From Octopus vulgaris (lineage: Eukaryota): a stretch of 64,000 nucleotides of DNA. Below are positions 1 to 64,000 of the stretch, piece by piece; the first letter of the stretch is position 1; every line of letters starts with the position of its first letter. The notes beneath the pieces were generated by a model. That model saw only the letters and a program-made list of their open reading frames with translations. It did no database searches and was not told the origin of the DNA. The stretch covers positions 65,162,001 to 65,226,000 of the forward strand of contig OX597826.1 in assembly GCA_951406725.2 (NCBI GenBank). The letters run 5' to 3'. The position numbers and the translations under genes are program-made.

Positions 1-379
1 ATCCCTCACTAACAACTGACACTAATCCCTTCCATTTTGCCAGTTCCTTTCATACTCCCTCCTCCAATAGTAACTACTTTGTTACTCTCTCCACTACCAC
101 CAACATACAACTATAAATCAGCTTCTCTCAATATTTAGTTTAAGTCATCTCTCTCTCTCTCTCTCTTTCATGTACAGGAATCTCCCTTTAAGCTCCTTAG
201 TCTTACAAATTGCAAGGCAGCATCACTAGTGGTGGTTTTAGAAACAAAGCACCCAGTATACTCTGTAAAGTGATTGGCATTAGGAAGGGCATCTATCCAA
301 TCATAGAAACCATACAAAAATGGGAACACAACATGGTCCTCTAACCCAGCTAACTGTTGAAGCATCCAATCAATGCCAA

Positions 380-399
380 CATATATATGTGTATGTATG

Positions 400-441
<42 letters not shown>

Positions 442-562
442 CATACACACACACATATATAAATATATAATCATATGTAAATATAAATATATAAACACAC
501 ATATACACACAAACACACATACACACAAACACACATACACACACACACACATATATATATAC
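380..562. repeat. Compound (TA)n/(CA)n microsatellite
   Basis: Seen directly. Confidence 0.95.
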
Positions 563-944
563 TAAATCCAAAAAAGAACAAACACAAAAATACAATGCAA
601 GGATGTGGTACATGTAAAGTATTAGCAGATGCTCAGGGAAGGAAAGAAAGATGGTTTAACATTTCAAGCAGACACTCTTCTTTGGAAACAGAGGAAAATC
701 CAATAGAAGGGAAGACGGAAGAAAATCTCCAATGAACACACACACATACTCTACTCTCATACCCACTTGTTGGATATTGCTCTAGAAATCGGACGAGGTG
801 GTGGGGGTGCTGTGGTTCATTGTAATTCACTGAATAAACTCTGTATCAAAGCTCTATGAAAGCTGGCAAGCATTTTCACATATCTTCGTTTCAGGTGATG
901 ACAAAATTCCCACAACTACCTTACTGTAACCATTCCCAAATACT

Positions 945-2360
945 CAATCTCAGGGCCGCTACCATCAATGTTGAAATAATGAAAGGAAAGAGTGGGGAAA
1001 TTGTTGAAATGTTAGAGTGATGCCATGTTGATGTATGTGGCATACAAGAAGATGAAGGGGAGCCTCAGCTAGATTCAAATTCTTCTAGGTCAGCAGGAAT
1101 GATGGAGTGAGTGGAGTAGGTAATTGAAGTAGTCAGAGTATGTGATATAATTAAGATGAGGTACATGTTCTGTGAGTTCATGCATGCTAGGTAATGCACA
1201 ACAGAGAATCAAGACAGCATTGGTGAAAAAATGTCTATGGAATGATAATAGTACACTTCCTCTTATTGACACTGAAGGAAAAAATAAGGTACAGAAATGC
1301 TATTACAAGAGGTAGCTGAATAAGGAAAATGCAAAGGAGTCTTTCTATGGTGAACTCAACAGAGGGATCTAAGTCAATAACAGTAGTAGATAGAATATAC
1401 CAGTGAAATGCTTGAAATCTTTGGTAAAGTTGGTTATGAACTAATCACCCACATAATAAATTTGGAAGTATGGAAAGATGTCATACCAAAAGACTGGTAT
1501 AGTAGCAGTATCATTTACTGCTGCAAGGGTAAAGGAAATTCTCAAGAGTGAGGAAAATATAGAAGTGTCAAACAGAGTAAATAAAGGAAGTTACAGAAGG
1601 ATTTGTAGCTGAACTCATTAGGAGGAGAGCTGACCTAAATGAGATGCAGTTCATCAATGTGTGTGTGTATACACACTGACTGATACCATATTCTTTGTGA
1701 GACAGCTATAGAAGTATTTAGGCAAATGTAAGCCACTAATAAATGGCATTCGTTAAACCAGAGAAGACTTAAAATAGGGTTCTATACACAGAAACTGAGT
1801 GGTCTCAGAGAAAGCTAGAGGGAGATCAATGGCCTGTGAGTTGCAGTCAGCAATGAGTTCAACAACAAATAAACATTTTGGTAGGTGCCTATCAGTGCTC
1901 AATCTTCAGCCCTGTTCTGCCTTCCAAGCTATAATGGAGGAGTTCAAGACTAGCTATCCATGAGAACTCTTAAATGCAGATGACATCATTTTTACAGCTC
2001 AATTGATTTAGAGATAAAATTTTAGCCATGGAAACAAAATATAGAATTGAGAGACCACAGAGTAAACTTAGCAGAGTCTAAAGAGAGAAAGAAGACAGGT
2101 CCCTGTTATCATTAGGGAAATGGCCATGTTCATATACAGAAAAGAAGTAGGCATTTCATCAGTGTACCCACTGTAAATTATAGAAGCACAAGATATATAA
2201 TGGGATGAAAGGTAGGTCAACAGATATGCAGCAGATGCACAGGGACAAAAAGCATTAAGAACTCACAGAAAATAGATTTTCTAAAATGCTCAGAAGGCTC
2301 CCTGAAAGTAGTTGATAGCTTTTATTACTTAGGTGACTTAATTATCAGTAGGTGTGATCA
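945..2360 (+). mobile_element. Decayed RTE-clade LINE
   Basis: Broken endonuclease start, RT-like ELL(N)ADD ~1963-1985, LKVVDSFYYLGDL ~2303-2340; many stops and indels; boundaries approximate. Confidence 0.75.
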
Positions 2361-2369
2361 TTCTGGGGA

Positions 2370-4580
2370 AAATTTTATATAAAATTTTGTGGAGCTTGAA
2401 GAGAAGATAATAAATCATGGAGATTGTTTTGATGATTGTCAGCCAGCTACTGAAAATAAAATGAGTTCTTTACAAAACTTGCAGTATGAATTAACAATTG
2501 AAAAGCCTCTGAAAGTGTAAAGGGCAACTGTGCAACAAGGGTTGAGAACGATTAAAAACACATGGTGATTAAATATCTCAAGTAAGTTTCAAGTCGTTTT
2601 TGATAAAGAGGATTCTAAAATTCTATATGCTCTTTTGTGCCAAGTCTTGGAAAACGATTATCTGTTGTAGTTATTCTAGAATCCGAGAATGGCATGGTAT
2701 TATTAAAGATGCAGTCAGTATCATACAGTATTGGAAAGAACACTTGCTGTCTTCTTTTTCAGTCCCACAATGTTAGATGGTGCAACTGTTGATAGTTTAT
2801 TTCAACAAAGTTCACTTCATTGTATGCATTGTAAGCCTATGGAGGGTGAAGTAGTTCTGGCAATTAAGATCAATACTGGTAAAGCACCAGGATTAAGACA
2901 GAAGTATCCAATCCAACAGAACTATTGCAAACTAAAGGTGAAAAGTTTTTGTCTGCCATACTTAATAACAAACAACAGAAAAAGAAATTCTATACCACAA
3001 GTCTAGATTAATGAAATTTTTAGCTAAAATACATGAAGATAAAGAATCCAATGTGGTATCACTGTCTTAGAATCCATTGACAAAAGTCTATTTAGACTGT
3101 TGTTCAATTGGTTAATAAAAGACATCTAACCCTCAATGCTAACTGAAATACAATCAGGCATTAGATCAGGATTTTTCTCTGCAAGATAACTTCAAGGAAA
3201 ATGCATTGAAGAGCAGGTGCAACTATATCAAATCTTTGTTGACTTAAAGACCTTCAATACTATTAACAAAAAGCACCGAAGAAAGTTCTTGGAAAGTTGG
3301 ATTCATCACCATCATTATTTAATCTCCATTTCACATGATGGTATGGAATGGATGGTTTGACAGGAGCTGACCAGCTGAAGAGCTGTTCAGGGTCCATATC
3401 TGGTTTGGCATGGTTTCTTTGACTGGATGCCTTTCATAACATCAACCACTTTACAGAGTGCACTGGATGCTTTTACAGAGCACCAGCACAGGTGCTTTTA
3501 TGTTGCACCAGCACCTACAAACCCACAAGATAAAGGAGGCTCATGTGACATTCAGCAGGCAACTTTCTAATGAAATTGCTATAGAGAAAGGAGTTAAACA
3601 ATGTGAAATCCCAGCCTTTACACTAATTTTAAAGTGTACAGGTGAAAATCTGATTTTCATGTTGCATATCATATCAAGACAAAAGACATTTATAATGGAA
3701 TTTAATTTACCTGTGTAAATCTTCGGACAAGACATGTTTTTCCAACACCAGCATTTCCTATTAACACTACCTTGAAAAGGTATTTATAATCTTCCATGGA
3801 GAATTCTACAACAACAACAATAAAAGAAATAAAAGAATATACAACGATAATAATAATAGAAACAACTGAATATAATTGCAATAATGATCAAATATAACTA
3901 CAGGTATAGAAGAAAGGTATGTTTGCTAACAGTTATGATTTGGAAACAGAATTTCAACATTCTGACAGATGAAAACAATAACATTTGTAGCAATCAGAGT
4001 ACATCAGTACTGAGAAAAATTTAAAGCAAATCAGATACCAGGCACCCATCCACAAAATAACACTCATCCTTGGTGAGCTGGAAGAAAATACACCTTACAC
4101 CAGCTCCACTTTCTCAGGCTCAGTAGATGTACTTTAGGGCCCAGGTTGATGAGCTACCTGATGTAAAGAACTAAAATGTCTGGGAAAATATGTGCATACC
4201 AATGAAACAATGCAAGCATTGTCCACCTACATTGTTCCTAACAAGAAACATTTCTTCTCAGTACATTTCTGGGTGAGATTTACCAAACAGGATATCACCG
4301 CATGCAAATTTCTACAAGTCTTGTGAAATGTGCTGATCTAATGAAATTGTCAGCCTCCAAAACCACTTTTATGTGAAACAGATTGAACAGGATTCCAACT
4401 AAACCAGATCTACATCTGGTTATCTCAACCATGACATGGAGATAGGATTTGAAGTTCACTATGACTAATCCATCCCTCTGCCTGCACCCTTTCAAATTGC
4501 TAATGAAAAACTTCCTACAAACACATCTGCAAGTTATGCGCTATACATCAATCCAGGACTAACAGAAACCATATCACACG
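2370..4580 (+). mobile_element. Second decayed RTE-like LINE, interrupted by a SINE fragment
   Basis: GKAPG, QSGIRSG, FSAR.LQGKCIE, LYQIFVDL and GVKQ RT motifs in broken frames. Confidence 0.7.
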
Positions 4581-6127
4581 AGCTATCATTACTATATAAA
4601 TATTAATAGTTTCTTCTGAGAACAAGCGAATGATTTGTGAAAACAAAATATTTGCTATAAGAAAAATTTAACAATTACAAATGGTAAGGGTTACTTCATC
4701 TTGTTTTAGGATCAATATGATTTTGTGAGGATTTACTATTTAAGATGGATTTAGAAAATGAAGTTACTGAATACAGAAGGGTAATGATGCACAAATTTTG
4801 CAGACATAGGAACAGTTGACAACTGCTTATAGGTATTATATAGTGTTCTTTACCATATTTATCACCAAAGGATGGTAATTTTTAAAAAAAGTAAAGAAAC
4901 CTATAACCTTGCAGTTTTTTTTTTTTTTGGTTACAAATCTGACTCAAATCATTTCCAAAAGTCACAAAGATCCATGGTCCAGTATTCAACACCCATCCTC
5001 AATGATAAAAAATAAATTACTAAGACACTGACCTATCACAGATAGTTTTCCAGCAGGAGGAATTGAACTCAAACTACAAAACCAATAAGTATATACTGTT
5101 GCTGCATATATTGGTGAATATAGGACTTTTGTACTCTAGTTAGAGCTAGATGGCTTGATAATGGACACACATAACATTAAGAGGCAGGATACAAGCTGCT
5201 AACTTCTGACATTAACTAATACTCAGCCATTTGAACTTTCCTTTTAGCTATTAATAACATATTACCAGTAATATTACAAAATAAAAAGAAAAGAAAAAAG
5301 AAACCCACAAACTTGTTAAACCTTGAAATAATGAAACAAGTACTAGAACAAAATAAAATAGATTTATGTGACTTAGTTTACAATGAATATACTTCAAGAA
5401 TAAAGGAATTTTTGCAATATATAACAGAGAAGTTATCACTGAAAGAAGGTGAAATGACAAATTACACAAAAACTATGTCATCTATCAAATATGATTTTTA
5501 CATTTAATGTCATTATTGATCTGAATTAGATCAATATTCACAATTTTCATACTTCAGACCCAATTATGAACAGCAAATTGGAATAGCCATTAGAGCATTA
5601 GATAAAATGACTCACAATATTTGTTCCAATTCACTGTATGCTGTACTGGTGCCTGTGTCATGTGAAAAAGTGTGGGTGCCACATAAAAAGCATCCAGTAC
5701 ACTTTGTAAAGTGGTTGGTGTCAGGAAGGGCATCCAGCCATAAAGACCATGCTAGAACAGACAAATGGCACCTGGTGCAGCCCCTGTCAAACTGTCCAAC
5801 CCATGCCAATATGGAAAATGGACATTAAATGATAAGAACATTGAACTAGATACCTTGCAGTACCTGTGAAAGCTATAACCCTTCTGAATTCAAACCTAAT
5901 CTGTCACCTGGTTTAACTCCACCACCTGACATTTTGGGTACCTTTAATGGAGTTCATGCAGGTGCAAGCTTTCAAATCAGGTTTCCGGTTTGATAATATC
6001 TTCAAACCTTCCTCTTACCAGTCTTGGAAGCACTGTAAAGTGTTATGAGCATTGCTGCTCTTGTTGAGTAAAAGATTCTAAAAAAGGAAAAAAAAAAATG
6101 TTCCTAAAATCTGATTATTTCTTTTAA

Positions 6128-6420
6128 GTGCAGACGTTTGCTTCCCAACCACATGGTTCCAAGTTCAGACCCACTGTATGGCACACCGGATTGTCTTCTA
6201 CTATATCCTTGGGCCAACCAAAGCCTTGTGAGTGGATTGGATACATGGAAACTGAAAGAAGCCCATCATGTCTTTGTCCCCCACTGCTGCTTGAGAACCA
6301 GTGTTGGTGTGCTTACATCCATGTAACTTAGTGATTTGGCAGAGTACCAGGCTTAAAAAATAAATAACTTTCCATTCATATATGGCTGCAGTCTTATGAC
6401 TGAAACAAATGGAAATGGTA
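6128..6420 (+). mobile_element. tRNA-derived SINE (main family)
   Basis: Shared core CCAAAGCCTTGTGAGTGGATT...GGAAACTGAAAGAAGCC seen in many copies in the window. Confidence 0.75.
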
Positions 6421-9400
6421 AAAAGATAAACAGACACTGCAGAATCCCAAATTACTTTCCCCTTCTACTCCCTTCCACCAATAGAGTGCCTTCCAGTCTT
6501 TCTGCATTCATTCACTGCTCTCGCTTAGATTTTTCTCTCAGCGCCCTCTCTCTACAGCCTCCCCACCAGGGATATACTTTCTCTGCATTCACATTCTGCT
6601 CTCATCTCTACTTCTATGGTGCCCTCCGGCCTCTTTCTCTCCCTGCTTTTGTAGAACTCACCATTCCTCTGCTCTCTGCCTTACATTCTCTCCCCACAGC
6701 TCCTCCACCACCTCATCAACCCCTCATTTCACCATCTTTAGCCTATTTTCATGAACACCCAGACCACTCTTTTCTTCAATTTCTCCAGATGCACATCACA
6801 CAGGACTACCACACTTTTATATTCTCTTCCTCTCACACCATCCTTTCATGCTTGCCCTTATGATGTGGTTAGCTCTAAAACCCCCAACAAAACTCATCAC
6901 CCTGTCCCTCCCTTTCTCGTTAACCCTTCCTTGTCCTCCTCCTCAGTGTCTATTTTGTTACTCTCCCCACTTCCACCCTCTCGCAACTATCAATTTGTTC
7001 CTCTCTGTCCTTTACCCTCTCTCATTAACATGTCTGAAATCAGCATAGCCTCTCTCTGTTATAAGGACTCTTTTAGACCCCTAGACTTGCAAACTGCAAG
7101 GTGACCTCACTGATGTTGGTGCCACGAAAAGCACCCAGTACACACTCTAAAGAGGTTAGAAAGGTAGCCAGCTGTAGAAACCATGCCAAAGCAGAGAGAG
7201 AGAGAGAGTACAATGTGGTCCTCCAACAAGTTGAATGCTGTCAAACCGTCCAATCCATGTCAGCACGAAAAACGCACATTAAATGATGATGATGACAAAT
7301 ATTATTGTTGTTAATAGTCCTAAGTCTGAGTTTGTATTCTACAATGAACATGAACGTTCCTAATCACAGACTCCAAACACACAACCATTCATGGTAACCA
7401 GACATAAATGTGTTACGAAAAACAACTGGGTTTATGAGTGGAATGGTCACATAGGAACCTATATAATTTAAACCATTCAGGTCTTAATATACTTAGACAA
7501 GGTTGAATATACATAAAGTTAACAATTGTTCTCACAATAATTTAAATACAAATCTGGACGGTGTGAAAAAAACAGAATATTTGCATACGTGCTATTTAAA
7601 CAAACTGTGGTGGACAAGTTGGGTTAAGCATCAAAGAAATGAGAGATGTTGAGCGAACTGCCACTTCTGCCAACAATGTCAATGCTTATCTCTGCATCTG
7701 AATAGCAGATTGTGTAATTCTTGAGTGTAAAGTATGAAATAACAAGGTAATGAAGAGGAGAAAAACCTACAGGTCAATGATCGACTGGATATAAGGTTTC
7801 GAGTTTCAACTCTGCAATAGCTATTGTACACTTGTCTCCCAATAAGATACATGTTCCATTTGCAAGTGGGTTGTCATTTGATTTTTTCAAATAAACATCA
7901 AAAAAGATGTGTGTAGTATGTGTGTGTCCGTGCGTGTGTACACACACGTATACACCTGGTGAATTCCGAAAGAGGCTTCACTACGTATAAATACTGCATT
8001 GCATTATGTATTAAATCAATCAATCCCAATGTAAGAAAAGAATAATAATAATAATAACAACAACCTTCCGTTCATATATTAAACTAGGTAAAACAGGAAT
8101 AGAAAAGAATTACCATTCAATAATAACAATCTGGTTGACTGTCGACTATGTTATTTATGACGAAGTATCAAAGAATACCTTTTAGATCTAAAAAAAAAAG
8201 CCAGTAGACTTTATACTATTACTCTTTAGACTCTAACCTATTATATGACACTTGGTTAAAAAACAAAAAAACTGTTCATGGCAATTTTAAAATGGGCTAT
8301 TCGCAATTAGGATTTGTAGGGAACAGTGATTCTCACTGAGTGCTAAAACCAAACCTTTTTGGAGAAATATAGTTCTTCGTAATCCTTTTGCGATTTCCAA
8401 CTTCAGAGACAACCACTTACAGTGTTTTAAAAATGGTTTAAAATAATCACTTTTTTCAGCTTACATCATCAACAAGAATTGTATTTTCGCCAGAATATTT
8501 ATTGCTATTTAGCCTCGAGTCAGTCCAGATCGGGCAGGCCTATCATCAAAAGCGTTCCAGCCGTAATCATCCCGTCTCTTGTATATTTTTATGACTACGC
8601 TATCCAACGTGTCTTTCCGATTTCATGATGATGTGAGTAAACTGAGGAAGATCTGGCTGTTATTTCTAGCATATCGAGCAACTACGAAGAAGATCCCTCA
8701 TCTATCTCTCCCTCAAAAATATACATCATACATAATTGGTCCCATTACACATTTGTTTATTTCCATTCTAATGTCCTCTTTTTTGCCCTTGTAGAAAATA
8801 AAGTAGTCGGCATCGTCATTGCTATTACATTACCCTCGTTAAATTTTCGTCAACAGAATTATTATTACCATAAATGCCCAAGTGAACCTTGAAGAAATTC
8901 CTATAAATCAATATATGCAATGTATTCAACATTACCAAACATAAATGTATTGTTTAATGCAAAGCCTTATTCATCGTTACCATTATCTCACAACCACTTC
9001 ATCCTGAAAATACCGAAAAGACACAACTACAAGCTAACGTGGAAGCCTCTATGTGGTAATTCGACCCGCTAAAAACAGCATCCAAATCTCTCTAAATCAC
9101 ACATTTCTGCATTATGAAAATGAAAAAAAGATATAATTGATAATGTAGAAATATATATATACACACACACACACAATTAAAAAAAAAAGATTCAAACAGG
9201 AGGGTCACAGAATGCTTGTCATCATAGGTCTGCTCGCCCATGGTAAAACCTATTGTTAAATAATAAATTCAAAAAAGAAGCCTTTTTTTATATATATATT
9301 TGTATTATGCATCTCACAATAATTCAGTGGTATTCATATTTAGAATCAATTACCTATTTAACTTCAATCTGATATATATTTTAGGGTCCGAAGTTTATAA

Positions 9401-10099
9401 TACTACCTATACTACTTGGTTATTCTGAAGGTGGACGAGCTCTATACTGCACTACCAAGTTCCTAACGAAATACAACATAAATGACTATATATATGTGTA
9501 TGTATATATATGTGTATGTATATATATGTGTGTGTGTGTATTCATTACTCGCAACAGTAAATATTCCTAGGAATATCTCTCTACCTTATATATATATTAT
9601 ACGCACACCTATCTACCCATATATATATATATATTATGCATAATCTGTAGCAGTGTATTTTATAATTGTATGAATTCATATTTTCAGTAGAATGAATCAA
9701 AATAAGTATTAAAGCGAAAGAAGGAAAAAGATGACCAAGTTTAAAATTTGGATTTAAATTGATCTGATTTGTAGTGATATATATATATAGACACACACAC
9801 AGGCATAATTTATTTCTAAAATTAATTTACAGCTCACAAACTGACAATAGAGATATACATCCAAGAGAATTAACAACGTAGATGAATATTTGCGATATTT
9901 AGGTTTGGGGTTTTTTAAGAAAAAATGCTACATTATCATTAGAAAATATATAAAATTTAAAAGGCAACACACCCACTTCGTCGTCTGCTCACATCCCATA
10001 CAGACACTATAGCAAAAGCTTCAATGATTAAGCAATTAATTTAAAATGTGGTCAGTTGATTTAATAGATAAACAAACAAAAATATGATAATTGGCTTAC

Positions 10100-10256
10100 C
10101 TTATGGAAGATCTTCGCGAAAAATAGTAATATTCCTGGGGAAGCTGTACAAGAATTTAAAGATCAATGAGAGAAGGGTGGTGATGTAAGATATTAAAGGT
10201 TTATATATAGGGACAATCAGAAGAGAATCATATCAAGAATAGGAGATAATGTGGCA
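10100..10256 (-). other. Probable non-coding exon (5'UTR or lncRNA) of a gene divergent from PCF11
   Basis: On -: TTTTTCTTTCTTTAG| acceptor and AAG|GTAAGC donor bracket 157 nt; stops in all three frames. Confidence 0.6.
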
Positions 10257-10539
10257 CTAAAGAAAGAAAAAGCTGTATTAAAGCATAAAATATATTTTAC
10301 TTTTAATTATCAAACTATATATATATATATAGATAGATAGATATGTATATCTATATATATAGATATATATATGCACACATACACAGAGGCAGACAGTCAG
10401 ATGTTTATCTTCCAGAAATAGGTCTAACAAGTTATTGAATGGCTTTTATGAATAAGGCGTAAAATATAGAAAAACATAAGATTACTGAACGTACATCTAA
10501 ATAAATATATATCTAAATAATGTTTATGGAATCATATAA

Positions 10540-11200
10540 AAATGGCGTTAACCTCTCACACTGACAAATAATTTTAAATAATATTGGCAACAAAACAAAA
10601 TACCAGAGATTCACGGTGACCAAAAAGTTCGGCAGTAAATCCCGTTAGCTTCCGGTTTTTTTAACCATTTCTATATTTGACTTTATAATCTTCCGTTCCT
10701 TTTGAATTTAAATTAGAATAAATATAAGAATGTTTTATTTTTGTCAATATTTTTTTTTAAAGATTATGAAAATATATTTCTTTTCTCGTGAACTAATTTT
10801 TCAATCACATATGTAGACTTATTTACCGCAAAAACTGTATTAACTGTTCGCTAATTTGAGTGAACTCGATCTATATTTTTTAAGTGTTGATAAAATTTCA
10901 ACATAAACTGCATAAATTCTTAAAGCGCATTTTATCTTAAATAGAAAAAGGAAGTAGAAGCGAGTGTTATTCTATTAAAATATATATATATATATATATA
11001 AATGATTCCAAGAATTCAAGTGAACTTCTTTCCTTAAAATTTATTTCTTTACAATGAAAGGGGGGGGGTATTTCGAATCACGTGTGCAAACAATATAGAC
11101 CAATGAGAACGTCAGTCGGTGATTCTGCGTAAGCGCGAGCCGTCTACGTCATTGTCCTGCGTCTCTTAGCTGTTACTTCGACTTCTCTTGAAGATGTCTA
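10540..11200. promoter_or_regulatory. Probable bidirectional promoter of PCF11 and a divergent transcript
   Basis: CpG-retaining. E-box TCACGTG ~11078, CCAAT ~11100, two ACGTCA half-CRE sites, ETS-like CTTCCG at ~10650 and ~10690. YY1-type CGCCATNTT on - at 10539-10547 and on + at ~11684. Confidence 0.65.
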
Positions 11201-11426
11201 ACAGAATTATAGCATTGTGAAAGAGAACAGCAACACTAAATATATATATCGCTACTAGAAAGTAATTTTGCAGGCAGGAAGTTTTTTTTTTTTTTTATAT
11301 ATTTTTCCAATATCTATTTTTTATGGAGCAGTTCTGAAGTTGGTGAAATTTCTCCTTATATCAAAAAGCTTTAAACAGAAGATTTCACTAGACTATATAT
11401 ATATATATATATATATACATGAGAAA

Positions 11427-11585
11427 ATGGCTGATGCCGAAGAAGTGATAGATAGCTACCGTTCGTCTCTTGCTGACTTGACGATTAATAGCAAGCCACT
11501 AATCAGTATGTTGACCATGCTTGCCGAAGATCATATCCAGTATGCCCAACACATCGTTCAGCTGATCGAGCAGCATTTACAAAAG
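11427..11585 (+). CDS. PCF11: PCF11 coding exon 1 (start of CTD-interacting domain, CID)
   Basis: MADAEEVIDSYRSSLADLTINSKPLISMLTMLAED matches the Pcf11 CID N-terminus (Y.SSL.DLT.NSKP.I..LT.LAE). Ends AAG|GTTTCG, phase 0. Confidence 0.95.
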
Positions 11586-14489
11586 GTTTCGCTTTCTACA
11601 TTTTTTTTTTTAGGATTCTATCAATTCGCCATCGGATTTCAATCAATATTTTTGTTTCTTTTTTTTTATGTTTATTCCGCGACCGCCATCTTTGGTTTTG
11701 TGTGATTGAAATTTGAGTGCGAAATGAAAGGTTCTCTTATTATTATTATAATAATTCTACTTTATGTGTTTGTGTTTTTTTTTTATACTTTTTCTCCTTC
11801 TTCTTCCAGTAATTGTATTGTGTAAATTTTCTTATTCCTTCCTTCCCTTTTTTTTTAAATGCGAATCATATAAGTAAATAATTCAGTATAGTATAACTCC
11901 TTGATTGAATTCATAATATAGGTCAGTTAATGTTTGTTTCATGACCTCTAGTTGTAGCTATTTTTCTCCTTTTTCCGTATATAATATTTTATTTCAAACT
12001 GATTTATAATTTAGTGGAACGTTTAAGCTGTCATAAATCACGATCATTTTATTTATTTATCATAACTATAGGTTCAAATATTTCTTATAATGCTTAACGT
12101 TTTTAGTAAATAATTCAATGGACGACACACAGTCTTCTCTAGTTTGAGACGAGTTGGGTGTAAAACTACAGAATTAACAATCTGAAACTTGTTACACAAC
12201 CATAAGTAATGATTCAGAGTTAAATACGAAAGGCAATTTTTTGTAGAAACTGAAACAGGATTGTACACACACTTCGTTTAGTAAGCAATAATGGAACTAA
12301 TGTATTCTTAATGTTAAGCATACGGATGGATTTGAAAAAGCTTCAAACAAGATCGATTCTTTTTTTCTATTCATTTTAGCTTTCCAAAGAAAGCAACGTT
12401 TTTAGAAAATTTGCAAATCCTCGTGATTACAAAAGAATGTCTCAGTTCCATCGAGGTGTTTTGTATTGCTCTATGGTTATTTTATATAGATTAACGCATT
12501 CGACATAACAGATTGGTGTCCCACCCGACTCTGCTACCCTGTAACTGTTTTTTTTTTTAAATGCAATATTTTTTTAATTGTTAGTAATTTTTGACAAAAT
12601 TAGAAGCAAAAGTTGGGGTGGGAGCATTGGCACCCTCCTCCCTGTTACCGCTAATTTCTGTAGCTTTAGCATTTAATTTATTTATTTTAATGATTTATGT
12701 TTGAAACCCTTACATTCGCAAACCCATACCCTCGAAAAAGTATTTCCATACAATTTTATTTTGAATTTTTTCCCCCTAAAACATAATCTAAACTCTACGA
12801 AATTCCTTTTAAAATATGCTGTTTCAATTTGTAGTTATTCCTAATTTTCATCTTCCCTCTTATTGCGAATTTTAGTGTGTAAATCGTTATTAAATGCAAT
12901 TCATTTACTTGCTTTAGATAGGATAATTAATTATTCAGTTAATTTTCGAAGAGCTTTTAGTTATTTTGGAACGGCGTGTTTCTCGTGTACTTAAATCTCT
13001 GAATTTTGTGTGTGTGTATTTAATTTACTTCTATTGCCAATATTACTCCTATTATTTGTCTTTCCTATTATTTTCACATTCTTCTAAACTTTAGTGTATA
13101 TGTACTTCGTGGAAGGAATCGCGTATGTTTTAGTATTCTAAGTTATTTCTACTAATATCATGCAATATGGTGCCACTGGAGTCGAATATTTAAAACTGTG
13201 TATGTATATGTGTGTGTATATATATATAATAATGATTCGTGCTAGTTTGCAATATTTTTTTAACCACGCGGTGTCTGAATTTTTATCTTCGTTTGTATGA
13301 CTTCATGTGTAGTGTGTGTATGTATGTATATATATATATGCATCCACAAATATGGTATACATGATACACAGCCTGTGAGGTGGGAGTAAAAGTAAATGAA
13401 GGATGCTTTCTTTTTTTTTTTACACGTTATTACGCTGCATTTTATTTATATATAATTTAATCCGTCCATTTAGTGTTATTTCGTAATCATTTCATGTCTG
13501 CACAGGTCTTTACACTATTAGAGTATATGTAATATATGTCTACCGTTGTAGCAGTTATCACTGTCGAACGCGTATGAAAGCCAAGCTTGTACAACTTGTG
13601 ACATACAATGGTTGGCTTGTGCAGGGTGGACTGTAGCCCGAACACATTGATTCGTTTTCTAGTCTGTTAGATAAGTTTTTATTCTGAAACCCCCCAAAAA
13701 ATTACAGGAGATAAAACATCAGTAATTAATTTCAGAATGGGCATAGCATATAGTAGTCAAAAAAAAACAATTTTTCAATTAGCATAATTTTATTGGGTCA
13801 ATGTTTTCGTCGTGACCCTATTGGGTTTAATGTTGTATACTATGTGAAATTTAGTTTCATCCGTCTCCAGTTAGTATTTTCTTTGTATTTGTTTTCCCTC
13901 CGACAACTAAACCACCTCCATGTTCTTGAAACACTCCTTGTTTAGTAGTAACTGGGCGGGGTTTCCGTTAATAGACCTTTCACCCTCTCCTTCCCCGAAT
14001 TTTATTCTAATTAGCATGGTTGTTTCCCTTTTATCACTTTAGCACAATAGAAATAGCTCGTAGAAAACGTCAACTCTTGTGTGTATACACACACGATGTT
14101 GTAGTCTTTGAAGTAAAGGAGCGGCTCTAGAGTTAACTGCAATGCAAGATTTGTTTTGTTTTTACCATTATCTTATGGAAAGCTTAAAATTCGTCTTTAA
14201 AAATTGTACTTTTTGTAATGACATACTAACTCTCCCCTTGCTTGCCATTAGAGGTTCGTCATACAAAAATATTTAAAAGAAGAATTTTCCGATAATCTTT
14301 TTAATCTTTGTACATATAAAATGTCGAACATCATACTGGAGTAGACTAAAAGCGAACAAATAATCGTTATAATTGGCAGTATCAAATAGCAGGATGTCTT
14401 TTTTTTATATTTATTAGTTATTTCATATATTTTAAGTCTTTAGTTGTTTTTCTTAGTAGCTATAAAAATGCACTTTTACAAGAAAAGAA

Positions 14490-14763
14490 GGCATTCTTTC
14501 TATATAACTCGACAAAATCAAAACATTTCACTTCGGTTATTTTCGTGGGTTGTGGAGTATAGATATAACGAAATTATGCCAGCCATGTCTCATTTTGAAC
14601 TTGAAGAAAAAAAAGCCTTGCATATTTGTCCTTACCTGTTTCATATATGTATGTAAAATTCGCAAATTTCCAAGCAGAAAACAGAATCGAACTGTCATTT
14701 GCTTCCACGGAAATACCCGAAGTGAAATGTTTTGATTTTGTCGAGTTATATCGAAAGAATGCC
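14490..14763. mobile_element. MITE with 59-bp TIRs and 8-bp TSD in PCF11 intron 1
   Basis: 14490-14548 is the reverse complement of 14705-14763 (56/59 identical); GAAAAGAA directly repeated at 14482-14489 and 14764-14771. Confidence 0.88.
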
Positions 14764-17700
14764 GAAAAGAAAAATTTATCTGGATAGCCTTTTTTTTAAA
14801 GGTAAAGTTTTCTTTGATCTCCATCTTACGGTTATTATGTAAGTTTGAAAACCTATTTAAAAGTTGCTCTGTATATAAAAGTTAAATAAAAGATCTGGAA
14901 ATACCTTTAAAAAAATTCTTTGTATTTGTCACTGCTGGTTATTGATAATTTTGATTTTAGTTTGTATCACTTTGTTCGATATTTTATGTACAAAGATTGA
15001 AAGGTTACAGTTTTTCTAAAGAAGTTTGTCAAAATACATTGACTGACTCGTGATTCTCTCTTTAGAAAAAAATGACGGGCGAAAATATCGGGTATTCTCT
15101 GACACAAAATTGACATTGCTTTAACGAAATAAATTTTAATATGAATAGCTTGAACCAAGTTGTCATTTTAAAAAATAGATAACCTGGTGGTGAGTTTGAG
15201 AGAGAAGTTAAGAAAAATAAAAGCTTTAATTATGGTTGGCAAATCCAGCCATATGCATGCTTTTTCTTCATTTCACTTTCTTTTCTATGTTCATTTGTGG
15301 ATTTTATATATTAAAGCACATGCTAATTGTCATTCAGTCCCTTCGTATGATTAAAATTAAAATCGAACAAGAGGTAAGCTCAAGTTCTACTAGCCTACGA
15401 TCTTGATTTAGTTTCTGTTAAACTTATTTTACACAGTTCAAGATCAGTGATTGGGAGAATATATATCTTAATCATATTGATGTCTTAGATTGCTGCAAGA
15501 TATATTTGATTGTATTGCCTTGGCGTGTTATTTGCTTTGTCTGCTCCAGGTGGCTTTAGTTTTGTGTAACTTGTTTAGGTAATGTTCTGACATCTAAATT
15601 GGAAACAATTTACTAATATCTTACAGGAACAAGAAAATGTTGCTGTTTCATTTAGTGTTCTTTTTTTTCTGTTGCAACAAGAAGTGTTACGACCTGTTCG
15701 GGTAAATCCAGTTAAATGCTTCACTGGTATTTTCTATATGTCAGATAGTAATCTGGTAGTAGTGTTTCAAATTGTCATAGTTGCTGGGAAAACAAACAAA
15801 CAAAAAATACTTTGTCTCTAAAAACACTATTTCTATCTAAATTTCAGAAAACATCTTGGCAACTTCTCTGCTTTCTTTGCAGGAAATCTTTTGCCTGCTT
15901 GTCTTGTGTGGACTGACTTAATATTGAAAGGTTTCTGTGCCAATCCTCAAATTTATTCTGTACTTTTATGGCTTAAGAGAAATTTGAAAGTGAACTTAAT
16001 TGTCAATATTGGTTAAAAGAAATGTTTGGTAGTTAAAACTTTCAAAGTTAAGCATTTATACTTTTGTATCCATACGCTTATATATGGTTAAAATGGTGGG
16101 GGTGGATTGCATGGCAAAAAGTATACATTGATATTTATAGGTTAAATACCAAAGCCGCATGAGGTTATGCATATTGGCTAACAGTGTGGAATGATAGATA
16201 TATTTTAGTATCTTCATGTGTTCGGGTTCAATAATACAAGCCTATGTAACAATTGTTATGGACTTAACAGCTTCAGGTGAACATTTGATTCTAGATTAGA
16301 AACAAGTGTGGTGGGTGGTTTGGTTTTGAATCACCCATGCTTTGGAAATGTGGAAATGTTTTTCACAGCAATTTTCTGTTCACATATAGAATATTTTATT
16401 GTAGTTAAACTCTAGGGTTTTTTTAAAAAATCTTAGTCTTCTTTGCAAGTATATGTTGAATCATTAGTTTTTGTCTGCTTTTCCCTTATTACCATTGATT
16501 GGAGGAGTTTGAGACAGTGTTCTACAGCTGGATGCCCAGTTGCTATACTTTTCGCGTAGATCATGAAAACCATCTCTGCCAGCTGAATGATCTCAATTGT
16601 TTTAACATTTGTTTTTCCATGCTTTCATGAGGAAGAGATTTCTACAGTCAAGGTGCACTTCTCGTTTCTGAGCAGGGTAGTAATCCCTCCCAATCTACTA
16701 GACAACAAACAGTCCAGGCAAGGTTATACTGAGCCTTTTGTTTACAGAGATCACACATGTCAAGGAGCCCAGCAGACTTTCACATTAAATTGCAAGCAGA
16801 CATATTTATCAGCTGTGAGACTTGTTTCCAGTCAGTGAACATATGTGAAGACTGGGGAAATAATTAGCTATATTTCATCTTACATCTACCAGTTTCATTC
16901 AAAAGGCATTAGATCAGCCAACAGCAACCACAGTTGGGCAGGATCACTCACCACGTTCTGAAGCATGATGAAGAGCACTTGCCCAAGGTGCCATCCAGTG
17001 GAGTAAGCCAGAAAGCACTGCTTATAATATTTTGTGATGTATATATATGTGTTTGTCATTGATTGTTTGTTAGAATTAACTCTAGAAAATATATAACCTT
17101 TTGTGTCCATCACATGGTGATGGCTTTTGATGTTACTCAGCTGAACTCTCATTAACACTTAGCTGATGAGTATTAATACATTCACTATATTCCACTTTAC
17201 CTACTTATTAACACCAAACCAAAACTGAAAAATATTCAACTTTTGAATTAGGCTTTCGAGCTATTTAGATAACTGTTTTGTGACATTAACAGTTCCTGAA
17301 AATATCACTTCTAATAACTTGCTGCATGATATTGAATAATCAACACATAATTTTATTAGTATTTACTTTGGTCATTCTAAATGTTGCTGGTGTTTTGTGA
17401 CATGGACTCTGGCTTTTGAGATAGTTTTATTGGGGTAGAGATTTCCTTGCACTTTTGGGGGTCGTTCACTGTTGATTTCCAATTTTTCCAACACAAGTGC
17501 ACTCTCTTTTACAACTAGGTGTACTCGACTGTTTTGAGAGCAATATTTCTAGAACAAGCTGCTGGCACTTTGCTTGTCTTTTGCCCTAAACATTCAGGCC
17601 ATTTGTTGGGGTCCAGTTTTCATCTGCCTCCTATTCTCACTTAGCTATAGAATAGAGGCAACCTTTGTATCCATGGTTTATATAGTTATGTATAAACCCC

Positions 17701-20700
17701 TTGGTAGCCACTTTAAAATGTTCAAACAACGGTTTGTTTGGAATGTCAAGGATTAGAACCTTTTGTCCAATCAGAGACTGCCAGTAACTTAAAATCCACC
17801 CAGTTCTTGCTACACCTTGATAAGTGATAGAGAAGTGACTCATGATAAAAAGGTCATTTAGCCATAAAAATGGAATCTCTAAGTAAAATATGTACATTTC
17901 AAGCTATCTAGGACCAAGCACTGAATAAGAACTGACACCGAATAAAAGAGATTCTGTAATTCAGCTCCTTTGGTATCACTGGTGTGATAAAACAGTCCAC
18001 CCTGTATGATATGCAACAACAAAGCCAAAAGTATCATCAATCAATAACTTAAACCCTTTAGACTTGCACTACCTATGGACACTTAACTGCCCAGCTAATT
18101 GTTCATGTCATATTTATTGGGAGTTAGTATTACATATATCAAATAACACTTAGCCAATTCCCACGGCTTTGTGTTTGTAGTTGTGGGCCTAGGCTCAGTA
18201 CCATGCAGCCCACATTCTATATGTTCTTTATGCAGTCTACCTTGTGCATAGAGCTTGAGAAACTTTGGATGCCTTTAAGTCAACTAGGTGTGTGTCTATG
18301 TATAGGGATAAATTTTAAGAGTTACTATTTCCTTGATGATAAGTTGTAACTATTTCTAATAAACGTTTAAGGATCATTGGTATTGTTCATTTGAAGTGTG
18401 TGTGAATCCTATACAAGCTAAGGTAGGTAAGTACACACTTGAATGGTTCTAGTTTGTGTTATGGTTTGAGTATCAACCATTTAACAAAATTGAATTTTCC
18501 AGAACTAGATTAAATTGGCTGTGTTCAACAAATTTTATCCCTAGTAAAACTTTAATCATTTGGGTGTGTATTTCACTCTTGCTTTTTGTGGAGTTGGGAA
18601 GCAATATGCATTTTGTATGTGTGTATTGAAGGTGCTTGGTATTGATTCTCATGTTTTGATGAATGTTCAAGTAATTTTTGTGGGCATGTGAACTTTTGTG
18701 TGAGTATGGCATGATGGCGTATATGACAGTAATATTCTTTATTTTGTTGAAAATATAAATTAAGTGCATTTGTGATAAGGGGTTACACTTGTTTTTATCC
18801 AATAAGTTTGGATTTTGTATGTGCAAACACAGATACATATGTAAATTAATAAACTCAAAACTTATCTTAATTACACTTGTGTGTAATTTTCTTTTTTCTC
18901 TTTCTCTTTTTTTTTTTTTTTTTTTCCAGACAGGATGGTGACTCAGTAGTAGAGTGCTGGCAGTTGGGGTTATATTATTACTATTAGTATCACAAGAATG
19001 AATGCATTAATTAGTTTATGAAGTACGATAATTACATATCAGAGGTATTGATTAGTTATGCTGTAAATTTTACCCAATAGATTATTTATGAATGGCTGCC
19101 GCTCCATCCAGTAAATAATTGTTCATAATTTTAGTCTTTAGCTTGATGAAGAAATGGCTGAAGAAATTTTCTCCCTTGAAATTATTTTATCATATATAAC
19201 TCAAAATGTGATTTCCATTTACTACGGAATCATTTTGTTTAACCGTGGGTTACTGTGAAAATATCTCAAAATGTTAAATCAGTATCTCAGTAAAGGTAAA
19301 ATTGAGTATTAATACAAATTAAGAACTTTTCATTGTAGTAAAGGTACCCTCCTTGGACAACTCATGGGCTATCTGTTCTGTTAATAAAAAGTATGTCCAG
19401 ATAGATTGCTGATGTATTAATAACTTGTCTTTGAAACAGCAATAAACAAAAGTTTATAATTATTGGCCACTTGAACCTTAAATTTACTGTCTTGAATTAC
19501 AGTATCGGAACAAAAAACCCGTGAAGCATAATGTGTGTGTCTAAGCATGTAATGCAGATAAAAAAAAATAAATGATTAATGGGTTATCTTTGAGTAGAAA
19601 TAAAATGAATTTCATTTGAATTGGCTGCTTTTACACTCTCTTACCCTGAGAAGCTACATCATCTCAAGCTGGATTCAGCAAAAGTATCAAGAAATTTCAG
19701 CTGGCGTTTGTTGAACAGTTAGAAACTGTATTAGTTTATAAGAATAAATTATTGCCAGTCAATATGTCTTGCCTTCTGAGTACTTAACATGCAAGTTTGT
19801 TTTGTTTTTATCATAAATGAAGTTTCAATTTTGAACAGATGCAGGTTTAGTTGATCAAGTTGGCTGGCAGCATGTTTTTCAAAAATTTCTATTTTTAAAT
19901 AATTAGCTTACTTTTGATGCTAATTAATTATTATTTTAACATATTGTGATTATAAAATTTGAAGTTTATGTCGCCAACTTTCTCTAAACTTGTTTCTTTC
20001 ACTCTTGAGAGGTTCCCAAATCAATTAGATGGTTTACTGTGAAATGAATGTTCTTTATAAGAGTTATTGTAACAACAACTCTGAATAATTTTATGTTTGC
20101 TGCTAATGTTGGTAATTCATTTAATAATACAAAATCTGATATAAATTAACATGTATTTTAATTGCAAATCATAAGATTGTTTGTTTTGTGTTGTTACAAA
20201 ACTCTTTGCCATCTATTTTGGGAATCTTTATTGGGTTTATTTTGCCTTAAACTGGCTAAGTTGTATCAATGGAATCCATTCATTTTGCAAAATTACGAAG
20301 AAACCCTGTTGTGATTCACTGGACAAGAATCATTTTCCATCAGATAGTGGAGCTTGAAGAAGGAGCATCAAAAGAAAAGCTGTAGGAATGAAGATGCTAC
20401 ACACTTTCTTAAATGAAGATGGTTTTCTGATTATGCATTTACATGTGAAATATAGGGCGGTGTTATTTCTTTTACACCGTGCTGTAACAAACATTAGAAA
20501 TTGATAAACAGGTGGAAAACATCGCTCCTGCTGATCATTGATATTCTTGGTAATAAATACTTCAAAAATATTTTTGTATCCTGGATTTGTCATTCTTTGT
20601 TGGCCATTTACTAGGTCATTTCTGACCTAAGGAATGTATCTTATAGTAAGCATCACGATTCCTTCCAAAGCACCTGTTAAGTTCCATTCTTTTGGATGTC

Positions 20701-21008
20701 AGGTAAGAGTTTGGACATTTCTTCATACTCTTTATATTTCAATTATATTTTTAAAGTAAGCTGTGTAATTTGGCTCCTTGCCAATATTTAACAATTATTG
20801 ACATGTGAATTATTTCAGTGTATTTTCAAAGTCACGGCTTACTCAAAACACTGAACTTGGTCACGCTAGTTCATTTATATAAACTGAATAATCAAGCATT
20901 CGGTTTTTTCCCCTCTCCCTCAGAACTTGAGATTATGGTGATTTATTTTGTGTTCACATTTCCAAAATATCATATTTCATATTTTGAGTCTGTTTTTGTT
21001 CTTTTCAG

Positions 21009-21137
21009 GTGAAACCATCACAGAAATTGCCAGTTCTATATTTGATTGATTCGATAATAAAGAATCTGGATGATTGTGAATATCCTCAGCTTTTCAGCAA
21101 AAATATAGTTGCTATATTTTGTGATACTTTTGAAAAG
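21009..21137 (+). CDS. PCF11: PCF11 coding exon 2 (CID)
   Basis: TTTTCAG| VKPSQKLPVLYLIDSIIKN...FEK |GTTAGG; contains the CID hallmark KLP.LYL.DSI.KN. Not in the ORF track, read by hand. Confidence 0.95.
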
Positions 21138-21577
21138 GTTAGGATGAGTTGCAGTGATTTTTATGTAGATTTCTAAACCTTAATATTCATATGGGTGGGT
21201 TTTGTGAAAGGTAATTTGGATGCTCTTTAGTTGAATAAAGTTTAGCTTTTTTTTTTTCAATTTTGAATATCTCTAATTTTCAATTCTCTTGTATTGATTG
21301 CTTTATTAAAGAATATATTTCAATGATTTTGTGATGTGCTTTATACATCAGATGTTTTACATTGAACAGAGAACTTAAGTTATCAATTAATTAGTTTGTA
21401 AAGTTACTTGGCTATTTTTCTATTTTGAGTTCTTAGTACTGTGCCAAGTAGATTTGCTACACATTAATTCATTTGCTGAATATGTTTGTAATGGAAAAGG
21501 TTTCCGAAACGTAAGAAGATTGACAGACTGACTATTGGGTTTGTATTGCTAAATATACAGGTTTTTTTGGTATATAG

Positions 21578-21757
21578 GTGGATGAAAAAACCAGAGGATC
21601 CATGTACAAACTTAGACAGACTTGGCAGATGTTTTTCCCTAACCAGAAACTATATGCACTTGATATGCGCGTGAACATGTTGGATCCAGCTTGGCCCATC
21701 ATCGCAGATCCTCCTGGACAAGGAAACATACATGTGAACCCAAGATTTTTAGTCCAG
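21578..21757 (+). CDS. PCF11: PCF11 coding exon 3 (end of CID, IHVNP motif)
   Basis: TATAG| VDEKTRGSMYKLRQTW...DPAWPI...IHVNPRFLVQ |GTAATA. Confidence 0.95.
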
Positions 21758-23216
21758 GTAATAGATATGCTGCCAGCTCCAGTTGATGAATTTTTACCCC
21801 CTTTCCCTTAGTTACAATAAAAGATTAGTCAATTCCATTTTTACTAACCTATTACGTATTGCCTTGTCATGCGAGGAGTGTTTCAGTTCTACAGAATTTT
21901 GTTGCAGTAAATTAGCTTATTGTTGAAATTATTGTTCATTCTTAGAGAAATGCTTTTCCAAATTTTCATTTTGCTTCATGGAAATTTCTTATATGTATAT
22001 ATATTTTTTTTTACTGTGGTTGCATTTAATCTGTTAATCCATAATTTATCCAAAATCATTCCTTAGTGTATATGTACCTGTTTTATGAGGTCAAAGCTTC
22101 ATAACGGTTTGTTAGGTTTTCCCCAACTGGGATCGTGTATTAAAATACAAGTTGTCGCAATTTTATTTATAAAGTGTATTTTTTTAATTAACCTCCATTT
22201 TGAGAGTGTTTATCTGGTAAAATGTTTAGTTGTTGCCATTTGGTTTTCGGAAGGTACTGCTGCAGCAGTAATGTACTGGAGTGAGTCACAGATTTTTGTG
22301 GCCTTTTAAGTAGTCTATTTAATCAACAGAATATTTATGAATAGGTAGATGGAGGGTTTTTTTGTAAAAGAGTATAAGTGAAAGGTTGCTTCATTATTCA
22401 GAACATACTGATTTCTTTTATTAGCTTAATTATTATGCAGTATTTGCCATATAATTTTCTAGTGCATCTAGAATCAAAGAATTCTTCCTTTCATTTTGTC
22501 ATTAGTAAGTGGTTTGAATTCGTATTTTTCTCTGTAAATTTAACTTTGTTTAGAATTGATTTGAGGTATTTATACTCTTTAGTCACCATGGTAATAAGTT
22601 AGGTGTTGTGTTTTACTGCATAGAGCCAGGAAAAAAATTTTTCTTACTCAGAAGAATATGTATACAAAATAAGTCCTGTCATCATCCAACTTCCCTTTCC
22701 CATTTTGTCTGCTGCCTGTTTTTTCTATGTATATATAAATTGTTTGCTTCATATTTTACCCATCTTAAGCAGCACAATTAAGATTTAGAGTTCAAGCTAA
22801 TTGAATATCTCATTTGTCCATTTCCATGGAAATAAACACTTCATGTTCATTTCAGTTGGTTTTAATAGACTTATCTCATTCAGATTAACTGGTTTGATTT
22901 TTTTTTTTTTCAAGTAGTATCCTTTTCATTTCCTCCACTTGATAAGTATTTGAAGTTATTCTAAAAGGTTGGGCAGTAAGTTTGTTTTTTGAAAGACAAT
23001 GGTTTATAAAGGATGGTAGTAATAAAAATTAGGTATTTTCATTTGTGATTATCTTGATGGTCTCTATATTTATTAAATTAGCTACTGTCCATACAAATTT
23101 GAAACGGCAAGTTTCACAAATAAGATCATTGCTAATTTCAATAAAACTTGACATTTTATTAACCTATCGAATGTTCAGTAGTCAGGCAGCTAATTAATGC
23201 TGTCTTTTCTGAACAG

Positions 23217-23375
23217 AAAGAGGAAGAAAGAAAACCTGTTGAGCAACCAGAAACTTTGATGAGAAAACAGTTGATAGCTAAGCAGCAAGAATTACTGGGA
23301 ATATTGCAGCAGCAGGTGGACCATGACTCAACAGAGCCTTCAGCTAATTCACCAGAACGTATCAACAAGCACCAG
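23217..23375 (+). CDS. PCF11: PCF11 coding exon 4 (Q-rich helical segment)
   Basis: CTTTTCTGAACAG| KEEERKPVEQPETLMRKQLIAKQQELL...KHQ |GTAATG; phase 0-0; resembles the vertebrate 'LIRQQLLAKQKQLLEL' helix. Confidence 0.88.
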
Positions 23376-23794
23376 GTAATGGTGTGCTGGGTTCTATTTT
23401 TCCAAACAGAAAATTGCGACTACTAGGGTGTGGGGTTTTTTTTTTTTTTTTTATGCAGTGTTTTTGTTTTTAATTTATACAATAATAGGGACCCCTTTCA
23501 TTTTATATGGTAGGTATGGATTAAACTTTGAAATAATCTAGGTTGAGGTTCCCCATTCCTAAGAAGCATGCATGTTATATAATGGGTTGTATTGTTTGTA
23601 GTTGGATGATGACTTATATACATACAGTATTGCTTTAAATATTCCTTAGATTTTTTTCTATTCAAACTTTGTATATACGTCCCTTTGACTAATTTATTTT
23701 TTATTTATCGTTTGCATTTAGTTAGCTGTGCTCATTTTAGTGAGAAATTAATAGTAATACTTATTTTCCTTCTTTCTTTTCTCTCAACCCATAG

Positions 23795-25380
23795 GACAAT
23801 GACTTCTCTGTGATTAACGATTCATCAAATGCACCAGTTTCCAAAAAAGCTAAATTGCCTTTACCTAAAACCGATTTTGTAGTATCACGTGATCAAAAGA
23901 TTAATAATAGGCAAGATAATACAAGCTTGATACAGACTACCCCTTCTGTAACACTATCTGCCAAAGCCAGAGACCCACGTCTAGCCAGAGATCCGCGCTT
24001 AGCATCTAGAGATCCTAGGATTCAAACTATTAGTCGCAAAAACAAAGAGGAGTCTAATAACACGGGAGCAGCTGAAAAGGAGTCTGCAAATACAAACACT
24101 CTTGTTCTCAAATATAGTTTACCATCTAATATGCATAATTTCGATGCTGGTGTGTCTCCCTGTCATACAATTCCTGTCTCTAGAGACACACAGAGGCTAG
24201 AGATTACTCCCAAAATAGCTATTGATGATTCAAATGCCATTAAAAAGAAATTGCCAAAGGGTGAGATAGATGCTACAAATGAACAGATGTTTTTACCTAG
24301 CCTTCCTTGTGATTCAGAAGTAAGACATCCAACAAGTATTTCTTCAGTTCCTGATAGACTTTTAGGTAAAACCAATTCTGGAAATTTCATGGAATTAAGT
24401 GCCACTGAAGATTCAAGGTTTTCTTCTGAAGGCTCATCGATGGATGTGACACCACAGCCATCAAACACTGTTACACCTCATTCAGCTCTCAGTAGTTCTA
24501 AATTAGGTGAGGAATCTGTTGATTTAATAAACAAGCCTATACAGTTTTCTGGAGATTATCTCAAAGCAGATACTTGCATTCCAAGTAAAACACTAAGTGA
24601 AGAAGACAAGCATAGTGATAAATACCAGACTGGTGATAAGATACGATCTTCGTCGAGGGATCGACAAAAGGCCGGTGATGATGGGGACAAATGCCGTAGA
24701 CGGGATGACCGAGAGAATTTGCGCGAACATGGTCGTCACAGTCGAGACTTTAGAGGTAGTCGGCGTGGTGAACGTCGGGAGGATGATACACGAAGATTTG
24801 GTGATAAGGATGAAGATAGGCGTAATCGACACCGAGAGGATGAATATCGTGACCGTAACACAGATAGGTTTGGGCGTGAGCGACGTAGTAAAGATAGGTT
24901 TTCTAGTCGGTACAGAGATCGCTATGATGATGATGACCATGAGAGATCTAGATGGCGAAGAGGTAGAGACCGATCTCCTTTTAGGCGTTCGCCTGAGTCG
25001 AGTGGTGCACGTAATTGGCATCAGGAAGAAAGGAAATATAAAGATCAAAGATCTGACATGTGGAAAAACTCTGGAGATGGGCATATGTCTCACAATGATA
25101 ATAATGACCAGATGTCTTCAAAAGGGAATCAAATGCGTCGCAGTCCAAATCATAGCAAGTCTATCTCTAGCAATAGTAGGCATGATAATTCTGGTCCCAA
25201 GGAAAGTCTTAATGGGAAATCATCTGATGAGAAAATTCTTAAGAGAGATAGGGATTATAGAGAGGTCTCCCTAGTAAATGCATCTGAGTGTGGCTTGTCA
25301 GGACCAACTAGTCAAAAGCAAATTTGTCCAGATCCAGGAATTGATGTGCCAGAGTCTTCCAGTACAAAAGAAGATTTAAG
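23795..25380 (+). CDS. PCF11: PCF11 coding exon 5 (RDPR repeats, R/D/S-rich charged region)
   Basis: Polypyrimidine tract + ATAG acceptor, in frame with the 535-aa ORF; ARDPRLARDPRLASRDPR motif typical of PCF11; ends AG|GTTAGT, phase 2. Confidence 0.92.
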
Positions 25381-25739
25381 GTTAGTTAATATATTTCATC
25401 TTAAACGTGGTTATTAAAATTTGTTCTATCCTCTGAGTCACTGTGTACATGTTGCACCTGTCTGAAATCTAAATTGCATAAAGTCTGGTGATTTATGTAA
25501 AATCCCTTTTGATACAAACTTTCAGTCTTAAGATGAACATTGAAATTTTGTGTTGATGTATCTCCCAAACACCAGCTTAATAATTTTATGAATCATTTTT
25601 CTAAATAAGTTTTATTCACTTGATATTTTACATGAGTATATTTAAAAAATAATGCCACTATAGTTGTTCTCTATGCAACTATGTTTATGATCATTCTAAT
25701 AGATTTGTCTTGTAATGACTATTTTATAATACTTTTCAG

Positions 25740-27712
25740 TGATTTATTTGGTAAAGAAGATCAAGATTACAGAGTACCACCTAGCAGAATGAATGATCAC
25801 CACGTCCCGTTTATGAGAAGTGGTAGTCACTCAGGTTGGGCAAAATTCAAAGCAGATCATCCTGATAACTTTGCAGAGGAAAATGATGCATGTACAACTC
25901 CAAAGGATATTGATGAACGCTACAAAGATGTTGATATGCGTTGGAATTCAGGTCAGAGGCCCGGCTGCTTGCAGAATGCATTTAAATCTCCATATTCTGG
26001 AAGAACATTAGATTCTGCTACGAGAAATGAACATACTAACTTAATTATAGGTGCAGCGAAACTAGCTCAGTCAGGCAAATTGTCTCATGAAGAGCATCAG
26101 TTATTTCTAAAGCAAATTGGTAATTTGCAGAATACTTATGATAAGTCTAGTAAAGATCTTGATCATTATGAAGATGGTCAAAATTTTGATCAAAGGTCCC
26201 ATGACATTAAAAACTACCATGTACATGATCAGATAAAATCAAACAAGTGGGTGTCAGAAATAAATTCTGACGTTAATTCCCACAGTCCTCAAAGAGATAC
26301 ATCCCATTTATTTCTCTCTAATCATCATCAAGATGCTGATATGAGAAATCAAGTTAATGAAATGCCTCCATGTATTGTCCCACTTTCTAACCAACCACAT
26401 CCAGTCCACTCCAATAATGCACCTTGGGGTCCAGGTCCATTAATGCAACCTGATTTGGTAGATCCACGATGGAAAGGAAATGCAGCTGTAATGGATAGTG
26501 AAATGTCTGAAGTTGTAATTGACCATAAACCTTATGAAGTTGTACTCAATGGAAAGCGTCGAAAAATTAGGTTGCATGGAAAAGTATTTGAAATGTTTGC
26601 TGATGGTAGAGAAAGAGCTATATCAATAAACAACCACTTATATTACCGATTTGGTGAGGATACTAAAGATGTACAAATTGATGGTCGCTGGCACAGAATA
26701 CATTATCAGGGCCAACCTAAACATTTATGGATTGATGGACAAAGTTTTGAGGTACGAGTAGATGCACCACCAAGGCGCATTGTTCTTAACAAAGTTGAAC
26801 ACTTTCTACACATTGATGGAAGAGATATGATGATTTTTGTTGATAGAGTAAAACAGGGCATATTTGGTGGACCAACAAGGAGTATATTTATTAACAATAT
26901 TTGCCATGAAATACGTTTTGATCCTCCACCAAGGCAAATTTTGATTGATAGTAAGCAATGTGAATTAAAATTGAACTGCCGTATACCTTTTGTTGTTATT
27001 GATGGCAAACCACATGGTATCAGGTTTGATGGTCCAGATCGGGAAATTATCATAGACGAAACTCCATACATGGTTCCACTTGATAAACCAATTAAAATTC
27101 GTCTTGGCAAACGTCCTCATTTTCTTGCATTTGGTGGCCCTGCACATGAAGTTATTATTGATGGTAAATGGTTTGAAGTTCGATTTGACGGTCCACCAGT
27201 AGAAATACATCTTGGTAACAGAACACACACTGTCATGCTGAAAGGGGCCTCTCCTACAGTAAAAATTCTCGGAGAGTTGCCTATTACCCCTGAACCTAAT
27301 AGACCACAATTTACTTTTGGTAATTCAAATATGTTTGCTCCGGCACCTCTAGTTAATAACTTTAATCGACCAAGAGTACCAGATAACTTTCAGCCAAGAC
27401 CTCCACATTGGGATGTTACTTTTGAAAGGAGACAAAATCAACCAGACACAATGACAATGATTCGACCATCTCATTTCCCACCAGAGAGACCTTTGGAAGG
27501 TTTAAGGTTCCCAACGATATCTCCCATCATTGGGTCAACTTCTGTACAACCACTTCCAGCTCCCAGTTTAATGAATAGTGGCCAGCCACCATTTTATCCC
27601 AACATGGCAGGAACTATCGCTATCCCACCACTATCAACCCTTCCTCCAGGTTTAGGTCCAGTTCCAACACCTGCACCTCCACATCAGTTTCCACAAATTA
27701 CTTTTACAACAG
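25740..27712 (+). CDS. PCF11: PCF11 coding exon 6 (IDG/RFDGP repeats, Pro-rich tail)
   Basis: TTTTCAG|T acceptor completes the phase-2 codon; 678-aa ORF; ends ACAG|GTTAGT, phase 1. Confidence 0.92.
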
Positions 27713-27804
27713 GTTAGTGTTATTTACGTTAATCATTTTTACATATTTATGAAAAGGTGTTGTTTAAATTTCATCTAATATTTTTTTCCTAATATTTCTT
27801 TTAG

Positions 27805-27996
27805 CTGGCTTCGGAAATATCTCTACTCCTGCCATATCATCTATTCCAGTTACTCAAACTGCTCTTGCAACAGCCAATATTGTTTCTAACACTGTACCTG
27901 CTCCACCTCTCACAGTAAATGCTCCTACATTGTTACCAGGCCTAGCATCCCTTCCTTCAGCACTCAACAAAATAGGTCCACCTCCTAATAATTTAT
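27805..27996 (+). CDS. PCF11: PCF11 coding exon 7 (P/T/A-rich, 192 nt, symmetric phase 1-1)
   Basis: TTTCTTTTAG| open frame (A)GFGNISTPAISSIPVTQ...PPNNL |GTAAGT. Confidence 0.85.
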
Positions 27997-28339
27997 GTAA
28001 GTAACTATTTGAAATGTTCTTGTACTAATTATTCTTATTGTTCATTCCATATGTGTGAGGGAATAAAGTGAAATGTTATTTTTAAAACTTAAATAATTAC
28101 TTTATCAGAACAGATTTATAATTAGCTGTAAGAGCAATACTTTAGTCTTATAAAACTGCATATTTGTAATCCATACAGAAGTATCGGGACTACAGATGTA
28201 AAAGAAATCAAGTTTCTTTTCTTTTTATTTTTTTTTTTTCTTGATAGAGAAAGAACTTCAAATTTCTAATTAACATCATTTTAATCTTGCTTGAAAATCA
28301 ACATATAGTAAATTGTGTTTTTTTTTTTTTTTTTTCCAG

Positions 28340-28467
28340 TAACAGTCAATCAACCCCAGCCAGTAACACAGCCTATTGATGTTGCAACTCTCTTCCAAAA
28401 ACTTGTCAGTGCGGGTATTATTCCAAATAATGCTGTCAAAAAAGAAAAGGAAGAGCCACCTGAAAAG
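28340..28467 (+). CDS. PCF11: PCF11 coding exon 8
   Basis: Poly-T tract CCAG|; PIDVATLFQKLVSAGII resembles vertebrate VNELFSKLLKTGIL; ends AAG|GTTTAT. Confidence 0.9.
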
Positions 28468-28567
28468 GTTTATATGCTAATTCATTTAGTTATGTTGTTT
28501 GTTTGTTTGAATCTGCTTGTTACTTGCATTCTATCTTATTTTTTTCTTTGTTTTTTTCTTTTTCTAG

Positions 28568-28632
28568 GAAAAAGAACCAGAACCTGAAGTTGTTCCAGAT
28601 TTAACTGATTTCAAAACTGCTGAATTAAAAAT
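28568..28632 (+). CDS. PCF11: PCF11 coding exon 9
   Basis: TTTCTAG| EKEPEPEVVPDLTDFKTAELK |GTAAGT, phase 2; VPDLT.F...ELK is conserved in vertebrate PCF11. Confidence 0.9.
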
Positions 28633-28963
28633 GTAAGTATGATTTTCTTTTTCATGTAGCATATAAAAGTTGCAATGGTTGTAAAAATCAAGTGTTTTGT
28701 CTCTTTACTTTTGAAACATAGTTTTCCCTCACTCTTTGCTCCACATTATTTTTCATTGCTGTTGCTATTATATTGTTAGTGGATTTCTTCAAATCGAAAT
28801 ACTACTAAAGAGTACTTTTTTTTCCTCATCACTCCCTACCCCTCACACACACACACACCACCACAACTAAGGTGCATTCAAAGAAGTATTTTAATACTTG
28901 GCTTAATTTTTGTTACATAGGTTTATTCACTTTAAAAAAATTTTTAATCTTTTTAATTTCAAG

Positions 28964-29086
28964 CTGGCTTCACTGGAAATATCTCTACTCCTGCCATATC
29001 GTCTATTCCAGTTACTCAAACTGCTCTTGCAACAGCCACTACTGTTGCTAACATTGTACTTGCTCCACCTCTCACAGTAAATGCTC
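28964..29086 (+). pseudogene. Partial duplicate of PCF11 exon 7 in intron 9
   Basis: Aligns to 27805-27924 with 6 substitutions and a 3-nt insertion; preceded by T-rich tract and AAG. Confidence 0.9.
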
Positions 29087-29898
29087 TTCTGTTAATAGTT
29101 TGGCAAATAGGTTATTTTTCCTCTTACAAATTACTGAGAAGATGGAAGTACCCACTATTCCCTTAACTTTCAGTAAAATTATTCCTTGAATATAATCTGT
29201 TGACAGAGATAGATTCAAATTTCAGGTGGCACCTAATACTTATTTATTGTAAAAATAGATGGATCATAAATATGCACACAAATGAAATACAGGCAAAATA
29301 TTAAATCAGAATTGGAAGTGTCTTTCTGAAACAATGCTGCTTTTGGTACAAGAATTCTCATAAATCTTCTAGTGTATTTTTATGGGTAGATGGGATTTAG
29401 GATTCCGTTAAGAAAGGAATGTTTAATTTCTAGAATTTAAATAAAATTTACATGAAACATAATAAACCAATGTGGGAACCTTACTGTAATCACTCGACCT
29501 GCTAGAAGTAGCAACCTAATTTTCTCAAATCACTTTCTGCCATCTTTAGAGAAATATATTAGCGAGTGTTGTCCTGGATATGTGCAAAGATGGGTTAGTG
29601 ATAAAAGCTCGGCCTGCTCAACCAGAGTTGCTCTTAAGTTAAACAATAGCAACATTAAGCACAAAGTTCAATTATCAGTTCTTGCATGAAGGCATAGTGC
29701 AAGGATTAGAATTACTGCCAATAATATAAAGACTTTCATTACCTTGACTTCTACAATATTAATTAAATCCTTCTGAATATATTTTTAAATTTACAAACAG
29801 CAACTAACACCAGTATATAATTAATTGATATTGGTTTGTAAAAATTTGAATTTAGATTTTTCATTTTACATTTATTTTTTTCTTTCTGCCTATTGTAG

Positions 29899-30082
29899 AA
29901 AATATGTACAGTTTATTAATGAGATATATGATGGCATCCAGTGTTCTTCATGTGGTATACGGTTCACCGTTGATGATACAGAGAAATATCGAGAACATCT
30001 TGACTGGCATTTTCGGCAAAACAAAAAAGAAAAAGATGATTATAAAGTTGCTAAATACAGGAAATGGTATTATGAGATTAAT
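29899..30082 (+). CDS. PCF11: PCF11 coding exon 10 (C2H2 zinc finger, start of Clp1-binding segment)
   Basis: GIQCSSCGIRF...YREHLDWHFRQN...RKWYY; TGTAG| and |GTAAGT. Confidence 0.96.
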
Positions 30083-30691
30083 GTAAGTATTTCTGCAGTT
30101 GTTTTAGTGTCAATCCAACAACTAGTTAATATTTGTTTGTTTATTCCATAGAACTTATTTGTGGAACTTCGGGAGTAGTTTGAAGGCTGAATGTCAATTT
30201 TTCCCCAACAATTTCACTAGTGCCAGTGTCACAAGGTTTGTTGGATCCTGTCAAACTGTCCAACCCCTGCCAGCATCAAAAGTAGATGATGATGGTAAAG
30301 TGCTGTCACCGCTAAGCATATGATTTGACTGAAATACAGGAGTTGTCTATTCTGTAGGAAAAATTGTTTCCTTTCTGTTAGTTTTATATTGTTTATGATA
30401 AATGTCTTGTATGGTAATAGAATTCTGTGTTTTCATGATTTGTTTTTTTAGAGACTGCTACCAGTTTATCAGATCTATTTTGAAAAGGTATTGCCATTGC
30501 ATGATGTGTCTGCTTGGTGCTGGTTGCTTTAGTTAATAGGATGAAATTAAATGATTTAAATTAAATAGGCCTAAGAAGAACCATTTCATGTATGGATGAA
30601 AAATAGATGATTACTCCTCAGTGGTAAAATTTTTTTTTACATTTTCCCATAAATCAAGCCTAACAAGTGATTTTTATTCCTTTCTCTTCAG

Positions 30692-30734
30692 GAATGGATC
30701 CAGTATGAAGAAATTCAAGATGATGAAGAGAAAA
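30692..30734 (+). CDS. PCF11: PCF11 coding exon 11 (Clp1-binding segment)
   Basis: CTCTTCAG| EWIQYEEIQDDEEK |GTAAGT, phase 1. Confidence 0.92.
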
Positions 30735-30850
30735 GTAAGTTATATATGTTTTTGTTTTTATTAGTCTTTGTGATAAGACTGTGCTGATAATAAACTGCAT
30801 GCTCATTAAATATCTTTCTTTTATTAATTCTCAACTCTTCAACTTTTTAG

Positions 30851-30966
30851 ATCGCAGCAACTTTTTTGAAAATATGCTGAATTCTGTTCAAGAACCATCA
30901 TTTGTTGGAGCTCAAGGAAATAAGGTTTTGCAATGTCCAGCTGCCACTGGAAATGACACAGATGAT
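30851..30966 (+). CDS. PCF11: PCF11 coding exon 12
   Basis: TTTTTAG| (N)RSNFFE...CPAATGNDTDD |GTTAGT; phases 1 and 0 fit both neighbours. Confidence 0.9.
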
Positions 30967-30998
30967 GTTAGTGGTTTATATTTTTTCAAATTCCATAA

Positions 30999-31214
30999 CC
31001 CTATTGCTACCAACCTGTTTAAGACAGCCCTTGTCCTACAGTACAAACTTGTTTCAAGCAGTCTAATTTTAAATCTTCTATCAAAGTTCTTTGTTAATTT
31101 ATGTTCTAAATACCAGCTTAATAATGACAATTCTATCATTAAATTCTTCATTTATTTTCAAAATTATATAAAACAAATGCAGCATATTTCAGCAGATATA
31201 TAGTAGCAAAAGGG
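30999..31214. mobile_element. piggyBac-type (TTAA) MITE in PCF11 intron 12
   Basis: ATAA-CCCTATTGCTAC ... GTAGCAAAAGGG-TTAA. Confidence 0.7.
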
Positions 31215-31320
31215 TTAAGATATATTTACTATTGTCTTCAAAATTTGTTTTGTTTTATATTTTTGGTTTCAAATATATTGTAATACATTGCTTTTTTTTT
31301 TCCTCCATCTTTTCTGATAG

Positions 31321-31413
31321 GTCTGTGATATTTGTAGTGATCCTTTTGAACAGTTTTGGAATGAAGATGAAGAAGAATGGCATTTAAGAAATGCTATACG
31401 TGTGGAGGGAAAG
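31321..31413 (+). CDS. PCF11: PCF11 coding exon 13 (second zinc finger, C2HC)
   Basis: GATAG| VCDICSDPFEQFWNEDEEEWHLRNAIRVEGK |GTGTGT. Confidence 0.95.
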
Positions 31414-31746
31414 GTGTGTTAAATTATTATTTCAAAATGGTACCCTCTGTTAATAGTTTGGCAAATAGGTTATTTATTTTGATGCAAGTGTATAATTTGA
31501 ATGATATTCCAAATACTAATGATTTAATGATGAAATTTGAATGTTACATATTTCCAGTTGTTAGTTGTAGACTATTAACATCAAGATTTCACCTACCATT
31601 TTGATTGCTTTCCTGTGTAATTTTAAATTTATCCAATATCATTTTGTTACAAAATACATTAACTTATTGTCAAGTGGGCCCATTTAAAACGGACCTGTTA
31701 TATTTGCTTTTTTAATTGTCACAATTACTTTTTATCTATTTAACAG

Positions 31747-31782
31747 ACTTACCATCCTGTTTGCTATGAAGATGTAAAAGAG
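31747..31782 (+). CDS. PCF11: PCF11 coding exon 14 (YHP.C, end of second zinc finger)
   Basis: TTTAACAG| TYHPVCYEDVKE |GTAATT. Confidence 0.93.
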
Positions 31783-32211
31783 GTAATTTTCTGGATTTTC
31801 TTTTTAACTTCTTTGATTATATTAATGGATTAGGTTTCTGATTGATTTCTGAGATGTGTAGTTTTTGTCAAGTTTGACTTAATAAACAGTATCGGTGATT
31901 ATTGTTTCATTGGTTTAAAGACCTATATGTTATAATTGTTTTGTTTATGTTTGTAGTACAATTGGTGAAAAAGTTACTGATCCTAAGTAGTAGTCACTCT
32001 GCATTTGAAGGTACAAGAAATATCCAGCTGCCTCACTCACACTGGACAGAAATTAATTTCAAATTGTTTCAGTCAATGTTAAAGAGTCTCTCTGTTCTGT
32101 ATCTTAATTTCATAGTGGAGCTCTTTCATAGATACAAAATTACATTTAAATCTGCATTTAATACTTGTAAAAGACCAATGCATTTTTAACTTTTAAAATG
32201 ATTTTTATTTA

Positions 32212-32422
32212 AATAATAATAATAATTGTGTACAGTGCTCAGGTGCACTACAACTCATCTAAAGTGTATATATAATCAGGTGTAGTTTCGGCGGATTTCG
32301 GAAAGCATGAGGGCCTTAAAGGATGCAGTGTCGTGGCAGTCAACAACTGACGCAGGCAGTTTATTCCATGCTTCAGCAACTCTGAGCGTGAAAAAATGTT
32401 TCCGAAAGTCATGGGAGCTGTG
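32212..32422 (-). mobile_element. CR1-like LINE 3' end in PCF11 intron 14
   Basis: Minus strand reads HSSHDFRKHFFTLRVAEAWNKLPASVV, then a (TTA)n tail. Confidence 0.75.
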
Positions 32423-32643
32423 TTAAGTTCAACTATAATAAGAATAGTATTTCTAACATATGTAACATGTTTTCTTTTCAAATTTTTTTTACTTGTTTGC
32501 TGTAGTGAAGATCATAGTGTCATCTAAATAGAATAAATAGTGTGATTTTAAGGTTTCTTCAAAACAGCTGTGTAATGTGGAATGTTAAATTTGTTTTTAT
32601 TTATCTAGAAGTATTGTACATTAAAATATTGACTGTTTTTCAG

Positions 32644-32979
32644 AATATTGAACAAACATCAGCAGATGTCTCTTTAGATACACCAGAAAAAAATCCTCTT
32701 GAAGAACAACTTTCCAGCTCTGCACCAAAAACCGATGTTGCTACAGCTGAAAGTACAACAAGTGAATCACCATCATCCACTACAGTAACTGCTGCGACTA
32801 CTTCAGTAAAAACTGAAGATTCAAGTGAAATTTCTGCAGAATCAACGACAGCTTTAGTAGAAGTAACAACAGCTGTGGTATCTAGTACTAATACAGCTAC
32901 CACATTGGATTCTAACATCACAGCTCAACCTATCACCACAATTGTTAGTTCTTCTGGGTTAAAACAATCCAGTCTGTAA
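32644..32979 (+). CDS. PCF11: PCF11 last coding exon (S/T-rich low-complexity tail, TAA)
   Basis: TGTTTTTCAG| in frame with ORF 32542-32979; phase 0 matches exon 14. Confidence 0.85.
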   Translation, partial: NIEQTSADVSLDTPEKNPLEEQLSSSAPKTDVATAESTTSESPSSTTVTAATTSVKTEDSSEISAESTTALVEVTTAVVSSTNTATTLDSNITAQPITTIVSSSGLKQSSL

Positions 32980-33401
32980 GAACGGTTTCCTTTAGTGACA
33001 TAAGAACATTTCTGATGCCTACACCATTATTTCTCTGCTGGCAAGAAATACCTTCATAAAAATGATGCGCATCAGTGCTATTTAATTCATCTCTCAAGGA
33101 CAATGCTGTTCGTTAACTACTGTTTAAAAACCATATATCCCATTTGAAGTCATCTTTTTTCTTCATCTTCCCTCTTTCTCTTCTGAAGCATTCACAATGT
33201 CTGCCTGAAGTATACCTTTAGAGTAAGAGGTGAGAAAATTGTATGGTTGTTAAGTGTTTACTTCTGTTTTCTGGCCAATGTATAAATATGAGTTGCTTAT
33301 TTATGTCAAGGCCAATGTGATACACGTTACTGTGATGAATATTCCAAGGAAAGGGCTGTGATACATATTTCTTCCATGGCAGCAGTGTAAACGGGTAAAT
33401 T

Positions 33402-33407
33402 AATAAA
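33402..33407 (+). terminator. Candidate PCF11 poly(A) signal
   Basis: First AATAAA I found after the stop codon; TGTA upstream and GT/T-rich GTTTGTTTGTTT about 25 nt downstream. Confidence 0.5.
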
Positions 33408-33687
33408 ACCAATTATGAAAGAAAAGGAACTCGTTTGTTTGTTTATACCAGTTTTTCTTAAACCATGGTGTTATTACATAAGCATGCATACACACACACA
33501 CACATGTATATGTCTATGAAAGAGTAATGTGAAATAAGGATACAGAATATGCAGCTACAACAGTAAGCTCTCCACTTGGAATTGGCTACCAGTTTAAAGG
33601 TGTGTATAAATCACATGCATACATAAACCCTAATCTCAACAATATGAAGTGTAATTTGGTTAATTGACTGTGTTTTCTGTTATGTAC

Positions 33688-33893
33688 TAGAGGGTGCTGA
33701 AAAGTTCCTAGTTTAGGGTAAAAATAAATACAGGAAGGTCAGTTAATTATGATTTTATTAATATTTTCCTCTCAGATTCACATGTAGTTGTTTGTGGGCC
33801 TTCAGTTTTTCTAAGCCCTGTAAAAGGACTAAAAAAGGTTGGGTCTATAACCAAGCCTTTCGCAGTATCCTTACAGCCAGGAACTTTCAGTGC
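33688..33893. mobile_element. Tc1/mariner-like MITE remnant
   Basis: GCTGAAAAGTTCCT ... AGGAACTTTCAG imperfect TIRs. Confidence 0.55.
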
Positions 33894-34484
33894 TGTTAAG
33901 GGTTGACAATGCTTTAGAGAACAGAAATAGGTTTTCATAGGTACCCATGCTTATATAAATATATTTGAGTGGATTTGGTAGACAGGAACTGAAAGAAGCC
34001 TGTCAAGTGTGTGTGTCCTTGTTTTTGACATCACACGATAGTCAAAAGCAAGCGTTGCTTGTAGGTTACAAAACAGATGTGTTGTGCATCTATTACCATC
34101 AGTAACTCTAGAACAGCATGTTCTTCAGAGACAATCATAATATAGAGCAGTCTCAAGATACCAACAATCAAATTAACATAATGAATTTCAGTCAAGTTAG
34201 GCTTCAAGATTATTGTTAGAACTTTTGTCTGGCAGCAAATGTATTCATTGGTTTGTAAATTGGGAATGTTATACAGCATACTGAAGTAACTTGGACATCC
34301 ACATAAACATATATATATATAATTGAAAATTGCTTTAGTATTGGAGGGAACTGCAAGATACTCTATATATAAAGTGGAGAGTAAATTTAACTATGTGACT
34401 CATACAAGGCTAGTATTCCTTGGGAATGCCTCAATATATTCATTTAACCTATGCTAGCTTTAAAAATTAAGCATCAGTTGTTAA

Positions 34485-34830
34485 CAGGTGCAGGAGTTGC
34501 CTGGTGGTAAGTAGCTTGCTTACCAACCACATGGTTCCGGGTTCATTCCCACTGCATGGCACCTTGGGCAAGTGTCTTCTACTATGTGAGTGGATTTGGT
34601 AGACAGAAACTGAAAGAAGCCTGTCATATATATGTATGTGTGTGTTTGTGCCCCCAACATTGCTTGACAACCGATGCTGGTGTATTTACATCTCCATAAC
34701 TTAGCGGTTCAGCAAAAGAGACCGATAGAATAAGTACTAGGTTTCCAAAGAATAAGTTCTGGGGTTGATTTGCTCAACTAAAGGTGGTGCTCTAGCATGG
34801 CTGCAGTCAAATGACAGACAGGTAAAAGAG
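34485..34830 (+). mobile_element. tRNA-derived SINE (main family), full length
   Basis: A-box-like TGGTGGTAAG, B-box-like GGTTCATTCC, family core, AAAAGAG tail. Confidence 0.8.
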
Positions 34831-36096
34831 AAATATAATTGAACCAACCAGACATGGTTAAGAAGTTTGCTTTGCATCCACATGGTTTCAGGTTCAGCCC
34901 CACAGCATGGCAAGTCATCAATAGCTCCAGGTCAGCCAAATGCCTTGAGTGAATTTGGTATATAGAAACTGAAAAGCTCATATGTCTCTGCATTTGTTCT
35001 CCACATCAGATAACAACTGTAACTCTGGTTTAGCAAATGACATTTCCGTCTTCCTTTTAGACCAGGTATCTCTGAAACTACACAAACTATATGAAACAAC
35101 CACATTTTTTTTTTCACCAACTATTAAATTCAACCTCTTCTTGTGATGAATTTAACTACTACCTTCAGCTCATATGTAGTAACTCTATTAGCGCAGCAAA
35201 GTCTAAAATTGTCTACTAATCCCGTATAATGAAGTTAATAATCTCCCTTACAATAAATTGGAGTTTAATGACAATAACAGATTGATATAAAGCCACAAAT
35301 GTCAAATCTAACTTAACACTATTATTATAAAAATGTAAATATCTTAATAACCTTGCATTTTCTTTAAAACGTATATATATGTATGTGTGTGAATACATAT
35401 GTATATAATACCTCAATTTCAAATTCAAAATTTTAATCCTCCCAAATTACAAAAAAATGATTATTTCCCTTGTAAAACTGTCCACTAGGGGGAGACACTT
35501 GTATGTGTGCACACACATATTTAGACAGACAAATATGGTTAAACCACTCTCTAACAGTATAGGTTTTGTTAGGAGGAAGCTCAAGAAAAAAATCACCATA
35601 TGGTATCAGTAAGGATGAAATGCTGGGTATACTACTCTGCTTTCAAACAATCACAGCTGAGACAACAGCTTGAACCTGCTTTTGCCGGTGAGAAATGGTT
35701 ACATCTCCAAGTCTAAATGGGACATCCCTAACTTGTCAAATGAATGTTTGGTCAGTGGTAGTTAAATAACTAAGAAAATAGTCATGACCGTTAGCAATTG
35801 AGTAGTTTACATGATAAAATGATGTATCTACATACAAACTATAAATAGATACTATCATTTTACTTACACTTTTCCATGCTGGTGTGAGTTGGACAAGTCC
35901 CATAAGCCCAAGAGCTTATTTGGAGTTACTACGCTTCTTGATTGGTTGGGAAACATGTCTTGTTCACACATCCCATTTTTTTGGCATGGTCTCTATGGTT
36001 GAATGTTTTTCCTATCACCAAACACCTTGCAGAGTGTACTGGATGCATTTTATTTTGACACTAGCTCTAGAACTGTTGTGTCCTGAGAAGCCTTAA

Positions 36097-36302
36097 CCCT
36101 GTAGTATTCATATTACTCTGTCAAATGTATTTAATCACATTATTTGGAATGAATCATGCATTATCCCGTAGCTTTGAGATTTCAATGATGTGATTGTTAG
36201 AATGACATTGTAGAGTAGATGTGATATGCCAGATCTGGCCACTTTGAACATAAGGCAGATAGAATATTTGGGTTGGAAATGGCTAGTTTGAATGATAAAG
36301 GG
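36097..36302. mobile_element. piggyBac-type (TTAA) MITE
   Basis: TTAA-CCCTGTAGTATTCA ... TGAATGATAAAGGG-TTAA; same-family ends at ~39280 and ~41540. Confidence 0.75.
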
Positions 36303-37124
36303 TTAAAGAGTTCTGAATACTGTCTCCATTCATTCTCTGACACAAGAGATGTCTCACCCTTCAGAAGACAGACAATACCTTCTTCCCTGCATTTCTCTGC
36401 TTGTTATTTTCTTTCTCATACAACTAGATGTGTGATGGGGTCTATAATTAAGTTACAGAATTTTTTCATCCAACATTGGTCTTCATTGTTACTGCCCATA
36501 GAGCAACATATTAATCCTGATGACATGGGCCAGGACAATTATCCTGTGGTTCACAATGGCAGTACAGTCTGTCTTGTATATGGTTTGCCAGTCTATAGGG
36601 ATAGGCTGGCATAATAGAGTTTTGTAGAGATAGTGAATAGAGACTATGCAGGGTCAAGAAGACATTTTAGTCTTGTTGAGTTGATGATAATCTCTAGTGC
36701 AGGTGCCATGATAAACTACATCCAGTACATTATGATTGGTGTTAAGAAGGGAACCCAGCTAACCATAGGAGTCATGTCACAATTGGACATACAAGCAAGA
36801 CGTGGTTGGTTCTCAAACCCATCTAGGAGGGCAGTAACTTCAGTAATGGGAAACCTTGTTAAGTTTCAAACCACTAATCTTTCCCTTCACTCATGGTAGT
36901 TTTTAGCACATTTATTTCATTGTTCTACACATCAATACATTTTATCTATGCTGAAGAGAGGGGACCTGGTTGTATGTGACCTCTTTGATCTGTGTCATTA
37001 TTTCATCACCTTAGCTTCATCATATAAGCTAGCATAGAATGAAGGCTTTTCAGCTGATAATCTAGATTTCTAATCAATACATTGTTTGTTCTTTTAATCC
37101 TGTGTCCAGACAATCCAGAGTTAT

Positions 37125-37510
37125 AATAATAATAATAATAATAATAAATAATGAAATTATTGTATACAGTGCTCAGGTGCACCACAATTTGTCAAAAGTG
37201 CATATAAAGTAAATGCAGTAATGTACAAATGAATGGAAAGTGAACAGTGTATGAGTCAGATGCATGCTTGCATGTGTATGGAGGGGAGAAAATCAGGTGT
37301 AGTGTTGGTGAATCTCAGGAAGCATGGAGGTTTTGAAGGATGCAGTGCTCCGGAAACTAACAACTGATGCTGGTAGTTTGTTCCATGCTTCAGCAACTCT
37401 TAGCGTGAAAAAATGTTTCCGAAAGTCATGGGAGCTGTGCGGTTTTCTGACTTTGTAAACATGTCCACGGGTGTTAGACAGGTGGAGTTTGAAAAGGTGC
37501 TCAGAGTTAT
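37125..37510 (-). mobile_element. CR1-like LINE 3' end, same family as 32212-32422
   Basis: Shared sequence TTCCATGCTTCAGCAACTCT..GCGTGAAAAAATGTTTCCGAAAGTCATGGGAGCTGTG and (TTA)n tail. Confidence 0.75.
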
Positions 37511-38299
37511 TGTTTGTGAGATGGCTAAAGATCTCTTTCTTTAGTATGAACAGACAGGGTTTTCCTTCATTGCCACTACTACTTCAGCATGAAAGCCAAA
37601 CTCTCATTCTAACCAGCAATAGTGACAATTCTTGCTATGTCCAGCTCTCTACCTGGGACACTCACACACATGTAGTCAATTGTTTCTACACACATTTAAA
37701 TAATGCATTTCTACTGCATGCACACACACACACACACACAATAATTCATTCCACAAGCACAAAAATTAACTCAGGACTTAACTTATTTATTGTAAAGATA
37801 TTTTTAACTCCACATCTCTGTTAATATTTTAACTGTACATTTTTCATTCACAAACAAAATCTATATAAAAAAACTCAAACTCAGCTCTGTTCTTTTTATT
37901 AAGCATATCCATTTGCCTACATTGCATTGCCCTCACACTTCAAATAAGAACTGACTGTAACTGTGATTATCTATCCAACCCATGCCAGCACAAAAAACAT
38001 TTAAATTGATAATGATGAAATATTGGTACCCTCTCTAATATTGTATCTAAATAGTATTAAAAACCACTGTGTATAAGGATTGCCTCCATTTAAGTTCATG
38101 TGATCAATGGAGACACAACAGTGTGGTATAGATTTTTATTATAAACAATACATAGGTTAGCAATAAATGACTTCAAAATAAGAACTAGACAGACCTAGAA
38201 ACATAATATAGTCTGGAGAAGGAAGACATGGAAGATGAAAGAACCATCAACCTAATGTAGATTCAGAGATGTTCTAACTAAAACATGCCAGGCTATACT

Positions 38300-38680
38300 C
38301 GTATACTCTTTTACTTGTTTCAGTAATTTGACTGTGGCCATGCTGGAGCACCACCTTTAGTCGAGCAAATCGACCCCAGGACTTATTTTTTGGAAGCCTA
38401 GTACTTATTCTATCGGTCTCTTGCCGAACTGCTAGGTTACGGGGACGTAAACACACCTGCATCGGTTGTCAAGCGATGTTGAGGAGACAAACACAGACAC
38501 ACACACATGCATATATATACATATATACGATGGGCTTCTTTCAGTTTCCATCTACCAGATCCACTCACAGGGCTTTGGTCGGCCCAAGGCTATAGTAGAA
38601 GACACTTGCCCAAGGTGCCATGCAGTGGGACTTAACCCGGAACCACGTGTTTGGCAAGCAAGCTACTTACCACACAGCCT
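38300..38680 (-). mobile_element. tRNA-derived SINE (main family), full length
   Basis: Reverse complement of the 34485 family throughout. Confidence 0.8.
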
Positions 38681-39493
38681 ATGTACAACTTAACTTGTAA
38701 ATGGAGTTGTAAGAGCCCTGTTGTGACACAGCATGTCTTGGCATTTTAGATCTAGGGGACCCCATCCCTCCCCAGGTTTGATTATAGCTGGTTTCTTTCA
38801 GAAGAACAGAAAGAGACAAATCAGCCTTGTTACATGACTGGTACTTTATTCATCGACCCCCAAAAGAATAAAAGGTAAGTTTGAGCTTGGAGAGTTGGAA
38901 AAGCTACTGCCAAGTAATCCATTCAACACTTTATTGATTCTGCCAACAGGCTACCTTGTTGGTACACAAATGAGAATCAAGAAGATAAAGACTTATAACA
39001 TAGAGAACAAGTAGAAGACAATTTGGTACAAACTACTGACCAGATCTGTGGCTAGTAGAAAATTCCAACCAGATGAAAAGTGATACTGTGGTGGAATAGC
39101 ACTTTAAATGGAGTCCTAAAAACTGGAAGGAATGGGACAGCAGAGATCAATACTAAGTAACAAATATGAAAACATAACATTGATATCTTGGATTTACAAA
39201 ATAATGCATGATTAATTCAATACAATGTGAATAAATTAGTCATTACATTTGACGGAGTAATCTGAATACTAAAGGGTTAAAGTTGAAAGCAGCATAATTG
39301 CATGTATAATTATGGATATGAAGGCAGGAAAAATAGAAAATGGGTATCGACTATAGGAAACAGACAGAAAGAAATTTATACATGGCCAGATATGTTTTTC
39401 ACATGAAAATGAACATCGCTTGCATAACGGCGATGTTCATTTACACAAGTGCAAGTTAACAGGGCACACAAACACAAAAAATTATTATATATA

Positions 39494-39532
<39 letters not shown>

Positions 39533-39601
39533 GTTGAATCATAAGAAACTATAAGTCGGGTAAAAGATGCACTCGTATATCTGTCAGAAGAGCAGGTATA
39601 T

Positions 39602-39886
39602 TATCTGAAATGTATAGTATTAAATATCCATCATGGTTGATCTAACCAATTGGTTTCATGTAAAGAATATAATGGAATGTCAGGTAACAAACCGATTATA
39701 TAACTTTATGCTCATCAGAGTTAGCTGACATGGAAAGGAAGCAGTCACCATATTCCCTTTCATATCAGCTCTGATGAGTGTTAAGTTATATAAACAGTTG
39801 GTTACTTAACACTCCATTGTATTCTTTACACAAAACTGATTGGTAAGATCAGCCATGATGGATATTAAATATTATAGATTTCAGAT
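39602..39886. repeat. Degenerate fold-back (two ~130-bp arms), each arm with a hammerhead-like motif
   Basis: TATCTGAAAT...CTCATCAGAG versus CTCTGATGAG...ATTTCAGATA; roughly 80% identity by eye. Confidence 0.8.
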
Positions 39887-40281
39887 ATATATATATATGA
39901 CTAATTTCTTTGAGCTTCTGTCTATCAAATTCACTCACAAGGCTTTGGCCTGGGACTAAAGTGGAAGACACTTGCCAAGGTACCACACAGTGGGATTGAA
40001 TCTGAGACTACATGGTTATGAAGTGAATTTCTTAACCATACAGCCATACTTGTGCCTATAGATATATTTGTGTGTGTGCGTGTATATATATATATATATA
40101 TAATATATAAAATGAGATAGGGGTTGTAAATTCAACCCTCCATGGGATAACATATATCCAATATACTGCTAGAGAAGTACTCAACAAAGCTAATACATAA
40201 ATGCTAAGAATTGCGATGCAATTAATTCATTTACTGTATTAGGTGGGCAAAGGTAAAATTATTCTTACCATAAAGTTAATA

Positions 40282-41148
40282 ATACAAAATGAGAAAATGG
40301 AGAAATATATCTAAATCATTCATCAACTATCAGATAACACCGAATCATATACTTTATTAAAACACTACACAAGAGCATTAAGATTAGACATTAATACAGT
40401 ACAATAATTACAATCAATATAATGAGATATAACTAAATAAATATAACAAGATATAAAATACATATACATTATAACTGACAGCTGTTTTGGCCATGCAGAT
40501 AAGTATGTCTCATTTAACCTATTAGCCATATATTGCAGGTATAAATGAGACATTAACAAAAATATCTAACGGCCTCTTCGGAGATTCTAATGTAAGTATG
40601 AGTACATATCCAAAAATCATTTACATATAAATATAAATATGAGTGCATATATACTCATATCCTTATATATATACACATCATCATCATCATCATCATCATC
40701 TATACATATACATAATAATATAAAATAATATAAATAATATAAATCAATATATATCAATAAACATAATAATGTTCTATATTGAATGTTACAGTTCCTCAAC
40801 CAATATTAAGAAATTACAACAGATATATTCATACTTAATGCTGACATATATAGTAAACAGTTCATTATACCAATTTGTGTTACTTTACAAAAAGTCAATA
40901 ATGTTAATACCAATACCGTTATCAATAACAATAATGTTAGCAACACTGAAGACCAATAAATACCACCATAGTATTTGGTCTTGTTATATTTATTTAGTTA
41001 TATCTCATTATATTGATTGTAATTATTGTACTGTATTAATGTCTAATCTTAATGCTCTTGTGTAGTGTTTTAATAAAGTATATGATTTGGTATTATCTGA
41101 TAGTTGATGAATGATTTAGATATATTTCTCCATTTTCTCATTTTGTAT
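40282..41148. repeat. Near-perfect 170-bp inverted repeat with 527-bp spacer
   Basis: 40282-40451 is the reverse complement of 40979-41148 with 2 differences; visible as identical C-termini of ORFs 40365-40559(-) and 40769-41065(+). Confidence 0.92.
40474..40584 (-). ncRNA. Decayed type I hammerhead ribozyme motif (Penelope type)
   Basis: On -: CCGAAGA-GGCC...GGCC-AAAAC-AGCT-GTC; palindromic stem III; two core substitutions relative to CUGANGA and GAAA. Confidence 0.6.
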
Positions 41149-42029
41149 ATATATAATATACATACATACATCAAGATATAATTGTGGAGAAGTGTATTGG
41201 AAATGCTAACGAAACACTTTCTCTTACTGAATCTGTAAAGAAAGTGGTATGGAAGTGCTATTATGAGAGGCTACTGAATGTGAAGAATATATAGGAAAGG
41301 GTCTTATCTTTCCAAAGTAAACACAAATGTGGGACCAGCCACATCCAGCCCACATATTCTACCTATTTTATATAAAAACTGACCACATCCAACCTCTCAC
41401 ACCTACCCTAATATGTCATTCTACAAATATGAAAACATACCATTGAAATCTTGGATTTACAAAATAATGCATGATTAATACAATACAATGTGAATAAATA
41501 GTCATTACATTTGACGGAGTAATCTGAATATTAAAGGGTTAAAGTCGCTAGCAGTATAATTGCATGCATAATTATGGATATGAAGGCAGGGAAAATAGTA
41601 GGTCTATCAGGGGATAGTTTCTGAGTTGCTTAAAATATTAGGTGAAGTAGGATGTATGTTAGTCACTTGTGTAATCAATCAGGAAGTTTTCATACACAAT
41701 CTGTACAAGGGAATAAGGAAGAAGAGATGAAGTTTTAAAGCAAAGAAATGAATGAACAATTTCAGCATAAATATTCCGGTGTTTGGTTATTTATTATCTA
41801 AAAGGAATAATTTTAGATAATATACCTCATGATATCTTCTGGATAATACCTTATACAATGGAAATAAAAGAAAAAGTTAATTTCACAAAAATAGATCCTG
41901 TGGAGAAAAGTAAGTTCAAAGTTAGAGAGTGACAAAATTAGTAAATATCGATTTCAAATTTTGGTACAAGACCAGCAAGTTTTTTCTTTTTTTTGGTGAG
42001 GATGGAAATAAGTCGATTACATTGACAAA

Positions 42030-42800
42030 ACAGATTCCATCACATTCCAAGGGAAGAAACTAGAAGTAGTTGATAGTTTCCGCTACCTAGGTGACCAAGT
42101 AAGTAGTGAAGGTGGATGCTCAGAGAGTGTCACCACTAGAATACGAATAGCCTGGGCAAAGTTTAGAAAGCTTCTACCCCCACTGGTGACAAAGGGTCTC
42201 TCGCTCAGAGTGAAAGGTAGATTGTACGACGCATGTGTGTGAACTGCCATGCTTCACATTAGTGAAACATGGGCTTGACTGCAGAGGACATGCGTAGGAT
42301 TGAAAGAAATGAAGCTAGCATGATCTGCTGGATGTGTAATGTTAGTGTGCACACAAGACAGAGTGTAAGTGCCCTGAGAGAAAAGCTGGACATAAGAAGC
42401 ATCAGATGTGGCGTGCAAGAGAGACGTTTGCACTGGTATGGTCATGTACTATGGATGGATGTGGAGAGATGTGTGAAGAAGTGCCACTCCCAAAATGTTG
42501 AAGAAATCCTGGGTAGAGGTAGACCCGGGAAGACATGGGATGAGGTGGCCAAGCATGACCATCGAAAGTTGGGCCTCACAGAGGCAATGGTGAAAGACCG
42601 AGACCTCCAGAGATATGCTGTGACTGCGAAAACCCGACAAATAATGTGAGTTCATGGCTGTTTCCTGCACCAGCTTCCCATAGTAGCCCCAGCCCATCCA
42701 TAGTTCTTGGATCACAGGATGGCCTGCTCTGCTTACCTTGGATCGTAGGGCAACCTGCTGTGCTTCAGGAGACCTATTGAGTCAAGTACATCAACATCAA
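42030..42800 (+). mobile_element. RTE LINE 3' fragment with 3'UTR
   Basis: LEVVDSFRYLGDQVSSEGG...AWAKFR...RRLHWYGHV...RGRPGKTW; one stop and one frameshift. Confidence 0.9.
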
Positions 42801-43903
42801 AAAATCAAATGGAAATTGTAGTTGTGCTACCTGTGCCGGTGGCACGTAAAAAGCACCATCTGAATGTGTCCAATGCTACCGTCGCCTTGACTGGCTTCAG
42901 TGCCAGTGGAACATAAAAAGCACCAACTGATCATGGCCATTGCCAGCCTCCCCTGGCATCTGGGCCGGCAGCACGTAAAAAGCACCCACTACACTCACAA
43001 GTGGTTGGTGTTAGGAAGGGCATCCAGCTGTAGAAACACTGTCAGATCAGATTGGAGCCTGGTGCAGCCTCCTGGCTTTCCAGACCCCAATCGAACCGTC
43101 CAACCCATGCTAGCATGGAAAACAGGCTTCCACACAGTTTCCATTTACCAAATTTACTCAGAAGGCATTGGTAAGCCCAGGGCCATAATAGAAGATACTT
43201 TTCTTAAGTGCCAAGCAGTAGGACTGGACCCCAAACCACATGGCTGCAAAACAAATTCCTTACCTACATACACAACCTTCTCTCCAAATATATTAAAAAA
43301 AATCAATAAAGCTCAACAAGAATATAAATGTGTGGTATGTTGGTGTACTTGAGGAGAATAAATATCTAAAAACATTTTGGGAAAGGTTAATCATTAGAAA
43401 AGAATGAGAACAGACGAAAGTAGTCTTTAAATGGATATAAATAGAGAGAAAAGGAGTGTGAACTAAAAGAAGAAATGATCAGATGGACAGGTGAAAGTAA
43501 ACAAGTAGGAATGAAGTTGAAGTTGTCTGCGACTTATAAACTAATTATGACTGATGTTGATCCTTTAAATAATACTTGTTTTGTAAATATAACAAGTATT
43601 AATTGTTTCCATATGAATTATTATAAAAATGATATTGACATTAATATTGTTGAACACTTTCATGATAACATTTCTGTTGAAAAATACTGTAAATTTGGAA
43701 AATAATCAGAATTTAGAGGAATTTTGTAAAATAGCAGACTTTCTTCAATATTAAGATGATGTCTGGAATAATATTACACCAAAATGTTCTTAAAATCTGA
43801 TGTAAAGCTTAATTTAGATATGAAGATTTTCAGATGTAATTTCAAGCAGTTTTGTATCAAAAGAGTAAAATATTTTCAGACATTTCCTAACAAGATATAT
43901 ATA

Positions 43904-43952
<49 letters not shown>

Positions 43953-44299
43953 ATTTTGGGATGGTCATTTCTTTTTATGCCAATATATATGTATATATAT
44001 ATATATAGCATACTATAGCCTTAAGTCAAGTTGACCAAAGCCTGTGAGTAGATTTTGTAGATGGGAACTGAAAGAAGCTGATCATATATATATATATCAT
44101 CATCATCATCATCATTTCATTTAGCGTCCGTTCTCCATGCTAGCATGGGTTGGACGGTTCAACTGGGGTCAGTGAAGCTGGAAGGCTTCATCAGGCCCAG
44201 TCAGATCTGGCAGTGTTTCTACGGCTGGATGCCTTTCCTAACGCTAACCACTCTGTGAGTGTAGTGGGTGCTTTTTATGTGCCACCCGCACAGGTGCCA

Positions 44300-44518
44300 G
44301 ACAGAGCTGGCAAACGGCCACGAACGGATGGTGCTTTTACGTGTCACCGGCACGGGGCCAGGCGAGGCTGGTAACGGACACGAACGGATGGTGCTTTTAC
44401 GTGCCACCAACACAGGGGGCCAGACAGAGCTGCCAAACGGCCACGAAACGGATGGTGCTTTTACGTGTCACCGGCACGGGGGCCAGGCCAGGCTGGCAAC
44501 GGACACGAACGGATGGTG

Positions 44519-44524
<6 letters not shown>
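44300..44524. repeat. GC-rich ~60-bp tandem repeat (about 4 units) inside an interspersed element
   Basis: Unit core CACGAACGGATGGTGCTTTTACGTG.CACC.GCAC; related arrays at ~42830-42990 (inverted), ~59390-59525, ~62380-62550. Confidence 0.85.
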
Positions 44525-44558
<34 letters not shown>

Positions 44559-44853
44559 TGCAGGCATGGCTGTGTGGTAAGAAGTTTGGTTCCCAAGCAT
44601 ATGGTTCTGGATTCTGTACCAATGCATGATACCTTGGGCAAGTATCTTCTACTATAGCCTTGAGTAAAATCGACCAAAGCCTTGTGAGTAAATTTTGTAG
44701 ATGGAAACCGAAAGAAGCCGATCATATATATATATAAATATATACACACATATATACTTCTATTATAAGGATAAAATTCTTTTCAAAAAAAATTTTATCA
44801 GTCGCCAGAATATTAAGATACCTTTTAAGGGGAAAATTAAAAACAATTATATT

Positions 44854-44886
<33 letters not shown>

Positions 44887-44934
44887 GTATGTATATACAC
44901 ACACATATGGATCTATGTGTATATATATATATAT

Positions 44935-45316
44935 TCTTTTTTTTTTAGTCATTTGACTGCGGCCATGCTGAGGCACCACCTTTAGTTGAATAAATCGTCC
45001 CCAGGACTTATTCTTTGTAAGTCTAGTGCATATTCTATCCATCTCTTTTTGCCGAACTGCTAGGTTACGGGGATGTATACACACCAACATTGATTGTCAA
45101 GCAATGGTGGGGGGACAAACACAGACACACAACTATACATATGTATATATATATAACAGATTTCTTTCAGTTTCTGTCTACCAAATCCACTCACAAGGCT
45201 TTGGTTGGCCTGAGGCTACAGTAGAACACACTTGCCCAAGGTGCCATGCAGTGGGACTGAACCTGGAACCATGTAGTTGGTAAGCAAACTACTTACCGCA
45301 CAGCCACTCCTGCACC
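44935..45316 (-). mobile_element. tRNA-derived SINE (main family)
   Basis: Reverse-complement family match; partial copies at ~44555-44725 (+) and ~45950-46090 (-). Confidence 0.8.
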
Positions 45317-45509
45317 TATATATATATATATATATATATTTATGTATATACACATACACGCATATATGAATGTATGTGTATATATATGTATGTATACATA
45401 TGATATATATGTATATATGTATGTATATATATCTATACGATATATATCTATATCTATCTATATATATCATATATATATGTGTGTGTGTGTGTATGTATAT
45501 GTATATATA

Positions 45510-45552
<43 letters not shown>
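45317..45552. repeat. Compound (TA)n/(TG)n microsatellite
   Basis: Seen directly. Confidence 0.95.
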
Positions 45553-45557
<5 letters not shown>

Positions 45558-47175
45558 AATGTCCTGCATTTGAAAAGCTCCATTCTATTTCAGTTGTGCA
45601 AGAGAAAGGTCATTTGAAGTTATTCTGAATGTCAAATGAATTTCATTTTAGGAGTGAAAGATTAGTGGTGATAGCAGCGGTGGAGATGGATCATTAGCTG
45701 GTAGTGGAAAGAGACATTTGAGAACAAGAATTCATAGTAACTATGGATGATAATAGAGAAAATAGTTCCTGCAATCTCTGCTCAGTTGTTAGTAAGTTTG
45801 AGTGTCACAAAAGAAAGTTGTCAATGCTGTTATCAAAGTGGGAATTGAAGCTTTAAATCTAATTCTATTGGTCAATTCATCCCTCTCTCTCTCTCTCTCT
45901 CTCTCGGAGAGGCATAAGCACCTACACGCACATATACACACACAGCAGTAACTTCCGCCTACCAAATTCAATCACAAAGCTTCGGTTGGCCCAGGGCTAT
46001 AGCAGAAGACACTTGCCCAAAGTGCCATGCGGTGGGACTGAACTCGAAACCATGTAGCTAGGAAGCAAGCTCCCTAACCACGCAGCCATGTCCGCAATAA
46101 AATAAGATGCATCACGTGAGCAGTATACCTTTGTTGGTGAAGCTGAAATACAAATAAAATGCCATCAGTTGGAATTGTCACCTATTTTTCTTTAGTGATT
46201 TGTAACTTTTTACAATTAAACTCTGTATTCTAGTAAAGTTTGTACAGAACAGGCTTTGCCCAAGTAAAGTTGTTTGCAGTGTTCTATAAATGATTTTGGA
46301 CATAAGGCTTCGATGTGCAATTATCAGCAGAAATGAGAATTGTATATGTGCTTTTAGAAAATGTTGTCTTTCCTGAATCTTTACTACAGAACCTGATACA
46401 GAGGCATCATGTTCTATATATCCATATATATTAAATTATTTATTGTGTGTGTGTGTGTGTGTGTGCGTGTGTGTGTCTGTGTGTAATTTCTGTTGTTCTT
46501 TCACTCTAAATTTTGAGTTCCTTCACCCTTAATCCCTACCACTCTCTTGTGAGTTTCATCTAACTTCAAGAATTAGCTCATTAACAATTATTCCTCACAT
46601 GCCTTTTGTTCCCTTCTGACTGTATACAGTATCAGCTCCTCATTTTATGGCTTCTTAAGTTACATAATTGAGTCCCAGTATTATTAATTACATTTCTTTT
46701 TCTTTCATTAACTTATAGCAGTCAAGGAGGTGCTCATTCCAAACCAACATAGAATGCTTTCAATTTCATTGTACATTGTCTCATTTCAACCGTAGAAGCA
46801 GTAGCAGTATCTATTCCCTACTTTTTCAATTAAACAGCTTTAATTAACTTATTAACTAGCTAATAATTAAGCTATTCCTTAACTTAATACTTCTTAACAC
46901 TAAAATTTAATCTTAATTTTTTCTAATTTAACTTTATTGGCCCCTGAATGATGAAAGTCAAAGTTAATTCCTGTGGGATTTGAACTTAGAATGTAAAGAG
47001 CAGAACAAATACTGCAAATGATTGTGTCAGAACAAATACTGCAAATAATCCACCACCCTCCATTGCAGTAGTAATAGTGGTTGTTGTTGTAATAGGCATA
47101 AAGTCAGCAATTTTTTAAGGAACTGGGGATTTGATTACATCAACCCCAGTGCTCCACTGTTACTTATTTTATCAA

Positions 47176-47410
47176 TAGTGAGCAAGCTGGTAGAATCATT
47201 AGCACGCCGGGCGAAATGCTAAGTGGTATTTCGTCTGCCGCTACATTCTGAGTTCAAATTCCGCTGAGGTCGACTTTGTCTTTCATCCTTTCAGGGTCGA
47301 TTAAATAAGTACCAGTTACTCACTGGGGTTGATATAATCGACTTAATCCATTTGTCTGTCCTGGTTTGTCCCCTCTGTGTTTAGCCCCTTTTGGGTAGTA
47401 AAGAAATAGG
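47176..47410 (+). mobile_element. tRNA-derived SINE with 15-bp TSD, nested in an opposite-strand SINE
   Basis: B box GAGTTCAAATTCC; TACTTATTTTATCAA repeated at 47161-47175 and 47411-47425. Confidence 0.85.
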
Positions 47411-48044
47411 TACTTATTTTATCAACCTAGTATTTGAACTCAGAATGTAATGAGCCATAGGAAATGCTACTAAGCAGTGTATCTGATGTGCTTACTAATG
47501 GTTCTGCCAATAATCCATTATAATAATAAAAATGATGATGATAATGATTATGATACAGTAAACAAATAAATGACATTTAGCAAGCAGAACTAATGGGCTA
47601 GTCAACTGTTTTAACTAACATATTGGATATCAACAGAGACCATTTATCCGAAGCTGTAACATGTCACAGCTTGAATGGTTATCTTTTTTTCTGATCTGCT
47701 GGAATAATTGACCCTGTGTTTCAGAGGACTGTAGATAGTGTAAGAGTGTAAAAATGATCTATTAATAAATACTATGTTGCACCAATGTCATAATTACAAA
47801 TGCTATGGCATGAAGTCATTCCTGATCTCATCTACATGAAATTCACAACAAGCGATCAACCCTCTGCTTCTAAACTCACATCTGAATTATATTGTTATGT
47901 TGAAGCCAACATTGTTATTATAATGTATACACAGGCATGGCTATGTGGTTAAGAAGCTTGCTTGTTTCAGGTTCAGTTCTACTTGGGGTAAATATCTTTT
48001 ACTATGGCTGTACATCATCCACTGCCTTTGTCACCATCCTTTAA

Positions 48045-48264
48045 TCCTTTCGTTACTGTATTTATTTTGAGATGCTCTGTGTTTCTTTCAATTACTTTAA
48101 ATATAACAAAGAATTTAGTAAAATAACTTAGTTATCATTCAGCTAGTGTTAGGAACATAAATTGTGACCAACATTTGGTGGAAGATTTCAATTCAAAACT
48201 TATGAAAACAAGACATTTGTACTCAGAGCCAGAGCCAGTTTCAGCCAGGTTGGTAACGAAAGGG
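48045..48264. mobile_element. piggyBac-type (TTAA) MITE
   Basis: TTAA-TCCTTTCGTTAC ... GTAACGAAAGGG-TTAA. Confidence 0.8.
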
Positions 48265-51200
48265 TTAATGTCCATTTTCCATGCTGGTATAGGCTGGATG
48301 GTTTGACTGGAGCTGGCTAGCTGCACTAAGTTCCAGTCTGATTTGGTTTGGCTTCTATGGCTGGATGCCCTTCCTAATGCCAACCACTTTACAGTGTGTG
48401 CTGGGTATTTTTAACGTGGCATTGGCACAAGTGGTTTTTACATGGCACCAGCACACAACTCTTGCAGGCCAATCCTTTTCACAAGTGGGAGAGGCCTTAA
48501 CACTTCTGCTGTGAAGGACGAGTCTTCTGGAGTAAAGTGCTAGGTTTTTTTGGTCCTTTGTCATCTCATCTGAAAGGCTCAGCATCCTGAGGTTGTCCTT
48601 CAGCACCTCGTCCAACATCTTCCTAGGTCTCTCCCTTCAACATATTCCATCCACTTTGAGAGAATGGCATGTCTTTATGGAGCTGTCAGCATTCATCTTC
48701 ACCACATGACCAAACCAGTGCAGTCTTCTCTCTTGCACACTGCATGTGAAAGTTCATCATCACTATCATTTAATATCCACTTTTCCAAGCTCACAGAGGT
48801 CAAACAGAATTTGTTGGGGAAGATTTTCCTATGACTAGGTGTTCTCTCTGTCACCAACCAGGGTAATATTCCCTCATGCTCAGAAGTGCTTTTCATGGAA
48901 GATTGCAAATGAACATTGCTTCTATGACGGTGATAGTCATTTACAATCATCACATGATGTCAAGACAAAGTTACACACAAACATACATATTGAGTTTCTT
49001 TTAGTTTCTGCCTACCAAATCTATATTTGTTGGTCCAGGGCTATAGAAAAGGATGCTTGCTTAATATGTGGTTCACAAGAGGACTGAACCTGAGACCACA
49101 TTATTGGGTAGCAAGCTTTTTAAACACACAGCCATACCTGCACTTGTTTTTTATCTTGTAGTATTTGTTTCAGCCATTAAACTATGGCCATGCTGGGGCA
49201 TCACCTTGAAGAATTTTTAGTCAAACGAATTACCCCCAGTACTTATTCCAACACTTTTACCAAATCTCTAAGTTATGGAGACACAAATACAGACACACAT
49301 ACACAGGTAGAAACAATGCAAAGCAAATTTTCTGACACTCTAATGATTCTGCTAACCCAACATCCAAATGGTTTTGATCTAGGCAGAAGATCAGCAGTTT
49401 TGAAGAGAAGGGATTAATTGAATATATTGCCCCACCTACTCTCTAGCATGTGACTGGTACTTTATTTTATTAACTCTGAAAAGATGAAAGGTAAAATTGA
49501 CCTTGGCAGGATTTGAACTCAGAAAATAAAGAACTGGAAGAAATACCACAAAGTATTTACTCTCATGCTTTACTGATTCTGCCAGTTCACCAAAAGAGAA
49601 GAAAGAGAGTAAAGAAAGATGTTAAAACAGTTGATAATCATTCTTGTATATAAATGTTTATTTTTGTAATATTTTCACATACATATATACGGGGTTGAAA
49701 ATCATTGACATAAAATGGATTCTTAAACAGGCTTTTCTGAAAATCATTAAAGGAATTTGTATGTTTTTTTTCTTTTTTTATATATGCATATATATACATA
49801 CATACATACATACATATATATATTTGAATGCCACAAGTTTAAGTGACAATATATTATGGTTATAAATACAGTAAAATCACAAAATTGAAATTGTTATAAA
49901 ACATTTGAATTAATTCCTTTGAAAAACGCTGGAGTTGACAGACTAAAATATCAACAAAGCAACATGTTCTGAACTAGATAAGTGCTGCTACCTCATCATT
50001 TAACTATACGTGTGGTAGTGATATTGGTTGCTGGTACCATCCCTGAAAGTGAGCGGTGCAGCTTTCCTCAGTTGTAAAACACATATGTAACAATAAAGTA
50101 TCTGTGATAAAACATAGTAAATTGCATATATATATATATATATACACACACAGGTGTGTGACCTTGTGATTGAGTGTTGGGTACTCATTCATGGGTTACG
50201 TAGTGCATTGTATCTTTGAGCAAGGCACTTCATTTCACATTGTCCCAGTCTACTCCTCAGCTGAAATATGTATCTGCTGAGTACTGGTGCAACCTTTTCT
50301 CTTCCTGGATGTCTAGTTTTGTCCATGGTAGGAAGGTTGACAAAGTGTCTATGTCTGCTCAAGACTACAGATGCACCTAAAACATGGTACATGCTGCCAA
50401 GTCATACTCACTTGCAAGTGATGGCTATATATATATATATATATATGTTGTATTTCGGAATGGTCATTTTGCCAGTTTAGCCAATAAAATCTTGCACAAC
50501 AAATATATATATATATATATAATGGGTTTGGGAGAACAACAAGAGAAATAGAACTCAAAACGAGTAAAGAAATACTTTTTAAGTGCCATGCATGAAACTC
50601 TCGGCCTTGAGTCACTTCTGTAACTTTTAGCAATTATAAAATAATAGTATATGTGTGTGTGTGTATGTATGAGTGTGAAGACACACATAGGTTTTTGTGT
50701 GTGATATATATGTATATATATACATACATACACACACACATGCGTATATAATGATATAATGCTCTTAATCAAATAAAGAACATTTTTTAATAATCTACTA
50801 CTTGTAAAATACAGAATATGCATGCATGTATGTTTGTGTATATATATATATACACACACACACCTGTTTTTAAATATGGGTTCTACACTAGTAAAAGCAT
50901 TTCAAGTTATCCCTAGCTTTCTCCAGGTGTGATATTCTGATCCTTGAAGAGTGTTAAGATAAACATATAACTTATACTGGTATCAGATCTATATTCAAAT
51001 AATACATATATAAACATACAGAGGGAGAAAGAGAAAGAGAGAGAGAGATGTTAAATGTAAAATAAATTCTAAAGAAATAATTTAACATGAAAATTACTTT
51101 ATGTCTTTCATAGACATTTGATACATCGGCAATCTAACTTCAGTGCATTTACATTGTAGAAAAAATTCCCAAACAAACCTAAAGTACCAGCAACTTTTAG

Positions 51201-52149
51201 AGGTTTACAATAACCTTTGATATATGACTGAGGTCAAAAATATAATCAGTCAAAGCTGATAGAGCAGAAAATGAATTTTCTAGTATTTGAGAATTTGAAG
51301 CTTCTTTAATCTTTTGATCCCAAGAAGTGGCATCCATTGCAAAAAAACTCTTGCACTCAAATTTTATTCAACGATATATGTTTCCTTTATTAACAACTTG
51401 CTGTCATTGTACAACAGCTATATATGGTTGTTACAATATTTCATTAAGAAAATTGACTTTGAAAACAAATATTTTTATAAAATACTTTTCAATGGATTTT
51501 AAAATCTAAAAAAAAATGGTGAATAAATATTTTTTAATTAATATAAAAAGTTAACATTAAGGGATTTTGTTGACAATCATATTAAAATTCGAACAAAACA
51601 ATCTTGTATAATGGACTTATCCCTCAAAAGAACATCATAGCTTTAAGGTTGTAGTTAGTTTTAAACTTATTTAAATTTTGAAAGACCCATATACATAATT
51701 GTGAGTTTGTATATATATATATATACACACATACATACATACATAAGTATGAATGTATTATGAATGAAAGACGAATGAACAGGGGTTGAATAATTACTTT
51801 CATTAGCTTACTGGTGTTTCTGCTATAAGTAAGTACACACTCAGAGCTGAGTGTCAGTGTAACATCTTACTGGTTTTTCAGAGCTGTTTGAATAAAGTGT
51901 TTTTCTTTTGCAGAATACATTTAAATACATATAGTTGGATACATCCAGACACACATATAAGTATGTATTTACCTATGTACTGACATGAGTATGAAACTCT
52001 CCAGTAGTGGAATCCTGGTTTGGGAATTCCAGTGTTTTGAGGATTACGGAACCACATCTTAGTCACAAACGTTCCCAGGTCTGCTCTGACCTAGAGTAGC
52101 AGCACCTATCAGGGTCCCATCTATAGGTTAATTAGCAAGTCATTCAGGC

Positions 52150-52495
52150 AGTTGGAGTCCATTAACCTGAGGTGGGTGTGTGACCCATCTAAGGAAAGGA
52201 GAACCTTGACTCCAAACCTCTACTGCCCTGCGGCCATATCTAGCAGTGACGAAGGCTTCAGGAATAAACCCCCGAGGAAATATTTGGAGTTGGAATCCCT
52301 GAGGCAGATCGTCACCTACAACCTTGCTCTGGCAACTCTTTCGCTATGATGGAGCCTAATTGTGATGGCTGAGCTGTTCCATTGGATTCCTCGGTGATGT
52401 GGAGAGCAAGGGGGATATGCTGCATGGGCAATGACCTGTCCTCCATACCATACTGCTCAGGCTAGGATCCCATCGAGCATTTTATACTGGAGAAA
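52150..52495 (+). mobile_element. Probable RTE LINE 5'UTR remnant
   Basis: GC-richer island resembling, from recall, RTE 5'UTR motifs (AAACCTC..CTGCCCTGCGGC, AAACCCC.GAGGAAA, CTGCATGGGCAA). Confidence 0.5.
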
Positions 52496-53602
52496 TAGCA
52501 TTGAACTTTTCAGCCATAGACAACTAAAATTTTTACCCATGGTCATTGATGACAGCATGGAAGCCTTAGATGTGTATATATGTATGTGTATGTATACACA
52601 CACATTGAGGATGTGGGACATGTGGAGGGAAGAATGTTGAATTTCAGTAAATTAAGAGAAGTAAAGAGTGAATTGGCCATTGTAGGTTTATGAAACCAGT
52701 CCTATGTGAAATGCTTCAAATGATAATTGTCAAATAAAGGAAAAATCAGATCTTTCTTCAAACATGGTAGATAATGTTATAAAATCCTAATGTCTTAAAA
52801 TCAATCAATCAATCAAATTAATATAAAGTAAACTTTACAGAACAGTCACAAAGGATTCAAGTGCCAAAGTAAGATGTTTTATGACGCTAGTTGACGTCCC
52901 ATATCTGGGATAAAATAATAATTGAATTCTGGGTTTGAGTCAACTTTATTTTACAGAATTAACAATTATTAAGAAATAAAATTAGATCTTTTTCCTTTTC
53001 AATAAATAACTTTATTCATTTTTATTAGTTTTCTAAAAAATACATTTTAGAAAGAAAAAAAAAAAAAACCAACAAAAAAACAAAAAAAACAAAAAAACAA
53101 AACAAAACAAAGAATCTATTTGAAATAAATAAATTATAGAATTAAAAAAAAAACTATATAGATGAATACTGATATTTTATTTATTATACCCAGAGTCAAC
53201 ATGATTGATCTCATTTTATCACTGGAACAATTTTTATCAACTGCAAAGGGATGGAAAGGCGGAATCACTGAGAAGTTAAATATTGCAAATGTCTTTTATT
53301 TCTATGCAAGTTAAAACAAAGCATAACAAAAAGGGCATAACAAAATGATAAGCATTAAAAATGTAAATATGTAAGCATATATATATATATATATAAATCA
53401 ACAAGTTATGAAAATAAAATGAGATTTTTAAAGAAATGGTGATCACACCGCAAAATAAAACAAACAACCAATAGTAAAACAATTAACCCCCATCTATTAC
53501 CTAGAAGAATCCTTTTACAATTATATACATATATATGGTTGTTTATATGAATTAAATGCTTTGTAAATGTACCTGGTATCTATTAAAAAGGGTCTTAAAG
53601 AG

Positions 53603-54082
53603 TTAACAACTACAGCCATAGTCTTTCTTTCCGTCATCTTGTTGAATATCAGGGCTACAACCAATGTTAGTGATCTGTGAACTTTCTGAGGTGAATCGTG
53701 GGATATAGCTGGGCATCATTGGTTTAGAGTTCTTCAGTTTATGAGCCAGTGTCATAAAAATTGCTTCTACGTGGTTCGCTTTCTCATCATCTTTAGCTGA
53801 AGTTTCAAAAAGGGGCATGTTGTGAGAATCAGCAAATTTCTGGGCTGCATTGGTATTCACAGCGATTCTATCGATGATGTCACATTTGTTGCCGACCAAA
53901 ATTCTTGGAATGTCTTTATTTAAGTTATGGCGATCACATTCTTCAATCCAGTTTGGCATGTTCTCAAATGAGCTGATCTTTGTAACATCATACACAAAGA
54001 CAACAGCGTGCACATTCCTGTAATAATGTTGGACCATACTCTTCCGAAATCTTTCTTGCCCTGCTGTATCCCACAGTTGTAA
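53603..54082 (-). CDS. RAB33: Rab33 GTPase, last coding exon (partial gene)
   Basis: TTTTCAG| [32 protein letters not shown]...ILVGNKCD...FETSAK...[14 protein letters not shown]-terminal CSC prenylation motif. [14 protein letters not shown] is Rab33-specific. Confidence 0.95.
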
Positions 54083-55754
54083 CTGAAAATAGAAAATGAA
54101 AACAAAATAAAAAGTGAATAACTTCAAAGGATACAGTTCTTGATTTTCAGATCCTCTTAAAGAAACTAAAAATAAAGGTATGAAGAAAACTGAACAACCT
54201 TTCTGTGACTTGAAGGTACATCCTGACACACCTTCACTGCCATCTTCCTTCCCTTCTAACAGGGGTAACCATGTATCTCCCCTACCACAAGACACCTGTT
54301 CCTGTCCCCCTATTATAACTGTAACCTCTCATCACTTGGCATAAAACCACCTCCCTCAATACAACTTACCTATCTCAGTTGAAAGGTCTTGTCTTGCAGG
54401 TTACTTAGTAACGTCACTAGTGTTGGTATTGTGTAAAAAATTCCCAGTCTATAAGGTTGTTGGTGTAAGGACGAACATCCAGCCATAGAAACCATGCCAA
54501 AGTAGACATTGGAGTTTGATGCAATCCTATGGGCATTCAACTTCTCTTGAACTGGCCAACAAATGTTAGCAGAGAAAGCAGATGTTAACTGATGATGATG
54601 ATGATGCATATTGTTATTGCTAAAATGCATTAAGCATCCATTATCATTATTGTCTTGATGTACCCTTTTCCATACTTGTATGGGTCAGGTGGAATTTGAT
54701 GAGGAAGATTTTCCATGGCTAGATGCCCTTTATATTGTCAACCCTCACTTGTTTCCAAAAAAGATAATATTTCCCCCTTAGCTGGACATGTTTTCATGGA
54801 AGGCTGGGAATGAATGAGACTGCCTGATGGCAGTGACACTTGTTCATGACTACTTCTTGACACCAAAACAAGGAGACACACAAACACACATATGTCATTT
54901 CACTAAGCCCTTCACTCCTTAACAAGCATAGGCCATTGACGACTTTTCTCTACTAGTCTTCACTCAGGATGATCTTTTAGGATATCCTCTCTTCCTTGAG
55001 GGAAGGCCTTCCTCTCCTACATCTTGAATTGTCATCGATGCTTCTGTAACTTTATTTTTTCTAGGTAGAGATATTGGCCTTATGCAAGCACATATTTTTA
55101 CCTTTGGTAAGAGGTGGTCCATAATAGCCTAGCTTCTAACCTTTGACCTGTCCAGCATAGGAGGCTCTACCAGGAGCCTGTTTGCTATTCAGTCCATTTC
55201 AATTTGTCTGGAAGTTTAAAAATTACTGCAGCAGAGGAAGACAAGATAGTATGTCCAGGATTACTGAGATATTTAGTAATATTTCTTCATCAAGAACATC
55301 TGTTTCCTCACCTGTCTCTAAGAATAGTAATTTTTTTCTTATATAGATTCTTGTGCATCAAACCAACTCGCACATTCTCTTTATTTGATATCCTTGTTAC
55401 CTGAACCTACTTCTTTTATTAAGTTTGGATAAATTTACACTACTATCACATTAAACTATTATCGGACAACTTTTTGCTTACCAACTTTGGTACTTGATAA
55501 AATTTCTACCATTCTTTGATCTAATTCCTTCCATTAATTTTAGCTAATATTTCACTTGCATTTCCTGGCCCTAAGACCTTACTTTATATATATATATATA
55601 TTGATAAAAATGGTAAGATAACAAAAGAATGAAAAAGACCTCGATATTATGCAAATATATATATATATATATAGAAAGGTATAAACATACATATATATAA
55701 AAAAAGGTGTAAGAAAAGGAACGCAAGAAATGTAATTGTTATTAGTGCTTTCAG

Positions 55755-55853
55755 AATTACATGTGTTTCAGAAGCCCAGCAAACATCAATTACATGACCT
55801 TAAAAACCCAATTATGTGACATATGCAGCCAGCCCTCCCTTTTCATCAGTATT
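55755..55853 (-). ncRNA. Type I hammerhead ribozyme-like motif
   Basis: On -: CTGATGA...GAAAC-ACAT-GTA; core nucleotides intact, stems I and II imperfect. Confidence 0.5.
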
Positions 55854-58179
55854 ATTGAAAAAAAAAAAAAACAACAATGCCAATAATGTTAATGAAGAGG
55901 GCCAGCTGCACTTGGTGCATAATTGGGCCTTTAAGCCCACATATTCCATTTTCTATATATGGCATACAGACTATACACACTAGCCAATCTAGCGTTATGA
56001 AGGTTTTCAAGCCACAATGAGTATAGGAGTAAAATGTGGAACAGATCTACTATATCCAAATATTTTGGCAATGTGTTGTGCTTTCTGGTGCTGGACTTCA
56101 TTAATCCTTTCTCGATTCTCTACCATATATATATGGTATATATAGATATATATGTGGTCTAGTGGCTAGAGTGCTACACTCACAACCGCAAGATCATGGT
56201 TTCAATACTAAGACTTGGTACTGCATTGGGTTCTTGAGCAAAACACTTCATTCCATATTGCCCTGCAATCACTTGGATATCCGACATGTGGCAGGCCATG
56301 CACCTGTACAGGTAATGTTGATTTGATTGAAGGAGTGAGCTAATATATAGCACAAACATTTGATCACTATAAGCAAATACCTATATACACACACACGATT
56401 ATCATTTTTATGTACACATATGATTATCATCTTTGTGTTAAGTTTTCCATGGTATGGGTTGTAATGGGGCTTCTCCAACATATATGGCATACAGACTATA
56501 ATACACACTAGCCAACCACTTGTCAACTTCTTCATGAGGTTTAGTATTCTGAGATCAGCACTTACTACTTTTCCCAACCATTGCTTTTCTACTTGGATCA
56601 CTTGGACCTTCCTTACCCAACTGTTGCCCTCCATATACATCCCATACCAACTTACTGGATTCCTCTTTTTACTAAGTTTTCCACTCAATCCATCTATACT
56701 TCTTTGTTCATGCTTACCAACATTACACACCCAGAGGAGAATGTTTACTACATTTCTTTCCAACTTCAACACATGCCCTGCCTTCAATATCACCCAGAGG
56801 TGATCAAACAATCTGAGAGAGAGAAAGAGAAACCCCTTGCTGCCAGCAGCAACTTTTCCTACCACCATTTCCATTGCTGTGTAGGCCACCTAGACAACAG
56901 AAACTGTCAAATATTTGCAGGAGGCTTTCCAAGTGTTTGAAAGAATTTATTTCCTGGGTACTCTTTATTGCTAACTTCTCCAGTGCATCTGCTACATATA
57001 AACCCCAGTTTGACTGATCCCACTGCATTTCTTGAACAATGTAATTTACATTAGATGTATAGGAAATATCTAATTGTAGTTTATAATGTGGTATAGAAAC
57101 AGAACAGAACAGTGACGTGTTTATTTATTTATATCTTTGCCACTGAATCAAGAGCCTGTTCTCTGATATTGTCATGTTATTGTTAGAGAATGAGATTCCT
57201 TTTGCTGGCTGAGCAGTGTGACTGTACTTATCACTGGCAATTTTAGTAGCTGCAGGAGGTCAGGTAGTGCGAGCTTCATTAGTATTTGTGGTGGTGTCTA
57301 AATTCAGTTTATTATAATTGTAGACTACTGCTGCTAAATGTTACATTTTATGCTTGGTATTTTTTGGCAATGGTACTGGTAGTATCTGACTGCCTTTTGC
57401 TTTTAGAGCTGCAGTTGACCACTTGTAACTGGGTCAAATTAGTCACCCGTACTAAATTTCTGGTGATTTTACATTATTATTTCAAGTTTATTCACATGTT
57501 TAGTAATTATATAACAATTTCTAAAATTCTTTTTTAGTTCTTGCCTTGTAAGAGTAACGTAAATTCAATAGCAATTTCATATAACTATGGTCAAACTTTT
57601 AGAATCATAAGGGCCCTAAGAAAAAGCAACCCGAAATTACAGGTGTAATTATAGGTTGCAAACTGAGGGAATATTTTTTTGTTGCAATATAACAAAATCA
57701 CACAAGGGCTTGGAGAGAAACACATAACTGTGGACCATCTGGGGAAAAAAAGAAGAGTAATGAAGTACAGAGGTACAAAGAACAAATCTGAAGCATTATG
57801 CAGTATACCTGTCTCTCCTGCATGACTACTTCATTTATCTGACGCAATTTTAAAGCAAATCTATCAGAGCATTGCAGGTAATGGCACTAACGATGCATTT
57901 AATGCCCAAGCTTTGCTATTATGCAATATCTAACTTAGCATAAAATATTACACAATTTGCCTGCTACTAAGAGAGGGTGGGAGAGAGAGTTCCTTTGTTA
58001 TCAGCAAAGTGCTTTCCACCCCTACCAATTTTTCAACCTTTCTTACTTTGTCTGTTTTCACCACTGATTAAGTCATTAAGGTAACAGAAGTTGTCAACAC
58101 CTTCTAGAAAGTTTTTCTAAGAATTTAAAAGATTTTATTTCCAAGGTACTCTTATTGCTAACTGATCCTGTGCATCTGT

Positions 58180-58620
58180 CACATGCAAATTTCTCCATGC
58201 CAGTTTGCCTATAATCCTATTGTATCTCTTTTTTCCTTGATGGTTGTAGAGTTTCATATATTAGGGTTTCATTCATTGATTTCAGGTACTTTTTCTATGT
58301 TTGGAATTATTTCTCTAATCCTTCAACTGATTCATGTGTGAGAAAAAGGTTGTCCATTGGTATACAGGAGTTTGTATGGGCATGGCCAATCTTAAACTCT
58401 ATTATAGCACAGAGTACTAGAAACAAGAGGGGACTGAAAACAGAGCCTTGGTGGACATTCCCCAAAGCCTTACTAAACTCATTGCTAATTTCCTCTTGCT
58501 GACAACACCCCTTTACATGGCTTACACAGCTCTCACAAGTCATTCATCAATACCCAGTTTTTTCAATGATTACAAAGCTACAGAGTATGGTACCCAGTCA
58601 AAAGCTTCTGAAAGTCAACA
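58180..58620 (-). mobile_element. RTE LINE RT fragment
   Basis: VHQGSVFSPLLF motif in ORF 58307-58543; related fragment at ~56900-57030. Confidence 0.7.
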
Positions 58621-58643
58621 AATGCTAGTATACTATAGTATGT

Positions 58644-58928
58644 TTGTTCCTTTTCGAGCCATGCCTGGTTTCCCGGTTTCCTTGGCGTATAGGTTCCCCA
58701 CCTGGATAGGACGTTGGTCCGTCGCAGGTGAGTTGCAAGATGCAGGAGGAAAGTGAGATAAAGTAGTGGCGAAAGAGTCAGCAGAAGTTTGCCATTACCT
58801 TCTGCCGGAGCCACGTTGAGCTTAGATGTTTCGCTCATAAACACACACATCGCCTGGTCTGAGATTTGAACCCACGATCCCTCGACCGTGAGTCCGCTGC
58901 TCTAACCACTAGGCCATGTGCCTCCACA
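58644..58928 (-). mobile_element. tRNA-derived SINE (second family), relatively young
   Basis: On -: A box TGGCCTAGTGG, B box GGGTTCAAATC; CpGs retained; TATAGTAT on both flanks. Confidence 0.8.
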
Positions 58929-60297
58929 GTATAGTATATACGCTCACGTGGTCACCCCAGTTTCATCCTGCCTCAACTTCTAACTCTTTGGACTTGCATG
59001 TCTTAACCACTTCCTAAATTTTCTGCACCTCTCCTCATCTACATACCAGCACTCCACCCGGATTACCACTGGCTATACTGACTCTACTTACATGGATTTC
59101 AGTGGATTTTTTCATTAGTGGCTTGTTGTTAGCTAAGAATTTATGTAGCTGTCTCATTAGGAGAAAGCCATCAATGGTACTTTGTCATAATATAAACCAA
59201 AATGGCTTCTCAGCTAAGGTGATTCACTTTCTCATTCGTCATCGTCCGCTTTCCATGCTGGCATGGGTTGGACAGTGCAACTGGGGTCTGGGAAGCCTGA
59301 AGGCTGCACCAGGCCCAGTCTGATCTGGCAATGTTTCTACGGCTGGATGCCCTTCCTAACGCCAACCACTCCATAAGTGTGGTGGGTGCTTTTTACGTAC
59401 CAGGTGAGGCTGGCAAACGGCCATGATCGGATGGTGCTTTTTACGTGCCACCAGCACGGAAGCCAGTCGGGGCGGCGCTGGCAACGGCCACGTTCGGATG
59501 GTTCTCTTATGTGCCACTGGCACTGGTATCACAGCTACAATTTCCATTCATGTTGATCGATTTTGATTTTAATCTATATTTCTGTTATCTTAATAAATTG
59601 GTCTGACAGTTTAATGACTCTCTTGTTACATCTTTGTGTTCTGAGTTCAAATCCTGCCATGGCTTGCCTTGGTTGGTAAACTTAATCCATCACCTGGTTT
59701 AACACCACCACCCAGCACTTTGGGTATCCTTACTGGAGTGTGCTCTGTTGCAGGCATTCAGAGCAGGTCTATGATTTGAGAACACCTTGTACTTTCTCCC
59801 TCTTACTAGTTTTGAAGGTTCTACAAATAGTCATGGGCATTGCCATTCTTTCATGATGAATATATAAAAAAAAACAACAAAAAAACTAAAACAACAAATA
59901 TATTTTTAACCTGTTTGTTGTTGTCTTTTAATGTTTCTCTCTCATTCTTGTTGAATTTGGCTTGTTTTGGGGCATGTTTTGTTAACATACCATTACTCTT
60001 TCTTTAATAATTCCTTCTTACATTTTATTTTTTATGTTGTCTATATTAGCTGTCACTATGATAATTGAAAAGCAGGACAATTAGACAAACACAGGCATCA
60101 CATTTATGTTTTGTATATTTGGAAAGAAACATTATATCACAATAAAATCAACTAATTATGAACTGAACGACAAAAATGGGAAACAAAAACTAAATTAAAT
60201 GAAAGATTCAAAGCACACATACACACATATATATTAGTAGATGGAAGAGCACTTTCGGAAGTGACAGTGTTGAGGAACTACTCTTGGAATCTATGAA

Positions 60298-60459
60298 AGG
60301 GTGAGCGCGAATGCAGATCCCACATATAGAAATAGTGCATCTGCATTGCCTACATTTGAGGTGATCACAAAGGTTAACTCAACCGGAATGCAATGGAAAG
60401 GCCTCACTTTGGGAGGATCACCTTGATGATCATGGTTAACCCTTGTGTCAGGTAAGTAC
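60298..60459 (-). ncRNA. U1: U1 snRNA full-length variant or pseudogene
   Basis: Reverse complement: GTACTTACCTG (5' splice-site recognition), ACCATGATCATCAAGGT (SL1), CCATTGCATTCCGG (SL2 loop), CAAATGT (SL3), degenerate Sm site TATTTCTA, CTGCATTCGCGCT (SL4 UUCG loop); 162 nt. Confidence 0.9.
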
Positions 60460-60469
60460 ATTTTTTGTA

Positions 60470-60815
60470 TTCCTTCATTCTTTTATTTGCTCCAGTCATT
60501 TGACTGTGGCCATACTGGAGCATAGCCTTTAGTTGAAGAAATTGACCCTAGGACTTATTCTGTTGGTCTCTTTTGCTGAACCCTAAGTTATGGAGATGTA
60601 AACACACCATCATCGGTTGTCAAGTAATGGTGGGGGCACAAACACAGACACACAAATACATATATATATATATATGCCTTCAGTCTCCATCTTCCAAATC
60701 CACTCACAAGGCTTTGGTTGGCCTGAGGCTATAGTAGAAGACACTTGCCCAAGGTGCCATGCAGTGGGACTGAACCTGGAACTATGTGGTTGGGAAGCAA
60801 GCTTCTTACCACATG
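60470..60815 (-). mobile_element. tRNA-derived SINE (main family) immediately 5' of the U1 copy
   Basis: Family core on -; tail AAAAAGAATGAAGGAATAC runs up to the U1 5' end. Confidence 0.8.
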
Positions 60816-61027
60816 ACAATAGTAAACAAGCATCACTGCCGTAGAAGCAATTCTGTTCATTTCTAGTCTTCCATGAAAGAAAATGCCTGGCCACTGGAAA
60901 ATATTATCTTGCTTGGAAACAAGTTAGGGTTGGTGAAAAGTAAGGCACCTGGCCATAGAAAACCTGCCTCAACAAATTTTGTCTAACCCATGCAGGCAGA
61001 GAAAACTGGATTTTAAACAAGGATTGT

Positions 61028-61031
<4 letters not shown>

Positions 61032-61089
<58 letters not shown>
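61032..61089. repeat. (GA)n microsatellite
   Basis: Seen directly. Confidence 0.97.
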
Positions 61090-61090
<1 letters not shown>

Positions 61091-62639
61091 ATGTTTTTTT
61101 TAATTCAGCAAACTAACCAAAACTAATGACGGAGAAAATAAGAACAAAAAAATGTTAGGATGGTTGAAACAGTTTCTCTGCATTGAAAAATAAAGTGCAT
61201 TCTGTTGCAATTACCACTGTGACATTTTATTAGAGAAAGTGAAATGGACAGATACTCAAGCTGCATACGCATTAATATAGATACTTTGATAGTATTTTGT
61301 TGTATAAAATTTCACTAGGTTCCAAAGATACACAAGAATAAAGTGCAAGTTTGTAGTTTTGTTTTGATTTTTACACCTGTTTTTCCATGCTAGCATCACA
61401 CACACACACACACATGACAATGTATCACCATAATCATCATTAGTTTAATGTCCACTTTTCTATGGTCACATGGGCTGGATGGTATTTTGTTGAGGTGGAT
61501 TTTCTACAACCGGATGCCCTTCCTGTTGCCAACATTCACCAACCAGGCAAAGCAAATATTTCCTCATGACCAGACACAGAAGACGGGAAATGAAGGACAT
61601 GGCTTCATTGACAGTGACACTCATTTACAACTGTCATACACTGTCAAAGCAAGGAGATAGTATCACACACACCCTGATATGTCTCTGAAAACAATAACCC
61701 TCTGCTTGAATGGGCTACGGTTCCCCAGAGTTGACCGTGTATCTCTTCCAGGTGGTGCTATTAAATTAGACATGGCCTGAGTCAACTTCGTCTGAAACTT
61801 ATCTAAGTAATCTAATCTATGCTGTAACCTATTAGTCAAAGCATGACAACGTGGGTAGAGGCTGATATCTTAACATTTCTGATGGTCTTAAGTATAAAAA
61901 AATTATCAAAGATTTATATAGAACTACATTCAGAGTATGTCTATAAGCTATTGTGTTTAGACCTGGTTTCTATCCTCAAACTGTTCCGTTTTTTGATGGT
62001 GATTGTGGTGAAAGCAGAGACAGTGTTGATGATGACGATGGTCAAGATAAGTTATGGGAGGCGAAAAAAATAGTATTGGTGGTTATAATGGTGACAGGAG
62101 TAGTGTGATGTGAGGTGGAAATGAGCTGCTTGGCGGAGGTCTGCGCTCTCCGAGTGCTTTTCTAGTATTGTATTGTGGTTGTCTCCTTTGAGAATTTATA
62201 GAAAGCTTTGGGATTTATTTTTTTTGCTTTCCACAACTCTCTTTCTCTCTGCTCTTTCCCTTTTGTGAGAGAGTTTGAGCTTGTTTTCGAGATTCCTTGG
62301 AATGTCCATATTAAGATAGACTTCTACATGCTGATACATATATACGAGTATGTGAGTGTGTGTGTGTATATATATATATATGGTGTTTTTACGTGCCATC
62401 TGCACAGGAGCCAGTCCGATGGCACTGGCAACGACCACGCTTGAATGTTGTTTTTCACGTGCCACTGGCACGGGAGCCAGTCAGTGGCCCTGGCAACGAT
62501 CATGCTCGGATGGAGCTTTTAATGTTCCACTGGCACGGGTGCCAATCAGGCATGTCATCAGGCATGTCAGCGATTTTGATTTCATTTGTCTCAACAGATC
62601 TTCGCAAGCAAAGTTTATTGTCCAATGAATGAAGGATAC

Positions 62640-64000
62640 TCATATGTGGGCTGGTTATACACCACTGCCATAGGCCTTCTGTCTTTAGTCATATGGTGTG
62701 GTGTGGTGGTGGGTGTTACTGTTCCATTTGTGTTTTCTATTGAGGCTTGTTCTGTCTACTGCTACGTATGTAGCCTCTATGATCTGTCTAAGTGCCATGT
62801 CAGTTCTATGTCCTGTCTGAGCATGTTGGTAGGGCACTAATGAGCTTTTCCCTTCTTTGAGCTCTCGCCAATGTTCACTTATATGCTCTCCTATGCTGCA
62901 TGCAGTCTCTCCAATGTAGGTAACTGTCATGTTTCTGCACCGACCCTCAGTACATCATAAGCTATACACTACATTTCTAACCTTACAGTTAATTTGTGGG
63001 TTCATCCTACATACAACACAATTGTACTCTGTACAGGGGGACTTATCAAAGGGATAGGTATTACAGATCAGGGATTTCTATGGGGCACCAGGCCTCTCTA
63101 CTGCTTTAATTCGTAGATTAGCCTTACTTAATGTTTTCTAAAAAGGTGTACTAGTTCACTACCAGGGGTAGCATTGACGAACATAACACTGGTATTTTTT
63201 GTTGCCATACCAAGTGTTAGCCTTATTTATCTTATTACTGGTCCTTTCTGTGCTGTTCCATGATTTACTCAAGTACAGTGAGCAGATCCCTTTAGCATCA
63301 CTCTCTATAATGGCTTTGTACTCAGTCTTGGCTTCTTTGTACACTCTAGTCCAGTCCCTCTGTTTGTAATCAGAGAACTGCATGTGGTGGATGAAGTGTT
63401 GTACGTCTTTCAAATTCCATAGGGTCGCACATGCGAGACATATTCCTCATCACAGTCACCAAGTCAGTTTTAAAAATATTGAAGTTAGCGTTGTCCACAA
63501 TTGCTGTGTTCTTGTGAACAAGGTACTTAGGGCCAGGCATAATGAGAGTGAAGGATCTGGACCTTACAATTCTTTTTTTCTAGCCAGAGTTCAGTGTCTA
63601 AAATGGATAATCTACAGTTAGGATGCTTACTAGGGTAGTCTATCATTATTTCTATACTCTGGTGGAAGGAGTTAGCTATTTGCTGGATGGTCTCCAGAGT
63701 GTTAGCTTCTAGATCATTAACATTGTTTTGTAGGGGTGCTTTGGCCACTATGTTGATAATATCCACGTAGCAGGAGTACATGGCTAGGTTTATGGAATTC
63801 TCTGCAAATTTCTCTGTAAGTCTCCTGTCCCACCATACCATAAATAGGTTAGCCACATTGCCAGCGATACTGACACCGATGGCTGCATCCTCCTCCTTTG
63901 TTATTAAACTTAAATATATGGCCCTTGAGTGTGGTCTTGGTACTCGCACCCACTGTATGTGCAACCATTTTTTTAACCTGATCGTTATTTCTGGTCCACT
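62640..64000 (-). mobile_element. Penelope-like retroelement remnant (RT + GIY-YIG endonuclease), runs off the window
   Basis: AIGVSIAGNVANLFM...CYVDI...LSILDTELW (RT) followed by TYIGETACSIGEHISEH (YIG motif); frameshifted. Confidence 0.85.

Follow-up and report, generated by a model that had tools for sequence, protein, structure and literature searches.

A candidate poly(A) site in the long first intron of Octopus vulgaris PCF11

In vertebrates, PCF11 carries a poly(A) site in intron 1 (PAS1, or IPA) that is less used when PCF11 is low and whose deletion raises PCF11 (PMC6458999, PMC6428223; these and the other PMC-numbered sources are cited for the portions of them that were accessible). 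Like the octopus intron described below, intron 1 of mouse Pcf11 is large and begins with a very weak donor (PMC6428223). In human cells, the intronic PCF11 transcript stays nuclear and undergoes degradation (PMC9074902). For Drosophila spermatocytes, a 5' poly(A) site that depends on PCF11 has been reported (PMC11368245), and early termination of PCF11 has been described in budding yeast (PMC7471841). In human cells, it is the acceptor, not removal of the intron, that couples to 3' end formation (PMC3737548). Our literature searches found no study of intron 1 of PCF11 in molluscs (PCF11, mollusc and intron searched together) and no study of an intron-1 poly(A) site of PCF11 in invertebrates; the accessible portions of PMC9470587 and PMC6884704 contain nothing on invertebrates. 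According to the supplement of a study of octopus 3' ends, Octopus vulgaris normally uses signals of the AAUAAA type, which account for 71% of FLAM-seq sites (PMC9699675). PCF11 is not named in the text or the readable supplements of that study, and its isoform archive S1-S4 may hold the answer.

We analysed a 64,000-nt stretch of Octopus vulgaris DNA (the window), the + strand of which carries PCF11: a 1971-aa cephalopod PCF11 matches it in 12 segments between 11427 and 32976 (tblastn), and exon 1 is 92% identical to that of Acanthosepion pharaonis PCF11. Intron 1 is the longest in the gene model and splits the CID. The beginning of the gene is laid out as follows.

11427..11585, + strand: coding part of PCF11 exon 1, with the ATG at 11427, 53 codons, ending in phase 0; start of the CID domain
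11583..11591, + strand: donor of intron 1, AAG/GTTTCG, very weak
11586..11705, + strand: frame read through past exon 1, 39 extra codons and then a stop, giving a 92-aa product if translated
11586..21008, + strand: intron 1, 9423 nt, GT..AG, with the joint 11585>21009 in contigs of runs X3, X5, X9 and X12
21009..21137, + strand: PCF11 exon 2, from RNA-contig joints and protein matches

Two further joints, 21137>21578 and 21757>23217, are present in the contigs of these four public runs, each of which belongs to a different study; introns 4-13 of the model come from protein matches, without RNA basis. At positions +3 to +6, the donor of intron 1 matches the consensus at none of four nucleotides, which is true of no other donor among the 13 in the gene model. 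Ranked by U1 duplex energy, it falls within the weakest three without being the weakest, tying with that of intron 7 and scoring better than that of intron 11. Neither the exact 92-aa read-through protein nor any short product identical to exon 1 of this species was present among the protein records, a set that may omit near-source records and is therefore uninformative on this point.

The octopus locus resembles the vertebrate PAS1/IPA system in being a PCF11 orthologue and in intron rank, multiple AATAAA, weak donor and large intron size, as far as the accessible portions of the vertebrate reports describe it. The intron is 9.4 kb in octopus versus 3 kb in human. Unlike in vertebrates, there are five hexamers within a 360-nt span that lies about 8 kb downstream of the donor, with a strong unused acceptor ahead of them. 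Site use, conservation and feedback have been established for vertebrates, whereas the octopus intron is known from its sequence and from contigs. In Drosophila, also an invertebrate, the early poly(A) site of PCF11 was proposed to be autoregulatory and depends on PCF11 and cbc; that site is described as lying far 5' in the coding sequence of PCF11-RC in spermatocytes and not as a cluster of hexamers in intron 1 (PMC11368245). The gene of another 3' end factor, CstF-77/CSTF3, similarly has a poly(A) site under feedback in a large intron with a weak donor, there intron 3 (PMC3708835).

We favour, at about even confidence, the explanation that octopus PCF11 has a used poly(A) site in intron 1 that is reached mainly by reading through the very weak donor, as in vertebrates, perhaps with help from the acceptor. 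The weak donor and the intron of about 8 kb before the cluster would give the 3' end machinery time to cleave there, so that a share of transcripts would be cleaved and polyadenylated at the cluster ahead of splicing of intron 1. The product would be a non-productive RNA of about 8.4 kb, made up of exon 1 plus intron, which probably stays in the nucleus and yields no product, as is the case for the intronic transcript of human PCF11. PCF11 itself may set the use of the site, in which case PCF11 levels would feed back on PCF11 output.

The region of the putative site contains three features.

19383..19748, + strand: five AATAAA, at 19383, 19441, 19567, 19599 and 19743, each with one TGTA within 60 nt upstream
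19557..19572, + strand: A-rich stretch with A9 at 19560, where oligo-dT may prime internally and thereby confound evidence from short reads
19749..19809, + strand: likely main cleavage zone, predicted at about 19760-19787, and GU/U-rich downstream element at 19795-19809

The five hexamers had been reported in the first-pass annotation of this DNA, and all their coordinates proved correct; they span 360 nt, and cleavage would most likely follow the last of them, at 19743. In Markov simulations of intron 1 (orders 1-4, 2000 per order), at least five AATAAA within 360 nt occurred anywhere in the intron in 0.45-1.15%. Among hexamers of similar count in the intron, 4 of 107, AATAAA included, clustered as strongly. 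As genomic controls we used 40 other 10-kb stretches on both strands: such a cluster was found in 3 of 80, and in 0 of 80 when hexamers had to be spaced by at least 20 nt. By uniform placement, the chance of the same cluster in the 64-kb window is 10.7%. The comparison of hexamer density with chance that the annotation had proposed came out divided, with a cluster that is unusual in the intron (P about 0.01) and in the controls but not rare across 64 kb. The cluster region is single-copy DNA (in a search that skips very common words), which rules out a repeat origin, and no notable repeats are present at 18700-20200. Presentation of the hexamers in hairpin loops was not seen, their unpaired probability being 0.17-0.71. 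The A9 at 19560 is one of three runs of at least eight A and one of four A-rich spots in intron 1.

The chance expectation across 64 kb and the A9 run also bear on a different, rather unlikely explanation, in which intron 1 is slowly spliced or detained owing to its weak donor, contig ends reflect priming at A9 or assembly breaks, and the hexamers are incidental. Against incidental hexamers stand the absence of well-spaced clusters from all 80 controls and the location of the cluster in the very intron that holds the vertebrate site.

The other unusual element of intron 1 is an acceptor located 454 nt upstream of the first hexamer.

18833..18929, + strand: AG-free zone with the branch-point-like CTTAAT (18866-18871), pyrimidine tract (18887-18927) and acceptor AG (18928-18929)
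18930..18941, + strand: ACA GGA TGG TGA, which, if joined to exon 1 in phase 0, encodes TGW and then a stop, TGA (18939-18941)
11785..11812, + strand: second unused strong acceptor, with its AG at 11809 directly followed by TAA; no RNA-contig joint to 11809

The pyrimidine tract consists of 41 nt, all pyrimidine, including T19, and ends in CCAG at 18929. With 20 of 20 pyrimidines and an AG-free zone of 94 nt, the acceptor belongs to a class represented five times in 800 kb of control strand (0.06 per intron length), none of the five having an AG-free zone of 90 nt or longer. That it is an orphan, as the annotation had it, is borne out: its location is correct, and tblastn with the 1971-aa cephalopod PCF11 places no coding exon there. 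Sequence upstream of the poly(A) signals contains both a strong acceptor and a branch-point-like motif, as expected of an alternative last exon. Under a looser rule, intron 1 has four more acceptor-like sites, of which one, at 11809, is strong. Neither this second acceptor nor the weakness of the donor had been pointed out in the annotation.

The annotation had built on the acceptor a spliced alternative last exon, in which exon 1 is joined to 18930 or 18934, the RNA ends at the cluster and the CID is truncated after 53 residues. Position 18934 follows a second AG at 18932-18933. The predicted reading is as had been claimed, with TGW and a stop from 18930 and 17 codons to a stop from 18934. 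Such an early stop is ordinary: from the 446 AGs in intron 1, a stop is reached within 3 codons in 24% and within 17 codons in 69%. The early stop is therefore expected by chance; it is the cluster and the acceptor that are unusual. The rare class of the acceptor and its position just upstream of the cluster speak for the spliced exon, which as the main route we nonetheless judge improbable on the basis of the contigs described below.

Assembled contigs of five public runs (X3, X5, X9, X12 and X18, of 23 listed) were compared with the window. None of the runs is on record as RNA (they are guessed to be RNA or unlabelled), and we relied on them for splice joints only. The contigs are silent on ends, strand and level, may include pre-mRNA or DNA and lack rare forms, which are dropped. 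Spliced PCF11 was present in all five runs, with joints in 4 of 4 (X3, X5, X9, X12) and loose ends in 4 of 4 (X3, X5, X12, X18); the control loose ends of exon 1 (exon 1 letters before exon 2) and of exon 3 were each found in the latter four. Cover of intron 1 begins at the border of exon 1 (X5 11558-13194, X9 11558-12395), where contigs beginning in exon 1 and extending into the intron include just 28 exon letters, below the 31-letter bar for bridging. The share of sampled words in X18-X20 (0.43-0.47) does not discriminate, by hand arithmetic, between cover and lack of cover of the intron upstream of 18930. Over 929 nt, X18 differs from the window by three substitutions and an insertion of 2 nt, with the hexamers intact (a comparison among near-identical relatives only).

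Single contigs that begin in the intron upstream of 18930 continue across it without a break in X3 (14735-21036), X5 (14790-20668) and X9 (14736-19725), so that the acceptor is crossed unspliced in three runs. The contigs of the five runs showed neither a joint nor a loose end at 18930 or 18934, the T-run and acceptor being skipped as a simple repeat, and no junction piece was found among 18 contigs of X3, X5, X12 and X18. Since the repeat was skipped and one joint was dropped from the joint listing of X3, X5, X9 and X12, a junction to 18930 or 18934 is not directly readable. By graph logic, a real junction in the assembly should break the contigs at the acceptor, and in three runs there is no such break. 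Weak branches are removed by assemblers. In X12, the contig joining exon 1 to exon 2 is unbranched for 191 letters, and the downstream contig, which begins 37 letters upstream, would fit, again by graph logic, its intronic neighbour. In X18, the 35 letters of a contig that precede 18935 are hidden; they fit exactly 30 exon letters plus 18930-18934 but equally fit an intronic start. The search for 11585->18930/18934 junctions proposed in the annotation, as run on contigs, listed none and left one contig start that fits either a junction or the intron. These observations speak against splicing to 18930 or 18934 as the main route. Under the read-through explanation, the strong acceptor would probably aid the site via terminal-exon definition, and splicing to it would be minor or limited to some tissues. 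The human acceptor-dependent definition was described for the true last exon of beta-globin, whereas the octopus acceptor is intronic and unused, its role being putative (PMC3737548, in its accessible portion).

Past the last hexamer, contigs of two different studies end at 19787 in X12 (39 nt after it) and at 19863 in X18 (115 nt after it), with no loose end and no poly(A) seen. The two stopping points lie 76 nt apart, and the 39-nt distance in X12 is long; they are a weak hint of an RNA end after the cluster. Both contigs extend beyond the A9 run, by 219 and 295 nt, and stop after the last hexamer, which speaks against priming at A9. On the other hand, X3 and X5 continue past the cluster to 21036 and 20668, as slow splicing of intron 1 would have it, and the 3' end of the intron is covered up to exon 2 in X3, X5, X9 and X12. 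X3 covers sequence of introns 2 and 3 too, and the X9 contig breaks at 19725, before the last hexamer. No joint leaving 18930-21008 was found in contigs of the five runs, which show presence and not absence. Contig depths were 57 and 43.5 and then 2 and 10.7 in X12, and 26.7 and then 4.8 and 3.2 in X18; depth cannot rank parts of the gene. These depths, together with gaps in cover downstream of the cluster and within introns 2 and 3, would suit an RNA end near 19790 and are not counted as evidence.

The contigs, which show no strand or start, could also stem from an independent intronic transcript, unrelated to control of PCF11, that is made in the sense direction from an internal promoter or in antisense and ends or starts near 19790. 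A promoter could be supplied by a multi-copy repeat at about 14490-14770 in intron 1. We regard such a transcript as very improbable: cover runs from the border of exon 1 onward in X5 and X9, upstream of the repeat too; the poly(A) signals of the cluster are on the PCF11 strand, with no TTTATT in 18739-20226; and no Rfam family matches 11000-21100 at gathering level, the one weak sub-threshold match falling on a dinucleotide repeat.

Intron 1 of PCF11 was also compared among other animals, using 46 PCF11 exon 1 loci in metagenome contigs. The intron begins at the same codon in 43 of the 46 invertebrate loci; of the other three, one is cut and two either are spliced or have no intron. No vertebrate sequences were among the 120 matches listed. 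Intron 1 of vertebrate PCF11 presumably lies at the identical codon position. The donor of intron 1 is weaker than that of intron 2 in only 8 of 13 lineages, of which 7 (of 8) are outside and 1 (of 5) is within the L002-type group. None of 23 other invertebrate loci has a significant AATAAA cluster in intron 1 (best P 0.06), and of the complete introns among them 3 of 14 have no AATAAA at all. The window showed no DNA match to intron 1 of other phyla at E 1e-3 (33 intron sequences, similar only inside close groups).

In three insect-like introns (L024, L025 and L026, so labelled by protein similarity), 90% of columns are invariant. The longest invariant run, of 178 columns, surrounds the only shared AATAAA, about 900 nt before exon 2, and a second run of 93 lies around it as well. 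Such a run around the AATAAA arose in 0 of 5000 permutations, and no run in the adjoining intron 2 exceeds 26 columns. This block recalls the conserved intron-1 site of vertebrates. One locus (L035) consists of a 5' leader, exon 1 and 559 nt of read-through with 7 AATAAA and an A14 located 15 nt after the last; it is the only one of 24 loci without exon 2 that ends so, and it may be genomic, other contigs also ending in homopolymers. In another animal, two records of identical sequence (L033 and L034) differ in that one retains only intron 1 and the other is spliced; that intron has no AATAAA, which is in line with slow splicing of intron 1.

Short PCF11 proteins provide a further comparison. 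Of 122 such proteins, 3 without the anchor motif were dropped. In 113 of the remaining 119, exon 1 is followed by the V encoded upon reading through GT, and in 6 by another continuation. We rejected the V as evidence of read-through RNA, because genomic contigs yield it trivially. Four named models lack the V: Arion vulgaris A0A0B7AYJ6, Elysia crispata KAK3784708.1, Elysia marginata GFS11291.1 and Pogonomyrmex barbatus XP_011644136.1. Short models of spliced type in three gastropods and one ant are as an alternative last exon would predict, but the Elysia and ant records are gene models, and their splicing is putative. Arion vulgaris has a read-through form as well (A0A0B7B0Q1); we take both Arion records to be transcriptome-derived.

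Both Elysia tails derive from a single DNA element read in different frames (a compatible run of 32 nt; 0 of 2000 shuffles). Along the octopus intron 1, the best + strand match of the deduced element is at 18925, on the acceptor, which would again agree with a spliced last exon. Control positions scored as high in 206 of 797520 cases, or about 0.005 for a 21-nt target. Nevertheless, the match is weak: over the length of the intron, 2.4 scores as high are expected, four positions on the minus strand score higher and one equals it, neither octopus AG is matched, and the match is post hoc, having been noticed before testing. We treat it as a possible lead only. With tblastn, the gastropod, ant and cephalopod tails gave chance-level matches only against 16 introns.

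Taken as a whole, the idea of a poly(A) switch in intron 1 of PCF11, put forward in the annotation, is consistent with the sequence statistics, the weak donor, the contig ends (as a weak hint) and the insect-like AATAAA block, and the contigs show no poly(A) tail or 3' end. A broader proposal would be an attenuator in intron 1 throughout bilaterians, for which molluscs use a dedicated acceptor common to cephalopods and gastropods; this acceptor would define a dead-end last exon and drive premature cleavage whether spliced or not, and PCF11 output would thereby read both splicing and 3' end activity. We consider this extension unlikely.

A used site in octopus would likely extend the known vertebrate mechanism to molluscs rather than constitute a new one. 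How easily transcription of long genes ends early at poly(A) sites within introns is set by PCF11. Its own feedback site has been demonstrated in human, mouse and zebrafish, and Drosophila offers one hint of such a site. Existing octopus FLAM-seq data are suited to testing the claim at once. If the site works in a cephalopod, an animal with long introns, then, together with the insect AATAAA block, the switch would date to the bilaterian ancestor or would have been invented repeatedly in one intron.

P0001 and P0002, two other proteins of cephalopod-like type, carry read-through tails (exon 1 continuing into intron 1) that resemble shifted-frame translations of window 11586-11700. This resemblance hints that the DNA directly after the intron 1 donor is conserved. 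Near window 11685 lies a CGCCATCTT motif, which we take to be YY1-like. Farther into intron 1 are a further acceptor and a repeat:

Window 11785-11812: strong acceptor, the second that goes unused, 224 nt past the intron 1 donor and with TAA immediately after
Window ~14490-14770: MITE-like multi-copy repeat of ~280 nt with inverted ends

The repeat has 39 other scored copies, with identities of 92-95%. Relative to the window, assembled contigs of four public sequencing runs (X3, X5, X9 and X12) contain 15 extra letters at 16348 (4/4 runs) and ~47 at 16538; either an assembly error or a private deletion would account for these differences.

Besides the cluster in PCF11 intron 1, the window holds a sole dense AATAAA cluster, located 300-650 nt downstream of the stop of a gene that we presume, from its sequence, to encode a Rab-type GTPase; the DNA there is very AT-rich:

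Window 53603-54328, (-): last exon of the putative Rab-type GTPase gene
Window 52945-53295, (-): dense AATAAA cluster, on the strand of that gene

Intron 1 was also compared among metagenome contigs carrying PCF11 exon 1. L035:1-1087 contains exon 1 and 559 nt of intron with 7 AATAAA and A14 at its end; it is shaped like a complete read-through intronic poly(A) transcript and may derive from RNA or from genomic DNA. L033 and L034 are identical over their overlap, one being spliced and the other keeping intron 1 alone (652 nt, without AATAAA). In L040-L043, from another animal group, intron 1, elsewhere 70% invariant, contains conserved blocks, the first of which includes an AATAAA 60 nt past the donor:

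L040-L043 intron 1, positions 1-100, 645-686 and 831-881: conserved blocks

Four other short PCF11 models (P0028, P0089, P0030 and P0092), from two Elysia species, Arion and one ant, have tails that are not read-through, followed by a stop; one DNA element, in two frames, supplies both Elysia tails.

Alignment of three loci that are insect-like by protein similarity revealed an ultraconserved block, with runs of 178 and 93 invariant columns around an intronic AATAAA:

L024/L025/L026 intron 1, positions 2623-2921 (L026:6661-6959): invariant block around the AATAAA

This block is a candidate insect counterpart of PAS1, the vertebrate PCF11 intron-1 poly(A) site.
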